This document shows, piece by piece, positions 1 to 30,303 of a stretch of DNA of 30,303 nucleotides. The first letter of the stretch is position 1, and the number at the start of each line of letters is the position of its first letter. The notes under the pieces are model-generated. The model searched no databases. It saw only the letters and a list, made by a program, of their open reading frames with translations, and was not told where the DNA came from. The stretch is taken from IMG/VR virus record IMGVR_UViG_2563366964_000009; one strand, written 5' to 3'. This DNA is from a virus (Duplodnaviria; Heunggongvirae; Uroviricota; Caudoviricetes). Both the position numbers and the translations under genes were made by a program.

Positions 1-981
1 TTATAACGTCACTCCGCCTTTTAGTGGATTCAGAGCGACGGCGTTCTGCAGGTAGTCAGGCGCAAGGTGCGCATAGGTCATTGTCTGCTGAATGCTCGCA
101 TGCCCCAGAATCTGTTGCAGTGCAATTATGTTGCCCCCATTCATCATGAAATGGCTTGCGAATGTATGCCGCAGAATGTGGGTTGCCTGATTGGGAGGTA
201 TATCAGGTTTCACTCTGCGTAAAATCCCGCAAAACTTCTCATAATCTACCTTGAACAATTTGGCGCTGGCCTCCTCTTTAACTTTTTTCTCCAGTTCCTC
301 AGAAATCGGCACTGTTCGCTTTTTACCGTTTTTGGTTTTCAGGAAGGTAACCCTGCAACTTGTAATCTGTGCTGGTTTTAGTGTGGCAACTTCCGTCCAC
401 CTTCCTCCAGTGCTCAGACATAAAAGCGCGACAAGTAAGTCATCACCAGTCAAAACATTTAGCAGTTTTTCGATTTCTGCTTTTTCCAGGAACGTCATTT
501 CAGGGTTAGCCTCCGTCAGTGGCGGCAGTCCGTGAATTGGGTGTTGCCCGGAAAATTCATCCAATTGAATTAATTTTGTGAACATGCCGGATAATCGGTA
601 CATGTCGCGGTTTATCGTTGCAGCACTGATGCCATCACGTAGTCGCATGGAGCGATAATCCATCAAAGCCCTTTTGTTCATCCGACTCACTGGTATATCA
701 CCTATGCCGCTGATGGTTTTGAGCAGATGATTAAACTCTTTTGTCCCATGCTCGTGGTTTTGCCCGTGGTATTTCCACCAGATGTCGAGCAATTCTGTCA
801 AAGTTCGGCGGTCTGCTCGCTGGCCTCCCCATTCTTTCTGACTGGCATTGGCGATTGTGTATCGCTCAAATGCTAGTGCTTCAGCTTTTCTTTCAAATTT
901 CCTGCGGATGCGTTTTCCGTCGCGACCGCGAGGTCTAATGTCCACTTCATAGCGACCATCATCGAGCTTCTTAATTGCCAT
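1..981 (-). CDS. int: P2-type tyrosine integrase (site-specific recombinase); start chosen at the MAIKK ATG with a GGAGG SD, alternative upstream ATG at 1011
   Basis: Minus-strand ORF; translation closely resembles P2 Int as recalled (MAIKKLDDGRYEVDIRP...), with a C-terminal catalytic region (HILRHTFASHF...LGHASIQQTMTYAHL) typical of tyrosine recombinases; stop at 1-3. Confidence 0.93.
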   Translation of the reverse strand: MAIKKLDDGRYEVDIRPRGRDGKRIRRKFERKAEALAFERYTIANASQKEWGGQRADRRTLTELLDIWWKYHGQNHEHGTKEFNHLLKTISGIGDIPVSRMNKRALMDYRSMRLRDGISAATINRDMYRLSGMFTKLIQLDEFSGQHPIHGLPPLTEANPEMTFLEKAEIEKLLNVLTGDDLLVALLCLSTGGRWTEVATLKPAQITSCRVTFLKTKNGKKRTVPISEELEKKVKEEASAKLFKVDYEKFCGILRRVKPDIPPNQATHILRHTFASHFMMNGGNIIALQQILGHASIQQTMTYAHLAPDYLQNAVALNPLKGGVTL

Positions 982-1050
982 AAGAAAGCCCTCCGGCGCT
1001 GTATTCACCATCTTGGTGGCAAATGGTGAAAATGTAATTTTTATATAGAG

Positions 1051-1344
1051 TTAGCCAATCCTTTTCGCGGAGTGGTTGGATTCTGTTGACTCTGGCCCAC
1101 TGTGCGCGAGAGCCGGTGCGATTTGTCCCGCTTCCGGCGCTGTTTTATCTGTCATGAGCCATAGTGTGTATTTTTGGAACTGAGGTGCATTGGTGACCTG
1201 CAACACAACTTGGATGCCAGGGTCTTGATGGCCTCCTTCGTAATTCTTTAGCGTTCCTAACGCTATGCCGCTGATTTCACTGAATTTTGCTTGAGTTAGC
1301 CCTTCCGATTGTCTTATTGCTCTTAATTTCTGTGCGATATTCAT
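1051..1344 (-). CDS. C: Immunity repressor, P2 C-like
   Basis: Translation MNIAQKLRAIRQSEGLTQAKFSEISGIALGTLKNYEGG...QFQKYTLWLMTDKTAPEAGQIAPALAH resembles P2 repressor C as recalled; sits upstream of and co-directional with int, divergent from cox; the 1051-1527 ORF in the track is an upstream extension that overlaps cox and was trimmed to the ATG at 1342-1344. Confidence 0.8.
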   Translation of the reverse strand: MNIAQKLRAIRQSEGLTQAKFSEISGIALGTLKNYEGGHQDPGIQVVLQVTNAPQFQKYTLWLMTDKTAPEAGQIAPALAHSGPESTESNHSAKRIG

Positions 1345-1479
1345 TTGACATAGTCCTGACTTAATGACTATATTCCCCGAAAAGGTCATTAATCCAGAAC
1401 CTTTTCGGGCGTGAGTCCAGCGCCGCTTAAACGGTTCCAAGCGGTTTTTAAGGGGCTGGATCCTATGAGGGTAACATAG
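1345..1479. promoter_or_regulatory. Lysis-lysogeny switch region between divergent C and cox (expected position of Pc/Pe promoters and operators)
   Basis: Divergent intergenic region; inverted repeat TTAATGAC..GTCATTAA (about 1362-1393) and a nested 9-bp inverted repeat CCGAAAAGG/CCTTTTCGG (about 1377-1407) seen directly. Confidence 0.5.
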
Positions 1480-1752
1480 ATGGAAGTTAATGATTATGTG
1501 ATTAAGTACCCGCTTGATGCGGTACATGCGGAAAAGTTTGCAGATTTATTGGGTAAACCAAAAACCGCAGTTACAGAAATGATAAAGGCTAACAAGCTAC
1601 CGGTTATCGAGCTTCGAGATCCAAATAAGCCGAAGGCCCGCGCCGGTGAGAAATGGGTTTTCATTCCAGAGTTTAATCGCGCTGTACGTGAGGCGTTTTA
1701 TAACCGACCGGTTGAACAGCGTGATGCATGGCTTTTGTGGATGGGGTTGTGA
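1480..1752 (+). CDS. cox: Cox-like excisionase / early-operon repressor
   Basis: 90-aa ORF divergent from C; ...KLPVIELRDPNKPKARAGEKWVFIPEFN...RDAWLLWMGL resembles P2 Cox as recalled. Confidence 0.85.
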   Translation: MEVNDYVIKYPLDAVHAEKFADLLGKPKTAVTEMIKANKLPVIELRDPNKPKARAGEKWVFIPEFNRAVREAFYNRPVEQRDAWLLWMGL

Positions 1753-1755
1753 TTA

Positions 1756-1925
1756 TGAATGAGCCGCGTTGTATTGCGCAGTTACTGCGTAACGAAAGCC
1801 CCAGGGCGATTGACTTCACCATCACCCACGGGAAGGGACGCAAGGGAATCATTATCCGCACCAAAAAACAGAGTCCGTTAAAAAAGGCTCTGACCTTTCT
1901 GAAAAGCCGGAGGGTATGGAAATGA
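1756..1925 (+). CDS. Small hypothetical early protein (P2 orf78 position)
   Basis: ATG at 1756 immediately after the cox stop; 56 aa; the 1728 start in the ORF track overlaps cox and is less likely. Confidence 0.45.
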
Positions 1926-2422
1926 CAGTGATGACGCTCAATCTCGTTGAAAAACAGCCAGCAGCTATGCGCCGGATAATTGGTAAGCATCTGGCCGTCC
2001 CTCGCTGGCAGGATACATGTGATTATTATAATCAGATGATGGAGCGCGAACGGCTAACAGTTTGCTTTCATGCGCAGTTAAAACAACGTCACGCAACGAT
2101 GCGTTTTGAAGAAATGAACGACGTCGAACGTGAACGGCTGGTTTGTGCAATTGATGAATTGCGTGGGGCATTCTCAAAACGCCGTCAGGTTGGCGCAAGT
2201 GAGTATGCATATATTAGTTTTTTAACAGTCAGTCAGCGTCGTACTTTATTTATGCATGCCGGATTGACTGAAAAAGAATTCAACCAGCCATACTGGCGAA
2301 TTAATGAAGAGTCATGTTACTGGCGTGATGCTTTATTCCGTGCATTACGTGAATTATTCAGTCTGTTTGAGTATGCACCGACAATTCTGACGTCGGTAAA
2401 ACCAGAGCAATATCTGCATTAA
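1922..2422 (+). CDS. Early protein at the P2 gene B position (possible replication protein B, DnaB-helicase loader); start uncertain (ATG 1916 or 1922)
   Basis: 168/166-aa ORF at the synteny position of P2 B; GGAGG SD upstream favours the 1922 ATG; identity as B rests on synteny and size, not a recognised motif. Confidence 0.5.
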   Translation: MTVMTLNLVEKQPAAMRRIIGKHLAVPRWQDTCDYYNQMMERERLTVCFHAQLKQRHATMRFEEMNDVERERLVCAIDELRGAFSKRRQVGASEYAYISFLTVSQRRTLFMHAGLTEKEFNQPYWRINEESCYWRDALFRALRELFSLFEYAPTILTSVKPEQYLH

Positions 2423-2485
2423 GTAATTAACCAGAGTTTTTAACGCACTTAATCGTGCGGGGCTTCTTTTTGCCTGGAGAAAGTC

Positions 2486-2710
2486 ATGCATACAGTTTCT
2501 GAAAATCAGTGCGGTATATACGCATTACTGCTGCAACAGGCCAGAACCGAAGCACAGGCCGACGCTGCGACGCGCTTTTCTTCTCATCTTGACGCCATGA
2601 TTCGCCACATCACAAAGGCGGAGTTATCCCGCGTGGAGATAGTCGAGCTGCTCAGTCAGGAGTCGGAAAAATTTCACAATATCGGACTGTCTCGCGGGGA
2701 GGTGCTTTGA
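2486..2710 (+). CDS. Hypothetical early protein (P2 orf80 position)
   Basis: 74-aa ORF with GGAGA SD 6-10 nt upstream of the ATG; operon-packed with neighbours. Confidence 0.6.
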
Positions 2711-3012
2711 TGTCCTGTTCTCATTCAGTTGTATTACTGAATAACGCCTTAAAAATCGCCGTTATGAAAAATGGCGATTTGTCTCTTATTCAACTTGGTC
2801 TTGATAAAGAAAAACGCGAAATAACTGAATCTGTTATCGCGATTTATCAGAGTGAATTAAACCTCCTGTCTGATGTGGTCAATTTACTTGTTAAACGCGC
2901 TGTATTTCACAAGCAAATTTCCTCCGTGGATGAACTGACGAAATTAACGACAGAAATCGCCAGCTATTGCGCTGATGAATTTAAAAAACTGAACGACAAA
3001 AGGAACTGGTAA
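2707..3012 (+). CDS. Hypothetical early protein (P2 orf81 position)
   Basis: 101-aa ORF whose start overlaps the previous stop (ATGA-type coupling); AT-richer than its neighbours. Confidence 0.6.
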
Positions 3013-3236
3013 TGCCGGACAACGTAGATTTTATTCAGGAACAACAGGCTGAATTACTGGAGCGCCAGATTAACGCGGCAAGGGTAAAACATTGCGGTGC
3101 TTCTGCGCTGGTTTGCGAAGAGTGTGACGCGCCAATACCTGCTGCCCGTCGTGCGGCTTACCCGTCAGCCACGCGTTGTGTTTCCTGTCAGTCAGTCTTT
3201 GAAGCAAAAAACAAACATTACCGGAGAACGGCATGA
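3012..3236 (+). CDS. TraR/DksA-family C4 zinc-finger protein (P2 orf82 position)
   Basis: 74 aa with a CxxC...CxxC arrangement (CEECDAP...CVSCQ); translationally coupled to neighbours. Confidence 0.75.
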   Translation: MPDNVDFIQEQQAELLERQINAARVKHCGASALVCEECDAPIPAARRAAYPSATRCVSCQSVFEAKNKHYRRTA

Positions 3237-3508
3237 GTATTCGTATTGAAATTGGCGAACGTTATGTCGTTACCAGTGACAGCTTTCAGTTTATTCTCCA
3301 CGAGAAAAAGAGAGCGGAAAGCGGTAAAAACGCCGGTCAGGAATGGCTGGCGGTGGTTGGTTATTACCCGAAATTAAGCCAGCTCGTTTCCGGCCTGATG
3401 CATCACGATATTCTGACCGGAAGCGCAAAGTCTTTTGCTGATTTAAACGCGCAGGTTGAGCAACTCAGCAAGCGTTGTTCAGAGGCTTTTGGCTCATATG
3501 GCCGTTAA
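3233..3508 (+). CDS. Hypothetical early protein (P2 orf83 position)
   Basis: 91-aa ORF overlapping the previous stop; immediately precedes A. Confidence 0.6.
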   Translation: MSIRIEIGERYVVTSDSFQFILHEKKRAESGKNAGQEWLAVVGYYPKLSQLVSGLMHHDILTGSAKSFADLNAQVEQLSKRCSEAFGSYGR

Positions 3509-5780
3509 AGCCTCCGGGCGTTTTGTCCCTCCGTCAGCATTTGCCGCAGGCATCGGTGAGACGTTTACCGGTGCTTATGCATGGAACGCGCCACGCGAGG
3601 CCGTCGGGCGCGAAAGACCCCTTACACGTGACGAGATGCGTCAGGTGCAAGGTGTTTTATCCACGATTAATCGCCTGCCTTACTTTTTGCGCTCGCTGTT
3701 TACTTCACGCTATGACTACATCCGGCGCAATAAAAGCCCGGTGCACGGGTTTTATTTCCTCACATCCACTTTTCAGCGTCGTTTATGGCCGCGCATTGAG
3801 CGCGTTAATCAGCGCCATGAAATGAACACCGACGCGTCGTTGCTGTTTCTGGCAGAGCGTGACCACTATGCGCGCCTGCCTGGAATGAATGACAAGGAGC
3901 TGAAAAAGTTTGCCGCCCGTATCTCATCGCAGCTTTTCATAATGTATGAGGAACTCTGCGATGCCTGGGTGGATGCGCATGGCGAGAAAGAATCGCTGTT
4001 TACGGATGAGGCGCAGGCTCACCTGTATGGTCATGTTGCTGGCGCTGCACGTGCTTTCAATATTTCCCCGCTCTACTGGAAAAAATACCGTAAAGGGCAG
4101 ATGACCACGAGGCAGGCATATTCTGCCATTGCCCGTCTGTTTAACGATGAATGGTGGACTCATCAGCTTAAAGGCCAGCGTATGCGCTGGCATGAGGCGT
4201 TACTGATTGCTGTCGGGGAGGTCAATAAAGACCGTTCTCCTTATGCCAGTAAACATGCCATTCGTGATGTGCGTGCGCGCCGCCAGGCAAATCTGGAATT
4301 TCTTAAATCGTGTGACCTTGAAAACAGGGAAACCGGCGAGCGCATCGACCTTATCAGTAAGGTGATGGGCAGTATTTCTAATCCAGAAATTCGCCGGATG
4401 GAGCTGATGAACACCATCGCCGGTATTGAGCGTTACGCCGCCGCAGAGGGTGATGTGGGGATGTTTATCACGCTGACCGCGCCGTCAAAGTATCACCCGA
4501 CACGTCAGGTCGGAAAAGGCGAAAGTAAAACCGTCCAGCTTAATCACGGCTGGAACGATGAGGCATTTAATCCAAAGGATGCGCAGCGTTATCTCTGCCG
4601 CATCTGGAGCCTGATGCGCACGGCATTCAAGGATAATGATTTACAGGTCTACGGTTTGCGTGTCGTCGAGCCACACCACGACGGAACGCCGCACTGGCAT
4701 ATGATGCTTTTTTGTAATCCACGCCAGCGTAACCAGATTATCGAAATCATGCGGCGCTATGCGCTCAAAGAGGATGGTGACGAAAGAGGAGCCGCGCGAA
4801 ACCGTTTTCAGGCAAAGCACCTTAACCGGGGCGGTGCTGCGGGATATATCGCGAAATACATTTCAAAAAATATCGACGGCTATGCACTGGATGGTCAGCT
4901 CGATAACGATACCGGTAAGCCGCTTAAAGACACTGCAGCGGCTGTTACCGCATGGGCGTCAACGTGGCGCATCCCGCAATTTAAAACGGTTGGACTGCCG
5001 ACAATGGGGGCTTACCGTGAACTACGCAAATTGCCTCGCGGCGTCAGTATTGCTGATGAGTTTGACGAACGCGTCGAGGCTGCTCGCGCTGCCGCAGACA
5101 GTGGTGATTTTGCGTTGTATATCAGCGCGCAGGGTGGGGCAAATGTCCCGCGCGATTGTCAGACTGTCAGGGTTGCCCGTAGCCCGTCGGATGACGTTAA
5201 CGAGTACGAGGAAGAAGTCGAGAGAGTGGTCGGCATTTACGCGCCGCATCTCGGCGCGCGTCATATTCATATCACCAGAACGACGGACTGGCGCATTGTT
5301 CCGAAAGTTCCGGTCGTTGAGCCTTTGACTTTAAAAAGCGGCATCGCCGCGCCTCGGAGTCCTGTCAATAACTGTGGAAAACTCACCGGTGGTGATACTT
5401 CGTTACCGGCTCCCACACCTTCTGAGCACGCCGCAGCAGTGCTTAATCTGGTTGATGACGGTGTTATCGAATGGAGTGACCCGGAGGTCGTGAGGGCGCT
5501 CAGAGGTGCATTAAAACACAGTCGGAGAACGCCAAGTCGTCAGCAAAGAAACGGAAGCCCGTTAAAACCACATGAAATTGCACCATCGGCCAGACTGACC
5601 CGGTCGGAAAGAATGCAAATTACCCGTATCCGCGTTGACCTTGCTCAGAACGGTATCAGGCCGCAGCGATGGGAGCTTGAGGCGCTGGCGCGTGGCGCGA
5701 CCGTAAATTATGATGGGAAAAAATTCACGTATCCGGTTGTTGATGAGTGGCGGTGGTATATAGTTGATGGTAGGCGGTGA
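3498..5780 (+). CDS. A: Replication initiation protein A (rolling-circle nicking endonuclease); start taken at MAVKASGRF, alternative ATG at 3456
   Basis: 760-aa ORF; contains the tyrosine-rich active-site block GYIAKYISKNIDGY typical of P2 gpA/phiX174 A-type initiators; conserved position after the small early ORFs. Confidence 0.9.
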   Translation: MAVKASGRFVPPSAFAAGIGETFTGAYAWNAPREAVGRERPLTRDEMRQVQGVLSTINRLPYFLRSLFTSRYDYIRRNKSPVHGFYFLTSTFQRRLWPRIERVNQRHEMNTDASLLFLAERDHYARLPGMNDKELKKFAARISSQLFIMYEELCDAWVDAHGEKESLFTDEAQAHLYGHVAGAARAFNISPLYWKKYRKGQMTTRQAYSAIARLFNDEWWTHQLKGQRMRWHEALLIAVGEVNKDRSPYASKHAIRDVRARRQANLEFLKSCDLENRETGERIDLISKVMGSISNPEIRRMELMNTIAGIERYAAAEGDVGMFITLTAPSKYHPTRQVGKGESKTVQLNHGWNDEAFNPKDAQRYLCRIWSLMRTAFKDNDLQVYGLRVVEPHHDGTPHWHMMLFCNPRQRNQIIEIMRRYALKEDGDERGAARNRFQAKHLNRGGAAGYIAKYISKNIDGYALDGQLDNDTGKPLKDTAAAVTAWASTWRIPQFKTVGLPTMGAYRELRKLPRGVSIADEFDERVEAARAAADSGDFALYISAQGGANVPRDCQTVRVARSPSDDVNEYEEEVERVVGIYAPHLGARHIHITRTTDWRIVPKVPVVEPLTLKSGIAAPRSPVNNCGKLTGGDTSLPAPTPSEHAAAVLNLVDDGVIEWSDPEVVRALRGALKHSRRTPSRQQRNGSPLKPHEIAPSARLTRSERMQITRIRVDLAQNGIRPQRWELEALARGATVNYDGKKFTYPVVDEWRWYIVDGRR

Positions 5781-5956
5781 AAAGTTGAAGATGTGAACAC
5801 TGTTATTGGTAGGTAAGTAGATTTGTATGTATAAAGTAGTTGTTGTAGATATGAACAATCAGGCGTAGAATCGCCAGCCGGCTATGATGATTCCAGATGA
5901 TAATGGTTATCATTAGCTGTTGATTTATGATGTTCTTAACCACTAGAGAGACTAAT

Positions 5957-6154
5957 ATGAGCAAAAAGGTTATCACGATACAAGTAAGAGGTGGGCACGC
6001 AGGTGCTAAGCCTGTTCGTCGTTCAAAACTTGAACAAAGTGTTAATCGTTCCCTGCGTGCTTCGTTTTCTCTGGAAGGTAATCACATTACCAACACTTCA
6101 TGGTCTAAAATGTCGCAGGCTGCACGTTTTCTGACCAGAGTGGCTGTTGCTTAA
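5957..6154 (+). CDS. Small basic protein carrying a Fic-inhibitory-helix-like motif (candidate FicA-type antitoxin)
   Basis: 65-aa ORF from the ATG at 5957 (GAGAG SD-like upstream); motif S-F-S-L-E-G at 6062-6079 matches [S/T]xxxE[G/N]; its stop overlaps the convergent Fic gene stop in a shared TTAA (6151-6154). Confidence 0.5.
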   Translation: MSKKVITIQVRGGHAGAKPVRRSKLEQSVNRSLRASFSLEGNHITNTSWSKMSQAARFLTRVAVA

Positions 6155-7257
6155 AGCTCTTTGATTGCCCTTGAAATAAGGGCAATCAGATTTCTGTTAC
6201 TGTCGTGTATTGCGCGTCTTACAGCATAATGGTACGCACGTTTATTTCGCACATCTCCATCTAGCTTTTCCATATCAAATTCATAACCCATAGTAGTTGC
6301 AACAATCTGAAGAAATAATCGTATTGAACGACCATTACCATCTTGAAAGGGGTGGATCCATGCGATTTCTGCATGGAGAGTAGCTAGTTTATGAACTAAC
6401 TCTGCTTTAGAATTTATTTTGCTAAGTTCTTTTTTTGTGCAACCTCTAAGACAGGCTTTTAATGATTTTTTGACTTCATTATGTTCCATTGTTGGTCGCT
6501 CTTTATCTCCAACAACAACGGGATGGTTTCTGTATTCACCTGCCCAATCATAAATATGGCCAAAAAGAGCTTTATGGCATTCTAAGATCGTCTTTTCATT
6601 AATTGTTTTATTTTTGTCGGAGACATAGTTTATTATGAGCTGCGTACTTTTGATATATGAAATAACCATTTCGGCAAATTCAACTTGGTATTGATATTTT
6701 GCAAATACTAGATTTTTTGTTGCCATGTATTCATATCTTTCATTTTTCCCGTCACGTAAAAGAAAAATATTGTCTTTTTGGTGCTTTACTTTGATTACAT
6801 GATTGCGTTGAAATGGAAAGTTTTTGTCGTGAGGCAATATGTGAAAATAAGTTTCTTTTTTTAGCTTGTCTACACCAACAATTGAACCAAAAAGAAAAAG
6901 GGCTGCTGTTGTATTAAATAAAACACATACGGAGTCGCCAAGTTGTATCTCTTCGCGACTTAGATCGCATGTTTTTTTCTTATAATTAAATAAATGGGCG
7001 ATAGATGGTATGCTGTGATGATTGCGCAATGAACCTGAGCCACATATGACTTCTTTTGTCCTGCTATTCCAGTAATAATTAATGCTTCTCTTATTCTCTT
7101 GTGTTCTTTTTATATGAACCAACTTGAAGCTAAGTAGGCTTAAAGAGAATTCACCATTCTTTTTGACTATATTAACTTTTTGGTGTTTCATTTTGTTTTT
7201 TTTGTTAGTGTTATTGAAAAATGTTTTGAAGGTATCATGTTTTGAGTAAGAATGCAT
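6151..7257 (-). CDS. Fic/Doc-family protein (predicted AMP-transferase toxin) with an uncharacterised ~200-aa N-terminal domain
   Basis: 368-aa minus-strand ORF; canonical Fic active-site motif HPFQDGNGRSIR preceded by the core block KALFGHIYDWAGEYRN; strongly AT-rich, K/N/I/F/Y-rich N-terminal half. Confidence 0.85.
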   Translation of the reverse strand: MHSYSKHDTFKTFFNNTNKKNKMKHQKVNIVKKNGEFSLSLLSFKLVHIKRTQENKRSINYYWNSRTKEVICGSGSLRNHHSIPSIAHLFNYKKKTCDLSREEIQLGDSVCVLFNTTAALFLFGSIVGVDKLKKETYFHILPHDKNFPFQRNHVIKVKHQKDNIFLLRDGKNERYEYMATKNLVFAKYQYQVEFAEMVISYIKSTQLIINYVSDKNKTINEKTILECHKALFGHIYDWAGEYRNHPVVVGDKERPTMEHNEVKKSLKACLRGCTKKELSKINSKAELVHKLATLHAEIAWIHPFQDGNGRSIRLFLQIVATTMGYEFDMEKLDGDVRNKRAYHYAVRRAIHDSNRNLIALISRAIKEL

Positions 7258-7620
7258 GGTTATTATAACATGTTAGAGTTTTATCGCTAAAAAATGGATG
7301 TAGTGAGAAGTTTGTTGCTCATGACATTTACACTTAAGATGAACAGGAGGTGCTGTTTCGGTAAGATTATCTTTGTCCCATCACATAGCACAGCTCAATT
7401 TATCACTCATATCTTCATTTCCTTCCAGTGACAACACAAAGCTTTAAAGTCACCTTCTGTGATGCTGCTTTATGTCATTTCATAAGATCAGAGTTATGCA
7501 TGCATTAGGTGCATGGCTTTGCATGTATCAGAATTATACGTTTTCGGCGTCCGACATCACAGCTAGTTTGGATTCAGAGATGTCATGCAACCGCATTAAA
7601 ACCTCCACATGAAGCGGGCG

Positions 7621-7639
7621 GGCGAGGCGGGGAAAGCAC
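7621..7639. other. cos site (19-nt cohesive-end sequence, P2 type)
   Basis: Sequence GGCGAGGCGGGGAAAGCAC matches the P2 cohesive end as recalled; lies just outside the end of Q as in P2. Confidence 0.7.
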
Positions 7640-7781
7640 TGCGCGCTGGCGGTGGTGCGGATTTTATTTTTTCAGCGTCTCAGCGCGTCGTGACGGCGCT
7701 TAGTCTGCCCGTTGAGGCGTTGGTGTGTCTGCGGGGTGTTTTGTGCGGTGGTGAGCGTGTGAGGGGGTGATGACGGGGTGT

Positions 7782-7803
7782 AAAAAAGCCGCCCGCAGGC
7801 GGC
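7782..7803 (-). terminator. Rho-independent terminator downstream of Q (minus strand)
   Basis: On the minus strand the region reads GCCGCC-TGCG-GGCGGC followed by a T-run (plus strand: AAAAAAGCCGCCCGCAGGCGGC), a few nt past the Q stop. Confidence 0.6.
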
Positions 7804-7808
7804 GATGT

Positions 7809-8843
7809 TCAGCCGTTGTCAGTGTCCAGTGAGTAGTTTTTAAATCGGATGACCTCCTGACCGAGCCAGCCGTTTATTTCGCGGATCCTGTCCTGTAACG
7901 GGATAAGCTCATTGCGGACAAAGACCTTTGCCACTTTCTCAATATCACCCAGCGACCCGACGTTCTCCGGCTTGCCCCCCATCAACTGAAAGGGGATGCG
8001 ATGCGCGTCCAGCAGGTCAGCGGCGCTGGCTTTTTTGATATTAAAAAAATCGTCCTTCGTTGCCACTTCACTGAGCGGGATAATTTTAATGCCGTCGGCT
8101 TTCCCCTGTGGGGCATAGAGAAACAGATTTTTAAAGTTATTGCGGCCTTTCGACTTAACCATGTTTTCGCGAAGCATTTCGATATCGTTGCGATCCTGCA
8201 CGGCATCGGTGACGTACATGATGTATCCGGCATGAGCGCCGTTTTCGTAATACTTGCGGCGGAACAGCGTGGCCGACTCATTCAGCCAGGCAGAGTTAAG
8301 GGCGCTGAGATATTCCGGCAGGCCGTACAGCTCCTGATTAATATCCGGCTCCAGCAGGTGAAACACGGAGCCGGGTGCGAAGGCTGTCGGCTCGTTGAAG
8401 GACGGCACCCACCAGTAAACATCCTCTTCCACACCACGGCGGGTATATTTTGCCGGTGAGGTTTCCAGTCTGATGACCTTACCGGTGGTGCTGTAACGCT
8501 TTTCCAGAAACGCATTACCGAACACCAGAAAATCCAGCACAAAGCGGCTGAAATCCTGTTGCGAAAGCCACGGATGCGGGATAAACGTTGAAGCCAGAAT
8601 ATTGCGTTTGACGTAAATCGGTGAGCTGTGATGCACGGCAGCACGCAGGCTTTTTGCCAGACCGGTAAAGCTGACCGGTGGCTCATACCATCTGCCGTTA
8701 CTGATGCACTCGACGTAATCCAGAATGTCACGGCGGTCGAGTACCGGCACCGGCTCACCAAAGGTGAATGCCTCCATTTTCGGGGCGCTGGCGGTCATTG
8801 TTTTTGCCGCAGGTTGCGGTGTTTTCCCTTTTTTCTTGCTCAT
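7809..8843 (-). CDS. Q: Portal protein
   Basis: 344 aa; N-terminus MSKKKGKTPQPAAK... and overall sequence resemble P2 gpQ as recalled; adjacent to cos and terminase. Confidence 0.95.
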   Translation of the reverse strand: MSKKKGKTPQPAAKTMTASAPKMEAFTFGEPVPVLDRRDILDYVECISNGRWYEPPVSFTGLAKSLRAAVHHSSPIYVKRNILASTFIPHPWLSQQDFSRFVLDFLVFGNAFLEKRYSTTGKVIRLETSPAKYTRRGVEEDVYWWVPSFNEPTAFAPGSVFHLLEPDINQELYGLPEYLSALNSAWLNESATLFRRKYYENGAHAGYIMYVTDAVQDRNDIEMLRENMVKSKGRNNFKNLFLYAPQGKADGIKIIPLSEVATKDDFFNIKKASAADLLDAHRIPFQLMGGKPENVGSLGDIEKVAKVFVRNELIPLQDRIREINGWLGQEVIRFKNYSLDTDNG

Positions 8844-10615
8844 CAGTAAAACTCCAGAATGGTGGATGTCAGCGGGGTACTGATACCGGCGGTGAGTGGC
8901 TCATTTAACAGGGCGTGCATGGTCGCCCAGGCGAGGTCGGCGTGGCTGGCTTCCTCGCTGCGGCTGGCCTCATAGGTGGCGCTGCGTCCGCTGCTGGTCA
9001 TGGTCTTGCGGATAGCCATAAACGAGCTGGTGATGTCGGTGGCGCTGACGTCATATTCCAGACAGCCACGGCGAATAACGTCTTTTGCCTTGAGCACCAT
9101 TGCGGTTTTCATTTCCGGCGTGTAGCGGATATCGCGCGCGGCGGGATAGAACGAGCGCACGAGCTGGAACACGCCGACACCGAGGCCGGTGGCATCAATG
9201 CCGATGTATTCGACGTTGTATTTTTCGGTGAGTTTGCGGATGGATTCCGCCTGGGTGGCAAAGTCCATGCCTTTCCACTGGTGACGCTCAAGTATTCTGA
9301 ATTTGCCACCGGCCACCACCGGCGGTGCCAGTACCACGCATCCGGCGCTGTCGCCACGGTGTGACGGGTCGTAACCAATCCATACCGGACGGGAGCCGAA
9401 CGGATTGGCGGCAAACGGCGCATAGTCTTCCCATTCTTCCAGCGTGTCGACCATGCAGCGTTGCAGCTCCTCGAACGGGAACACCGACGCCTTGTCGTCA
9501 ACAAATTCACACATGAACAGGTTTTTAAAATCGTCGGCGCTGTTTTCACGTTTGAGCTGCTCAATGTCGAACAGTGTGCAGCCACCTTTCAGGGCGTCCT
9601 CAATGGTGACAATCTGCCGCCACTGACCGTCCGCACAGAGAAGACCTCCGGCAAGGGCGTTATGACTGACGTCGATTTCCACGCGCTCGGCGGCGCTGGC
9701 GCGTCCCCGGTTGAACAGTTCACCCGACCAGAACGGATAGGCGTCGTGCGCCAGCGTGGACGGGGTGGAGAAATAGGTCGATCGCAGGTGACTCTGTGAG
9801 GCCATACCTGATGCCACCTTACGCAGCACCTGAAAATTCGGGATCCAGAAAATCTCGTCGACGTACAGGTCGCCGTTATGGCTCTGCGCGGTGTTGGAGT
9901 TGGTGCCGAGAAAAATCAGTTTTGCGCCGTTATTGCCCAGGACAATCGGGTCACCGGTCAGGTCAACATCAACCAGACGGGCAAAGGCGATGATGTATTC
10001 GCGGAACACATACGCCTGCGTTTTACTGGCCGACAGAAAAATCTGGTTATGACCGGTTTTCAGGGCGCGCAGCAGCGCCTCGCGGGAAAAATAAAACGTC
10101 GCGCCAATCTGGCGGGATTTCAGGATATCGCGGATGCGGTGCTCAAGCCCGGCGCGATACCAGTGCAACTGATAGTCGAAAGACTGCTCAAAGAAAATCT
10201 GCTCCAGCTTTTCGATGGCCTCGTCACTGAAAAAATTCTTTTTCGGTTTGCGCCGCCCGCCTTTGTTGCGGTTAGCGACGTTCGGATTAAGGTCTGCCTC
10301 GTTGCCGGTCTGGCTGTAGCGGTTGACCCGTGCCAGTCGTTCAATCTGGCGTCCGAGCAGGTCAATTTCCTTGAAGTCACCGCCGGTTTTCTGCGGTTTG
10401 ATGATGAGCTGGGTCAGCCGCGCTTCCAGACTCATTTCGACACGGCTGATGGGGGCAACGCTGTCCCAGCCGTCGCGCTGTTTCCAGCTCTGCACCGTCG
10501 GGCGTTTCATCTGCAACATGGCGGCAATCTGCGGCACGGAAAACCCCTGCCAGTACAGCAGCGCCGCCTGACGACGCGGGTCGTGTAAAAGAGTGGTGTC
10601 TGTGGTGATGGTCAT
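8843..10615 (-). CDS. P: Terminase large subunit (ATPase/nuclease)
   Basis: N-terminus MTITTDTTLLHDPRRQAALLYWQGFSVPQIAAMLQ resembles P2 gpP; the ORF-track start at 10645 is a TTG and the ATG at 10613-10615 is preferred; stop overlaps the Q start. Confidence 0.95.
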   Translation of the reverse strand: MTITTDTTLLHDPRRQAALLYWQGFSVPQIAAMLQMKRPTVQSWKQRDGWDSVAPISRVEMSLEARLTQLIIKPQKTGGDFKEIDLLGRQIERLARVNRYSQTGNEADLNPNVANRNKGGRRKPKKNFFSDEAIEKLEQIFFEQSFDYQLHWYRAGLEHRIRDILKSRQIGATFYFSREALLRALKTGHNQIFLSASKTQAYVFREYIIAFARLVDVDLTGDPIVLGNNGAKLIFLGTNSNTAQSHNGDLYVDEIFWIPNFQVLRKVASGMASQSHLRSTYFSTPSTLAHDAYPFWSGELFNRGRASAAERVEIDVSHNALAGGLLCADGQWRQIVTIEDALKGGCTLFDIEQLKRENSADDFKNLFMCEFVDDKASVFPFEELQRCMVDTLEEWEDYAPFAANPFGSRPVWIGYDPSHRGDSAGCVVLAPPVVAGGKFRILERHQWKGMDFATQAESIRKLTEKYNVEYIGIDATGLGVGVFQLVRSFYPAARDIRYTPEMKTAMVLKAKDVIRRGCLEYDVSATDITSSFMAIRKTMTSSGRSATYEASRSEEASHADLAWATMHALLNEPLTAGISTPLTSTILEFY

Positions 10616-10788
10616 GAATACCTCGCCGTGATGAATACACGGCAAGGCTACTGAGTCGCGCCCCGCGATTCGCTAAGGTGCTGTTGTGTCAGTGATAAGC
10701 CATCCGGGACTGATGGCGGAGGATGCGCATCGTCGGGAAACTGATGCCGACATGTGACTCCTCTAATCACTATTCAGGACTCCTGACA
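10616..10788. promoter_or_regulatory. Divergent late promoter region between P (minus) and O (plus)
   Basis: Divergent intergenic region at the position of the P2 late promoters; no clean TGT-N12-ACA Ogr-type dyad could be confirmed by eye. Confidence 0.35.
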
Positions 10789-11643
10789 ATGGCAAAAAAA
10801 GTCTCAAAATTCTTTCGTATCGGCGTTGAGGGTGACACCTGTGACGGGCGTGTCATCAGTGCGCAGGATATTCAGGAAATGGCCGAAACCTTTGACCCGC
10901 GAGTCTATGGTTGCCGCATTAACCTGGAACATCTGCGCGGCATCCTGCCTGACGGTATTTTTAAGCGTTATGGCGATGTGGCCGAACTGAAGGCCGAAAA
11001 GATTGACGATGATTCGGCGCTGAAAGGCAAATGGGCGCTGTTTGCGAAAATCACCCCGACCGATGACCTTATCGCGATGAACAAGGCCGCGCAGAAGGTC
11101 TACACCTCAATGGAAATTCAGCCGAACTTTGCCAACACCGGCAAATGTTATCTGGTGGGTCTGGCCGTCACCGATGACCCGGCAAGCCTCGGCACGGAAT
11201 ACCTGGAATTCTGCCGCACGGCAAAACACAACCCCCTGAACCGCTTCAAATTAAGCCCTGAAAACCTGATTTCAGTGGCAACGCCTGTTGAGCTGGAATT
11301 TGAAGACCTGCCTGAAACCGTGTTCACCGCCCTGACCGAAAAGGTGAAATCCATTTTTGGCCGCAAACAGGCCAGCGATGACGCCCGTCTGAATGACGTG
11401 CATGAAGCGGTGACCGCTGTTGCTGAACATGTGCAGGAAAAACTGAGCGCCACTGAGCAGCGCCTCTCTGAGATGGAAACCGCCTTTTCTGCACTTAAGC
11501 AGGAGGTGACTGACAGGGCGGATGAAACCAGCCAGGCATTCACCCGCCTGAAAAACAGTCTCGACCACACCGAAAGTCTGACCCAGCAGCGCCGCAGCAA
11601 GGCCACCGGTGGTGGCGGTGACGCCCTGATGACGAACTGCTGA
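10789..11643 (+). CDS. O: Capsid scaffolding protein
   Basis: 284 aa starting MAKKVSKFFRIGVEGDTCDGRVISAQDIQEM, resembling P2 gpO; AGGA SD upstream; the ORF-track start at 10723 is an upstream extension. Confidence 0.93.
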   Translation: MAKKVSKFFRIGVEGDTCDGRVISAQDIQEMAETFDPRVYGCRINLEHLRGILPDGIFKRYGDVAELKAEKIDDDSALKGKWALFAKITPTDDLIAMNKAAQKVYTSMEIQPNFANTGKCYLVGLAVTDDPASLGTEYLEFCRTAKHNPLNRFKLSPENLISVATPVELEFEDLPETVFTALTEKVKSIFGRKQASDDARLNDVHEAVTAVAEHVQEKLSATEQRLSEMETAFSALKQEVTDRADETSQAFTRLKNSLDHTESLTQQRRSKATGGGGDALMTNC

Positions 11644-11701
11644 CCGGCGTCAGTCAGTCCGGGAAAACCTTCACGATTAACTCTTAATTTCAGGAAAAAC
11701 T

Positions 11702-12775
11702 ATGCGCCAGGAAACCCGCTTTAAATTTAATGCTTACCTGTCCCGTGTTGCCGAACTGAACGGCATCGACGCCGGTGATGTGTCGAAAAAATTCACCGTT
11801 GAACCGTCGGTCACCCAGACCCTGATGAACACCATGCAGGAGTCCTCTGACTTTCTGACCCGCATCAACATTGTGCCGGTCAGCGAAATGAAAGGGGAAA
11901 AAATTGGCATCGGTGTCACCGGCTCCATCGCCAGCACCACCGACACCGCCGGTGGCACCGAGCGTCAGCCGAAGGACTTCTCGAAGCTGGCGTCAAACAA
12001 GTACGAATGCGACCAGATTAACTTCGATTTTTATATCCGCTACAAAACGCTGGACCTGTGGGCGCGTTATCAGGATTTCCAGCTCCGTGTCCGTAACGCC
12101 ATTATCAAACGCCAGTCCCTTGATTTAATCATGGCCGGTTTTAACGGCGTGAGGCGTGCCGAAACCTCTGACCGCAGCAGTAACCCGATGCTGCAGGATG
12201 TGGCGGTCGGCTGGCTGCAGAAATACCGCAATGAAGCCCCGGCGCGCGTGATGAGCAAGGTTACTGACGAGGAAGGTCACACCACCTCTGAGGTCATCCG
12301 CGTGGGTAAGGGCGGTGATTATGCCAGCCTCGATGCACTGGTGATGGATGCGACCAACAACCTGATTGAGCCGTGGTATCAGGAAGACCCTGACCTTGTG
12401 GTGATTGTGGGGCGTCAGCTACTGGCGGACAAGTATTTCCCCATCGTTAACAAGGAGCAGGACAACAGCGAAATGCTGGCCGCTGACGTCATCATCAGTC
12501 AGAAACGCATCGGTAACCTGCCGGCGGTACGCGTCCCGTACTTCCCGGCGGATGCGATGCTCATCACGAAGCTGGAAAACCTGTCCATCTACTACATGGA
12601 TGACAGCCATCGCCGCGTGATTGAGGAAAACCCGAAACTCGACCGCGTGGAGAACTACGAGTCAATGAACATTGATTACGTGGTGGAAGACTACGCCGCC
12701 GGTTGTCTGGTGGAAAAAATTAAGGTCGGTGATTTCTCCACACTGGCTAAAGCGACCGCAGAGCCGGGAGCGTAA
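11702..12775 (+). CDS. N: Major capsid protein
   Basis: 357 aa with high similarity to P2 gpN as recalled (MRQETRFKFNAYLSRVAELNGIDAG...). Confidence 0.95.
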   Translation: MRQETRFKFNAYLSRVAELNGIDAGDVSKKFTVEPSVTQTLMNTMQESSDFLTRINIVPVSEMKGEKIGIGVTGSIASTTDTAGGTERQPKDFSKLASNKYECDQINFDFYIRYKTLDLWARYQDFQLRVRNAIIKRQSLDLIMAGFNGVRRAETSDRSSNPMLQDVAVGWLQKYRNEAPARVMSKVTDEEGHTTSEVIRVGKGGDYASLDALVMDATNNLIEPWYQEDPDLVVIVGRQLLADKYFPIVNKEQDNSEMLAADVIISQKRIGNLPAVRVPYFPADAMLITKLENLSIYYMDDSHRRVIEENPKLDRVENYESMNIDYVVEDYAAGCLVEKIKVGDFSTLAKATAEPGA

Positions 12776-12778
12776 CCG

Positions 12779-13522
12779 ATGACGAGTCCCGCACAGCGCC
12801 ACATGATGCGGGTCTCGGCAGCGATGACCGCGCAGCGGGAAGCCGCCCCGCTGCGACATGCAACTGTCTATGAGCAGATGCTGGTTAAGCTCGCCGCAGA
12901 CCAGCGCACACTGAAAGCGATTTATTCAAAAGAGCTGAAGGCCGCGAAAAAACGCGAACTGCTGCCGTTCTGGTTGCCGTGGGTGAACGGCGTGCTGGAG
13001 CAGGGCAAAGGTGCACAGGATGACATTCTGATGACGGTCATGCTGTGGCGTCTGGATACCGGCGATATTGCCGGTGCGCTGGAGATTGCCCGTTATGCCC
13101 TGAAGTACGGTCTGACCATGCCGGGTAAACACCGCCGTACCCCGCCGTACATGTTCACCGAGGAGGTAGCGCTTGCGGCCATGCGCGCTCACGCTGCCGG
13201 TGAGTCTGTGGATACCCGCCTGCTGACGGAGACCCTTGAACTGACCGCCACGGCTGACATGCCTGATGAAGTGCGCGCAAAGCTGCACAAAATTACCGGT
13301 CTGTTTCTGCGTGACGGTGGTGATGCCGCCGGTGCGCTGGCGCACCTGCAACGTGCGACACAGCTCGACTGTCAGGCAGGCGTCAAAAAAGAGATTGAAC
13401 GACTGGAGCGGGAACTGAAACCGAAGCCGGAGCCGCAGCCAAAAGCGGCCACCCGCGCCCCGCGTAAGACCCGGAGCGTGGCACCGGCAAAACGTGGACG
13501 CCCGAAAAAGAAAGCCAGTTAA
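12779..13522 (+). CDS. M: Terminase small subunit
   Basis: 247 aa with a basic, proline-rich C-terminal tail (RGRPKKKAS); conserved position after N. Confidence 0.93.
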   Translation: MTSPAQRHMMRVSAAMTAQREAAPLRHATVYEQMLVKLAADQRTLKAIYSKELKAAKKRELLPFWLPWVNGVLEQGKGAQDDILMTVMLWRLDTGDIAGALEIARYALKYGLTMPGKHRRTPPYMFTEEVALAAMRAHAAGESVDTRLLTETLELTATADMPDEVRAKLHKITGLFLRDGGDAAGALAHLQRATQLDCQAGVKKEIERLERELKPKPEPQPKAATRAPRKTRSVAPAKRGRPKKKAS

Positions 13523-13621
13523 CAACCGAATGCGCCCCGCGCCAGGGCGGCACGCCGGTCAGTGAGGGTGAATCACCTGACACTGCACCGGCGTCCACCG
13601 CCCGACTTTTCAGAGGTAGTC

Positions 13622-14131
13622 ATGATGACGCTGATTATTCCGCGAAAGGAGGCTCCCGTGTCCGGTGAGGGTACGGTGGTCATCCCGCAACCGGCAGGCG
13701 ACGAGCCGGTGATTAAAAACACGTTCTTTTTCCCCGATATCGACCCGAAGCGCGTCCGGGAACGTATGCGCCTTGAGCAGACCGTCGCCCCCGCTCGTCT
13801 GCGTGAGGCCATCAAGTCAGGCATGGCGGAGACGAATGCGGAGCTGTACGAGTACCGCGAACAGAAAATTGCCGCCGGTTTTACGCGTCTGGCGGACGTC
13901 CCGGCGGACGATATCGACGGTGAAAGCATCAAAGTTTTTTACTACGAGCGAGCCGTGTGTGCGATGGCGACCGCGTCGCTTTATGAGCGTTATCGCGGCG
14001 TGGATGCCAGTGCGAAAGGCGACAAGAAGGCTGACAGCATTGACAGCACCATTGATGAACTGTGGCGGGATATGCGCTGGGCGGTGGCGCGTATCCAGGA
14101 CAAGCCGCGCTGCATCGTGAGTCAAATCTGA
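13622..14131 (+). CDS. L: Head completion/stabilisation protein
   Basis: Start at MMTLIIPRKEAPVSGEGTVV (the ORF-track start at 13562 is a GTG extension); stop overlaps the X start. Confidence 0.9.
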   Translation: MMTLIIPRKEAPVSGEGTVVIPQPAGDEPVIKNTFFFPDIDPKRVRERMRLEQTVAPARLREAIKSGMAETNAELYEYREQKIAAGFTRLADVPADDIDGESIKVFYYERAVCAMATASLYERYRGVDASAKGDKKADSIDSTIDELWRDMRWAVARIQDKPRCIVSQI

Positions 14132-14334
14132 TGAAGACCTTTGCGCTACAGGGCGACACGCTCGACGCCATTTGTGTCCGGTATTACGGGCGCACTGAGG
14201 GCGTGGTTGAGACCGTGCTCGCCGCAAATCCGGGACTGGCTGAACTGGGTGCGGTGCTGCCGCACGGCACCGCCGTCGAACTGCCCGACGTTCAGACCGC
14301 GCCCGTGGCTGAAACTGTCAATCTGTGGGAGTAA
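14131..14334 (+). CDS. X: Tail protein X (small LysM-like protein)
   Basis: 67-aa protein MKTFALQGDTLDAICVRYYGRTEGVVETVLAANPGLAELG...; start overlaps the L stop (TGATG). Confidence 0.85.
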   Translation: MKTFALQGDTLDAICVRYYGRTEGVVETVLAANPGLAELGAVLPHGTAVELPDVQTAPVAETVNLWE

Positions 14335-14337
14335 CGC

Positions 14338-14619
14338 ATGACAGCAGAAGAAAAAAGCGTCCTGTCGCTTTTCATGATTGGGGTGCTGATTGTTGTCGGC
14401 AAGGTGCTTGCCGGTGGTGAACCCATCACCCCGCGTCTGTTTATCGGGCGCATGTTGCTCGGTGGTTTTGTCTCGATGGTTGCCGGTGTTGTTCTGGTGC
14501 AGTTTCCTGACCTGTCACTGCCTGCGGTGTGCGGCATCGGCTCCATGCTGGGTATCGCCGGTTATCAGGTGATTGAGATTGCCATTCAGCGCCGTTTTAA
14601 GGGCAGGGGGAAACCGTAA
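14338..14619 (+). CDS. Y: Holin
   Basis: 93 aa with hydrophobic helices and a charged C-terminal tail; first gene of the lysis cassette as in P2. Confidence 0.85.
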   Translation: MTAEEKSVLSLFMIGVLIVVGKVLAGGEPITPRLFIGRMLLGGFVSMVAGVVLVQFPDLSLPAVCGIGSMLGIAGYQVIEIAIQRRFKGRGKP

Positions 14620-15116
14620 TGCCGGTAATTAACACGCATCAGAATATCGCCGCCTTTCTCGACATGCTGGCCGTGTCCGAAGGGACGGCAAACCATCCGC
14701 TGACGAAAAACCGGGGCTATGACGTGATAGTCACCGGACTGGACGGAAAACCGGAAATTTTCACCGACTACAGTGACCACCCGTTCGCGCATGGCCGACC
14801 GGCGAAGGTGTTTAACCGTCGCGGTGAAAAATCCACGGCCTCCGGTCGCTATCAGCAGCTTTACCTGTTCTGGCCGCATTACCGCAAACAGCTTGCCCTG
14901 CCGGATTTCAGTCCGTTGTCACAGGACAGACTTGCCATTCAGTTGATCCGCGAACGCGGTGCACTGGATGACATCCGGGCGGGACGCATTGAGCGCGCCA
15001 TTTCACGCTGTCGCAATATCTGGGCGTCCCTGCCGGGTGCCGGTTACGGTCAGCGTGAGCATTCACTGGAAAAACTGGTCACCGTCTGGCGTACCGCTGG
15101 CGGCGTACCGGCTTAA
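14619..15116 (+). CDS. K: Endolysin (lysozyme/transglycosylase family)
   Basis: 165 aa; start overlaps the Y stop; position and sequence consistent with P2 gpK. Confidence 0.9.
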   Translation: MPVINTHQNIAAFLDMLAVSEGTANHPLTKNRGYDVIVTGLDGKPEIFTDYSDHPFAHGRPAKVFNRRGEKSTASGRYQQLYLFWPHYRKQLALPDFSPLSQDRLAIQLIRERGALDDIRAGRIERAISRCRNIWASLPGAGYGQREHSLEKLVTVWRTAGGVPA

Positions 15117-15130
15117 ACGGAGTAAACACC

Positions 15131-15556
15131 ATGAAGAAATTATCCCTTTCACTGATGCTGAACGTGTCGCTGGCGCTGATGCTGGCACTGTCCCTGATTT
15201 ACCCGCAGAGCGTGGCCGTCAATTTTGTCGCCGCCTGGGCGATTCTGGCGACGGTTATCTGTGTGGTTGCCGGTGGTGTCGGCGTGTATGCCACTGAGTA
15301 TGTGCTGGAACGCTACGGGCGGGAGCTGCCGCCGGAATCGCTGGCCGTGAAGATTGTCACGGCGCTGTTTTTGCAGCCGGTGCCGTGGCGCAGACGGGCG
15401 GCGGCTCTGGTGGTGATGGTGGCGACGTTTATCGCGCTGGTCGCTGCCGGGTGGATTTTTACCGCGCTGATTTATCTCGTGGCGTCGCTGTTTTTCCGGC
15501 TGATACGCACGGCCTGCCGTCAGCGTCTTGAGGGGCGGGAACTATGTCAAAGCTGA
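15131..15556 (+). CDS. lysA: Lysis timing membrane protein LysA
   Basis: 141 aa, strongly hydrophobic with multiple predicted TM segments; P2 lysA position. Confidence 0.8.
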   Translation: MKKLSLSLMLNVSLALMLALSLIYPQSVAVNFVAAWAILATVICVVAGGVGVYATEYVLERYGRELPPESLAVKIVTALFLQPVPWRRRAAALVVMVATFIALVAAGWIFTALIYLVASLFFRLIRTACRQRLEGRELCQS

Positions 15557-15969
15557 TGATTGCACTGGTCGTGTTGTTATCGCTGGCGGTGGCGGGGCTG
15601 TTTCTGGCGAAGCATGAAAACGCCAGACTGCGCGCCTCACTGGACAGGGCGAACAACGTCGCCAGCGGGCAGCAGACGACCATCACCATGCTGAAAAACC
15701 AGCTTCATGTTGCCCTTACCAGGGCAGACAAAAACGAGCTGGCGCAGGTGGCACTGCGTCAGGAACTGGAGAACGCCGCGAAGCGTGAAGCACAGCGCGA
15801 GAAAACCATCACGAGGTTACTGAATGAAAACGAAGATTTTCGCCGCTGGTACGGCGCTGGCCTGCCTGATGCTGTGCGCCGGTTGCACCAGCGCCCGGCC
15901 TGCACCGACGCCAGTGATTGTCGCCAACGCCTGCCCGAAAGTGAGCCTTTGCCCGATGCCGGGCAGTGA
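15544..15969 (+). CDS. lysB: Rz-like inner-membrane spanin LysB
   Basis: 141 aa with an N-terminal TM anchor (MSKLMIALVVLLSLAVAGLFLA) and a coiled-coil-like periplasmic domain. Confidence 0.8.
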   Translation: MSKLMIALVVLLSLAVAGLFLAKHENARLRASLDRANNVASGQQTTITMLKNQLHVALTRADKNELAQVALRQELENAAKREAQREKTITRLLNENEDFRRWYGAGLPDAVRRLHQRPACTDASDCRQRLPESEPLPDAGQ

Positions 15970-16114
15970 CCCGGAGACGAACGGCGATTTAAGTGCCGAT
16001 ATCCGACAGCTTGAGAACGCGCTGGCACGCTGTGCCAGCCAGGTAAAAATGATTAAACACTGTCAGGACGAAAACGATGCTCAAACCCGACAGCCTGCGC
16101 AGGGCGCTGACTGA
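15824..16114 (+). CDS. lysC: Rz1-like outer-membrane lipoprotein spanin LysC, starting out of frame inside lysB
   Basis: 96 aa with a lipoprotein signal peptide and lipobox (LMLCAGC); begins in a different frame within lysB and extends past it, overlapping the R start. Confidence 0.75.
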   Translation: MKTKIFAAGTALACLMLCAGCTSARPAPTPVIVANACPKVSLCPMPGSDPETNGDLSADIRQLENALARCASQVKMIKHCQDENDAQTRQPAQGAD

Positions 16115-16544
16115 TGCCGTCACGGTGCTGAAAACCAGTCCCGAGATGCTGCGGATATTCGTTGATAACGGGAGTATTGCCTCCACGCTGGCGACGTCGT
16201 TGTCATTCGAAAAGCGTTACACGCTCAATGTGATTGTGACCGACTTTACCGGTGATTTTGACCTGCTCATCGTGCCGGTGCTGGCGTGGCTGCGGGAAAA
16301 TCAGCCCGACATCATGACCACCGACGAAGGCCAGAAAAAAGGTTTCACGTTTTATGCAGACATCAACAATGACAGCAGCTTTGATATCAGCATCAGCCTG
16401 ATGCTGACCGAGCGCACGCTGGTCAGTGAGGTGGACGGCGCGCTGCATGTGAAGAATATCCCGGAACCTCCGCCGCCGGAGCCGGTCACCCGCCCGGTGG
16501 AGCTTTATATCAATGGCGAACTGGTGAGCAAGTGGGATGAATGA
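16077..16544 (+). CDS. R: Tail completion protein R
   Basis: 155 aa at the conserved position; stop overlaps the S start. Confidence 0.9.
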   Translation: MLKPDSLRRALTDAVTVLKTSPEMLRIFVDNGSIASTLATSLSFEKRYTLNVIVTDFTGDFDLLIVPVLAWLRENQPDIMTTDEGQKKGFTFYADINNDSSFDISISLMLTERTLVSEVDGALHVKNIPEPPPPEPVTRPVELYINGELVSKWDE

Positions 16545-16989
16545 GTTTAAGCGTTTTGAAGACCGGCTGACCGGACTTATTGAATCGCTGTCACCGTCAG
16601 GGCGTCGGCGACTGAGCGCCGAACTGGCGAAACGTCTGCGGCAGAGTCAGCAGCGCCGGGTGATGGCACAGAAAGCCCCGGACGGCACACCCTACGCACC
16701 ACGCCAGCAGCAGAGCGCCAGAAAAAAGACCGGTCGCGTTAAGCGAAAAATGTTTGCGAAACTTATCACCAGTCGTTTTTTGCATATCCGCGCCAGCCCT
16801 GAACAGGCATCAATGGAGTTTTACGGCGGGAAGTCACCGAAAATAGCCAGTGTGCATCAGTTCGGTCTGTCGGAAGAAACCCGGAAAGACGGTAAGAAAA
16901 TTGATTATCCGGCGCGTCCTCTGCTCGGCTTTACCGGTGAGGATGTGCAGATGATTGAAGAGATTATCCTGGCGCACCTCGACCGTTAG
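16537..16989 (+). CDS. S: Tail completion protein S
   Basis: 150-aa ORF with conserved synteny. Confidence 0.9.
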   Translation: MNEFKRFEDRLTGLIESLSPSGRRRLSAELAKRLRQSQQRRVMAQKAPDGTPYAPRQQQSARKKTGRVKRKMFAKLITSRFLHIRASPEQASMEFYGGKSPKIASVHQFGLSEETRKDGKKIDYPARPLLGFTGEDVQMIEEIILAHLDR

Positions 16990-17055
16990 TTGTGCCATTC
17001 CCGACACCTCATCGTCACATTGCCGCCGGTATGACCCGGCGGCATCCTTCCCGTT

Positions 17056-17691
17056 ATGAACACTCTCGCAAATATTCAGGAACTCGCGCGCGCACTGCGC
17101 AACATGATTCGCACCGGCCTTGTCGTCGAAACCGACCTTAACGCCGGTCGCTGCCGTGTGCAGACCGGCGGCATGTGTACCGACTGGCTTCAGTGGCTGA
17201 CCTGTCGTGCCGGGCGTTCGCGCACATGGTGGGCACCTTCCGTGGGGGAGCAGGTGCTGATTCTGGCCGTGGGCGGTGAACTTGACACGGCGTTTGTTCT
17301 GCCGGGGATTTATTCCGGCGATAACCCCGCGCCGTCTGCGTCGGCGGATGCCCTGCATATCCGTTTCCCTGACGGGGCGGTGATTGAGTATGAACCCGAA
17401 ACCAGTGCACTCACGGTAAGCGGAATTAAAACGGCCAGCGTGACGGCTTCTGATTCTGTTACCGCCACGGTGCCGGTGGTCATGGTGAAAGCATCAACCC
17501 GCGTCACCCTGGACACACCGGAGGTGGTCTGCACCAACAGGCTGATTACCGGCACGCTGGAAGTACAGAAGGGCGGGACGATGCGCGGCAACATTGAACA
17601 CACCGGCGGTGAACTCTCATCAAACGGTAAGGTACTGCATACCCATAAACACCCCGGCGACAGCGGCGGCACAACCGGGAGCCCTCTATGA
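17056..17691 (+). CDS. V: Baseplate spike/assembly protein V
   Basis: 211 aa resembling P2 gpV. Confidence 0.92.
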   Translation: MNTLANIQELARALRNMIRTGLVVETDLNAGRCRVQTGGMCTDWLQWLTCRAGRSRTWWAPSVGEQVLILAVGGELDTAFVLPGIYSGDNPAPSASADALHIRFPDGAVIEYEPETSALTVSGIKTASVTASDSVTATVPVVMVKASTRVTLDTPEVVCTNRLITGTLEVQKGGTMRGNIEHTGGELSSNGKVLHTHKHPGDSGGTTGSPL

Positions 17692-18035
17692 CAGCGCGTT
17701 ATCTCGGAATGAATCGCAGTGATGGCCTGACTGTCACTGACCTTGAGCATATCAGCCAGAGTATCGGCGATATCCTGCGCACACCGGTCGGCTCACGGGT
17801 GATGCGTCGTGATTACGGCTCGTTGCTGGCGTCAATGATTGACCAGCCGCAGACCCCGGCGCTTGAGTTGCAGATTAAGGTCGCCTGTTACATGGCGGTG
17901 CTGAAATGGGAACCCCGCGTCACCCTGTCATCCGTCACCACTGAGCGCAGTTTTGACGGGCGAATGACGGTCACGTTAACCGGCCAGCACAACGAGACCG
18001 GCCAGCCACTTTCGTTAACCATCCCTGTGAGTTGA
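17688..18035 (+). CDS. W: Baseplate wedge protein W (gp25-like)
   Basis: 115 aa; start overlaps the V stop. Confidence 0.92.
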   Translation: MTARYLGMNRSDGLTVTDLEHISQSIGDILRTPVGSRVMRRDYGSLLASMIDQPQTPALELQIKVACYMAVLKWEPRVTLSSVTTERSFDGRMTVTLTGQHNETGQPLSLTIPVS

Positions 18036-18039
18036 AACC

Positions 18040-18948
18040 ATGCCGATTATCGACCTGAACCAGCTACCCGCACCGGATGTGGTCGAGGAGCTGGACTTTG
18101 AAACCATTCTTGCCGAACGCAAGGCGACACTGATTTCCCTTTACCCGGAAGACCAGCAGGAGGCGGTCGCCCGTACCCTGACGCTGGAATCTGAGCCTCT
18201 TGTCAAACTGCTGGAGGAAAATGCTTATCGTGAGCTTATCTGGCGTCAGCGTGTGAATGAGGCCGCACGGGCGGTGATGCTGGCCTGTGCTGCCGGTAAT
18301 GACCTTGATGTAATTGGTGCCAATTACAACACCACGCGCCTGATTATCACCCCGGCAGATGATTCGACCATTCCGCCGACACCGGCAGTGATGGAATCTG
18401 ACACAGATTATCGTCTGCGTATTCAGCAGGCTTTTGAGGGCTTAAGCGTCGCCGGGTCGGTGGGAGCCTATCAGTATCATGGTCGCAGTGCCGACGGGCG
18501 TGTCGCGGATATCTCTGTCACCAGTCCGTCTCCGGCCTGCGTCACCATCTCCGTGTTGTCACGTGAAAATAACGGCGTCGCATCCGAAGACCTGCTGGCC
18601 GTGGTGCGTAACGCCCTTAATGGTGAGGACGTCAGGCCGGTGGCCGACCGCGTGACCGTGCAGTCTGCCGCCATTGTTGAATACCAGATAAACGCCACGC
18701 TTTACCTTTACCCTGGTCCCGAAAGCGAACCCATTCGCGCTGCCGCCGTGAAAAAACTGGAAACGTATATCACGGCACAGCACCGGCTGGGGCGCGACAT
18801 CCGTCTGTCTGCCATTTATGCCGCTTTGCATGTGGAAGGTGTGCAGCGTGTCGAACTGGCTGCACCACTGGCCGACATCGTGCTCAACAATACGCAGGCG
18901 TCTTTCTGTACCGAATACCGCGTTGTGACCGGAGGCTCGGATGAGTGA
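18040..18948 (+). CDS. J: Baseplate protein J
   Basis: 302 aa resembling P2 gpJ. Confidence 0.93.
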   Translation: MPIIDLNQLPAPDVVEELDFETILAERKATLISLYPEDQQEAVARTLTLESEPLVKLLEENAYRELIWRQRVNEAARAVMLACAAGNDLDVIGANYNTTRLIITPADDSTIPPTPAVMESDTDYRLRIQQAFEGLSVAGSVGAYQYHGRSADGRVADISVTSPSPACVTISVLSRENNGVASEDLLAVVRNALNGEDVRPVADRVTVQSAAIVEYQINATLYLYPGPESEPIRAAAVKKLETYITAQHRLGRDIRLSAIYAALHVEGVQRVELAAPLADIVLNNTQASFCTEYRVVTGGSDE

Positions 18949-19552
18949 TTCGCGACTGCTGCCGACCGGCTCATCACCGCTTGAAGTTGCCGCCGCAAAA
19001 GCCTGTGCGGAAATTGAAAAAACGCCGGTCAGTATTCGTGAACTGTGGAACCCGGATACCTGCCAGGCAAATCTGCTGCCGTGGCTGGCGTGGTCATTTT
19101 CGGTTGACCGCTGGGATGATAAGTGGCCGGAAGCGACAAAACGCGCTGTTATCCGCGATGCGTATTTCATTCACTGTCATAAAGGCACTATAGGTGCAAT
19201 CCGGCGTGTGGTGGAGCCGCTCGGCTATCTGATTGAGGTGAGGGAGTGGTGGCAGCTCAACGAGGAGCCGGGGACGTTCCGTATCGTTGTTGGCGTGCTT
19301 GAGCAGGGTATTACCGAAGAAATGTATCAGGAGCTGGAGCGCCTCGTTGCTGATGCAAAACCGGCGAGCCGCCATCTGACGGGACTGGCTATCAGTTTAA
19401 GTACAACCGGCAACATTTTTGCCGGTGCGGGATGCTATCACGGCGACGCCCTGACGGTTTATCCCTACACCCCGGAGGCCATTATTGTCGGAGGGGATTA
19501 TTTCCCGGCCTCGGCCATTCATTTAATTGATAACCTGAGAGTAAACGCATGA
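18941..19552 (+). CDS. I: Baseplate protein I
   Basis: 203 aa; overlaps the J stop and the H start. Confidence 0.9.
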   Translation: MSDSRLLPTGSSPLEVAAAKACAEIEKTPVSIRELWNPDTCQANLLPWLAWSFSVDRWDDKWPEATKRAVIRDAYFIHCHKGTIGAIRRVVEPLGYLIEVREWWQLNEEPGTFRIVVGVLEQGITEEMYQELERLVADAKPASRHLTGLAISLSTTGNIFAGAGCYHGDALTVYPYTPEAIIVGGDYFPASAIHLIDNLRVNA

Positions 19553-20628
19553 CAGTGAAATACTACGCCATTCTGACTAATCAGGGCGCAGCACGGCTGG
19601 CTAACGCGACGATGCTCGGCAGTAAGCTGAATCTGACGCAAATGGCCGTTGGTGATGCGAATGGTGTCTTGCCGACACCAGACCCGGCACAGACAAAACT
19701 GATTAACCAGAAACGCATCGCGCCGCTGAATCTTCTGAGTGTTGACCCGAACAACCAGAGCCAGATTATTGCGGAGCAAATCATCCCTGAGAACGAGGGC
19801 GGATTCTGGATCCGTGAGATTGGGCTTTATGATGATGAAGGCGTACTCATTGCGGTGGCGAACTGCCCGGAAACGTACAAACCGCAGTTGCAGGAAGGCA
19901 GTGGTCGTACCCAGACTATCCGCATGATTCTGGTTGTCACGAATACCGAAGCTATCACGCTGAAAATCGACCCGTCGGTGGTACTGGCGACCCGTAAATA
20001 CGTGGATGATGAAGTCCTGGAATTAAGGCTGTATGTGGATGACCAGATGAGAAACCACATTGCCGCACAGGATCCTCATACCCAGTATGCGCAGAAACAT
20101 AATCCGACATTTACCGGAGAACCAAAAGCGCCGACGCCTGCCGCAGGAAATAACACCACGCGGATTGCGACCACTGCGTTTGTTCAGGCGGCTATTACCG
20201 CTCTGATTAACGGTGCGCCTGCCACGCTGGATACACTGAAAGAAATTGCCGCAGCCATTAACAATGACCCGAAATTCAGCACTACCATTAACAATGCGCT
20301 GGCAGGTAAACAACCGCTGGACAATACGCTGACTCATTTGAGTGGAAAGGATGTTGCCGGTCTTCTCGCATACCTTGGTTTGGGAGAAGGTGCTCCAGCT
20401 GTTGTGGTCCCGTTCGTTTATCCGACAGCGGCTATGCGAACAACTGCATTCGGCTCGGGATCCGTCATGCTACTTTTGGAATATATCGTGGAGTTTTTCA
20501 CTTCCTCAGATTACACGGCCCTGGTGATAAGGTTTCATTTGCCTGTACTATCTCCAGATCAGGCGAAGTTTTTTCGTAGTGGTAATTATGAGAAAGTTGA
20601 GGCAGGTCGGTGCAATTCAGCAAGCTAG
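19549..20628 (+). CDS. H: Tail fibre protein H: constant N-terminal part fused at the crossover site to an ~80-aa variable C-terminal cassette (current orientation)
   Basis: N-terminal ~270 aa resemble P2 gpH (...NTEAITLKIDPSVVLATRKYVDDE..., ...NNALAGKQP...); the crossover site 20363-20388 lies in frame (LLAYLGLGE); total 359 aa, much shorter than P2 H as recalled. Confidence 0.85.
   Translation: MTVKYYAILTNQGAARLANATMLGSKLNLTQMAVGDANGVLPTPDPAQTKLINQKRIAPLNLLSVDPNNQSQIIAEQIIPENEGGFWIREIGLYDDEGVLIAVANCPETYKPQLQEGSGRTQTIRMILVVTNTEAITLKIDPSVVLATRKYVDDEVLELRLYVDDQMRNHIAAQDPHTQYAQKHNPTFTGEPKAPTPAAGNNTTRIATTAFVQAAITALINGAPATLDTLKEIAAAINNDPKFSTTINNALAGKQPLDNTLTHLSGKDVAGLLAYLGLGEGAPAVVVPFVYPTAAMRTTAFGSGSVMLLLEYIVEFFTSSDYTALVIRFHLPVLSPDQAKFFRSGNYEKVEAGRCNSAS
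20363..20388. repeat. Invertase crossover site (gix/hix/pix-like), left copy
   Basis: TTCTCGCATACCTTGGTTTGGGAGAA, an imperfect 26-bp palindrome; matches the reverse complement of 22185-22210 at 21 of 26 positions, with the right 14 bp identical. Confidence 0.7.
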
Positions 20629-21944
20629 GTTGTGTCTACAAACTTTGCACATATCGGTGAGACAGCATGGGGTGTGGCAGGAAACGATATCTCCTATCAT
20701 GATGGCATCACTGGAATTCCGACAGGACGGTCGCAATGCAAAGTTATCTTTTAAGCGCTGAGAAATGTTGGTTTTTTCGTTTCTAGCTGAAAGCCAAATA
20801 TTGGAATTACGGTGCTGGGCACGGCGATAGAATCAAAATTGTTTTCACTGTTGACGGCGAGTCTACAGAGCCGGCCCCAGAACGAAGATTCTGATATGAT
20901 ACTGACACATTTGAGGATTGGGGCTGGTTTCCTGAATCTATTCATGAGGGCGAAATTGCCGCCGCCTGTCCCACTAGTCATGAATCTATTAATAACATCC
21001 ACGGAAGAGTAACCATAATGCAAGGGCCTGGAAGAACGCCGGTTGGTGGCCAGCGCGATGAGAAAGTTGAGCAATACAATAAGGGTCTGGATTTTCTAGA
21101 GGATTATAAACGTGTCGACACATACGGTGCTCTAACGATTGCATGGTCAACGCCATCGGAAGAACGGGACGGTTGGAATCCGGTGACATGTAGTTAGCTG
21201 TTACCGCCACCCGCTGTATATGATCCAGCAGGACATTAACACTGGCTGATTGTGGCTGCAATAGCTTCCATCAGTCTGATTCATTTAAATTAACAGGCCG
21301 GACGGAAGCCGACGCAGGATGAAACAACGCGTGGTACCGCGGTGCTGCAGCGTATTCACCGGGTGAATGCTACGCCTCCGAATATGGCGCCCAATTTTAT
21401 CTAGCCTGATTTGCGTGTGGCGTTGACCGTTCAATAGCGGGAGAACCGTAATTGATGGCCAGTATATATTCCACTGTATCATCCACCCCCAAATTGTATG
21501 GGTCCACATTCTCACCTCTAAGGTCATCATTAGCGCTCCATCCAGTACCTGGAAATACGGCCATGTTTCCCTGAACGTGTTCAACAAGTTCATGACTATT
21601 CAAACAGGCGGCGACACTTAGGTCCGCATGAGTTTATTCTTGAGACTCAACCCTTGACGGAATTCTGTCAGCAACGCATCTATATTATCGTTCTTCTGCT
21701 TCCATTGTAACTAGCGCATTATCATCAACAACAATTTTCATTACATCGCCCTCACATTAACCTTAATCCCGATATGTCGCGGTATGATCGAAACGGAATA
21801 ACGCCCTTTTCCCGGCGATTTAAATGTATAACTGCATCGTGACAATCCTGGCGGATTTTCGCCGAATCCGTATTGAAAGGAAATAGCGTGGGTTGCCACA
21901 CGGCATGCTTAACTAGTGAAATGATCAAAGTTTGCAGACTAAAC

Positions 21945-22210
21945 CTACCTTAATAATATGCAACCACCATCCGCACCTTTATCGTACACCCCGCTACCAG
22001 AGACATCCGCCTGGTCTTGGGATAGTACAAGGGAGTGTCCACTTTTAGACAGGGCAGAGTAACCTGTGAAAGAGCCATACGCCACATTATATCCCCAAGG
22101 CACCCTAAACCACCCCCAGTCAGAAACGATATTTGCCATTGCCGGGGTCGGACAAAAGACCGGGACCACATCCGTTGTAGCACCTTCTCCCAAACCAACG
22201 TTTATGAAAA
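21945..22210 (-). other. Promoterless alternative tail-fibre C-terminal cassette (would be fused to H after inversion)
   Basis: Minus-strand reading frame through the right crossover site encodes ...GLGEGATTDVVPVFCPTPAM..., homologous to the current H C-terminus (...GLGEGAPAVVVPFVYPTAAM...); stop at 21945-21947. Confidence 0.55.
22185..22210. repeat. Invertase crossover site, right copy (inverted)
   Basis: TTCTCCCAAACCAACGTTTATGAAAA; its reverse complement TTTTCATAAACGTTGGTTTGGGAGAA aligns with the left copy. Confidence 0.7.
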
Positions 22211-22259
22211 TGCAGAGATAACGGGCAACTGGCATCATCTCCGGTTTTTATTCAGGGGG

Positions 22260-22859
22260 ATGCTCATGCTTATTGGCTATGTACGCGTGTCAACAAATGA
22301 CCAGAACACGGAATTGCAGCGTAACGCGCTGGAGTGTGCAGGATGTGAGCTGATTTTTGAGGATAAAATCAGCGGTACGAAGTCCGACCGACCGGGACTG
22401 AAAAAACTGCTCAGAACATTATCAGCAGGTGACACTCTGGTAGTCTGGAAGCTGGACCGGCTGGGGCGTAGTATGCGGCATCTGGTCATTCTGGTTGAGG
22501 AGCTGCGCGAACGCGGCGTTAATTTTCGCAGCCTGACAGATGCTATTGATACCAGCACGCCGATGGGGCGTTTTTTCTTTCATGTGATGGGTGCCCTGGC
22601 TGAAATGGAGCGAGAACTCATTGTCGAGCGGACACGCGCCGGACTGGAAGCGGCCAGAGCCAAAGGGCGTATTGGTGGCAGACGTCCGAAGCTCACCGCG
22701 AGTGAGTGGGAACAGGCAGGACGGTTGCTGGCTGCGGGTGAATCACGTCAACGCGTGGCGCTGATTTTTGATATTGGCCTGTCCACGCTCTATAAAAAAT
22801 TCCCCTCATCAGCGGCAAAGAATAAATTGTGTCATCCCTTAGCCAACCGGGACAAATAG
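22260..22859 (+). CDS. Serine recombinase, DNA invertase of the Gin/Hin/Cin/Pin family (start at 22260 or 22266)
   Basis: MLIGYVRVSTNDQNTELQRNAL...GDTLVVWKLDRLGRSMRHL...RFFFHVMGALAEMERELIVERT is a textbook resolvase/invertase catalytic domain (catalytic Ser in YVRVST) with a C-terminal HTH (LSTLYKKF); the ORF-track extension 22035-22259 crosses the crossover site and is not coding for the invertase. Confidence 0.92.
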   Translation: MLMLIGYVRVSTNDQNTELQRNALECAGCELIFEDKISGTKSDRPGLKKLLRTLSAGDTLVVWKLDRLGRSMRHLVILVEELRERGVNFRSLTDAIDTSTPMGRFFFHVMGALAEMERELIVERTRAGLEAARAKGRIGGRRPKLTASEWEQAGRLLAAGESRQRVALIFDIGLSTLYKKFPSSAAKNKLCHPLANRDK

Positions 22860-22918
22860 CCTGACATCTCCGGCACAACTGAAAATAACACTCACCCATT
22901 AACCACGGAGTTAAACGG

Positions 22919-24109
22919 ATGAGTGACTATCATCACGGCGTGCAGGTGCTGGAGATTAACGACGGCACCCGCGTCATTTCCACCGTATCCACCGCCATTG
23001 TTGGCATGGTCTGCACGGCCAGCGATGCGGATGCGGAAACCTTCCCCGTCAATAAACCGGTGCTGATCACCAATGTGCAGAGCGCGATTGCAAAGGCCGG
23101 TAAAAAAGGCACGCTGGCGGCATCGTTGCAGGCCATCGCTGACCAGTCAAAACCGGTCACCGTTGTCGTGCGCGTGGAAGACGGAACCGGCGACGACGAA
23201 GAAACGAAACTCGCGCAGACCGTTTCCAATATCATCGGCACCACTGACGAAAACGGTCAGTACACCGGACTGAAAGCCCTGCTGGCGGCGGAGTCGGTAA
23301 CCGGTGTTAAACCGCGTATTCTCGGTGTGCCGGGACTGGATACCAAAGAGGTGGCTGTTGCACTGGCATCCGTCTGTCAGAAGCTGCGCGCTTTCGGGTA
23401 TATCAGCGCATGGGGCTGTAAAACCATTTCCGAGGTGAAAGCCTACCGCCAGAATTTCAGCCAGCGTGAGCTGATGGTCATCTGGCCGGATTTCCTCGCA
23501 TGGGATACGGTCACCAGTACCACCGCCACCGCGTATGCCACCGCCCGTGCGCTGGGTCTGCGCGCTAAAATCGACCAGGAGCAGGGCTGGCATAAAACGC
23601 TGTCCAACGTCGGGGTAAACGGTGTTACCGGCATCAGCGCCTCTGTATTCTGGGATTTGCAGGAGTCCGGCACCGATGCTGACCTGCTTAACGAGTCAGG
23701 CGTCACTACGCTGATTCGCCGCGACGGTTTCCGATTCTGGGGTAACCGTACCTGCTCTGATGACCCGCTGTTCCTCTTTGAAAACTACACCCGCACCGCG
23801 CAGGTGCTGGCCGACACGATGGCTGAGGCGCACATGTGGGCGGTGGACAAGCCCATCACCGCAACGCTGATTCGCGACATCGTTGACGGCATCAATGCCA
23901 AATTCCGTGAGCTGAAAACAAACGGCTATATCGTGGATGCGACCTGCTGGTTCAGCGAAGAATCCAACGATGCGGAAACCCTCAAGGCCGGAAAACTGTA
24001 TATCGACTACGACTATACCCCGGTGCCTCCTCTTGAAAACCTGACCCTGCGCCAGCGTATTACCGATAAATACCTGGCAAATCTGGTCACCTCGGTTAAC
24101 AGCAATTAA
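22919..24109 (+). CDS. FI: Tail sheath protein
   Basis: 396 aa resembling P2 gpFI. Confidence 0.95.
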   Translation: MSDYHHGVQVLEINDGTRVISTVSTAIVGMVCTASDADAETFPVNKPVLITNVQSAIAKAGKKGTLAASLQAIADQSKPVTVVVRVEDGTGDDEETKLAQTVSNIIGTTDENGQYTGLKALLAAESVTGVKPRILGVPGLDTKEVAVALASVCQKLRAFGYISAWGCKTISEVKAYRQNFSQRELMVIWPDFLAWDTVTSTTATAYATARALGLRAKIDQEQGWHKTLSNVGVNGVTGISASVFWDLQESGTDADLLNESGVTTLIRRDGFRFWGNRTCSDDPLFLFENYTRTAQVLADTMAEAHMWAVDKPITATLIRDIVDGINAKFRELKTNGYIVDATCWFSEESNDAETLKAGKLYIDYDYTPVPPLENLTLRQRITDKYLANLVTSVNSN

Positions 24110-24121
24110 GGAGCCTGACCG

Positions 24122-24640
24122 ATGGCAATGCCGCGCAAACTCAAGTTAATGAACGTCTTTCTGAACGGCTACAGCTATCAGGGCGTCGCGAAGTCCGTCA
24201 CGCTACCAAAACTGACCCGTAAGCTCGAAAACTATCGCGGTGCGGGAATGAACGGCAGCGCACCGGTAGACCTCGGCCTTGATGACGATGCGCTGTCAAT
24301 GGAGTGGTCGCTCGGTGGCTTCCCGGATTCGGTTATCTGGGAGCTTTACGCCGCAACCGGTGTGGATGCCGTGCCGATTCGTTTTGCAGGCTCTTACCAG
24401 CGCGACGATACCGGCGAAACGGTGGCCGTCGAAGTGGTCATGCGTGGACGTCAGAAAGAAATCGACACCGGCGAGGGTAAACAGGGAGAAGACACTGAGT
24501 CGAAAATCTCCGTGGTCTGCACCTATTTCCGGCTGACGATGGACGGTAAGGAGCTGGTCGAAATTGACACCATCAACATGATTGAGAAGGTGAACGGCGT
24601 CGACCGGCTGGAGCAACACCGCCGCAATATCGGCCTGTGA
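24122..24640 (+). CDS. FII: Tail tube protein
   Basis: 172 aa resembling P2 gpFII; AGGAG SD upstream. Confidence 0.95.
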   Translation: MAMPRKLKLMNVFLNGYSYQGVAKSVTLPKLTRKLENYRGAGMNGSAPVDLGLDDDALSMEWSLGGFPDSVIWELYAATGVDAVPIRFAGSYQRDDTGETVAVEVVMRGRQKEIDTGEGKQGEDTESKISVVCTYFRLTMDGKELVEIDTINMIEKVNGVDRLEQHRRNIGL

Positions 24641-24696
24641 TTTTCATCCGGTCAGCCTGGCTGACCGGTTAACCCCGATTCAGAAGTGAGAAAACC

Positions 24697-24972
24697 ATGA
24701 ACAAAGAAAACGTCATTACCCTGGATAATCCGGTTAAACGTGGTGAACAGGTTATCGAACAGGTCACGCTGATGAAACCCAATGCCGGGACGCTGCGCGG
24801 TGTCAGTCTGGCTGCGGTCGCAAACTCCGAAGTCGATGCACTGATTAAAGTGCTGCCGCGCATGACGGCACCGATGCTGACCGAGCAGGAGGTCGCCGCG
24901 CTGGAACTGCCTGACCTTGTGGCGCTGGCCGGTAAGGTGGTCGGTTTTTTGTCGCCGAACTCGGTGCAGTGA
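24697..24972 (+). CDS. E: Tail assembly chaperone E
   Basis: 91-aa ORF between the tube and tape-measure genes; ends ...VVGFLSPNSVQ. Confidence 0.9.
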   Translation: MNKENVITLDNPVKRGEQVIEQVTLMKPNAGTLRGVSLAAVANSEVDALIKVLPRMTAPMLTEQEVAALELPDLVALAGKVVGFLSPNSVQ

Positions 24973-25124
24973 CGTTTCCGAAAAATCTCTCGGTCGATGA
25001 CCTGATGGCGGATGTGGCAGTGATATTTCACTGGCCGCCATCAGAACTGTATCCCATGAGCCTGACCGAACTCATCACATGGCGCGAAAAGGCGCTCCGG
25101 CGAAGCGGAAACACGAATGAGTAA
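24697..25124 (+). CDS. E+E' fusion produced by programmed -1 ribosomal frameshift at the T-run 24945-24951
   Basis: Slippery run G-TTTTTT-G near the E 3' end; hand translation of the -1 frame gives ...VAEVTFPKNLSVDDLMADVAVIFHWPPSELYPMSLTELITWREKALRRSGNTNE*, ending at 25124 and overlapping the T start. Confidence 0.75.
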
Positions 25125-27564
25125 CAATGTAAAATTACAGGTATTGCTCAGGGCTGTTGACCAGGCATCCCGCCCGTTTAAATCCATCCGCACAGCGAGC
25201 AAGTCGCTGTCGGGGGATATCCGGGAAACACAAAAATCACTGCGCGAGCTGAACGGTCAGGCATCCCGTATTGAGGGATTCCGCAAGACCAGTGCACAGC
25301 TCGCCGTGACTGGTCATGCACTTGAAAAGGCTCGGCAGGAAGCAGAAGCCCTTGCCACACAGTTTAAAAACACCGAACGTCCGACCCGTGCTCAGGCGAA
25401 AGTGCTGGAATCCGCAAAGCGTGCGGCGGAGGACTTACAGGCGAAATATAACCGCCTGACGGATTCCGTTAAACGCCAGCAGCGGGAACTGGCCGCTGTG
25501 GGAATTAATACCCGCAATCTTGCACATGATGAGCAGGGACTGAAAAACCGTATCAGTGAAACCACCGCACAGCTTAACCGTCAGCGCGACGCGCTGGCGC
25601 GTGTCAGTGCGCAACAGGCAAAACTTAACGCAGTCAAACAGCGTTATCAGGCCGGAAAGGAGCTGGCCGGAAATATGGCCTCAGTAGGCGCTGCCGGTGT
25701 GGGGATTGCGGCGGCGGGAACGATGGCCGGAGTTAAGTTGCTGATGCCCGGTTATGAGTTTGCGCAGAAAAACTCAGAATTGCAGGCCGTGCTCGGAGTG
25801 GCAAAAGACTCCGCCGAAATGACCGCACTACGCAAACAGGCGCGCCAGCTCGGCGACAATACCGCCGCTTCGGCGGATGATGCGGCCGGTGCACAGATAA
25901 TCATCGCGAAAGCGGGTGGGGATGTTGATGCCATTCAGGCGGCAACGCCGGTCACGCTGAATATGGCGCTGGCGAACCGCCGCACGATGGAAGAAAACGC
26001 CGCCCTGCTGATGGGGATGAAATCCGCCTTTCAGCTTTCAAACGATAAGGTCGCTCATATCGGGGATGTTCTCTCCATGACGATGAACAAAACCGCCGCC
26101 GATTTTGACGGCATGAGCGATGCGCTGACCTATGCCGCACCTGTGGCAAAAAATGCCGGTGTCAGCATTGAAGAAACCGCCGCAATGGTCGGGGCGCTGC
26201 ATGATGCAAAAATCACAGGCTCAATGGCGGGGACGGGAAGCCGTGCCGTGTTAAGCCGCCTGCAGGCACCGACGGGAAAAGCATGGGATGCACTCAAAGA
26301 GCTTGGAGTGAAAACCTCAGACAGCAAGGGAAACACCCGGCCAATATTTACCATTCTGAAAGAAATGCAGGCCAGTTTTGAGAAAAACCGGCTCGGTACT
26401 GCCCAGCAGGCTGAATACATGAAAACCATTTTCGGGGAGGAAGCCAGCTCAGCCGCCGCCGTGCTGATGACTGCCGCCTCAACCGGAAAGCTGGACAAAC
26501 TGACCGCTGCGTTTAAAGCCTCAGACGGGAAGACCGCCGAGCTGGTAAATATCATGCAGGATAACCTCGGCGGTGACTTTAAGGAGTTTCAGTCTGCTTA
26601 TGAGGCGGTGGGGACTGACCTGTTTGACCAGCAGGAAGGCGCACTGCGTAATCTCACGCAGACGGCCACAAAGTATGTGTTAAAACTCGACGGCTGGATC
26701 AAGAAAAACAAATCACTGGCGTCAACCATCGGCCTCATTGTCGGTGGCGCACTGGCGCTTATTGGCATCATCGGTGCCATTGGTCTTGTCGCCTGGCCGG
26801 TTATCACCGGCATCAATGCCATCATCGCGGCAGCAGGCGCAATGGGGGCAATTTTCACGACGGTTGGCAGTGCCGTTATGACGGCCATCGGGGCGATTAG
26901 CTGGCCGGTAGTGGCCGTGGTGGCCGCGATTGTCGCCGGAGCGTTACTTATCCGTAAATACTGGGAGCCTGTCAGCGCATTCTTTGGCGGTGTGGTGGAA
27001 GGTCTGAAAGCGGCATTTGCGCCGGTGGGAGAACTGTTCACGCCACTGAAGCCGGTGTTTGACTGGCTGGGCGAAAAGTTACAGGCCGCGTGGCAGTGGT
27101 TTAAAAACCTGATTGCCCCGGTCAAAGCCACACAGGACACCCTGAACCGTTGCCGTGACACGGGCGTCATGTTCGGGCAGGCACTGGCTGACGCGCTGAT
27201 GCTGCCGCTTAATGCGTTCAACAAACTGCGCAGCGGTATTGACTGGGTACTGGAAAAACTCGGTGTTATCAACAAAGAGTCAGACACACTTGACCAGACC
27301 GCCGCCAGAACTCATGCCGCCACGTATGGCACCGGTGGTTATATTCCGGCGACCAGCTCTTATGCAGGTTATCAGGCTTATCAGCCGGTTACGGCACCGG
27401 CTGGCCGCTCTTATGTGGACCAGAGTAAAAACGAATATCACATCAGCCTGACGGGTGGTACTGCGCCGGGGACACAGCTTGACCGCCAGTTACAGGATGC
27501 GCTCGAAAAATACGAGCGGGATAAACGTGCGCGCGCTCGTGCCAGCATGATGCATGACGGTTAA
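25117..27564 (+). CDS. T: Tail tape measure protein
   Basis: 815 aa; coiled-coil-rich N-terminus and hydrophobic G/A-rich central segments typical of tape-measure proteins. Confidence 0.93.
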   Translation: MSNNVKLQVLLRAVDQASRPFKSIRTASKSLSGDIRETQKSLRELNGQASRIEGFRKTSAQLAVTGHALEKARQEAEALATQFKNTERPTRAQAKVLESAKRAAEDLQAKYNRLTDSVKRQQRELAAVGINTRNLAHDEQGLKNRISETTAQLNRQRDALARVSAQQAKLNAVKQRYQAGKELAGNMASVGAAGVGIAAAGTMAGVKLLMPGYEFAQKNSELQAVLGVAKDSAEMTALRKQARQLGDNTAASADDAAGAQIIIAKAGGDVDAIQAATPVTLNMALANRRTMEENAALLMGMKSAFQLSNDKVAHIGDVLSMTMNKTAADFDGMSDALTYAAPVAKNAGVSIEETAAMVGALHDAKITGSMAGTGSRAVLSRLQAPTGKAWDALKELGVKTSDSKGNTRPIFTILKEMQASFEKNRLGTAQQAEYMKTIFGEEASSAAAVLMTAASTGKLDKLTAAFKASDGKTAELVNIMQDNLGGDFKEFQSAYEAVGTDLFDQQEGALRNLTQTATKYVLKLDGWIKKNKSLASTIGLIVGGALALIGIIGAIGLVAWPVITGINAIIAAAGAMGAIFTTVGSAVMTAIGAISWPVVAVVAAIVAGALLIRKYWEPVSAFFGGVVEGLKAAFAPVGELFTPLKPVFDWLGEKLQAAWQWFKNLIAPVKATQDTLNRCRDTGVMFGQALADALMLPLNAFNKLRSGIDWVLEKLGVINKESDTLDQTAARTHAATYGTGGYIPATSSYAGYQAYQPVTAPAGRSYVDQSKNEYHISLTGGTAPGTQLDRQLQDALEKYERDKRARARASMMHDG

Positions 27565-27578
27565 GGAGGTGACGAAAA

Positions 27579-28058
27579 ATGATGCTCGCGTTAGGTATGT
27601 TTGTTTTTATGCGCCAGACGCTGCCACACCAGACCATGCAGCGTGAATCAGATTATCGCTGGCCGTCAAATTCCCGTATCGGTAAACGGGATGCCTTTCA
27701 GTTTCTCGGTGTTGGCGAGGAAAACATCACGCTTGCCGGTGTGCTTTATCCCGAACTGACCGGCGGCAAGCTGACGATGACCACGCTCAGACTGATGGCA
27801 GAGGAAGGCCGGGCGTGGCCGTTGCTGGATGGCTCCGGCATGATTTACGGCATGTATGTCATCAGCAGGGTGAGTGAAACAGGGAGTATTTTCTTTGCAG
27901 ACGGCACACCCCGGAAAATTGATTTTACGCTGTCGCTCACCCGCGTTGATGAATCACTGGCCGCGCTTTATGGCGATATCGGTAAACAGGCGGAATCGCT
28001 CATCGGTAAGGCTGGCAGTATGGCGACTAAATTCACGGGTATGACGGGGGTGGGATAA
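27579..28058 (+). CDS. U: Tail protein U
   Basis: 159 aa; AAGGAGG SD upstream; stop overlaps the D start. Confidence 0.9.
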   Translation: MMLALGMFVFMRQTLPHQTMQRESDYRWPSNSRIGKRDAFQFLGVGEENITLAGVLYPELTGGKLTMTTLRLMAEEGRAWPLLDGSGMIYGMYVISRVSETGSIFFADGTPRKIDFTLSLTRVDESLAALYGDIGKQAESLIGKAGSMATKFTGMTGVG

Positions 28059-29221
28059 TGCCGGATGCGTTGACATTTGATGCAGGCAGTACGCTGACGC
28101 CGGATTACATGCTGATGCTCGACAGCAGGGATATTACCGGCAATATCAGCGACCGTCTGATGAGCATGACCCTGACGGATAACCGGGGCTTTGAGGCTGA
28201 CCAGCTTGATATTGAACTGAACGATGCCGACGGGCAGGTCGGGCTGCCGGTTCGTGGCGCTGTCCTGACGGTGTATATCGGCTGGAAAGGTTTTGCCCTG
28301 GTATGCAAAGGGAAATTTACCGTTGATGAGGTTGAACACCGGGGCGCACCGGATGTGGTCACCATCCGCGCACGGAGTGCAGATTTTCGCGGGACGCTCA
28401 ATTCCCGCCGGGAAGGCTCCTGGCATGACACCACGCTCGGTGCAATTGTTGAGGCGATAGCCACCCGTAACAGGCTGGAAGCCAGTGTCGCTCCGTCACT
28501 GGCCGGAATTAAAATCCCGCACATCGACCAGTCGCAGGAGTCTGATGCAAAATTCCTGACCCGCCTTGCTGAACGCAACGGCGGTGAGGTGTCGGTAAAA
28601 ATGGGAAAACTGTTGTTTCTCAAAGCGGGGCAGGGGGTGATGGCCAGCGGTAAAAAAATCCCGCAGATTACCATCACCCGCAGCGACGGCGACCGTCATC
28701 ATTTTGCGATTGCTGACCGTGGAGCCTACACCGGCGTAACGGCAAAGTGGTTACACACCAAAGACCCGAAGCCACAAAAGCAGAAGGTAAAACTGAAGCG
28801 CAAAAAGAAAGAGAAACACCTGCGCGCACTGGAGCACCCGAAAGCAAAACCGGTCACGCAGAAGAAAGCGCCAAAAGTACCGGAAGCGCGCGAAGGTGAA
28901 TACATGGCAGGTGAGGCTGACAACGTTTTTGCCCTGACCACGGTATATGCCACGAAAGCGCAGGCCATGCGCGCCGCTCAGGCGAAGTGGGATAAGCTGC
29001 AGCGGGGTGTTGCGGAGTTCTCCATCAGTCTGGCTACTGGTCGGGCAGATATTTACACGGAAACGCCGGTCAAAGTGTCAGGCTTTAAGCGCGTCATAGA
29101 CGAGCAGGACTGGACAATCACTAAGGTGACACATTTTCTGAATAATAGCGGCTTCACGACGTCCTTGGAGCTTGAGGTCAGGCTTTCTGATGTGGAGTAC
29201 GAAACAGAAGATGATGAGTGA
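28058..29221 (+). CDS. D: Tail protein D (late gene D)
   Basis: 387 aa resembling P2 gpD. Confidence 0.92.
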   Translation: MPDALTFDAGSTLTPDYMLMLDSRDITGNISDRLMSMTLTDNRGFEADQLDIELNDADGQVGLPVRGAVLTVYIGWKGFALVCKGKFTVDEVEHRGAPDVVTIRARSADFRGTLNSRREGSWHDTTLGAIVEAIATRNRLEASVAPSLAGIKIPHIDQSQESDAKFLTRLAERNGGEVSVKMGKLLFLKAGQGVMASGKKIPQITITRSDGDRHHFAIADRGAYTGVTAKWLHTKDPKPQKQKVKLKRKKKEKHLRALEHPKAKPVTQKKAPKVPEAREGEYMAGEADNVFALTTVYATKAQAMRAAQAKWDKLQRGVAEFSISLATGRADIYTETPVKVSGFKRVIDEQDWTITKVTHFLNNSGFTTSLELEVRLSDVEYETEDDE

Positions 29222-29302
29222 TGTTTTTATTTTATCTGTTTGTTTTATAAGGATAAATTAACTAAAATGGCACCATCAACAAAACCGGAAGAGGTGCTCG
29301 CG

Positions 29303-29521
29303 ATGTTTCATTGTCCTTTATGTCAGCATGCCGCACATGCGCGTACAAGTCGCTATATCACTGACACGACAAAAGAGCGTTATCACCAGTGTCAGAACGT
29401 GAATTGCAGCGCCACGTTCATCACTTATGAGTCGGTACAGCGATACATCGTGAAGCCGGGAGAAGTCCACGCCGTAAGACCGCACCCGTTGCCGTCAGGG
29501 CAGCAAATTATGTGGATGTAA
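29303..29521 (+). CDS. ogr: Late transcription activator Ogr (zinc-finger)
   Basis: 72-aa protein MFHCPLCQHAAHARTSRYITDTTKERYHQCQNVNCSATFITYESV... with a Cys4 zinc finger, matching P2 Ogr as recalled; the ORF-track start at 29240 is a TTG extension. Confidence 0.9.
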   Translation: MFHCPLCQHAAHARTSRYITDTTKERYHQCQNVNCSATFITYESVQRYIVKPGEVHAVRPHPLPSGQQIMWM

Positions 29522-29530
29522 TTACAAACA

Positions 29531-29563
29531 GAAAGCCCCTCAGTCGAGGGGCTTTCTGTTTTG
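29531..29563 (+). terminator. Rho-independent terminator after ogr
   Basis: Hairpin AAAGCCCCTC-AGTC-GAGGGGCTTT followed by CTGTTTT. Confidence 0.65.
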
Positions 29564-29661
29564 GGGAATATTCTTCATTAAAAGTAGTGGATCACGTTTA
29601 ATAAACTATGTTTATCATATACTTAAAAGTCAATCTTTAAAGTTGGACAGGTTGGTGGAAA

Positions 29662-30303
29662 ATGGAAAAAGTTATAATTGAGCTTGATAATCGTTGGGAG
29701 TTAGCTGATTTCGCGGTCTTAACGAAAGAGTATTTGCAGCTATATGGTTTTTTTTATGGCCTAAAAGGAGGATCAAGAGGATATTCAACAATGCCTTGGG
29801 AGGGTGGGCACAGTGTGGTGAATTTTTTTAGAGGGGCTTACAGTGCGACTCCACCAGATTTACGTCCTGTAGTGAAAAAAATTCAGTATGCCTCTCCTGG
29901 CTTTATTGAATTGTCTGCTCTTATTGATATCTCTTGGCAGATTGCTGAGTTAGTTACTGCTGTTGGTGGAAGTATTCTGGCTGCCAACAAAGTTTACGAT
30001 CAGGTGATGCGTACATATCGACAAAGAGAATGGGCAAAGTTGAAATCAGAGAAGCTGCGTATACAGAATCAAATTAAAGAGATTGAACTTGTTTCTGACG
30101 CAGTTAAATCACTTGAATCTGTGATGGCACTTAGTGAAGAACAACGTAAAAACTTGGTTCAACTATCGGGGGCAGATGAACTGGTTCAGTTAAAGATACT
30201 TTTGGCTGTTTACCGACGGTTATCTCCTCTTGTTGAGTTGCAAAACAGCGGGAAAGCTAATTTTTCTGCTGGGAAAAATAAAAATTTAAAAGCGTCCGAT
30301 TAA
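29662..30303 (+). CDS. Hypothetical protein, AT-rich, unknown function (prophage-end moron or host-flank gene)
   Basis: 213-aa ORF with ATG at 29662, a GGTGG SD-like sequence and a candidate -10 TATACT at about 29618-29623; lies behind the ogr terminator; AT-rich relative to the phage late genes; I recognise no motif. Confidence 0.55.
   Translation: MEKVIIELDNRWELADFAVLTKEYLQLYGFFYGLKGGSRGYSTMPWEGGHSVVNFFRGAYSATPPDLRPVVKKIQYASPGFIELSALIDISWQIAELVTAVGGSILAANKVYDQVMRTYRQREWAKLKSEKLRIQNQIKEIELVSDAVKSLESVMALSEEQRKNLVQLSGADELVQLKILLAVYRRLSPLVELQNSGKANFSAGKNKNLKASD

Follow-up and report, generated by a model that had tools for sequence, protein, structure and literature searches.

The gpA-gpQ (TO) slot of P2-like prophages is a hotspot for cargo genes (PMC9122126, PMC9519451, PMC6823313), and the locus analyzed here raises the question of what the AT-rich DNA in this slot encodes and how it might benefit its carrier. 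The window, i.e. the whole stretch of 30,303 nucleotides of the viral record IMGVR_UViG_2563366964_000009 (Caudoviricetes), had been predicted from its letters to hold, at positions 5781-7620, about 1.8 kb of horizontally acquired DNA with a likely defense role, comprising convergent Fic-domain and small open reading frames followed by about 360 bp of non-coding DNA. All the sequence features described were present (cf. Table 1). Our best explanation, which we consider reasonably probable, is that this DNA forms a mobile cassette of two genes, for a Fic toxin and its antitoxin, which is of class I (inhibitor acting in trans) and is inserted in the TO hotspot.

The island and its place in the P2 backbone

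Comparison with phage P2 (NC_001895) using BLAST revealed that the flanking DNA was 96.9% identical up to position 5751 and 97.5% identical from position 7593. The gap in P2 homology refined the island to 5752-7592 (1,841 bp), and the equivalent interval of P2 contains orf91, tin and old. With A, cos and Q all identified and both flanks about 97% identical to P2, the backbone is indeed the conventional one that had been proposed. The comparison, together with the hotspot described in the literature, also bears out that the slot is the P2 A-to-cos hotspot in which tin and old have been replaced; the island lies between A and cos/Q, as the hotspot position demands.

The GC content amounted to 36.3% in 5781-7620 versus 53.7% in the remaining window, and to 36.2% in the refined island. 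The latter was the lowest-GC 1.84-kb stretch of the whole window, 4.4 SD below the outside mean (54.0 ± 4.0%, minimum 46.6%, 15 non-overlapping windows). The GC content at third codon positions was 28% for the Fic gene and 33% for the small ORF, versus 50-71% for int, A, Q and P. Both measures confirmed the anticipated AT-rich composition, unlike that of the flanking phage genes.

In complete E. coli genomes the cos-Q backbone was detected in 1,534 of 5,426, and the island in just 12 of the 5,426. Two other prophages carried unrelated cargo in the slot, either an S8 peptidase with an AAA ATPase or a SacI restriction-modification system (L013, L014), so the expectation of variable cargo between conserved A and cos/Q held as well. 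Altogether, these data support the view of the island as variable cargo of foreign composition that has taken the place of tin and old.

No supported gene was present in the 363 bp between 7258 and 7620. Among the 5,426 E. coli genomes, the part of this DNA that belongs to the island (7258-7592) was confined to the 12 that have the Fic gene; conservation of this part in relatives was not found, and a repeat search of it yielded nothing meaningful. Likewise, Rfam returned no match anywhere in 5600-7900, the non-coding DNA included.

A Fic gene in this hotspot is, like the hotspot itself, already on record, and the island is therefore a confirmation and not a discovery. Table S5 of Rousset et al. 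2022 (PMC9122126) lists the cargo as "Fic + hypothetical", including WP_016236400, and the cargo is also catalogued in the R18C paper. R18C and vB_YpM_22, both viable phages, have this island. Rousset et al. (PMC9122126) did not include the cargo in their tests of candidate systems, and we found no description of it in the literature as a toxin-antitoxin pair.

Table 1. Positions of the island, its genes and the neighboring P2 landmarks in the window.
Feature	Position	Strand	Evidence
P2 replication gene A, left flank	3456..5780	+	Pfam Phage_GPA E 1e-123; 96.9% identical to P2 up to 5751
AT-rich island, horizontally acquired, replacing P2 orf91-tin-old	5752..7592	.	P2 homology break, low GC, rarity
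65-aa partner gene, putative FicA/VbhA-type antitoxin (WP_016236400, PHROG 9918)	5957..6154	+	STYP1/RefSeq annotation, homologues
S36-F-S-L-E40-G41 codons (SFSLEG), match to the [S/T]xxxE[G/N] Fic-inhibition motif	6062..6079	+	invariant columns, hhalign register
Fic-domain protein, putative class I Fic toxin, 346 aa from Met23	6151..7191	-	Pfam Fic E 6.5e-17
14-bp stem-loop followed by a U-rich tract, terminator-like for the small ORF, inside the last Fic codons	6160..6190	+	terminator scan
Catalytic Fic motif HPFQDGNGRSIR, residues 302-313 (368-aa numbering)	6319..6354	-	regex; conserved in homologues
N-terminal beta-rich domain specific to the family, residues 23-178, joined to the Fic domain	6724..7191	-	
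Non-coding DNA specific to the island, from Fic towards the P2 cos region	7258..7592	.	confined to the 12 Fic-bearing E. coli genomes
Candidate extended -10 promoter element TGTTATAAT for Fic	7262..7270	-	read by eye; minus strand ...CTAACATGTTATAATAACCATG
P2 cos 19-nt cohesive-end sequence GGCGAGGCGGGGAAAGCAC, backbone landmark bounding the slot	7621..7639	+	exact match to P2 cosL/cosR
P2 portal gene Q, right flank	7809..8843	-	Pfam Phage_portal; 97.5% identical to P2

The Fic protein and its convergent partner

The Fic gene is oriented like old-tin of P2, i.e. transcribed from the cos side towards A. Its longest ORF (6151-7257, minus strand) encodes 368 amino acids, and the 346-aa form starts at Met23. 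Fic was the sole Pfam family matched by the protein, which contains the complete canonical adenylyl-transferase motif HxFx[D/E]GN[G/K]RxxR; residues H302, F304, D306, G307, N308, G309, R310 and R313 were invariant across 31 Fic homologues. No inhibitory motif of the [S/T]xxxE[G/N] type was found inside the 368-aa protein by a regex search, made at the sequence level only. Nearly all competent Fic enzymes need such a motif (PMC5033356). The nearest folds were those of the antitoxin-controlled toxins Fic-1, VbhT and EcFicT. Compared with its counterpart in phage FSL SP-004, the Fic gene showed a pN/pS of about 0.16; dS was saturated, hence no dN/dS is given. The N-terminal domain was confined to merely 10 protein clusters, of which the full-length members have 338-371 residues, like the window protein, and the rest are shorter; no fusion of this domain to other effectors was seen.

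The small ORF is convergent with the Fic gene, and the 3' ends of the two overlap by 4 nt. Its 65-aa start at 5957 follows the annotation in STYP1 and RefSeq, and a longer ORF would start at 5927. A dN/dS value of 0.115 versus phage FSL SP-004 indicates purifying selection on the partner, as expected of a real gene. The Fic protein belongs to PHROG 10690 and the partner to PHROG 9918, both of which are listed under "unknown function".

The sole invariant columns across 10 partner proteins, 25-77% identical to that of the window, were S36, L39, E40 and G41, i.e. exactly the residues of the putative inhibitor motif. One exception was noted among 20 partner sequences, in which the motif reads SFALAG, with the glutamate replaced by alanine (P0056). 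A sequence of the SxxLEG type arises by chance in 0.13% of shuffled sequences. Alignment with hhalign placed SFSLEG in register with ASQRLEG of VbhA and ASRRLEG of YhfG/EcFicA, and this match of the partner was short and weak (E 0.0086, probability 5%). In its AlphaFold2 model, the partner is predicted to form a beta-hairpin and two helices, with SFSLEG at the C-terminal end of helix 1; the inhibitor motif of EcFicA is likewise located at the end of helix 1 (PMC5033356). Searches of the partner against Pfam, NCBIfam and PADLOC and, as a single sequence and as a profile, against PDB matched nothing meaningful, and neither sequence nor profile searches detected whole-sequence similarity to the VbhA or FicA families. 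Homology to VbhA/FicA is therefore not claimed for the family as a whole.

The tail-to-tail pair was kept in all 10 other loci examined (phage, plasmid-like and chromosomal), with Fic identity down to 29%. The pair occupied further P2-like slots (L017, L018) and, in Vibrio, a site adjoining a replication gene of the GPA family (L009). It was also carried by a Rep3 plasmid of 4.7 kb (L007) and was found next to ParA/ParB genes (L005, L015), in chromosomes (L003, L016) and, in one further contig, next to Bub-like and UvrD-nuclease genes (P0041). Since the same tail-to-tail arrangement recurs in P2-like slots, on a plasmid and in chromosomes, the Fic gene and its partner move as a unit. What the original prediction called a small ORF thus appears, as judged from these sequences, to be a constant Fic partner carrying a Fic-inhibitor motif.

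The partner gene lies downstream of Fic on the opposite strand, and the 3' ends are within about 1 nt of each other or overlap by up to 41 nt in the 8 loci with both gene coordinates on record. The stem-loop inside the last Fic codons had a folding energy of -18.9 kcal/mol (z = -4.7). An equivalent hairpin was present in Photorhabdus despite sequence divergence (z = -5.1) and was not found in Vibrio-type relatives. A consensus promoter scan detected none upstream of either gene, the element TGTTATAAT not being reported, and alignment of the Fic upstream regions of four relatives showed no conserved element. We regard TGTTATAAT as a candidate Fic promoter, by inference only. If it is used, the transcript would start at about the ATG at 7257, and Met23 (7191) is therefore favored as the start codon. 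A weak candidate promoter, TTGTAG-17-TAGAAT, was also read by eye at 5843-5871.

Comparison with known Fic systems

The closest known systems are the class I FicTA modules, i.e. VbhT/VbhA of Bartonella schoenbuchensis, EcFicT/EcFicA (Fic/YhfG) of E. coli and Fic-1/AntF of Pseudomonas fluorescens. Judged by the classification of Engel et al. 2012, as summarized in PMC5033356, the locus resembles them in its canonical Fic motif, in the lack of an inhibitory motif within the Fic sequence and in a small neighboring gene for a protein with [S/T]xxxE[G/N]. It departs from them in gene order: the class I antitoxin gene typically lies directly upstream in one operon, as in ecficA-ecficT, whereas the window partner is convergent and overlaps Fic at the 3' end. 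Furthermore, the identity of the Fic domain to class I FicTA toxins is just 18-24%, and the window Fic scores below the NCBIfam equivalog cut-offs (47.5 vs 800 for VbhT, 52 vs 181 for EcFic). It has an extra 156-residue N-terminal beta-rich domain absent from VbhT, EcFicT and Fic-1 and is without the OB/BID tail of VbhT, and the partner, with a beta-hairpin in its N-terminal part, showed no family-level homology to VbhA or FicA. In our reading, the cassette would be a variant of the class I Fic toxin-antitoxin modules.

A search with PADLOC gave PDC-S04 as the best match to the Fic protein (E 2.7e-33, residues 179-366), and the SoFic model matched as well (E 1.8e-13). PDC-S04 is an unvalidated PADLOC candidate family, modeled as a single gene. 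Its models describe single-domain proteins of about 205 amino acids, while the window Fic adds an N-terminal domain and a constant partner gene. One short, PDC-S04-like relative (P0052) was examined and lacked a convergent partner, so the partner was not taken to be general to the wider short-Fic clade, and the convergent arrangement appears to be tied to the branch with the N-terminal domain. One PDC-S04 locus tested in its native host gave no defense (10.1101/2024.12.20.629700).

SoFic, a Fic AMPylase with validated anti-phage activity (Millman et al. 2022), has a small downstream gene, AS1, that neutralizes its toxicity (PMC12249575). The window locus likewise consists of a Fic-domain gene, predicted to encode an AMPylase, and a small downstream gene. 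However, SoFic is a class II protein, in which the inhibitory helix is internal and N-terminal and a further domain is C-terminal, whereas the window Fic has no internal motif and its extra domain is N-terminal. With a score of 15.1 versus a cut-off of 550 for the NCBIfam equivalog NF046030, membership of the SoFic family was rejected. Doc of phage P1, which phosphorylates EF-Tu, is a kinase whose motif is degenerate, in contrast to the window Fic with its canonical motif; the gene of its antitoxin Phd lies upstream in the same operon, and Phd inhibits differently. Finally, old/tin of P2 share with the window cargo the A-cos slot, the orientation of the main gene and the low GC content of moron-type cargo, but have no sequence or mechanistic relation to it, Old being an ATPase-nuclease and Tin blocking the growth of T-even phages.

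Possible roles of the pair

We consider it very probable, from motifs and gene association, that Fic and its partner form a toxin-antitoxin pair. In the lysogen, the small protein would bind Fic and bring Glu40 up to R313, the second arginine of the motif, and ATP would consequently be bound unproductively. Were the small protein depleted or displaced, possibly when a competing phage infects or the element is lost, free Fic would AMPylate an essential host protein and growth would stop. By analogy with the closest structural relatives, the likeliest target would be GyrB or ParE, for which the literature on FicT names Tyr109 and Tyr105, and we only tentatively suggest gyrase or topoisomerase IV. 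A fold neighbor does not fix activity or target, since no AMPylation by EcFicT was detectable (PMC5033356). Such an arrest would stop the infection by a superinfecting phage, in a role comparable to that of old/tin, and would penalize loss of the prophage. The sense and antisense transcripts probably interfere or pair and may add control at the RNA level, because the tail-to-tail layout leaves no room for terminators between the two genes and the hairpin of the small ORF lies inside the Fic coding sequence. Counterpoints to the toxin-antitoxin reading are the convergent, downstream antitoxin gene, the one partner sequence without the glutamate (P0056), the lack of detected whole-sequence similarity of the small protein to VbhA or FicA and the weak hhalign match.

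The defense role put forward in the original prediction is plausible for the cassette, and phage exclusion may well be its main benefit, although we stop short of calling this probable. A distinct, hitherto unrecognized two-gene anti-phage system is possible but doubtful: the N-terminal beta-rich domain would sense a phage component or recruit the target, the convergent SxxLEG protein and the transcript overlap would restrain the toxin, and infection by a competing phage would be aborted through AMPylation of an essential host protein, e.g. gyrase or topoisomerase IV. If this is true, the "single-gene" PADLOC candidate would be a two-gene system in the N-terminal-domain branch, with a new regulatory layout. 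A serious rival, if an unlikely one as we weigh it, is that the same pair was selected for stabilization of its carrier, plasmid or prophage, through post-segregational killing or addiction; this fits equally well because the module is also found on a small Rep3 plasmid and adjoining ParA/ParB genes. Against it, a P2 prophage, once integrated, is already highly stable, the TO slot is strongly enriched for exclusion genes, and the contig with Bub-like and UvrD-nuclease genes resembles a defense island. The two roles are not mutually exclusive.

That Fic is instead a self-sufficient single-gene enzyme, be it a SoFic-like defense protein or a host-modifying moron, with the small ORF unrelated or acting as an RNA-level regulator, we regard as improbable. 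PADLOC does model the clade as a single-gene candidate, the small protein is without detected family-level homology to known Fic antitoxins, a convergent layout is atypical of type II toxin-antitoxin pairs, and no mechanism has been given for AS1, the partner of SoFic (PMC12249575). However, the constancy of the pair in 10 of 10 other loci, the coincidence of the partner's only invariant residues with the inhibitor motif, the lack in Fic of the internal motif that nearly all competent Fic enzymes need (PMC5033356) and the failed SoFic assignment all argue against this explanation. Still less credible, to the point of being very improbable, is that Fic serves the lytic cycle of the phage or is secreted as a virulence effector against a eukaryotic host, similar to VopS, IbpA or the Bartonella Beps, and is no growth-arresting toxin of the lysogen. 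Many Fic proteins are secreted effectors, and some P2-like prophages carry cytolethal distending toxin in the TO slot; yet no secretion or BID-type domain was found besides the sole Pfam family, the cognate partner with its inhibitor motif points to a target inside the bacterial cell, the closest structures belong to the toxins of bacterial toxin-antitoxin pairs and not to effectors, and the gene was also found in plasmid-like or chromosomal settings in non-pathogenic Aliivibrio and Photorhabdus.

What is new here is a specific hypothesis, testable at low cost, for a pair that lacks annotation (PHROGs 10690 and 9918), namely that it encodes a Fic toxin inhibited in trans, with the genes in an unusual tail-to-tail order and the toxin fused to a domain of very rare occurrence. 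As a mere stabilizer of its carrier, the pair would be one more ordinary toxin-antitoxin moron. If it excludes phages, it would constitute a second, mechanistically different Fic-based defense beside SoFic; class I FicTA modules, which have until now been investigated for their control of growth and as the forerunners of Bartonella effectors, would then be used in phage-phage competition, and the locus would offer a handle on the trigger that releases a Fic toxin.

Position, composition and variability of the cargo

BLAST against P2 (NC_001895, joined across cos) gave identities of 96.9% over 3000-5751 and 97.5% over 7593-9000 with no match between, and we therefore place the island at 5752-7592 (1,841 bp), where it occupies the P2 orf91-tin-old interval, as the original prediction of a tin/old replacement had held. 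In P2, orf91 lies on the plus strand and tin and old both on the minus strand, with their transcription starting some 150 bp from cosR; Fic has the orientation of old and tin, and the small ORF that of orf91. The left junction falls within the final 29 nt of gene A (5752-5780), and the A protein consequently ends in residues other than those of the P2 protein. The ORF map agreed with the proposed boundaries, the convergent Fic and small ORF and a non-coding part of about 360 bp, since the 363 bp beyond the Fic ORF hold no supported gene.

The island had also been described as AT-rich and unlike the backbone, and its composition bore this out. The GC content of 5781-7620 is 36.3%, compared with 53.7% in the remainder, making it the lowest-GC 1.84-kb stretch of the window, 4.4 SD below the outside mean (54.0 ± 4.0%, from 15 non-overlapping windows beyond the island). 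Along a sliding profile, GC passes from 0.52-0.56 over gene A to 0.32-0.34 at 6500-7500 and to 0.55 at 7500-8000. Codon usage differs as well, GC at third positions being 28% in Fic and 33% in the small ORF versus 50-71% in int, A, Q and P.

Features of the window and the evidence for them
Feature	Coordinates	Strand	Evidence or remark
Gene A	3456-5780	+	Pfam Phage_GPA, E 1e-123
Small ORF (65 aa)	5957-6154	+	ORF map
14-bp stem-loop, then UUUCUGUU	6160-6190	+	
Fic ORF (368 aa)	6151-7257	-	Convergent with small ORF; Pfam Fic, E 6.5e-17
Candidate extended -10, TGTTATAAT	7270-7262	-	Perfect; read by eye
P2 19-nt cohesive end	7621-7639		
Portal gene Q	7809-8843	-	
Tail-fibre gene	19549-20628		N-terminal tail-fibre domain only
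Reverse-strand ORF	21945-22238	-	
Hin/Gin-type DNA invertase	within 22035-22859		Resolvase + HTH_7
ogr	29240-29521		
213-aa AT-rich ORF	29662-30303	+	PADLOC PD-T4-10_B, E 1.3e-34

At a coverage of at least 80%, the cos-Q backbone (7600-8843) was found in 1,534 of 5,426 complete E. coli genomes, whereas the island occurred in 12, and its non-coding part, searched separately, in the same 12. Two other prophages, picked randomly, had their slot filled with unrelated cargo (an S8 peptidase with an AAA ATPase, and a SacI-type restriction-modification system), as expected of a variable slot. Near-identical islands are present in Salmonella phage STYP1, in Yersinia phages vB_YpM_22, VB-YPM-18 and 476A/B and in phage R18C, while Salmonella phage FSL SP-004, from another genus of Peduoviridae, carries a copy of 76% nucleotide identity, located between the replication gene and the record end. 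Four complete E. coli chromosome records (NZ_CP061530, NZ_CP031706, NZ_AP024126 and NZ_CP128584) have the island at 2284-4121/4124; since this offset equals that of vB_YpM_22, they seem to begin at the first base of gene A, which is probably an effect of assembly rotation to a start gene rather than of biology.

The reading of this slot as a defence hotspot was correct but already published: the hotspot was defined by Rousset et al. 2022 (PMC9122126) and Vassallo et al. 2022 (PMC9519451), and the R18C paper (PMC6823313) noted a Fic-like ORF45 in the same place, which it calls the "TO region". This cargo, too, was catalogued as "Fic + hypothetical" in Table S5 of Rousset (PMC9122126), with WP_016236400, the RefSeq accession of the window's small ORF; it lay outside the set tested there, and "Fic" is absent from Table S2.

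The Fic protein and its convergent partner

The Fic protein carries HPFQDGNGRSIR at residues 302-313, a canonical HxFx[D/E]GN[G/K]RxxR motif that is invariant across 31 homologues with identity as low as 28%, and no [S/T]xxxE[G/N] motif was found inside it. Its top sequence match in the PDB was VbhT (E 2e-12). An AF2 model built from the 31-sequence alignment was confident (pLDDT 86.7, pTM 0.82) except for residues 1-20, and matched Fic-1 in complex with AntF (8wt0, 18.8), VbhT with VbhA (3shg, 18.2) and EcFicT with EcFicA (5jff, 17.9). The NCBIfam equivalog thresholds for EcFic, VbhT, NmFic and SoFic were all missed widely. Translation likely starts at Met23 (nt 7191), because the MKH equivalent to Met23 is the start in most homologues, in PGAP and in PHROG 10690 (346/346 positions), because the AF2 model leaves residues 1-20 of the long form disordered, and because the candidate extended -10 element sits 4 nt ahead of the ATG at 7257.

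The small ORF encodes SFSLEG and is a real protein-coding gene, as judged from its dN/dS of 0.115 against FSL SP-004; pN/pS of Fic is about 0.16. NRSLRASFSLEG is invariant among 11 close partner homologues, and among 10 partners whose identity to the window protein is 25-77%, no column other than S36, L39, E40 and G41 is invariant. Shuffles of the same composition contained SxxLEG in 0.13% and the loose motif in 4.1% of cases. Using hhalign, the partner ASFSLEG fell in register with the inhibitory sites of VbhA (ASQRLEG) and YhfG/EcFicA (ASRRLEG; sequences confirmed against the PDB), over 18-25 columns only (E 0.036 and 0.0086), and AF2 predicted a beta-hairpin followed by helices 22-39 and 46-64. 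In a 20-sequence partner alignment, the inhibitory Glu is changed in one member only: the Photorhabdus temperata partner (P0056) has Ala in its place (SFALAG for SFxLEG) and may belong to a decayed pair or to an inactive toxin.

Neighbourhoods of Fic homologues of falling identity
Source	Locus handle	Identity to window Fic	Context
Yersinia ruckeri	L017	61%	P2-like portal-to-GPA slot, with IS
Photorhabdus	L003	53%	Chromosome
Providencia	L007	38%	4.7-kb Rep3 plasmid
Vibrio parahaemolyticus	L009	35%	Adjoins GPA-family gene
P0041 contig		34%	Adjoins BubE/ThiF/Multi_ubiq and UvrD-PDDEXK gene
Metagenomic	L015	33%	Adjoins ParA/ParB
Metagenomic	L016	30%	Chromosome-like
Aliivibrio fischeri	L005	29%	Adjoins ParA and DinI

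An opposite-strand ORF of 62-72 aa was present at 10/10 loci, FSL SP-004 included, and its product carried the motif at all nine loci read (all except the P0041 contig). Where both gene coordinates were recorded, the partner 3' end lay no more than about 1 nt from the Fic end or overlapped it by up to 41 nt. On the P0041 contig (GCA_015689235.1), Fic and a convergent 71-aa partner adjoin a UvrD-PDDEXK/M78 gene and the BubE/ThiF/Multi_ubiq genes of a ubiquitin-like system of bacteria, a context resembling a defence island. At the Yersinia ruckeri locus (4100-4800), the partner ORF (identical to protein P0015) is uncalled in the assembly annotation, and insertion of the IS (rve transposase) has separated the Fic module from the GPA gene that this P2-like element carries.

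Transcription of the pair and other features of the window

Because the pair is arranged tail to tail, a terminator between the genes is impossible. The hairpin lies directly 3' of the small-ORF stop codon, within the final codons of Fic (folding energy -18.9 kcal/mol, z = -4.7); Photorhabdus has an equivalent one (z = -5.1) although the sequence has diverged, and Vibrio-type relatives have none. The terminator scan found no terminator-like site for Fic, and none in the interval from gene A to the small ORF. From this pattern we infer that Fic transcripts would cross the small ORF antisense and that read-through from gene A is possible; such early-operon read-through could raise small-ORF expression during the phage's own lytic growth.

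Outside the island, the invertase adjoins the tail-fibre gene, separated by an ORF-poor stretch (GC 0.45-0.47), and the reverse-strand ORF encodes ..VVPVFCPTPAM.., a stretch similar to the junction ..VVVPFVYPTAAM.. in the forward tail-fibre ORF. The segment 19549-22859 looks like an invertible host-range switch; the sole inverted repeat found there was a 15-nt pair (20477/21459). To our knowledge, P2 proper has no such segment. The 213-aa ORF just after ogr matches model positions 139-346 of 353 in PD-T4-10_B, has no Pfam or PHROG match and ends exactly at the window end, with no PD-T4-10 A partner visible in the window. Phage homology ends at about 29661, which places this ORF outside the prophage, in neighbouring host or island DNA.

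Proposed inhibition in trans and possible benefit of the cassette

These findings fit a toxin-antitoxin pair with a class I (trans-inhibited) Fic toxin. Within that class the pair forms a branch of its own, set apart by an added N-terminal domain, a convergent partner gene and a partner protein that has only the inhibitory motif in common with VbhA and FicA. Its recognition as a convergent variant, inhibited in trans and carrying a fusion domain that is all but unique, appears to be new. Following the model of Engel et al. 2012 (summarised in PMC5033356), partner Glu40 would contact R313 of Fic and block productive ATP binding; upon loss of the partner, Fic would AMPylate an essential target and stop growth. 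By analogy with VbhT, Fic-1 and FicT toxins (PMC5033356, PMC7479194), the most likely target would be GyrB or ParE.

As judged from sequence, the benefit of the cassette may be either phage exclusion, the hypothetical defence role originally predicted, or stabilisation of its carrier. In favour of exclusion are its location in the TO slot, the old- and tin-like orientation of Fic and the PADLOC similarity of this protein, whose best match was the candidate defence family PDC-S04 (E 2.7e-33 over residues 179-366), with SoFic (E 1.8e-13) next. One test of PDC-S04 was negative (10.1101/2024.12.20.629700), and this result, together with homologues in plasmid and partition-gene contexts, speaks for stabilisation.

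Follow-up and report, generated by a model that had tools for sequence, protein, structure and literature searches.

A predicted Fic toxin–antitoxin module with convergent genes in the A–Q cargo slot of P2-like phages

Fic toxins of class I (FicT) are inhibited in trans by a separate antitoxin that carries the motif [S/T]xxxE[G/N], and by rule the antitoxin gene lies immediately upstream of the toxin gene, within the same operon (PMC5033356). The targets described for FicT toxins are GyrB and ParE (PMC5033356, PMC13327609). SoFic, another Fic protein, reportedly acts on EF-Tu (2026 preprint), and in the case of EcSofic the product of a small downstream gene, AS1, counteracts toxicity in E. coli (PMC12249575). 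The PADLOC class PDC-S04 is an unvalidated candidate, a representative of which provided no protection when assayed in its native host, E. coli NILS69 (PMC12409345).

Here we analysed a stretch of 30,303 nucleotides from a tailed phage (IMG/VR record IMGVR_UViG_2563366964_000009; hereafter the window), in which an earlier note had singled out a Fic gene as a candidate abortive-infection effector. The gene indeed sits where that note placed it, in the cargo hotspot between the P2 genes A and Q; the cargo spans about 5841–7290 and comprises two genes, the Fic gene and a small gene converging with it. To the left, the replication gene A (3456–5780, plus strand) is directly followed by the small gene in the same direction, and the scanner found no terminator between the two in the window. 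To the right lie the conserved cos-proximal DNA (7577–7808) and the portal gene Q (7809–8843, minus strand), and other P2-like phages match the window only from about 7577 onward. A search of the interval 7258–7808 for additional genes turned up nothing but short ORFs lacking conservation and the cos-proximal DNA just mentioned. The GC content of the cassette is 33–40%, compared with about 55% across the phage, which marks the cassette as imported cargo. The suggestion that it may be an undescribed variant has to be withdrawn, as E. coli RefSeq and seven distinct genomes of P2-like phages already carry the Fic gene under the name "Fic family protein" or "vbhT", and Rousset et al. (2022) entered the pair as "Fic + hypothetical" in Table S5 of their catalogue of the P2 hotspot. 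The term "Fic" does not occur among the tested systems in Table S2 of the same study, and we found no experimental test of the cassette in the literature searched. The novelty of a Fic protein as an effector was likewise overstated, SoFic being a known Fic defence effector and Fic-only proteins making up a PADLOC candidate class. Several viable phages, namely R18C, STYP1 and the vB_YpM phages, carry the identical cassette.

The reading frame reported for the Fic gene (6151–7257, minus strand) is uninterrupted and encodes 368 amino acids when counted from the first ATG. Translation most likely starts, however, at the second ATG, corresponding to Met23 at 7191, which would make the predicted protein 346 rather than 368 residues long (6151–7191). 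The first ATG (7257) was considered as the start and rejected, because the homologues, RefSeq and phrog_10690 all begin at Met23: every homologue aligns from this residue, the RefSeq annotation of the protein has 346 residues, and phrog_10690 covers residues 23–368 (E=1e-220). Note also that DNA homology to the phage FSL SP-004 stops near the Met23 codon (at about 7194 of the window). The protein is 100% identical to cluster P0001, which represents 248 contigs, and the whole toxin family comprises 32 clusters. Upstream of the gene, a candidate promoter consisting of TTAGCG, a 17-nt spacer and the extended -10 element TGtTATAAT was read by eye on the minus strand (7262–7290); with the extended -10 sequence, TGTTATAAT, at 7270–7262, transcription would begin at about 7255, right on the first ATG. 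This candidate is weakly supported, scoring below the scanner threshold, and no Fic promoter conserved across lineages was found, the region upstream of Fic not being conserved between them.

The C-terminal part of the protein is a FicT-like Fic core (6154–6747, minus strand), which takes in the lead-in segment RYEYMATKNL at its N-terminal end. The Pfam Fic model (PF02661) aligns with residues 219–318 and scores 62.6 bits, well over its cut-off of 24 bits (E=6.5e-17) and far beyond chance. The two motifs pointed out in that note, KALFGHIYDWAGEYRN and HPFQDGNGRSIR, are both present in the translation. The latter, read from the sequence at 6319–6354 (minus strand), is the FIC active-site motif (HxFx[D/E]GNGRxxR), and 22 homologues show no variation in its residues H, P, F, D, G, N, G, R, I and R. 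Fold searches confirmed the Fic fold and returned VbhT, EcFicT and Fic-1 as the nearest folds, i.e. class I FicT toxins solved together with their respective antitoxins VbhA, EcFicA and AntF. The domain is thus catalytically canonical, as proposed before, and is predicted to be active. The view that the protein contains no inhibitory motif of its own can be extended to its relatives, [S/T]xxxE[G/N] being absent from this Fic protein as well as from 21 of 21 homologues. Two more specific assignments were tried and rejected, namely a Doc kinase of the Phd/Doc type (TIGR01550, 13.8 bits versus a cut-off of 38.65; the motif here reads GNGR) and SoFic (NCBIfam model, 15 bits versus 550; no internal inhibitory motif). 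The PADLOC SoFic profile matches (1.8e-13) over the Fic core only (91–208 of 361), and the NCBIfam equivalogs for VbhT (47 versus 800) and E. coli Fic (52 versus 181) remain far below their cut-offs. The best PADLOC match is PDC-S04 (E=2.7e-33), which aligns over profile positions 21–203 of 205 with residues 179–366, that is, with the C-terminal half only.

The earlier note also described an N-terminal region of about 200 residues with no recognisable motif. Such a region does exist outside the Fic core, but with the start at Met23 it amounts to about 150 residues, and its fold is assignable in general terms: it is a basic, all-beta domain of about 148 amino acids (6748–7191, minus strand) in which a small sheet precedes an SH3/Tudor-like barrel. 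The conserved blocks of the domain are VHIKKT, NYYWN and EIQLGDSV. Among 1.84 billion representatives it occurs in 20 clusters, in which it is only ever fused to Fic; it is a new accessory domain of Fic proteins, and a very rare one. The idea that it serves as a sensor, put forward in the earlier note, is a guess.

The convergent gene (5957–6154, plus strand) encodes a protein of 65 amino acids, and its stop codon overlaps that of the Fic gene by 4 nt. The protein is matched over its full length by phrog_9918 (E=6e-45) and is annotated in E. coli E302 as WP_016236400. From its linkage to the toxin and from residues 36–41, SFSLEG (6062–6079), which conform to the inhibitory-helix motif [S/T]xxxE[G/N] defined for Fic antitoxins (PMC5033356), we predict that it is an antitoxin of the FicA type. 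The motif is present in all 11 partner proteins first examined, and across an alignment of 15 partner homologues no column other than S36 and E40 is invariant, one distant partner having SFEIEF with the G/N lost. The inhibition in trans anticipated by the earlier note thus has a likely agent in a neighbouring protein that bears the motif. In an hhalign comparison SFSLEG lines up with the VbhA segment ASQRLEG and the YhfG segment ASRRLEG, with E=0.014 and a probability of 3%. Searches of the 65-residue protein against Pfam, NCBIfam and PDB (phmmer and profile search) gave nothing significant, and a profile of 15 partners run against 5.8 billion proteins revealed no bridge to named antitoxins, so our claim concerns a shared motif and linkage and does not extend to homology with FicA. 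The partner family consists of 32 clusters, all unnamed, and is as small as the toxin family. Its members are very basic (pI 10–12), unlike the known FicA antitoxins with their acidic or neutral character, and this counts against the prediction.

A facing small gene is located beside Fic in all 11 lineages inspected, down to a toxin identity of about 30%, and in each of them it lies downstream of Fic in the convergent layout, the upstream position in an operon expected for class I Fic systems being found in none of the 11. The genomic settings comprise P2-like prophages of five genera, a chromosomal site in Photorhabdus, a Rep3 plasmid of Providencia and metagenome contigs. The small gene is easily overlooked: contig look-ups yielded 13 loci with sequence at this position, in four of which the gene is uncalled, and in the annotated records examined it is always either unannotated or just a hypothetical protein.

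The small gene has signals of its own. Its promoter (TTGTAG, a 17-nt spacer and TAGAAT; 5843–5871, plus strand) is conserved in an alignment with FSL SP-004, Dickeya, Y. ruckeri and Pectobacterium, and the scanner independently found the Dickeya equivalent with 10 of 12 matches; the transcription start predicted for the small gene is at about 5878. The leader contains the palindrome TGATAATGGTTATCA (5898–5912, plus strand), a possible operator, whose TGATA(N5)TATCA pattern is retained in FSL SP-004; GGTTATCA recurs at 5968–5975. The scanner and a repeat finder also detected an intrinsic terminator of the small gene (6160–6199, plus strand), made up of an 11–14 bp hairpin (6160–6190) and a T-rich tail. 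The hairpin falls inside the last Fic codons (LIALISRAI) and is present at the same codons in seven lineages with compensatory changes indicative of covariation, including Dickeya, where it was detected as well. Given a separate antitoxin promoter and a terminator embedded in the toxin coding sequence, the levels of toxin and antitoxin are probably set independently.

From the domains, motifs, gene linkage, conserved promoter and terminator, and genomic contexts described above, we consider it probable (roughly 60%) that the cassette is a self-contained toxin–antitoxin module of class I among the Fic systems (FicT/FicA), departing from the standard in its gene layout and its added domain, and that it has a role in growth arrest, exclusion or killing. 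Its physical inhibition, toxicity, target, trigger and defence phenotype are what we infer in the following scheme. The C-terminal 200 residues of the 346-residue toxin would act as a canonical FicT-like Fic domain, preceded by 150 basic, beta-rich residues. The 65-residue protein would insert its SFSLEG helix into the ATP site of the toxin, where the Glu would pair with the final Arg of HPFQDGNGRSIR and ATP could no longer bind productively, which is how VbhA and EcFicA act. Loss or displacement of the antitoxin would leave the Fic protein free to AMPylate an essential host protein, and growth would stop. By analogy to VbhT and Fic-1, the target is most likely GyrB/ParE, although an identity of about 24% is too low for a safe assignment. 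As a trigger, one may think of an infecting phage shutting down host gene expression, or else of a ligand of the N-terminal domain. Early transcription of the phage itself could raise the antitoxin, because the small gene lies downstream of A with no terminator between them. The outcome would be that competing phages are excluded by abortive infection, that cells losing the element are killed, or both. A defence role is plausible from context, in view of the P2 A–Q hotspot, the entry in the catalogue of Rousset et al., the PADLOC PDC-S04 match and the Septu neighbour of one distant homologue.

The strongest competitor, though clearly a less probable one, is that the same module serves addiction, with post-segregational killing retaining a prophage or plasmid instead of protecting the cell from phages. 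Homologous modules constitute the main cargo of non-mobilizable plasmids of 4.3–9 kb in Klebsiella, Pectobacterium and Providencia, which fits addiction as well as defence; FicTA modules on pVbh have been interpreted as addiction modules (PMC5675462), plasmid-partition genes occur in about a quarter of P2 hotspots, and one PDC-S04 gene failed to protect when assayed (PMC12409345). Against this, P2-like prophages are integrated and stable and need little killing after loss, validated defence genes are over-represented in the A–Q slot, and a distant Fic homologue adjoins the Septu genes PtuA/PtuB. The addiction and defence roles are not mutually exclusive.

A more elaborate version of the defence hypothesis, which we regard as unlikely but worth stating, assigns the SH3-like N-terminal domain the role of a sensor or adaptor that would free Fic from its inhibitor upon encountering a phage product or nucleic acid, with the gene layout acting as a self-immunity circuit. 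The prophage's own lytic transcription would raise the antitoxin, because the small gene follows A without a terminator and has its own terminator within the toxin gene, while foreign phages would trigger the toxin. If true, this would be a new, mechanistically distinct Fic system for abortive infection, and both its sensing domain and its form of toxin–antitoxin regulation would be new as well.

We deem it improbable that the Fic protein is a phage "moron", either reversibly tuning host gyrase, topoisomerase or translation or directed at eukaryotes like the Bartonella Beps, IbpA and VopS. The same P2 slot does hold virulence cargo such as the cytolethal distending toxin, the Fic-1–AntF complex is a deAMPylase that regulates gyrase (PMC13327609), and FicTA modules gave rise to host-targeted Fic effectors (PMC5675462). 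However, Pfam scans and fold searches found no BID or other delivery domain, the dedicated and strictly linked inhibitor favours an intracellular bacterial target, and the sources of the homologues include plant and insect pathogens as well as environmental metagenomes. Hardly credible, finally, is the notion that the small ORF is an unrelated phage gene or a chance motif and that Fic is controlled by its N-terminal domain or by auto-AMPylation: its homology to FicA/VbhA is without statistical support, the motif arises in 4.1% of shuffles of the 65-residue protein, the gene orientation is atypical and class I Fic proteins also possess an N-terminal "lock" (PMC5033356), but the small ORF accompanies Fic outside phages too, the Ser and Glu of its motif are the sole invariant positions in 15 diverged sequences, and its promoter and terminator are conserved.

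Should the proposed class I-type module be found to defend, it would provide the first demonstration of protection by a class I Fic system, with an antitoxin acting in trans, as well as the first function assigned to any Fic cargo of the P2 hotspot; should it just be an addiction cassette, our results would amount to a modest improvement of annotation. The conserved convergent layout with its embedded, covarying terminator offers a natural example of toxin–antitoxin regulation without an operon, and annotation pipelines and defence finders that seek an upstream antitoxin will miss such convergent partners.

Among the known systems, Phd/Doc of phage P1 likewise combines a Fido-fold toxin with a protein antitoxin on a temperate phage. 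The P2 genes old and tin occupy the same slot between A and Q/cos and are exclusion genes expressed from the prophage (PMC6823313), but their proteins and mechanisms are unrelated to the Fic pair. SoFic, a defence system described by Millman et al. (2022), employs a Fic enzyme as a toxic anti-phage effector, as may the present module; SoFic is, however, a class II protein of about 360 residues with an internal inhibitory helix and a C-terminal domain, and shares only the Fic core. PDC-S04, the single-gene PADLOC candidate of about 205 residues enriched in defence islands, is a FicT-type, Fic-only protein resembling the core described here, but its models span that core only, and both the N-terminal domain and the partner gene fall outside its definition. 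The closest likeness is to class I, as the inhibitory motif is missing from the toxin and carried by an adjacent small protein. FicT toxins are about 200 residues long, whereas the present toxin has an added N-terminal beta domain of 150 residues, and the extra domain of VbhT is a C-terminal BID. Compared with FicA/VbhA, the partner protein has no detectable sequence homology beyond the motif and is strongly basic. Finally, while VbhT/VbhA of B. schoenbuchensis, EcFicT/EcFicA (Fic/YhfG) of E. coli and Fic-1/AntF of Pseudomonas are each encoded in one operon, the two genes of the present module are convergent, with overlapping 3' ends.

The Fic module lies in a complete P2-like (Peduovirus) prophage, whose gene map runs from the integrase (1-1011, minus strand) through an HTH repressor-like gene and replication gene A (3456-5780, plus strand) to portal gene Q (7809-8843, minus strand), terminase gene P (8843-10645, minus strand) and the structural genes beyond. 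The module occupies the gap between A and Q, the 'TO region', which in P2 itself is home to tin and old and which has been shown to be a hotspot of anti-phage cargo (Rousset et al. 2022, PMC9122126). Since GC content drops from about 55% to 33-40% over 6001-7500, the insert is imported DNA; similarity to other P2-like phages picks up again only from about 7577, in cos-proximal DNA. Elsewhere in the prophage, a short tail-fibre gene with a Phage_tail_fib N-terminal domain (19549-20628) adjoins a serine invertase (Resolvase + HTH_7) encoded by a 274-aa ORF with a GTG start (22035-22859), whose true start is probably further in, as the Resolvase match begins at residue 80. With several unassigned minus-strand ORFs alongside in a lower-GC stretch (20500-22000), the region 19549-22859 resembles an invertible switch of tail-fibre host range, of the Mu G / P1 C type but carried by a P2-like phage. 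Beyond ogr, a low-GC (39%) ORF of 213 aa without a Pfam match (29662-30303, plus strand) extends to the window end and is probably host flank or other cargo.

The minus-strand ORF 6151-7257, with the peptides quoted in the earlier note, is present as an uninterrupted Fic gene. Its product matches the Pfam Fic domain (E=6.5e-17), in the PDB it comes closest by sequence to VbhT (2e-12) and E. coli Fic, an AlphaFold2 model built from 22 homologues is confident (pLDDT 88, pTM 0.84), and all defining positions of the active-site motif HPFQDGNGRSIR are invariant in these 22 homologues. The earlier call of a canonical Fic domain is therefore right, and the profile search proposed as a check on it reveals no degeneration; the gene is real and intact, and its product is probably an active toxin. 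What needs correcting is the coding start, previously set at the first ATG, as four lines of evidence place it at Met23 (7191), giving a product of 346 aa. RefSeq and phrog_10690 both start there, every homologue begins at the corresponding Met, DNA similarity to phage FSL SP-004 ends close to this codon (about 7194), and an extended -10 element read from the sequence (TGTTATAAT, 7270-7262, with TTAGCG before it) would put the transcription start at about 7255, right at the first ATG. The Fic upstream region shows no conservation between lineages.

The extra N-terminal domain, described before as an unassigned part of about 200 aa, is real but shorter, spanning residues 1 to about 148 from Met23, and is predicted to be all-beta, a five-stranded barrel coming after a small sheet. 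It has no match at E<=0.001 in the viral structure library, and its profile yielded only 20 hits among 1.84 billion representative proteins; in each of the eight longer hits checked (315-371 aa) the C-terminal part is Fic, and two long outliers that were scanned as well appear to be low-complexity noise. As the hits are so few and the longer ones checked carry Fic, the domain is a rare accessory that occurs only in this Fic family. It is basic in 17 of 18 proteins (pI 9.4-10.1), a figure to be read with care, since an AT-rich gene inflates Lys and Asn. The domain may plausibly serve to recognise a target or a ligand.

The motif [S/T]xxxE[G/N], which defines the Fic inhibitory helix and in class I Fic systems resides on a small antitoxin encoded separately (PMC5033356), is absent from the Fic protein, as the earlier note had observed, and likewise from every homologue examined. 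On the opposite strand, a 65-aa ORF (5957-6154, plus strand) overlapping the Fic stop codon by 4 nt contains SLRASFSLEGN, the counterparts of which are ALASQRLEGL in VbhA and FQASRRLEGV in YhfG/EcFicA (sequences verified against PDB chains 3shg_B and 5jff_B). Its product belongs to phrog_9918 (E=6e-45), an established family of phage proteins with no assigned function, and is annotated in E. coli as the hypothetical protein WP_016236400.

We inspected the neighbours of toxin homologues of falling identity (76% down to about 30%) in P2-like prophages and phages of Salmonella, Dickeya, Yersinia ruckeri, Pectobacterium and Serratia, at a non-phage chromosomal site in Photorhabdus, on a 4.7-kb Rep3 plasmid of Providencia and on four metagenome contigs. 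An ORF of 62-81 aa faces the end of the Fic gene in all 11 lineages, the two genes overlapping by up to 41 nt or lying up to 15 nt apart. The motif Ser and Glu (S36 and E40) are the sole invariant residues in an alignment of 15 partner proteins, the last motif position being G in 13, N in one and lost in one (SFEIEF). The motif arises in 4% of single shuffled sequences; that proteins so diverged have it fixed at a single alignment position, beside a Fic protein devoid of it, is no coincidence. Pfam and PDB searches with the small protein returned no match, hhalign placed the motif in register with VbhA/YhfG at a probability of only 3%, and a profile search of 5.8 billion proteins recovered 32 partner clusters, all unnamed, and nothing that connects them with a named antitoxin, so the protein is not callable as a FicA homologue on sequence statistics alone. 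The conserved motif and linkage suggest that it is probably a newly recognised antitoxin partner of Fic.

The predicted promoter of the small gene (TTGTAG-17-TAGAAT, 5843-5871, plus strand) aligns with TTGAAA-17-TATACT in Dickeya, a copy detected independently by a scanner; FSL SP-004, Y. ruckeri and Pectobacterium have similar hexamers in the alignment. A palindrome in the leader (TGATAATGGTTATCA, 5898-5912, plus strand) could act as an operator or form an RNA structure in the leader transcript; GGTTATCA is repeated just inside the coding sequence (5968-5975, plus strand), and TGATA(N5)TATCA is retained in FSL SP-004. Just 3' of the small-gene stop lies its terminator (6160-6199, plus strand), an 11-bp hairpin free of mismatches (14 bp if wobble pairs are counted) with a T-rich tail, embedded in the final Fic codons (L-I-A-L-I-S-R-A-I). 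Seven lineages keep the hairpin at these codons, even though amino acids there have changed, and do so with compensatory substitutions (stem pairs TGATTGCCC/GGGCAATCA, TGATCGCCC/GGGCGATCA, TGATTGCTC/GAGCAATCA and CTAACTGCC/GGCGGTTAG), indicating that the structure itself is under selection. Read on the Fic strand, the window's hairpin lacks a T-tail, so Fic transcripts may run antisense across the small gene; the Dickeya hairpin is called as a terminator on that strand too and is thus bidirectional there.

In all six P2-like contexts the small gene adjoins gene A in the same direction, and scans of the window (5781-5956) and of the Dickeya locus turned up no terminator separating the two. Read-through from the early operon could thus raise the antitoxin level during the phage's own lytic growth. 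In the Y. ruckeri prophage an IS element with an rve transposase (L017, 5848-6968) is inserted between the module and gene A, cutting the antitoxin off from any such read-through. The same hotspot in FSL SP-004 holds two more hypothetical genes (143 aa and 91 aa; L002, 4487-5108) between the module and cos, and PADLOC matches neither of them; the 143-aa gene precedes Fic on the Fic strand, and the two may share a transcript.

The simplest and most likely reading is that the module is a class-I-like FicTA. The small protein would block ATP use by the Fic domain; upon its loss or displacement the enzyme would AMPylate an essential protein and growth would stop. GyrB and ParE, modified by the nearest relatives (PMC5033356, PMC13327609), are only a best guess for the target at about 24% identity, and SoFic, another Fic, is reported to hit EF-Tu. 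The case for defence is circumstantial: the hotspot location between A and Q, a match to PDC-S04, the PADLOC candidate class of Fic-only proteins (2.7e-33), and a distant Fic homologue adjoining a Septu PtuA/PtuB pair point to it, and against it stand a single PDC-S04 gene that gave no protection when assayed in its native host and the plasmids of 4-9 kb that have relatives of the module as their main cargo, which fits addiction. In that Septu pair (metagenome contig L010, 1844-5153; PtuB match E=3e-97), PtuA has the uncommon architecture of a fusion with an N-terminal N6 methyltransferase region (846 aa).

The Fic gene is labelled 'Fic family protein' or 'vbhT' in nine near-identical phage records representing six distinct phages (STYP1, vB_YpM_22, VB-YPM-18, 476A, 476B and R18C), has a 76% identical copy in FSL SP-004 and occurs in 11-12 of 5,426 complete E. 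coli genomes. The idea that it may be an undescribed Fic in the P2 hotspot is overstated, as 'Fic + hypothetical (WP_016236400)' is among the arrangements listed by Rousset et al. (PMC9122126), whose table of tested systems has no occurrence of 'Fic', and the R18C paper flagged the gene as a moron of unknown function (PMC6823313). We did not find described in the literature the facing ORF as an inhibitor, the conserved convergent architecture with an embedded terminator, or the family-specific N-terminal domain. Because viable phages with an identical cassette exist, the cassette is cheap to test. Fic enzymes are established as defence effectors through SoFic, which is accompanied by the small antidote gene AS1 (PMC12249575). 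In the known ficA-ficT operons the antitoxin gene precedes that of the toxin (PMC5033356), whereas the Fic gene and its small partner are convergent in every lineage inspected.

What the first reader, a model, noticed from the sequence alone, without database searches (positions are those of the whole stretch)
5957..6154. Convergent 65-aa ORF carrying the Fic inhibitory-helix signature SxxxEG: putative trans-acting antitoxin in an atypical orientation
The small protein contains S-F-S-L-E-G (nt 6062-6079), matching the [S/T]xxxE[G/N] motif by which class I Fic antitoxins (VbhA/FicA type) insert a glutamate into the Fic ATP site. By rough estimate a chance match in 65 aa is around 5 percent, so this is suggestive, not proof. 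Known FicA-FicT pairs are co-directional with the antitoxin upstream. Here the two genes are convergent and their stop codons overlap in a shared TTAA (6151-6154), so the 3' ends of the two transcripts would be antisense to each other and there is no room for terminators. This could add antisense-RNA or transcriptional-interference control.
Basis: partly seen in the sequence, partly recalled or inferred. Interest (0 to 1): 0.8.

Follow-up and report, generated by a model that had tools for sequence, protein, structure and literature searches.

The report
Tail-to-tail Fic toxin and antitoxin
A P2-like prophage carries a Fic toxin gene that meets, tail to tail, a real 65-residue gene whose only invariant residues are the known Fic-inhibiting SxxxEG motif, so it is very probably a new kind of Fic antitoxin in an unusual but conserved gene layout.

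Summary
A 65-aa ORF (5957-6154, +) carries S-F-S-L-E-G at nt 6062-6079. Its stop codon overlaps that of a convergent Fic gene in TTAA (6151-6154).

The antitoxin reading is well supported by comparison, though nothing was tested biochemically:
- The ORF is under purifying selection (dN/dS 0.09-0.2 in most pairs, highest 0.44).
- A homologous small ORF lies tail to tail with every intact homologous Fic gene examined, down to 34% Fic identity. These loci sit in P2-like and lambdoid prophages, small Rep3 plasmids and a Photorhabdus chromosome.
- Across that family the only invariant or near-invariant residues include S36, E40 and G41.
- The Fic protein has a canonical catalytic motif and no inhibitory motif of its own. 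Its fold is closest to the class I toxins VbhT, EcFicT and Fic-1.
- The one family member lacking the glutamate sits at a locus where Fic has been deleted.

"No room for terminators" is wrong: a covarying, strand-specific terminator hairpin for the small gene lies inside the last Fic codons. The small protein is not a detectable member of the VbhA or YhfG families.

The cassette lies in the P2 gpA-gpQ hotspot, where it was catalogued in 2022 as "Fic + hypothetical" and, as far as I found, never characterised. Verdict: a new variant of a known kind.

The parts
5957..6154 (+). Small gene (65 aa; PGAP WP_016236400.1, 'hypothetical'; phrog_9918), candidate trans-acting Fic antitoxin
   Evidence: ORF; annotated by PGAP; dN/dS 0.09-0.2 in most pairs, highest 0.44; always paired with an intact Fic gene
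6062..6079 (+). Codons S36-F-S-L-E40-G41, the [S/T]xxxE[G/N] inhibitory-helix motif
   Evidence: Invariant in 16 close homologues. S36 and G41 are invariant and E40 near-invariant in the distant alignment A4. In the AF2 model the motif ends helix 22-40
6151..7191 (-). Fic gene (346 aa; the ORF extends to an unlikely ATG at 7257): N-terminal all-beta domain (about aa 1-150) plus a class I-like FIC domain (aa 167-346)
6319..6354 (-). Catalytic FIC motif HPFQDGNGRSIR (canonical HxFx[D/E]GNGRxxR)
   Evidence: Regex match; these residues are invariant in the 25-sequence alignment A5
6151..6154 (.). TTAA shared by the two convergent stop codons
   Evidence: The same 4-nt overlap occurs in L002, L007-L011, L022/23 and L025. 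Other loci have 8-, 14-, 38- or 41-nt overlaps, or 8- to 15-nt gaps
6160..6198 (+). Terminator-like hairpin (stem 6160-6190) plus T-rich tail for the small gene, embedded in the last ~15 codons of Fic
   Evidence: Terminator scan. Hairpin present in 9 loci. 96% of cells paired, 6 of 11 pairs with compensatory changes, slid controls 28-48% paired. Wobble pairs are G.U on the + strand only
5843..5871 (+). Inferred promoter of the small gene (-35 TTGTAG 5843-5848, 17-nt spacer, -10 TAGAAT 5866-5871)
   Evidence: Read from the sequence. The block is conserved in FSL SP-004, L007 and L010. It falls below the threshold of the consensus scan, so it is inferred
5898..5912 (+). Conserved palindrome TGATAATGGTTATCA (Fur-box-like) in the leader of the small gene; possible operator
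   Evidence: One mismatch to TGATAATNATTATCA; chance expectation 0.08 per window. Kept at the same place in L001-3, L002 and L007-11
7262..7290 (-). Inferred Fic promoter (-35 TTAGCG 7290-7285, extended -10 TGTTATAAT 7270-7262)
   Evidence: Sequence. Homologues carry extended -10-like TGnTATAnT elements upstream of the shared start codon. Inferred only
5781..7500 (.). Low-GC accessory island (30-43% GC against 52-58% in the flanks) between replication gene A and cos/portal gene Q
   Evidence: Composition profile; flanking genes; P2 cos 19-mer at 7621-7639

Best explanation
The window is a P2-like prophage. Between replication gene A and cos/portal gene Q it carries a low-GC, two-gene toxin-antitoxin cassette.

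The toxin is a Fic AMP-transferase of the class I type. It has a canonical active site and no built-in inhibitory helix, and it is extended by an N-terminal all-beta domain of unknown role.

The 65-aa protein encoded on the opposite strand supplies the missing inhibitory helix in trans. Helix 22-40 ends in S36-x-x-x-E40-G41. E40 is inferred to reach into the ATP site and pair with the second arginine of the FIC motif. That would hold ATP in a non-productive pose, as VbhA, EcFicA/YhfG and AntF do.

The two genes have separate, convergent promoters. The small gene terminates at a hairpin built into the last codons of Fic, so its mRNA 3' end is complementary to about 45 nt of the Fic mRNA.

When the small protein is lost or displaced, Fic would AMPylate a cellular target and stop growth. 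By analogy with FicT toxins, the target would be GyrB/ParE.

Shown here: coding status, obligate linkage, motif conservation, class I-like fold, and the embedded terminator structure. Inferred: binding, inhibition, toxicity, the target, and the biological role. The role could be anti-phage abortive infection or exclusion, given the P2 hotspot, or plasmid/prophage stabilisation, given the copies on small plasmids.
For: The small gene is real and functionally tied to Fic:
- It is under purifying selection: dN/dS 0.09-0.2 in most pairs, highest 0.44, over pairs with dS 0.24-2.6.
- PGAP annotates it.
- Every intact homologous Fic gene examined has a 63-68-aa ORF (one gene call of 86 aa) tail to tail at its 3' end. 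This covers Fic identities of 100% down to 34%, in P2-like prophages of E. coli, Salmonella, Enterobacter, Serratia and others, a lambdoid-type prophage, small Rep3 plasmids and a Photorhabdus chromosome.

The motif is what is conserved:
- In the alignment of these small ORFs, S36 and G41 are the only invariant columns. E40 is near-invariant, together with L39, L25 and R11.
- The chance that all three motif positions fall in the top six columns is 4.6e-4.
- The only member with Ala instead of Glu (P0049) sits at the Photorhabdus locus where about 930 bp of Fic are deleted. The sister locus with Fic intact keeps SFSLEG.

Fic needs a trans-acting inhibitor:
- It carries HPFQDGNGRSIR and has no [ST]xxxE[GN] anywhere in its 368 aa.
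- Its best sequence matches in the PDB are VbhT (2e-12) and EcFic (3e-9).
- Its best fold matches are VbhT, EcFicT and Fic-1, all solved with trans antitoxins.

Structure and alignment are consistent:
- AF2 predicts that the motif closes a helix, followed by a second helix.
- hhalign places the motif in register with YhfG and VbhA.
Against: The small protein has no significant sequence similarity to known FicA families. Pfam VbhA and YhfG are not hit by any of 14 members. A profile search of the PDB finds nothing. Profile-profile comparison gives E = 0.05 over only 18 columns. The AF2 model of the small protein is weak (pLDDT 67) and its fold search was uninformative. The conserved N-terminal segment (I-x-[IV]-Q-V-R-G, with R11 near-invariant) has no counterpart in VbhA or YhfG and is unexplained. 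The link between loss of the glutamate and loss of Fic rests on a single lineage. Toxicity is assumed: EcFicT, a class I relative, has no demonstrated toxicity (PMC5033356).
Confidence: 0.8

Rival explanations
1. The small protein is not merely an inhibitor. Together with Fic it forms a deAMPylase or bifunctional enzyme, with E40 as the catalytic switch, as reported for Fic-1-AntF and for FICD. On this view the pair sets a reversible modification level instead of acting as a kill switch.
For: Fic-1 (8wt0) is among the three closest folds. PMC13327609 reports that AntF E28, the motif glutamate, is essential both for inhibition and for deAMPylation of GyrB. This reading is compatible with all comparative evidence for the best explanation.
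Against: Nothing here distinguishes it from simple inhibition. The cassette is mobile and sits in a phage accessory hotspot and on small plasmids, which suits a toxin-antitoxin or defence role better than housekeeping regulation.
Confidence: 0.3
2. Control is mainly at the RNA level. The small gene's transcript acts as a 3'-overlapping antisense RNA, or convergent transcription interferes with Fic expression, as in type I systems such as yonT/SR6. The peptide would be secondary or irrelevant.
For: The convergent, overlapping layout is conserved in every lineage. The small gene's terminator lies inside Fic, giving a predicted complementarity of about 45 nt. No conserved terminator for Fic was found antisense to the small gene, so read-through is likely. 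Full-text search finds convergent 3'-overlap layouts described for type I systems.
Against: Strong purifying selection acts on the amino-acid sequence, with many synonymous changes. The SxxxEG residues are invariant, which shows that the protein matters. The extent of overlap varies from a 15-nt gap to a 41-nt overlap, so no fixed RNA duplex is conserved. As an extra layer this remains possible; as the sole mechanism it is unlikely.
Confidence: 0.1
3. The motif is a coincidence. The small ORF would be an unrelated phage accessory protein, for example a regulator, that happens to sit next to Fic.
For: A single 65-aa sequence has a 3-4% chance of carrying the motif. There is no significant homology to known FicA families.
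Against: The motif residues are the best-conserved positions across homologues as low as 18% identity. The pair travels together through four kinds of replicon. Fic lacks an inhibitory helix of its own. The glutamate is lost only where Fic is lost.
Confidence: 0.05

Closest known systems
Class I Fic toxin-antitoxin modules (FicTA): VbhT-VbhA of Bartonella schoenbuchensis, EcFicT-EcFicA (Fic-YhfG) of E. coli, Fic-1-AntF of Pseudomonas
   Same: The FIC domain has a canonical HxFx(D/E)GNGRxxR motif and no intramolecular inhibitory helix. The closest sequence and fold matches are exactly these toxins. A separate small helical protein of about 60 aa carries [S/T]xxxE[G/N] at the end of a helix.
   Different: The antitoxin gene is convergent and overlaps the toxin's 3' end, whereas in FicTA modules it lies immediately upstream in an operon. 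The small protein is not detectably homologous to VbhA (PF18495) or YhfG (PF10832), and it has an extra conserved N-terminal segment. The toxin carries a ~150-aa N-terminal all-beta domain that is absent from those toxins. The small gene's terminator is embedded in the toxin's coding sequence.
SoFic / EcSofic-AS1 anti-phage system
   Same: It is a Fic AMP-transferase linked to phage defence, and a small neighbouring gene (AS1, 47 aa, downstream) counteracts its toxicity (PMC12249575).
   Different: SoFic is a class II Fic with its own N-terminal inhibitory helix and a C-terminal domain. How AS1 works is unknown, and it is not reported to carry the motif. Here the PADLOC SoFic model matches only weakly (1.8e-13, partial), whereas PDC-S04 gives 2.7e-33.
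Accessory and defence cassettes of the P2 gpA-gpQ hotspot (old, tin and others; Rousset et al. 2022)
   Same: The position is identical, between gene A and cos/gene Q. The island is low-GC and variable. This exact gene pair is listed in the paper's Table S5A as 'Fic + hypothetical', WP_021522894 + WP_016236400.
   Different: It is only catalogued there. It is not discussed in the main text I read or searched, and no function or antitoxin role is assigned to the small gene.
Type I toxin-antitoxin systems with convergent 3'-overlapping antitoxin RNAs (for example yonT/SR6 on B. subtilis prophage SPbeta)
   Same: The toxin and antitoxin transcription units converge and are complementary at their 3' ends.
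   Different: In those systems the antitoxin is a non-coding RNA and the toxin is a small membrane peptide. Here the antitoxin transcript encodes a conserved protein under purifying selection and the toxin is an enzyme.

Membership tests
Class I Fic toxin-antitoxin module (FicTA) | Toxin has the canonical FIC motif HxFx(D/E)GNGRxxR | tested here: met
   HPFQDGNGRSIR at aa 280-291 of the 346-aa protein; invariant in 25 homologues
Class I Fic toxin-antitoxin module (FicTA) | Toxin lacks an intramolecular [S/T]xxxE[G/N] inhibitory helix (which would make it class II or III) | tested here: met
   No regex match anywhere in the 368-aa ORF
Class I Fic toxin-antitoxin module (FicTA) | A separate small protein carries [S/T]xxxE[G/N] in an alpha-helix | tested here: met
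   SFSLEG is invariant in close homologues. S, E and G are the most conserved columns in distant ones. The motif closes predicted helix 22-40, at pLDDT 74-79 in that region
Class I Fic toxin-antitoxin module (FicTA) | Antitoxin gene lies immediately upstream of, and in an operon with, the toxin gene | tested here: not met
   The genes are convergent, tail to tail, in all lineages examined. The literature standard is upstream and in an operon
Class I Fic toxin-antitoxin module (FicTA) | FIC domain fold groups with FicT toxins | tested here: met
   [not shown]
Class I Fic toxin-antitoxin module (FicTA) | Antitoxin binds the toxin and its glutamate occupies the ATP gamma-phosphate site, pairing with the second motif arginine | not testable with these tools
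Only indirect support exists: the glutamate is lost only where Fic is deleted
Class I Fic toxin-antitoxin module (FicTA) | Toxin inhibits growth and the antitoxin neutralises it | not testable with these tools
   Requires experiment
Pfam VbhA (PF18495) / YhfG (PF10832) antitoxin families | Significant match to the family profile | tested here: not met
   No hit at E<=10 for any of 14 family members, although the models recognise VbhA and YhfG. hhalign E is 0.009-0.24 against single sequences and 0.051 profile-to-profile, over 18 columns
P2-like phage gpA-gpQ accessory (defence) hotspot cassette | Variable cassette located between replication gene A and cos/portal gene Q | tested here: met
   gpA at 3456-5780, cos at 7621-7639, portal at 7809-8843. 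Only 11 of 5,426 complete E. coli genomes carry the full cassette, and one more carries it truncated, while the flanks are common. Listed in Table S5A of PMC9122126
P2-like phage gpA-gpQ accessory (defence) hotspot cassette | Confers resistance to other phages | not tested
   Not among the systems described in the P2-hotspot results section of PMC9122126. The PADLOC PDC-S04 match is to a candidate family only
Type I toxin-antitoxin (antisense RNA antitoxin) | Antitoxin RNA base-pairs with the toxin mRNA and controls its stability or translation | not testable with these tools
   A 3' complementarity of about 45 nt is predicted from the embedded terminator. No transcript data are available
SoFic (class II Fic defence system) | N-terminal intramolecular inhibitory helix and SoFic-type architecture | tested here: not met
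   No internal motif. The SoFic models match only partially (PADLOC 1.8e-13; NCBIfam SoFic 0.0088)

The most novel reading that the evidence does not exclude
The cassette would be a hybrid toxin-antitoxin system in which one convergent transcript neutralises the Fic toxin twice. Its protein inserts the SxxxEG glutamate into the active site. Its 3' end, fixed by a terminator written into the toxin's last codons, pairs with the toxin mRNA. The whole module, with the toxin's N-terminal beta domain as sensor or targeting device, would serve as an anti-phage abortive-infection system of the P2 hotspot.
Probability: 0.15. Interest if true: 0.8.

Novelty: new variant of a known kind. Interest (0 to 1): 0.6.

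Why it matters
Fic toxin-antitoxin modules are defined partly by their gene order, so searches that look for a small upstream gene miss this family. Both of its genes are currently labelled 'hypothetical' or 'unknown function' in RefSeq and PHROGs.

The finding supplies four things:
- a new carrier of the Fic inhibitory helix with no detectable homology to VbhA or YhfG;
- a protein-protein toxin-antitoxin pair whose convergent layout is conserved across phages, plasmids and chromosomes. I know of no other such pair, and a full-text search returned only type I examples;
- a clear case of a transcription terminator maintained by compensatory substitutions inside the coding sequence of the opposite gene;
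- a concrete, untested candidate for an AMPylation-based defence or exclusion system in the P2 hotspot.

The pair is small and easily cloned, so the predictions can be tested directly.

Tried and rejected
Approaches that led nowhere:
- Pfam, NCBIfam and PADLOC scans of the small protein gave no meaningful hit.
- phmmer and profile searches of the PDB with the small protein found nothing relevant.
- Profile-profile comparison with a VbhA/YhfG alignment gave E = 0.051, so homology is not established.
- RNAalifold on the minus strand antisense to the small gene found no conserved structure (-3.8 kcal/mol, covariation term +0.17). No Fic terminator was identified.

Ideas considered and rejected:
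- SoFic-AS1 as the same system. It is a class II Fic with a different small protein.
- The 368-aa start of Fic. An extended -10 element overlaps that ATG, and homologues start at the position of the 346-aa start.
- The 'fic' hit in the main text of Rousset et al. was the surname Fichant. Only the supplement lists the cassette.

Full report
**What is in the sequence**

The window is a nearly complete P2-like (Peduovirus) prophage. An integrase gene lies at its left end. Replication gene A is at 3456-5780 (+), the exact P2 cos 19-mer is at 7621-7639, and the portal and terminase genes are at 7809-10645 (-).

Between gene A and cos lies a low-GC island, 30-43% GC against 52-58% in the flanks. It holds two genes. 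The first is the 65-aa ORF at 5957-6154 (+). The second is a Fic-domain gene on the minus strand that ends at 6151.

S-F-S-L-E-G is encoded at 6062-6079, and the two stop codons share TTAA at 6151-6154.

PGAP annotates the small ORF as hypothetical protein WP_016236400.1. It annotates Fic as a 346-aa protein starting at 7191. The longer 368-aa reading is unlikely, because its ATG at 7257 overlaps an extended -10 element, TGTTATAAT.

**Is the small ORF a gene?**

Yes. Salmonella phage FSL SP-004 carries the same cassette at 76% DNA identity. It has an unannotated 65-aa ORF of the same length with the same TTAA overlap. The central 25 residues are identical, with several synonymous codon changes among them.

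Nei-Gojobori estimates over six loci give dN/dS of 0.09-0.2 in most pairs and 0.44 at the highest, at dS of 0.24-2.6. Only 4 nt overlap the other gene, so this constraint belongs to the small ORF itself.

**Is it linked to Fic?**

The small-protein family is narrow.
- A word-indexed search of 5.8 billion proteins gave 15 clusters, all of those named from Enterobacterales.
- An exhaustive HMMER search of 1.84 billion representatives gave 11 hits, of which five are further full-length small proteins of 64-68 aa.

I looked up the genomic context both of small-protein homologues and, independently, of Fic homologues down to 34% identity.
- Every locus with an intact Fic gene has a small ORF (63-68 aa; one gene call of 86 aa) tail to tail with it. 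The junction ranges from a 41-nt overlap to a 15-nt gap.
- The settings are P2-like prophages of several genera, a lambdoid-type prophage (L025), small Rep3 plasmids (L013-L016) and a Photorhabdus chromosome (L012).

The convergent layout is therefore ancestral and maintained. It is not an accident of this phage.

**Is the motif meaningful?**

Across 16 close homologues, VNRSLRASFSLEG is invariant.

In an alignment that includes partners of distant Fic proteins (18-25% identity to the query), S36 and G41 are the only invariant columns. The near-invariant columns are E40, L39, L25 and R11. The chance that all three motif positions fall among the six best-conserved of 65 columns is 4.6e-4.

There is one exception, P0049, which reads SFALAG. 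It sits at the same Photorhabdus locus as L012, but there about 930 bp of Fic have been deleted, leaving only the last ~135 nt of the gene. Either order of events, loss of the glutamate or loss of Fic coming first, ties that glutamate to Fic. This is a single lineage.

**Does Fic need a trans-acting inhibitor?**

- The protein carries the canonical motif HPFQDGNGRSIR and has no [ST]xxxE[GN] anywhere.
- Its best sequence matches in the PDB are VbhT and EcFic.

**What the small protein looks like**

AF2 gives a low-confidence model (pLDDT 67). The N-terminus (residues 1-21) is disordered, helix 22-40 ends at E40-G41, and a second helix spans 46-64. From my own knowledge of the VbhA structure, that places the motif where it sits at the end of the VbhA inhibitory helix; I did not check this here.

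The small protein is nevertheless not a detectable member of the known antitoxin families.
- No member of the family hits Pfam VbhA or YhfG, although those models do recognise VbhA and YhfG.
- A profile search of the PDB finds nothing.
- hhalign aligns only about 18 columns around the motif, in register, at E = 0.009-0.24 against single sequences and 0.051 profile-to-profile.

So it works like a FicA antitoxin, which is an inference. Its descent from FicA is not shown.

**Transcription**

A 14-pair hairpin at 6160-6190, followed by TTTCTGTT, lies just after the small gene's stop codon and inside the last ~15 codons of Fic.
- The hairpin is present in nine loci.
- On their alignment, 96% of cells pair, against 28-48% when the partners are slid.
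- Six of 11 pairs show compensatory changes on both sides.
- All the wobble pairs are G.U on the plus strand. They would be A-C mismatches on the minus strand, which points to function in the small gene's transcript.

The small mRNA should therefore extend about 45 nt into Fic. I found no conserved structure or terminator for Fic antisense to the small gene, so the 3' end of the Fic transcript is unknown. Overlap of the two transcripts is thus likely, and antisense effects are possible but untested.

Candidate promoters are inferred from sequence and conservation only.
- For the small gene: TTGTAG, 17 nt, TAGAAT at 5843-5871.
- For Fic: an extended -10 element at 7262-7270.

A conserved palindrome in the small gene's leader, TGATAATGGTTATCA at 5898-5912, differs at one position from the Fur 7-1-7 consensus as I recall it. 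The chance expectation is 0.08 per window. It may be an operator.

**Comparison with what is known**

According to the literature, class I FicA antitoxins (VbhA, EcFicA/YhfG, AntF, BiaA) are encoded immediately upstream of, and in an operon with, their toxins (PMC5033356, PMC13327609, PMC8401265). FicT toxins AMPylate GyrB and ParE. [quoted passage not shown]

This exact gene pair appears in Table S5A of Rousset et al. 2022 as 'Fic + hypothetical' in the P2 hotspot. It is not discussed in the main text I read or searched.

Other databases add little.
- PHROGs lists both proteins as unknown function.
- PADLOC matches the FIC domain to the candidate family PDC-S04.
- SoFic-AS1 is a different, class II system.

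**Verdict**

The antitoxin interpretation is well supported by comparative evidence (confidence about 0.8), but binding, toxicity and biological role remain inferred. The terminator claim is refuted, and antisense control remains open.

The cassette is rare. It is complete in 11 of 5,426 complete E. coli genomes and truncated in one more, and nine phage records carry it.

It is best described as a new variant of a known kind. It is a Fic toxin-antitoxin module with a new antitoxin family, a conserved convergent architecture with a terminator embedded in the toxin gene, and an extra N-terminal domain on the toxin.

Noticed in passing
window 5898-5912: Palindrome TGATAATGGTTATCA in the leader of the small gene. 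It differs at one position from the Fur-box 7-1-7 consensus TGATAATNATTATCA (consensus recalled from memory). It is kept, with one mismatch, at the same relative position in eight other loci. It could be a Fur site or an autoregulatory operator.
   Followed up: partly
[not shown]
   Followed up: partly
window 5957-5995 (small protein aa 1-13): The small protein has a conserved N-terminal segment, I-x-[IV]-Q-V-R-G, with R11 near-invariant. AF2 predicts it to be disordered, and it has no counterpart in VbhA or YhfG. It might add a strand to a Fic beta-sheet, but this was not tested.
   Followed up: no
L019-L021 (Photorhabdus), compared with L012: An orphan small gene remains after an internal Fic deletion of about 930 bp. 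It carries E40A and S38A, while the terminator hairpin and the last ~135 nt of Fic are retained.
   Followed up: yes
L016 2818-3507: A metagenomic Rep3 plasmid contig carries a tandem second copy of the 67-aa small gene, separated from the first by a 72-aa Fic fragment. This looks like a partial duplication of the junction.
   Followed up: no
window 7255-7270 (-): An extended -10 element, TGTTATAAT, overlaps the ATG at 7257. That ATG gives the mechanical 368-aa ORF, so the element supports the 346-aa start at 7191 used by PGAP.
   Followed up: partly
window 7621-7639: An exact copy of the P2 cos 19-mer, GGCGAGGCGGGGAAAGCAC (sequence recalled from memory), lies between the cassette and portal gene Q. 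In the virion DNA the cassette would therefore sit at the end of the genome, like old and tin in P2.
   Followed up: yes
window 2020-2034: A second, weaker Fur-box-like palindrome, TGATTATTATAATCA (two mismatches), lies in the early region of the prophage.
   Followed up: no
window 5957-6151; phrog_37121: Besides its own family (phrog_9918), the small protein matches a second PHROG of unknown function, phrog_37121, at 1.8e-5 over residues 25-59, which span the motif. This suggests further phage-borne relatives.
   Followed up: no

Follow-up and report, generated by a model that had tools for sequence, protein, structure and literature searches.

Evidence for a Gin-type tail-fibre switch, written as a blend of its two orientations, in a P2-like Escherichia coli prophage

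Introduction

Tail-fibre genes that end inside an invertible segment raise a simple question: which fibre tips does the phage make, and does the DNA as recorded encode them? We asked this of a locus in IMGVR_UViG_2563366964_000009, a stretch of 30,303 nucleotides which we call the window. A preliminary description, made from the sequence, had proposed an invertible tail-fibre segment at 20363-22210, flanked by a serine invertase gene and ending on either side in homologous alternative C-termini of gene H. Our analysis leaves little doubt that a P2-like (Peduoviridae) E. coli prophage carries here a standard tail-fibre switch of the Gin family, with an interior written as a blend of its two orientations. 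The interior as written, from 20389 to 22184, is no single molecule's sequence.

Results

The window is a complete P2-like prophage that runs from the integrase (1-1011) to ogr (29240-29521), followed by one more ORF truncated by the window's end. Many Peduovirus genomes and E. coli prophages match it at 96-98% identity. The locus lies between the baseplate and tail genes J-I-H and the sheath gene FI, and comprises the following elements outside the segment's interior:

19549-20388, plus strand: constant 5' part of gene H, 280 codons, through the left crossover site (…LLAYLGLGE)
20363-20388: left 26-bp crossover site, TTCTCGCATACCTTGGTTTGGGAGAA, composed of TTCTCGCATACC-TT-GGTTTGGGAGAA, with the core TT at 20375-20376
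22185-22210: right 26-bp crossover site, TTCTCCCAAACCAACGTTTATGAAAA, composed of TTCTCCCAAACC-AA-CGTTTATGAAAA, with the core AA at 22197-22198
22266-22859, plus strand: Gin-family serine DNA invertase, 197 aa from MLIGY, with an alternative ATG at 22260
22287-22350, plus strand: candidate recombinational enhancer in the 5' end of the invertase gene, with G-N13-C 15-mers at 22287-22301 and 22336-22350, 49 bp apart

The constant part of H contains the N-terminal domain Phage_tail_fib (Pfam, E=1.7e-62) and is 96-99% identical to many P2-like prophages. Megablast matched the flanks of the locus in 2,680 of 5,426 complete E. coli genomes, roughly half; among the matches listed for the phage and E. 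coli collections, no record was at least 99% identical across the flanks. P2 proper realigns with the window only from about 22827, the end of the invertase gene, which places the invertase in the G-Z/fun region. Its proposed position in the Z/fun slot is thereby upheld, and it agrees with a survey according to which this hotspot of P2-like phages often encodes a DNA invertase, with adjacent genes inverting (bioRxiv 10.1101/2024.10.15.618418). While the backbone is that of a P2/pro483-type Peduovirus, the cassette is one annotated in the Gemsvirus 500465-2, a combination that reads, on sequence comparison, as ordinary cassette shuffling.

The invertase gene announced at 22260 proved to be intact, starting at 22260 or 22266 (Pfam Resolvase 2.9e-52, HTH_7 1.1e-12). 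Its product is identical to Mu Gin at 146 of 184 residues (79%) in an ungapped alignment, contains the motif YVRVSTNDQ with the catalytic Ser9, and matches the DNA-binding domain of Hin (1HCR) with E=1e-8. Two features that define the Din family are found here: a serine recombinase of about 190 aa with an N-terminal resolvase domain, a serine near position 9-10 and a C-terminal HTH, and two inverted, imperfectly palindromic 26-bp sites with complementary cores. Din systems also depend on a recombinational enhancer bound by Fis, which is located in cis and usually within the 5' end of the invertase gene. Each of the two candidate 15-mers agrees at 14/15 with the corresponding place in Mu gin, a conservation that coding constraint could also explain. 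By analogy with the hin and gin enhancers, they are candidate Fis sites.

The two crossover sites lie in inverted orientation and match at 21 of 26 positions, as had been noted; all of the inner 14 nt agree, and their cores, the dinucleotides TT and AA, are complementary. The left site is in frame within H, where its translation ends in …LLAYLGLGE, just as first described. An inverted match of 21/26 is on its own only weakly significant: by our estimate, chance would yield about 0.02 such matches within 3.4 kb, and about 1-2 if the entire window is considered. The assignment of the sites is therefore based on two other observations, namely their fit to Mu gixL and gixR (read from NC_000929; 17-18 of 26 positions, same 12-2-12 half-site pattern), in keeping with the gix/hix likeness suggested earlier, and the fact that natural relatives recombine exactly there. 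Exact copies of the left site with its outer flank were present in 7 IMG/VR contigs, and exact copies of the right site with its outer flank, including the start of the invertase gene, in 8. These exact-junction scans of IMG/VR returned other cassettes between the same sites and no identical prophage. The left site is identical to that of 500465-2 (NC_049343), while the right site differs from its counterpart at 2 of 26 positions. A search for more crossover sites within the segment, which a multi-inversion or shufflon-like system would have, gave only a 12-nt partial likeness at 20763-20774 that lacks half-site structure, and we rejected such a system.

Three relatives that have these flanks in common with the window, pro483, E. 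coli strain 64 and 500465-2, share one arrangement: an H tip, two convergent tfa genes, a second H tip and the invertase. One and the same segment, with 99.9% identity over the aligned positions 13-1839, is present in opposite orientations in 500465-2 (L003) and in a prophage of E. coli 503025 (L005). In the 503025 prophage, the invertase and the constant part of H are on swapped sides of the segment, H is fused to a gp53-like tip, and the annotation lists the remaining tip as a pseudogene truncated at its N-terminus. The sites of this prophage, TTTTCTTAAACG-TT-GGTTTGGGAGAA and TTCTCCTAAACC-AA-GGTATGCGAGAA, have their outer half-sites exchanged exactly at the core, so that the two prophages are reciprocal recombinants of each other. 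Since near-identical prophages occur in opposite orientations, this kind of element inverts, and the genome comparison indicates that the present cassette type does so in nature. Both orientations are thus found for the cassette type; for the window's own copy, the 1:1 blend of the two is an indirect indication. In EPEC E2348/69, sequencing and PCR have also demonstrated that inversion variants of P2-like prophages coexist (Goldberg et al. 2014, PMC4272514).

Between the sites, the record departs from these relatives:

20389-22184: interior of the invertible segment as written, a non-physical, ungapped per-base blend of about 50:50; the underlying cassette is about 99% that of 500465-2

We found no ORF of more than 107 codons within 20629-21944, and no tfa gene can be read in the interior as written, though every relative carries two. 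Neither 50,697 phage records nor 5,426 E. coli genomes gave a megablast match to the interior, whereas the flanks match thousands; a 41-mer from the blend was absent from IMG/VR, GTDB genomes and JGI metagenomes. Sensitive blastn aligned the interior with natural tfa regions at about 63% identity in single pieces of equal length. With the 500465-2 segment it aligned ungapped over the full length at 61-62%, and in the same way with the reverse complement of that segment. The whole 1,848-bp segment is moreover about 62.5% identical to its own reverse complement, uniformly and with no gap in the 924 bp from the ends to the centre. The mismatches in this self-comparison comprise 120 transitions and 226 transversions (about 1:2) and lack codon-position bias, even within both apparent ORFs. 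Such a ratio, together with the missing codon periodicity, is unlike natural divergence.

A per-base blend accounts for these properties. We compared the window (W) position by position with the segment of 500465-2 (N) and with its reverse complement, rc(N), over 1,848 nt (20363-22210, both sites included). A 50:50 blend should be identical to each orientation, and to its own reverse complement, at 0.5+0.5×0.25=0.625 of the positions. We observed W=N at 62.2%, W=rc(N) at 62.0% and N=rc(N) at 25.5%. W equals N or rc(N) at 98.9% of the 1,848 positions: 682 match N only, 678 match rc(N) only, 468 are positions where N and rc(N) agree, and 20 fit neither. With both 26-bp sites excluded, 98.94% of the positions are explained and 19 are not. 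We attribute the roughly 1% that fit neither orientation (20 positions) to divergence of the true cassette from that of 500465-2. Other natural copies of the 500465-2-type cassette (L004, L005, L006) explain 98.9-99.0%, the closest exact-junction IMG/VR contigs (L021 and L007) 87% and 79%, and unrelated cassettes between the same sites in other contigs, which served as negative control, 41-49%, which is chance level. Since about a quarter of the positions are uninformative on a given orientation, the blend can be resolved with a reference and not from the window alone.

The choices between N and rc(N) have a mean of 0.501, a runs test gives z=0.33, and lag correlations are close to zero. The choices favour no particular base, and those at mirror positions do not depend on each other. 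Thus, the choices behave as independent fair coin flips. Next to the left site, however, the first eight informative positions (20390-20400) all follow one orientation, which has a probability of 1/256 and may be chance. Simulated 50:50 blends reached an identity of 0.627±0.014 to their own reverse complement, compared to 0.626 observed. The self-complementarity of about 62.5%, the transition to transversion ratio of 1:2 and the absent codon periodicity are all consequences of per-base blending.

Such a string must be the product of computation. Its likeliest source is a column-wise consensus of an approximately 1:1 mixture of orientations, in which ties or two-fold ambiguity codes were resolved at random. 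That the blend is the genuine consensus footprint of a lysogen population holding both orientations at about 1:1 is a reading we entertain tentatively, at somewhat less than an even chance. In a lysogen at inversion equilibrium, both orientations are expected at comparable levels, as for Mu G inversion, and a consensus with two-fold ambiguities is its natural outcome. The coexisting variants in P2-like prophages (PMC4272514) fit the presence of both orientations in one lysogen. The independence of neighbouring choices, however, is not expected from a simple majority consensus of short reads, in which adjacent columns draw on the same reads; an origin in real data therefore requires exact ties or randomly resolved ambiguity codes. 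It is also quite possible, though again short of probable, that a clean record was mixed with its own reverse complement purely in silico, deliberately or by a processing error, in which case the blend would hold no information on a mixed population. Independent, unbiased choices at 0.501 are what a random number generator delivers and are unusual for real pile-ups, and none of the public collections searched (phage, E. coli, IMG/VR, GTDB genomes and JGI metagenomes) contained the blend. We found no positive evidence against such in-silico mixing; what speaks for the lysogen is how naturally an inversion equilibrium yields a two-fold-ambiguous consensus. The conclusion on the locus is the same under either origin.

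The segment could instead be taken as physical DNA, with two homologous alternative C-termini of H of about 80 aa, one at each site. An ORF does extend from each site into the segment, the two are equally long and can be aligned, and the alternative C-terminus that had been read from the right site is one of them. We regard this reading as extremely improbable. The similarity continues ungapped past the stop codons to the exact centre at a uniform level of about 62%, the mismatches show no codon periodicity and about one transition per two transversions, and readable tfa genes, two of which occur in every relative, are missing. Both apparent C-termini are codon-by-codon chimeras of the real tips of 148 and 115 aa. 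Their shared TAG (20626-20628 and 21945-21947) is itself chimeric, combining the TGG of one orientation with the CAG of its opposite. Blends readily produce such pairs: in the simulations, an open frame of at least 88 codons ran from the site in 30% of the trials, and a stop fell at the same mirrored codon in 10%. The homologous C-terminus is hence an artefact, a chimeric reading frame of the blend. Likewise, the similarity of about 75% that had been noted over some 50 bp inside each site is not local and belongs to the self-complementarity of the entire 1,848 bp. When the two segment ends are aligned to each other, as had been suggested as a check, the sites do match, but the likeness beyond them comes from the blend; past the site, the two inner ends of the natural segment show no relationship (N versus rc(N), 25.5%). 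A decayed, pseudogenised real cassette, with substitutions accumulated after the switch became useless in a defective prophage, would be in line with the lack of long ORFs in 20629-21944 and with the identity of only about 62% to natural cassettes, but we consider it no less far-fetched, as decay cannot make 98.9% of the bases equal to a reference or its mirrored reverse complement (unrelated cassettes, the negative control, explain 41-49%), and would leave neither 1.8 kb free of indels nor the adjoining H, invertase and tail genes unharmed, as they are here at 96-99% identity to intact relatives.

Returning to the blend of two orientations, we resolved the cargo by transferring the coordinates of 500465-2 (L003) in ungapped register and in the orientation of that phage; in the window, each of these footprints is overlaid with mirror-image genes:

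20389-20832, plus strand: variable H tip, 148 aa (L003 2196-2639; …GAPAIGVPFFWPSAA…; …GEGAPAIGVPFFWPSAAMPNTV…)
20832-21425, plus strand: tail-fibre assembly gene tfa, 197 aa (L003 2639-3232; Pfam Caudo_TAP E=5e-27)
21397-21837, minus strand: second assembly gene tfa', 146 aa (L003 3204-3644, minus strand; Pfam Caudo_TAP E=3e-33)
21840-22184, minus strand: alternative H tip, 115 aa, with a gp53-like C-terminal domain (L003 3647-3991, minus strand; GEAAKRDVGTGDNQIP…; Pfam Gp53-like_C E=3e-9)

Both resolved orientations extend the frame of H across the site, one with GAPAIGVPFF… for 148 aa and the other with AAKRDVGTGDNQIP… for 115 aa. The locus therefore has what marks a tail-fibre switch: a site in frame, a swap of the C-terminal tip, and a chaperone gene for each tip. 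Stop-codon recoding or a frameshifted tfa, considered for the missing ORFs, is unneeded given the mosaic result. The proposal of an invertible tail-fibre segment is thus borne out by the invertase, the sites, the cassettes of the relatives and the occurrence of both orientations in natural prophages, while the short ORFs cannot be retained as real tips.

Discussion

For this switch, the components and the crossover point are established, and the later steps are drawn from the Gin/Hin family. By analogy, invertase dimers would bind the two inverted 26-bp sites and form an invertasome together with a Fis-bound enhancer in the 5' coding region of the invertase gene. Both sites would be cut at the central 2-bp core, TT/AA, the subunits with their half-sites would rotate by 180 degrees, and the ends would be religated, which would flip the segment of about 1.82 kb. 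The flip is expected to exchange the last part of H, after …LGLGE, and to place the matching assembly chaperone gene behind it. Accordingly arranged, the phage would make either the 148-aa tip with the 197-aa Tfa or the 115-aa gp53-like tip with the 146-aa Tfa, and the alternative tips are predicted to recognise different receptors.

The element is ordinary and its type is already known, as invertases at this P2-like locus and experimentally shown inversion have been published (PMC4272514; bioRxiv 10.1101/2024.10.15.618418). Gin-type tail-fibre switches are common at the H-G/Z-fun locus of P2-like prophages, and we claim no new biology. The practical value lies in quality control. About 1.8 kb of the record is non-physical, and gene calls, proteins and phylogenies derived from 20389-22184 are meaningless; it was the blend that led a reading of the sequence to a pair of homologous fibre tips. 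If the blend stems from real data, the sequenced culture or lysogen had an active switch near equilibrium. If the consensus footprint is true, finished consensus sequences can hold a recoverable record of active DNA inversion; its signature is an ungapped segment that lies between invertase sites and equals its own reverse complement at about 62.5% of positions. One could then look for active switches in public assemblies without reads, and resolve the segments against a close reference, as in the present case.

Small serine invertases of the Din family act on 26-bp sites in several well-known systems, among them Pin on the P segment of e14, Cin on the C segment of P1 and Hin on the H segment of Salmonella. 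Pin, Cin and the invertase of carotovoricin Er switch tail-fibre C-termini, in contrast to Hin, which flips a promoter and not a coding end. Tail-fibre inversion in carotovoricin Er is described by Nguyen et al. 2001, as cited in PMC4272514. We liken the window's system to those of e14, P1 and carotovoricin Er by description, the comparison at sequence level within this group being that with the DNA-binding domain of Hin.

The G segment of Mu provides a closer parallel. It shares with the window the invertase (Gin, 79% over 184 aa, ungapped), 12-2-12 sites and, at 14/15 each, the two 15-mers that are here a candidate enhancer; the enhancer of Mu is known as sis. In both, the constant 5' part of the fibre gene lies outside the segment and two opposed sets of tip and chaperone genes lie inside. 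Mu differs in the length of its segment (3 kb versus 1.8 kb here), in its core dinucleotides (TC/GA versus TT/AA here) and in its tips, which are unrelated cargo; furthermore, the backbone of the window is P2-like and not that of Mu.

The closest systems are those of pro483 (KR073661), 500465-2 (NC_049343) and the P2-like prophages of EPEC E2348/69 (PMC4272514). In pro483 and 500465-2, as in the window, J, I and the constant part of H lie to the left and the invertase to the right. pro483 also shares the sheath gene FI after the invertase. In 500465-2, by contrast, a minus-strand tail protein and a tape-measure gene follow, yet its cassette is about 99% identical to that of the window once the blend, as which the window's interior is written, has been resolved.

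Cassette exchange and segment orientation

Among IMG/VR contigs, L008-L014 and L016-L022 carry the 26-bp crossover sites and flanks of the window around unrelated cassettes in different prophages. These unrelated cassettes explain just 41-49% of the window segment, counting bases equal to the cassette or its reverse complement, while partly related cassettes were found in L007 (79%) and L021 (87%). Evidently, cassettes are swapped as modules between conserved crossover sites.

Opposite segment orientations have been deposited for near-identical prophages, namely phage 500465-2 (L003, 2170-4017) versus the prophage of E. coli 503025 (L005, 2189-4036), both from one common strain collection (India). 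The unfused tip in the inverted prophage of this pair was annotated as a pseudogene with 'missing N-terminus'. This label arises in annotation from the state of the switch.

Of the relatives, E. coli strain 64 (L001) has flanks of the highest similarity (99.4%). The annotation of L001 1550-2749 gives tail-fibre gene H as an incomplete pseudogene with a separate gp53-like ORF after it, and the locus appears disrupted or rearranged in this strain.

Within the window, the per-base mixture of the two orientations reaches the site itself on the right; on the left, the coin-flip pattern begins at 20402. All 8 informative positions closest to the left site (20390-20400) represent one orientation (chance 1/256). 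This run may be due to chance, or may stem from the way in which the blend was produced.

Genes outside the tail cluster

Two further genes were detected by profile searches:

6151-7257, minus strand: Fic/DOC-domain protein, 368 aa (Pfam and PADLOC profile matches)
29662-30303, plus strand, continuing past the window end: ORF matching PADLOC PD-T4-10_B (1.3e-34)

The product of the former matched Fic in Pfam (6.5e-17) and PDC-S04 (2.7e-33) and SoFic (1.8e-13) in PADLOC. For the product of the latter, a Pfam search gave no match, and a search of window positions ~29556-30303 against the phage collection was likewise negative. The Fic/DOC-domain gene occupies the old/tin defence hotspot known from P2-like phages, with the portal gene on one side and replication gene A on the other. 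The other ORF lies 3' of ogr in the third P2 hotspot, adjoining the attachment end.

Follow-up and report, generated by a model that had tools for sequence, protein, structure and literature searches.

At the right-hand end of a P2-like prophage sequence, just beyond ogr, the base composition changes abruptly and a last open reading frame appears. The question raised by this locus is whether the gene belongs to the phage or to its bacterial host, and what its product might do. The window, by which we mean the whole stretch of DNA analyzed, is 30,303 nucleotides long (IMG/VR record IMGVR_UViG_2563366964_000009), and its last triplet is the stop codon of a 213-aa ORF that starts with ATG (Table 1). 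The tail genes have a GC content of 0.53-0.60, which falls to 0.38-0.42 over positions 29450-30199 and is about 39% directly 3' of the ogr terminator; this composition sets the terminal DNA apart from the tail genes. The first-pass annotation had described a 213-aa ORF in AT-rich DNA past ogr, and both the ORF call and the GC profile bear this out. The ORF is a real gene under strong purifying selection, because a family profile built from 41 homologues matched 793 of 1.84 billion cluster representatives (E ≤ 1e-3), and dN/dS was 0.06-0.07 in the two homologue pairs with unsaturated dS. For the remaining pairs dS was saturated and dN was just 0.14-0.33. Homologues in Kosakonia and Enterobacter have their N-terminus, MEKVIIELD.RWEL, in common with the ORF protein.

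Over its last 1.1 kb, the window matches E. coli chromosomes with the gene order gpD, ogr, ORF, fieF, pfkA. The first-pass annotation had placed the gene either at the prophage end as cargo or in the host flank, and had suggested locating attR and comparing a phage-free strain. Both comparisons point the same way. Strain 22AR0750 (locus L003) has a complete P2-like prophage between cpxP and fieF, and a 47-bp att core, GATAAAAAAAACCCCCACATCATGTGGGGGAAGACAGGGATGGTGTC, is present as an exact duplicate at the two prophage ends (L003 2330-2376 and 31952-31998). The ORF lies inside these repeats, 82 bp from the right copy (attR). When the site is empty, as in a phage-free strain (L004), cpxP adjoins fieF, a single core copy is present and the ORF is absent. 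The fieF leader is found in 5426 of 5426 E. coli genomes, and in most of them the match stops at the core. On the left side, in a genome with a 100% identical integrase region, window position 1 is preceded by cpxP and the core at a distance of 116 bp. No copy of the core was found within the window, which therefore lies wholly inside the prophage. The window and the 22AR0750 prophage are collinear and 95-98% identical outside two variable regions, 5758-7584 and 20392-22165. Being AT-rich and at the extreme window end, the ORF might have been taken for an ordinary host gene or the first gene of an adjacent island. Its position within the att repeats, its absence from the empty site and from sister prophages, and its persistence only alongside prophage remnants refute a host origin, by the very criterion that the first-pass annotation had set. 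The gene belongs to the phage, as accessory cargo of a P2-like prophage that sits between cpxP and fieF.

The limits of the cargo could be read from sister prophages at the same att site. In SCU-109 and PK8566 (L009, L010), ogr is followed directly by an Int arm-type repeat, TGTGGACgctaTGTGGAC, and the core. Alignment with these cargo-free elements reveals a clean insert of about 760 nt that replaces about 10 nt; in other genomes the insert measures 754 nt. On its 3' side the cargo is followed by the same arm-type repeat and then the att core, so that the Int arm sites are left intact. Homology to the window is lost at position 29555 in P2 and 75 other phage records, and at about 29555 in the cargo-free sisters. 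Salmonella phage STYP1 (KX833211 / NC_073747, positions 28487-28946) differs in that its match reaches 29661, the base before the ATG, after which the record ends; this record has the cargo leader without the gene, and it appears that the deposited sequence was cut at a predicted gene boundary. Since the cargo was inserted after the ogr terminator and before the Int arm sites in attP, the ORF travels with the phage. No homologue was found in sequenced phage isolates (tblastn, 50,697 phage records), and it is solely from the att boundaries that we infer packaging of the ORF in virions. The features of the segment are collected in Table 1, for which the ogr coordinates were taken over from locus L001 (offset 21199).

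Table 1. Features at the right-hand end of the window, in window positions.
Feature	Position	Strand	Basis or remark
ogr (late transcription activator), final conserved P2 gene 5' of the cargo	29303..29521	+	ogrK annotation in matching E. coli genomes
ogr intrinsic terminator, GCCCCTC-AGTC-GAGGGGC followed by TTTCTGTTTT	29535-29562	+	sequence reading; 'terminator' feature of P2 record AF063097 under the match
Cargo (moron) segment, about 760 nt in all	29556..30303, continuing 12 nt past the window end and ORF stop	+	alignment, arm homology limits, GC
Candidate -10 element TATACT, weak, with poor -35	29618-29623	+	by eye; missed by consensus scan
Shine-Dalgarno-like GGTGG just 5' of the ATG	29654-29658	+	sequence reading
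213-aa ORF, core-only PD-T4-10B toxin homologue	29662..30303	+	ORF call, PADLOC, family profile, dN/dS
Predicted N-terminal alpha/beta domain, aa 1-87, with invariant motifs PW.GG.S.VNF and QYASPG.IEL	29662..29922	+	AlphaFold, alignment
Predicted 67-residue helix (aa 88-154), then helical hairpin (aa 159-195) with invariant K178 and R185	29923..30246	+	AlphaFold, alignment
Hydrophobic start of the long helix, aa 90-108, ISWQIAELVTAVGGSILAA	29929..29985	+	KD19 1.35
Stem-loop GCGTCCG-ATTAAA-CGGACGC spanning the stop codon: 5' arm and loop	30292-30303	+	sequence; continuation read in L003

The gene had been credited with its own candidate promoter, which is a weak one. A -10 element can be picked out by eye, its -35 is poor, and a consensus scan found no sigma-70 site on the plus strand between the ogr terminator and the ATG. 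The position of the TATACT element is only partly conserved in homologous cargo regions, where it aligns with GATAAT in one locus (L067). Promoter-like sites in the leader are on the minus strand and directed away from the ORF. The gap between ogr and the ATG is 140 nt, and a small antitoxin ORF in this leader was considered and rejected, since its largest content is a 10-codon ORF. At the other end of the gene, the 3' arm of the stem-loop over the stop codon falls just beyond the window end, and the att-core hairpin with its T8 tract follows 82 nt downstream on the sense strand of the ORF. This hairpin, CCCCCACATGATGTGGGGG plus T8, is the terminator of cpxP and is included in the 47-bp core, both in the two 22AR0750 copies and at L088 1039-1085; integration therefore remakes a terminator at both junctions.

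Scans of the ORF protein against Pfam, PHROGs and NCBIfam gave nothing meaningful, and there was no structural match and no fold or motif indicating an activity. The remark that the protein has no recognisable motif thus holds for these three collections and fails for PADLOC, in which the PD-T4-10_B profile PDLC04024 matched with E = 1.3e-34 over positions 139-346 of 353. Profile PDLC04025 matched with near-complete coverage (E = 7e-23, positions 28-231 of 244), and PDLC04026 matched with E = 3e-19. PD-T4-10 is a toxin-antitoxin abortive-infection system of E. coli ECOR65, obtained by functional selection, in which two ORFs overlap: B is toxic alone and neutralised by A, and A could not be deleted (Vassallo et al., 2022; PMC9519451). 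Deletion of B abolishes T4 resistance, and protection was reported against T-even phages (PMC9519451). The earlier guess of a defence or superinfection-exclusion moron fits the PD-T4-10_B match, the function itself being deduced from it.

A census of the family distinguished short forms of about 205-240 aa, to which the ORF belongs, from long forms, which reach about 325-370 aa and have an extra region at the N-terminus. The long forms span positions 3-345 of the 353-position PADLOC profile, and the extra region is Pfam DUF6575 (PF20215). From the PADLOC profile lengths, the published locus of 1.6 kb and the long-form loci of other genera, we infer that canonical PD-T4-10 consists of antitoxin A and a B protein of about 350 aa in which DUF6575 precedes the core. 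A profile search with the long forms, directed at the canonical ECOR65 PD-T4-10B, returned no E. coli member. By sequence comparison, the ORF is the C-terminal core of PD-T4-10B alone, without DUF6575 or PD-T4-10A. It is homologous to the C-terminal ~200 residues of B and has the same invariant residues as the long forms, yet it is a single gene, whereas PD-T4-10 has two overlapping ones. The rules of PADLOC and DefenseFinder would not call it as a complete PD-T4-10 system. Like orphan or solitary toxins and single-gene Abi proteins, the ORF is a toxin-family domain without a cognate antitoxin on a mobile element; the likeness to that class is a functional analogy and not one of sequence family.

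The AlphaFold model of the protein (pLDDT 86) has the helical C-terminal half that had been expected from the sequence (Table 1). Columns W12, Y24, Y28, G48, G49, S51, Y76, A77, S78, P79 and G80 are invariant, and they are invariant in the long forms as well. Short and long forms differ in the segment after the ASPG motif, which in short forms is a hydrophobic helix (n = 206; median KD19 1.95, 76% at ≥1.6) that the PD-T4-10 long forms lack (n = 63; median 0.89, 2% at ≥1.6). This contrast suggests that the solitary forms may use the helix for membrane association or self-association. In the ORF protein itself the value is borderline and under the usual 1.6. The description of the protein as apparently soluble therefore needs a caveat, since residues 90-108 are moderately hydrophobic and the corresponding segment is transmembrane-like in most short-form homologues.

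For a comparison of neighbouring genes, 51 genomic and 17 viral loci were fetched and their ORFs called. Upstream of the long-form gene, each of the five long-form loci has an ORF of 114-147 aa on the same strand that abuts or overlaps the start of that gene. Two of these five ORFs match PD-T4-10_A strongly (E = 1.6e-39 and 1.6e-43), one weakly (E = 0.003) and two not at all. At about 50 short-form loci, blastp clustering found no such upstream ORF and no other conserved neighbour, and such neighbour clusters as there were all stemmed from closely related elements. Downstream genes of about 200-220 aa on the same strand were considered as partners and dismissed, as they are mutually unrelated and without PADLOC matches. 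In three further loci (L080 1567-3227, L081 1608-3205 and L082 2579-4102), a PD-T4-10A-like gene is followed by a DUF6575 protein. Where PD-T4-10_A is found upstream of DUF6575 proteins without the core (E from 1e-22 to 4.5e-36), these proteins either have a PDC-M63B-like C-terminus (406 aa) or are short (232 aa), with an overlapping 143-aa ORF after them. PD-T4-10A thus accompanies DUF6575 whatever the C-terminal domain, and the core is therefore a separable module. The pattern suggests that A and DUF6575 form a cassette with interchangeable or separately encoded third modules.

In the prophage, neither element of this cassette is present. HMM searches of all six frames of the window and of 40 kb of L003 found neither PD-T4-10_A (best E 2.7, against 7e-59 for the positive control) nor DUF6575 (best E 1.2, against 9e-31), and the accessory ORFs of the window have no PD-T4-10_A match. 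There is also no cognate antitoxin gene in an operon with the ORF, as there would be in a type II toxin-antitoxin module. The ORF is genuinely solitary within the prophage.

The company kept by core-only forms elsewhere is mixed. Around some 42 short-form loci, 150 neighbours include many defence families once or twice each, in a raw tally without background control: PifA, ShosA, ThsB, HmaC, AbiU, GajA, PD-Lambda-4_A, PsyrA, QatA, AriA, PDC-S21 and PDC-S23. Mobile-element genes and ordinary housekeeping genes are found as well. On Pseudomonas P4-like satellite or prophage elements (L007 6001-7668; L017, L070, L071, L075), a DUF4917 / PDC-S21 (SIR2-like; E = 2.5e-97) gene lies 26-27 nt 3' of the short form, and the two may form an operon of defence candidates. 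Another two-gene arrangement may exist in Xanthomonas (L055, L057), where the ORF just 5' of a family member of 222-243 aa encodes a Fic/Doc-like protein of 266 aa (PDC-S23, E = 7.5e-09) and overlaps or abuts its start. A recent study tested 11 'partial' defence systems of P4 elements, and 8 of them gave protection (PMC13586616).

Within E. coli, the ORF is present in 160 of 5426 complete genomes, always with at least 99% identity and always on the chromosome. Each of the five carrier genomes inspected has the order ogr-ORF-attR-fieF or a decayed version of it, and one decayed prophage remnant has a 5'-truncated copy of the ORF. Because the integrase family occurs in 790 E. coli genomes, about one-fifth of the prophages at the cpxP-fieF site carry the cargo. 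In some genomes, among them E. coli ECONIH6 (L085 1487-2856), an IS150 lies between ogr and the cargo ORF, and such insertion is the probable reason that no more than 85 of the 160 carriers match ogr and the ORF contiguously.

To see how this position is used, 60 records were taken as a spread sample from the 2123 having gpD-ogr. The majority are empty between ogr and the arm site, and four have the ORF insert; from these contents it follows that the ogr-attP junction is a real, sparsely used cargo slot. In one record, that of E. coli ES5 (L089 1864-2265, minus strand), the slot holds a different cargo, which encodes in the opposite orientation a hypothetical protein of 133 aa without a match in Pfam or PADLOC. 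Homologues with 72-77% identity in Kosakonia and in an IMG/VR contig likewise follow gpD or ogr. A plasmid search for homologues returned only one Salmonella contig and one Vibrio megaplasmid. The former, Salmonella enterica NZ_CP092913.1 (72202-72840), encodes a 100% identical protein on an 80-kb record labelled as a non-mobilizable plasmid, which could be a contig bearing a prophage and not a plasmid proper.

Similar to the classical P2 morons old, tin and Z/fun and the genes of the P2 defence hotspots (Rousset et al., 2022, PMC9122126; Vassallo et al., 2022), the ORF is an AT-rich, independently acquired accessory gene present in only some of otherwise collinear phages. The classical hotspots are gpA-portal and Z/fun (PMC9519451; PMC13586616), whereas the ORF sits elsewhere, between the ogr terminator and the attP arm sites. 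A preprint (10.1101/2024.10.15.618418) describes a third hotspot, 'tail protein to CI', and lists PD-T4-10 among the hotspot systems of P2-like phages; the site of the ORF falls inside this third hotspot. A 368-aa ORF in the gpA-to-portal (old/tin) hotspot of the same prophage (6151-7257, minus strand) encodes a Fic domain (Pfam E = 6.5e-17) and matches PDC-S04 (E = 2.7e-33) and SoFic (E = 1.8e-13) in PADLOC, which makes it a candidate second defence cargo; the 22AR0750 sister prophage has no annotated gene in its gpA-portal gap. The second block without similarity to L003, at 20392-22165, covers the tail-fibre, invertase and Z-fun region, and its ORFs have no PADLOC matches.

Judged by family membership and genomic setting, the ORF probably functions as a stand-alone phage-defence gene. 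The reading to which we lean, with the balance only slightly in its favor, is that this prophage cargo encodes a free-standing PD-T4-10B core that works as a single-gene factor for defence or superinfection exclusion. Low-level expression in the lysogen would come from the gene's own weak promoter, and the protein would hold itself inactive, perhaps through self-association or membrane association via the hydrophobic start of the long helix. Upon infection by a competing phage, it would arrest or kill the cell or block the invader, and the prophage's host population would be protected. Control of the solitary core would be intrinsic rather than exerted by A-DUF6575. Going by co-occurrence, the A-DUF6575 pair would act as a detachable control cassette and the core as a swappable, autonomous working module. 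If DUF6575 were the toxic part of PD-T4-10B, the core could instead be a sensor or scaffold.

Other roles have to be weighed against a defence function. The gene might instead serve lysogenic conversion or host fitness without any part in phage defence, for example as a factor at the membrane or in stress that benefits the host. This would agree with the lack of a recognisable enzymatic or defence motif, with the possible membrane helix in many homologues and with the housekeeping surroundings of some short-form loci. We consider it unlikely, as toxicity and defence are the only functional datum for the domain family (PMC9519451) and as the genomic company is rich in named defence genes and mobile elements, in a tally without background control. 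Quite improbable is a counter-defence decoy, in which the stripped toxin core disturbs host PD-T4-10-type systems, e.g., by forming mixed inactive oligomers, so that the phage or lysogen escapes abortive infection. The gene is indeed phage-borne and without control domain or antitoxin, and the predicted long helix would suit hetero-oligomerisation. Against this, core-only forms are very common, and most of about 50 loci have no recognisable phage or mobile neighbours and no long form nearby. The ORF also keeps every catalytic-looking invariant residue of the long forms, which is unexpected for a decoy. PD-T4-10 is moreover reported against T-even phages and not P2, and anti-defence genes are rare in P2 (PMC13586616).

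It is less probable still that the ORF is an inert, decaying remnant of PD-T4-10 from which the antitoxin and the 5' half of the toxin gene were lost. Such a history could be read from the restriction of the match to the C-terminal part of the B profile, but proteins of this short architecture are a standard, complete form within the family and have a PADLOC profile to themselves (PDLC04025, 244 positions). The gene has a clean start codon, a Shine-Dalgarno-like sequence and an N-terminus of the kind common to the Kosakonia and Enterobacter homologues; the dN/dS values and the near-identity in 160 genomes show conservation, which contradicts decay.

A stand-alone defence factor encoded by the prophage thus remains our preferred explanation. 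A broader version of it, which we put forward tentatively and hold to be somewhat doubtful, is that core-only proteins form an autonomous, antitoxin-free, single-gene abortive-infection family that is widespread across bacterial phyla and often membrane-anchored by the helix specific to short forms. A and DUF6575 would then be a portable control cassette for different effectors, i.e., the core, a PDC-M63B-like domain or a separate protein, and the P2 gene would be an effector without this cassette that is controlled in another way.

The PD-T4-10 toxin family was already known; what is new is an antitoxin-less, DUF6575-less relative at an under-described P2 cargo site. The ogr-attP junction is hereby documented as a real, rarely filled slot. 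The comparisons show A going with DUF6575, a core that is swappable and frequently stands alone, and a hydrophobic helix confined to the solitary forms; with this pattern, the organisation of PD-T4-10 can be put to a direct test. If the solitary core protects, it would be a compact (about 0.76 kb) single-gene defence in about one-fifth of the P2-like prophages at the cpxP-fieF site and in about 3% of complete E. coli genomes, and it would reveal which half of the PD-T4-10B toxin does the work.
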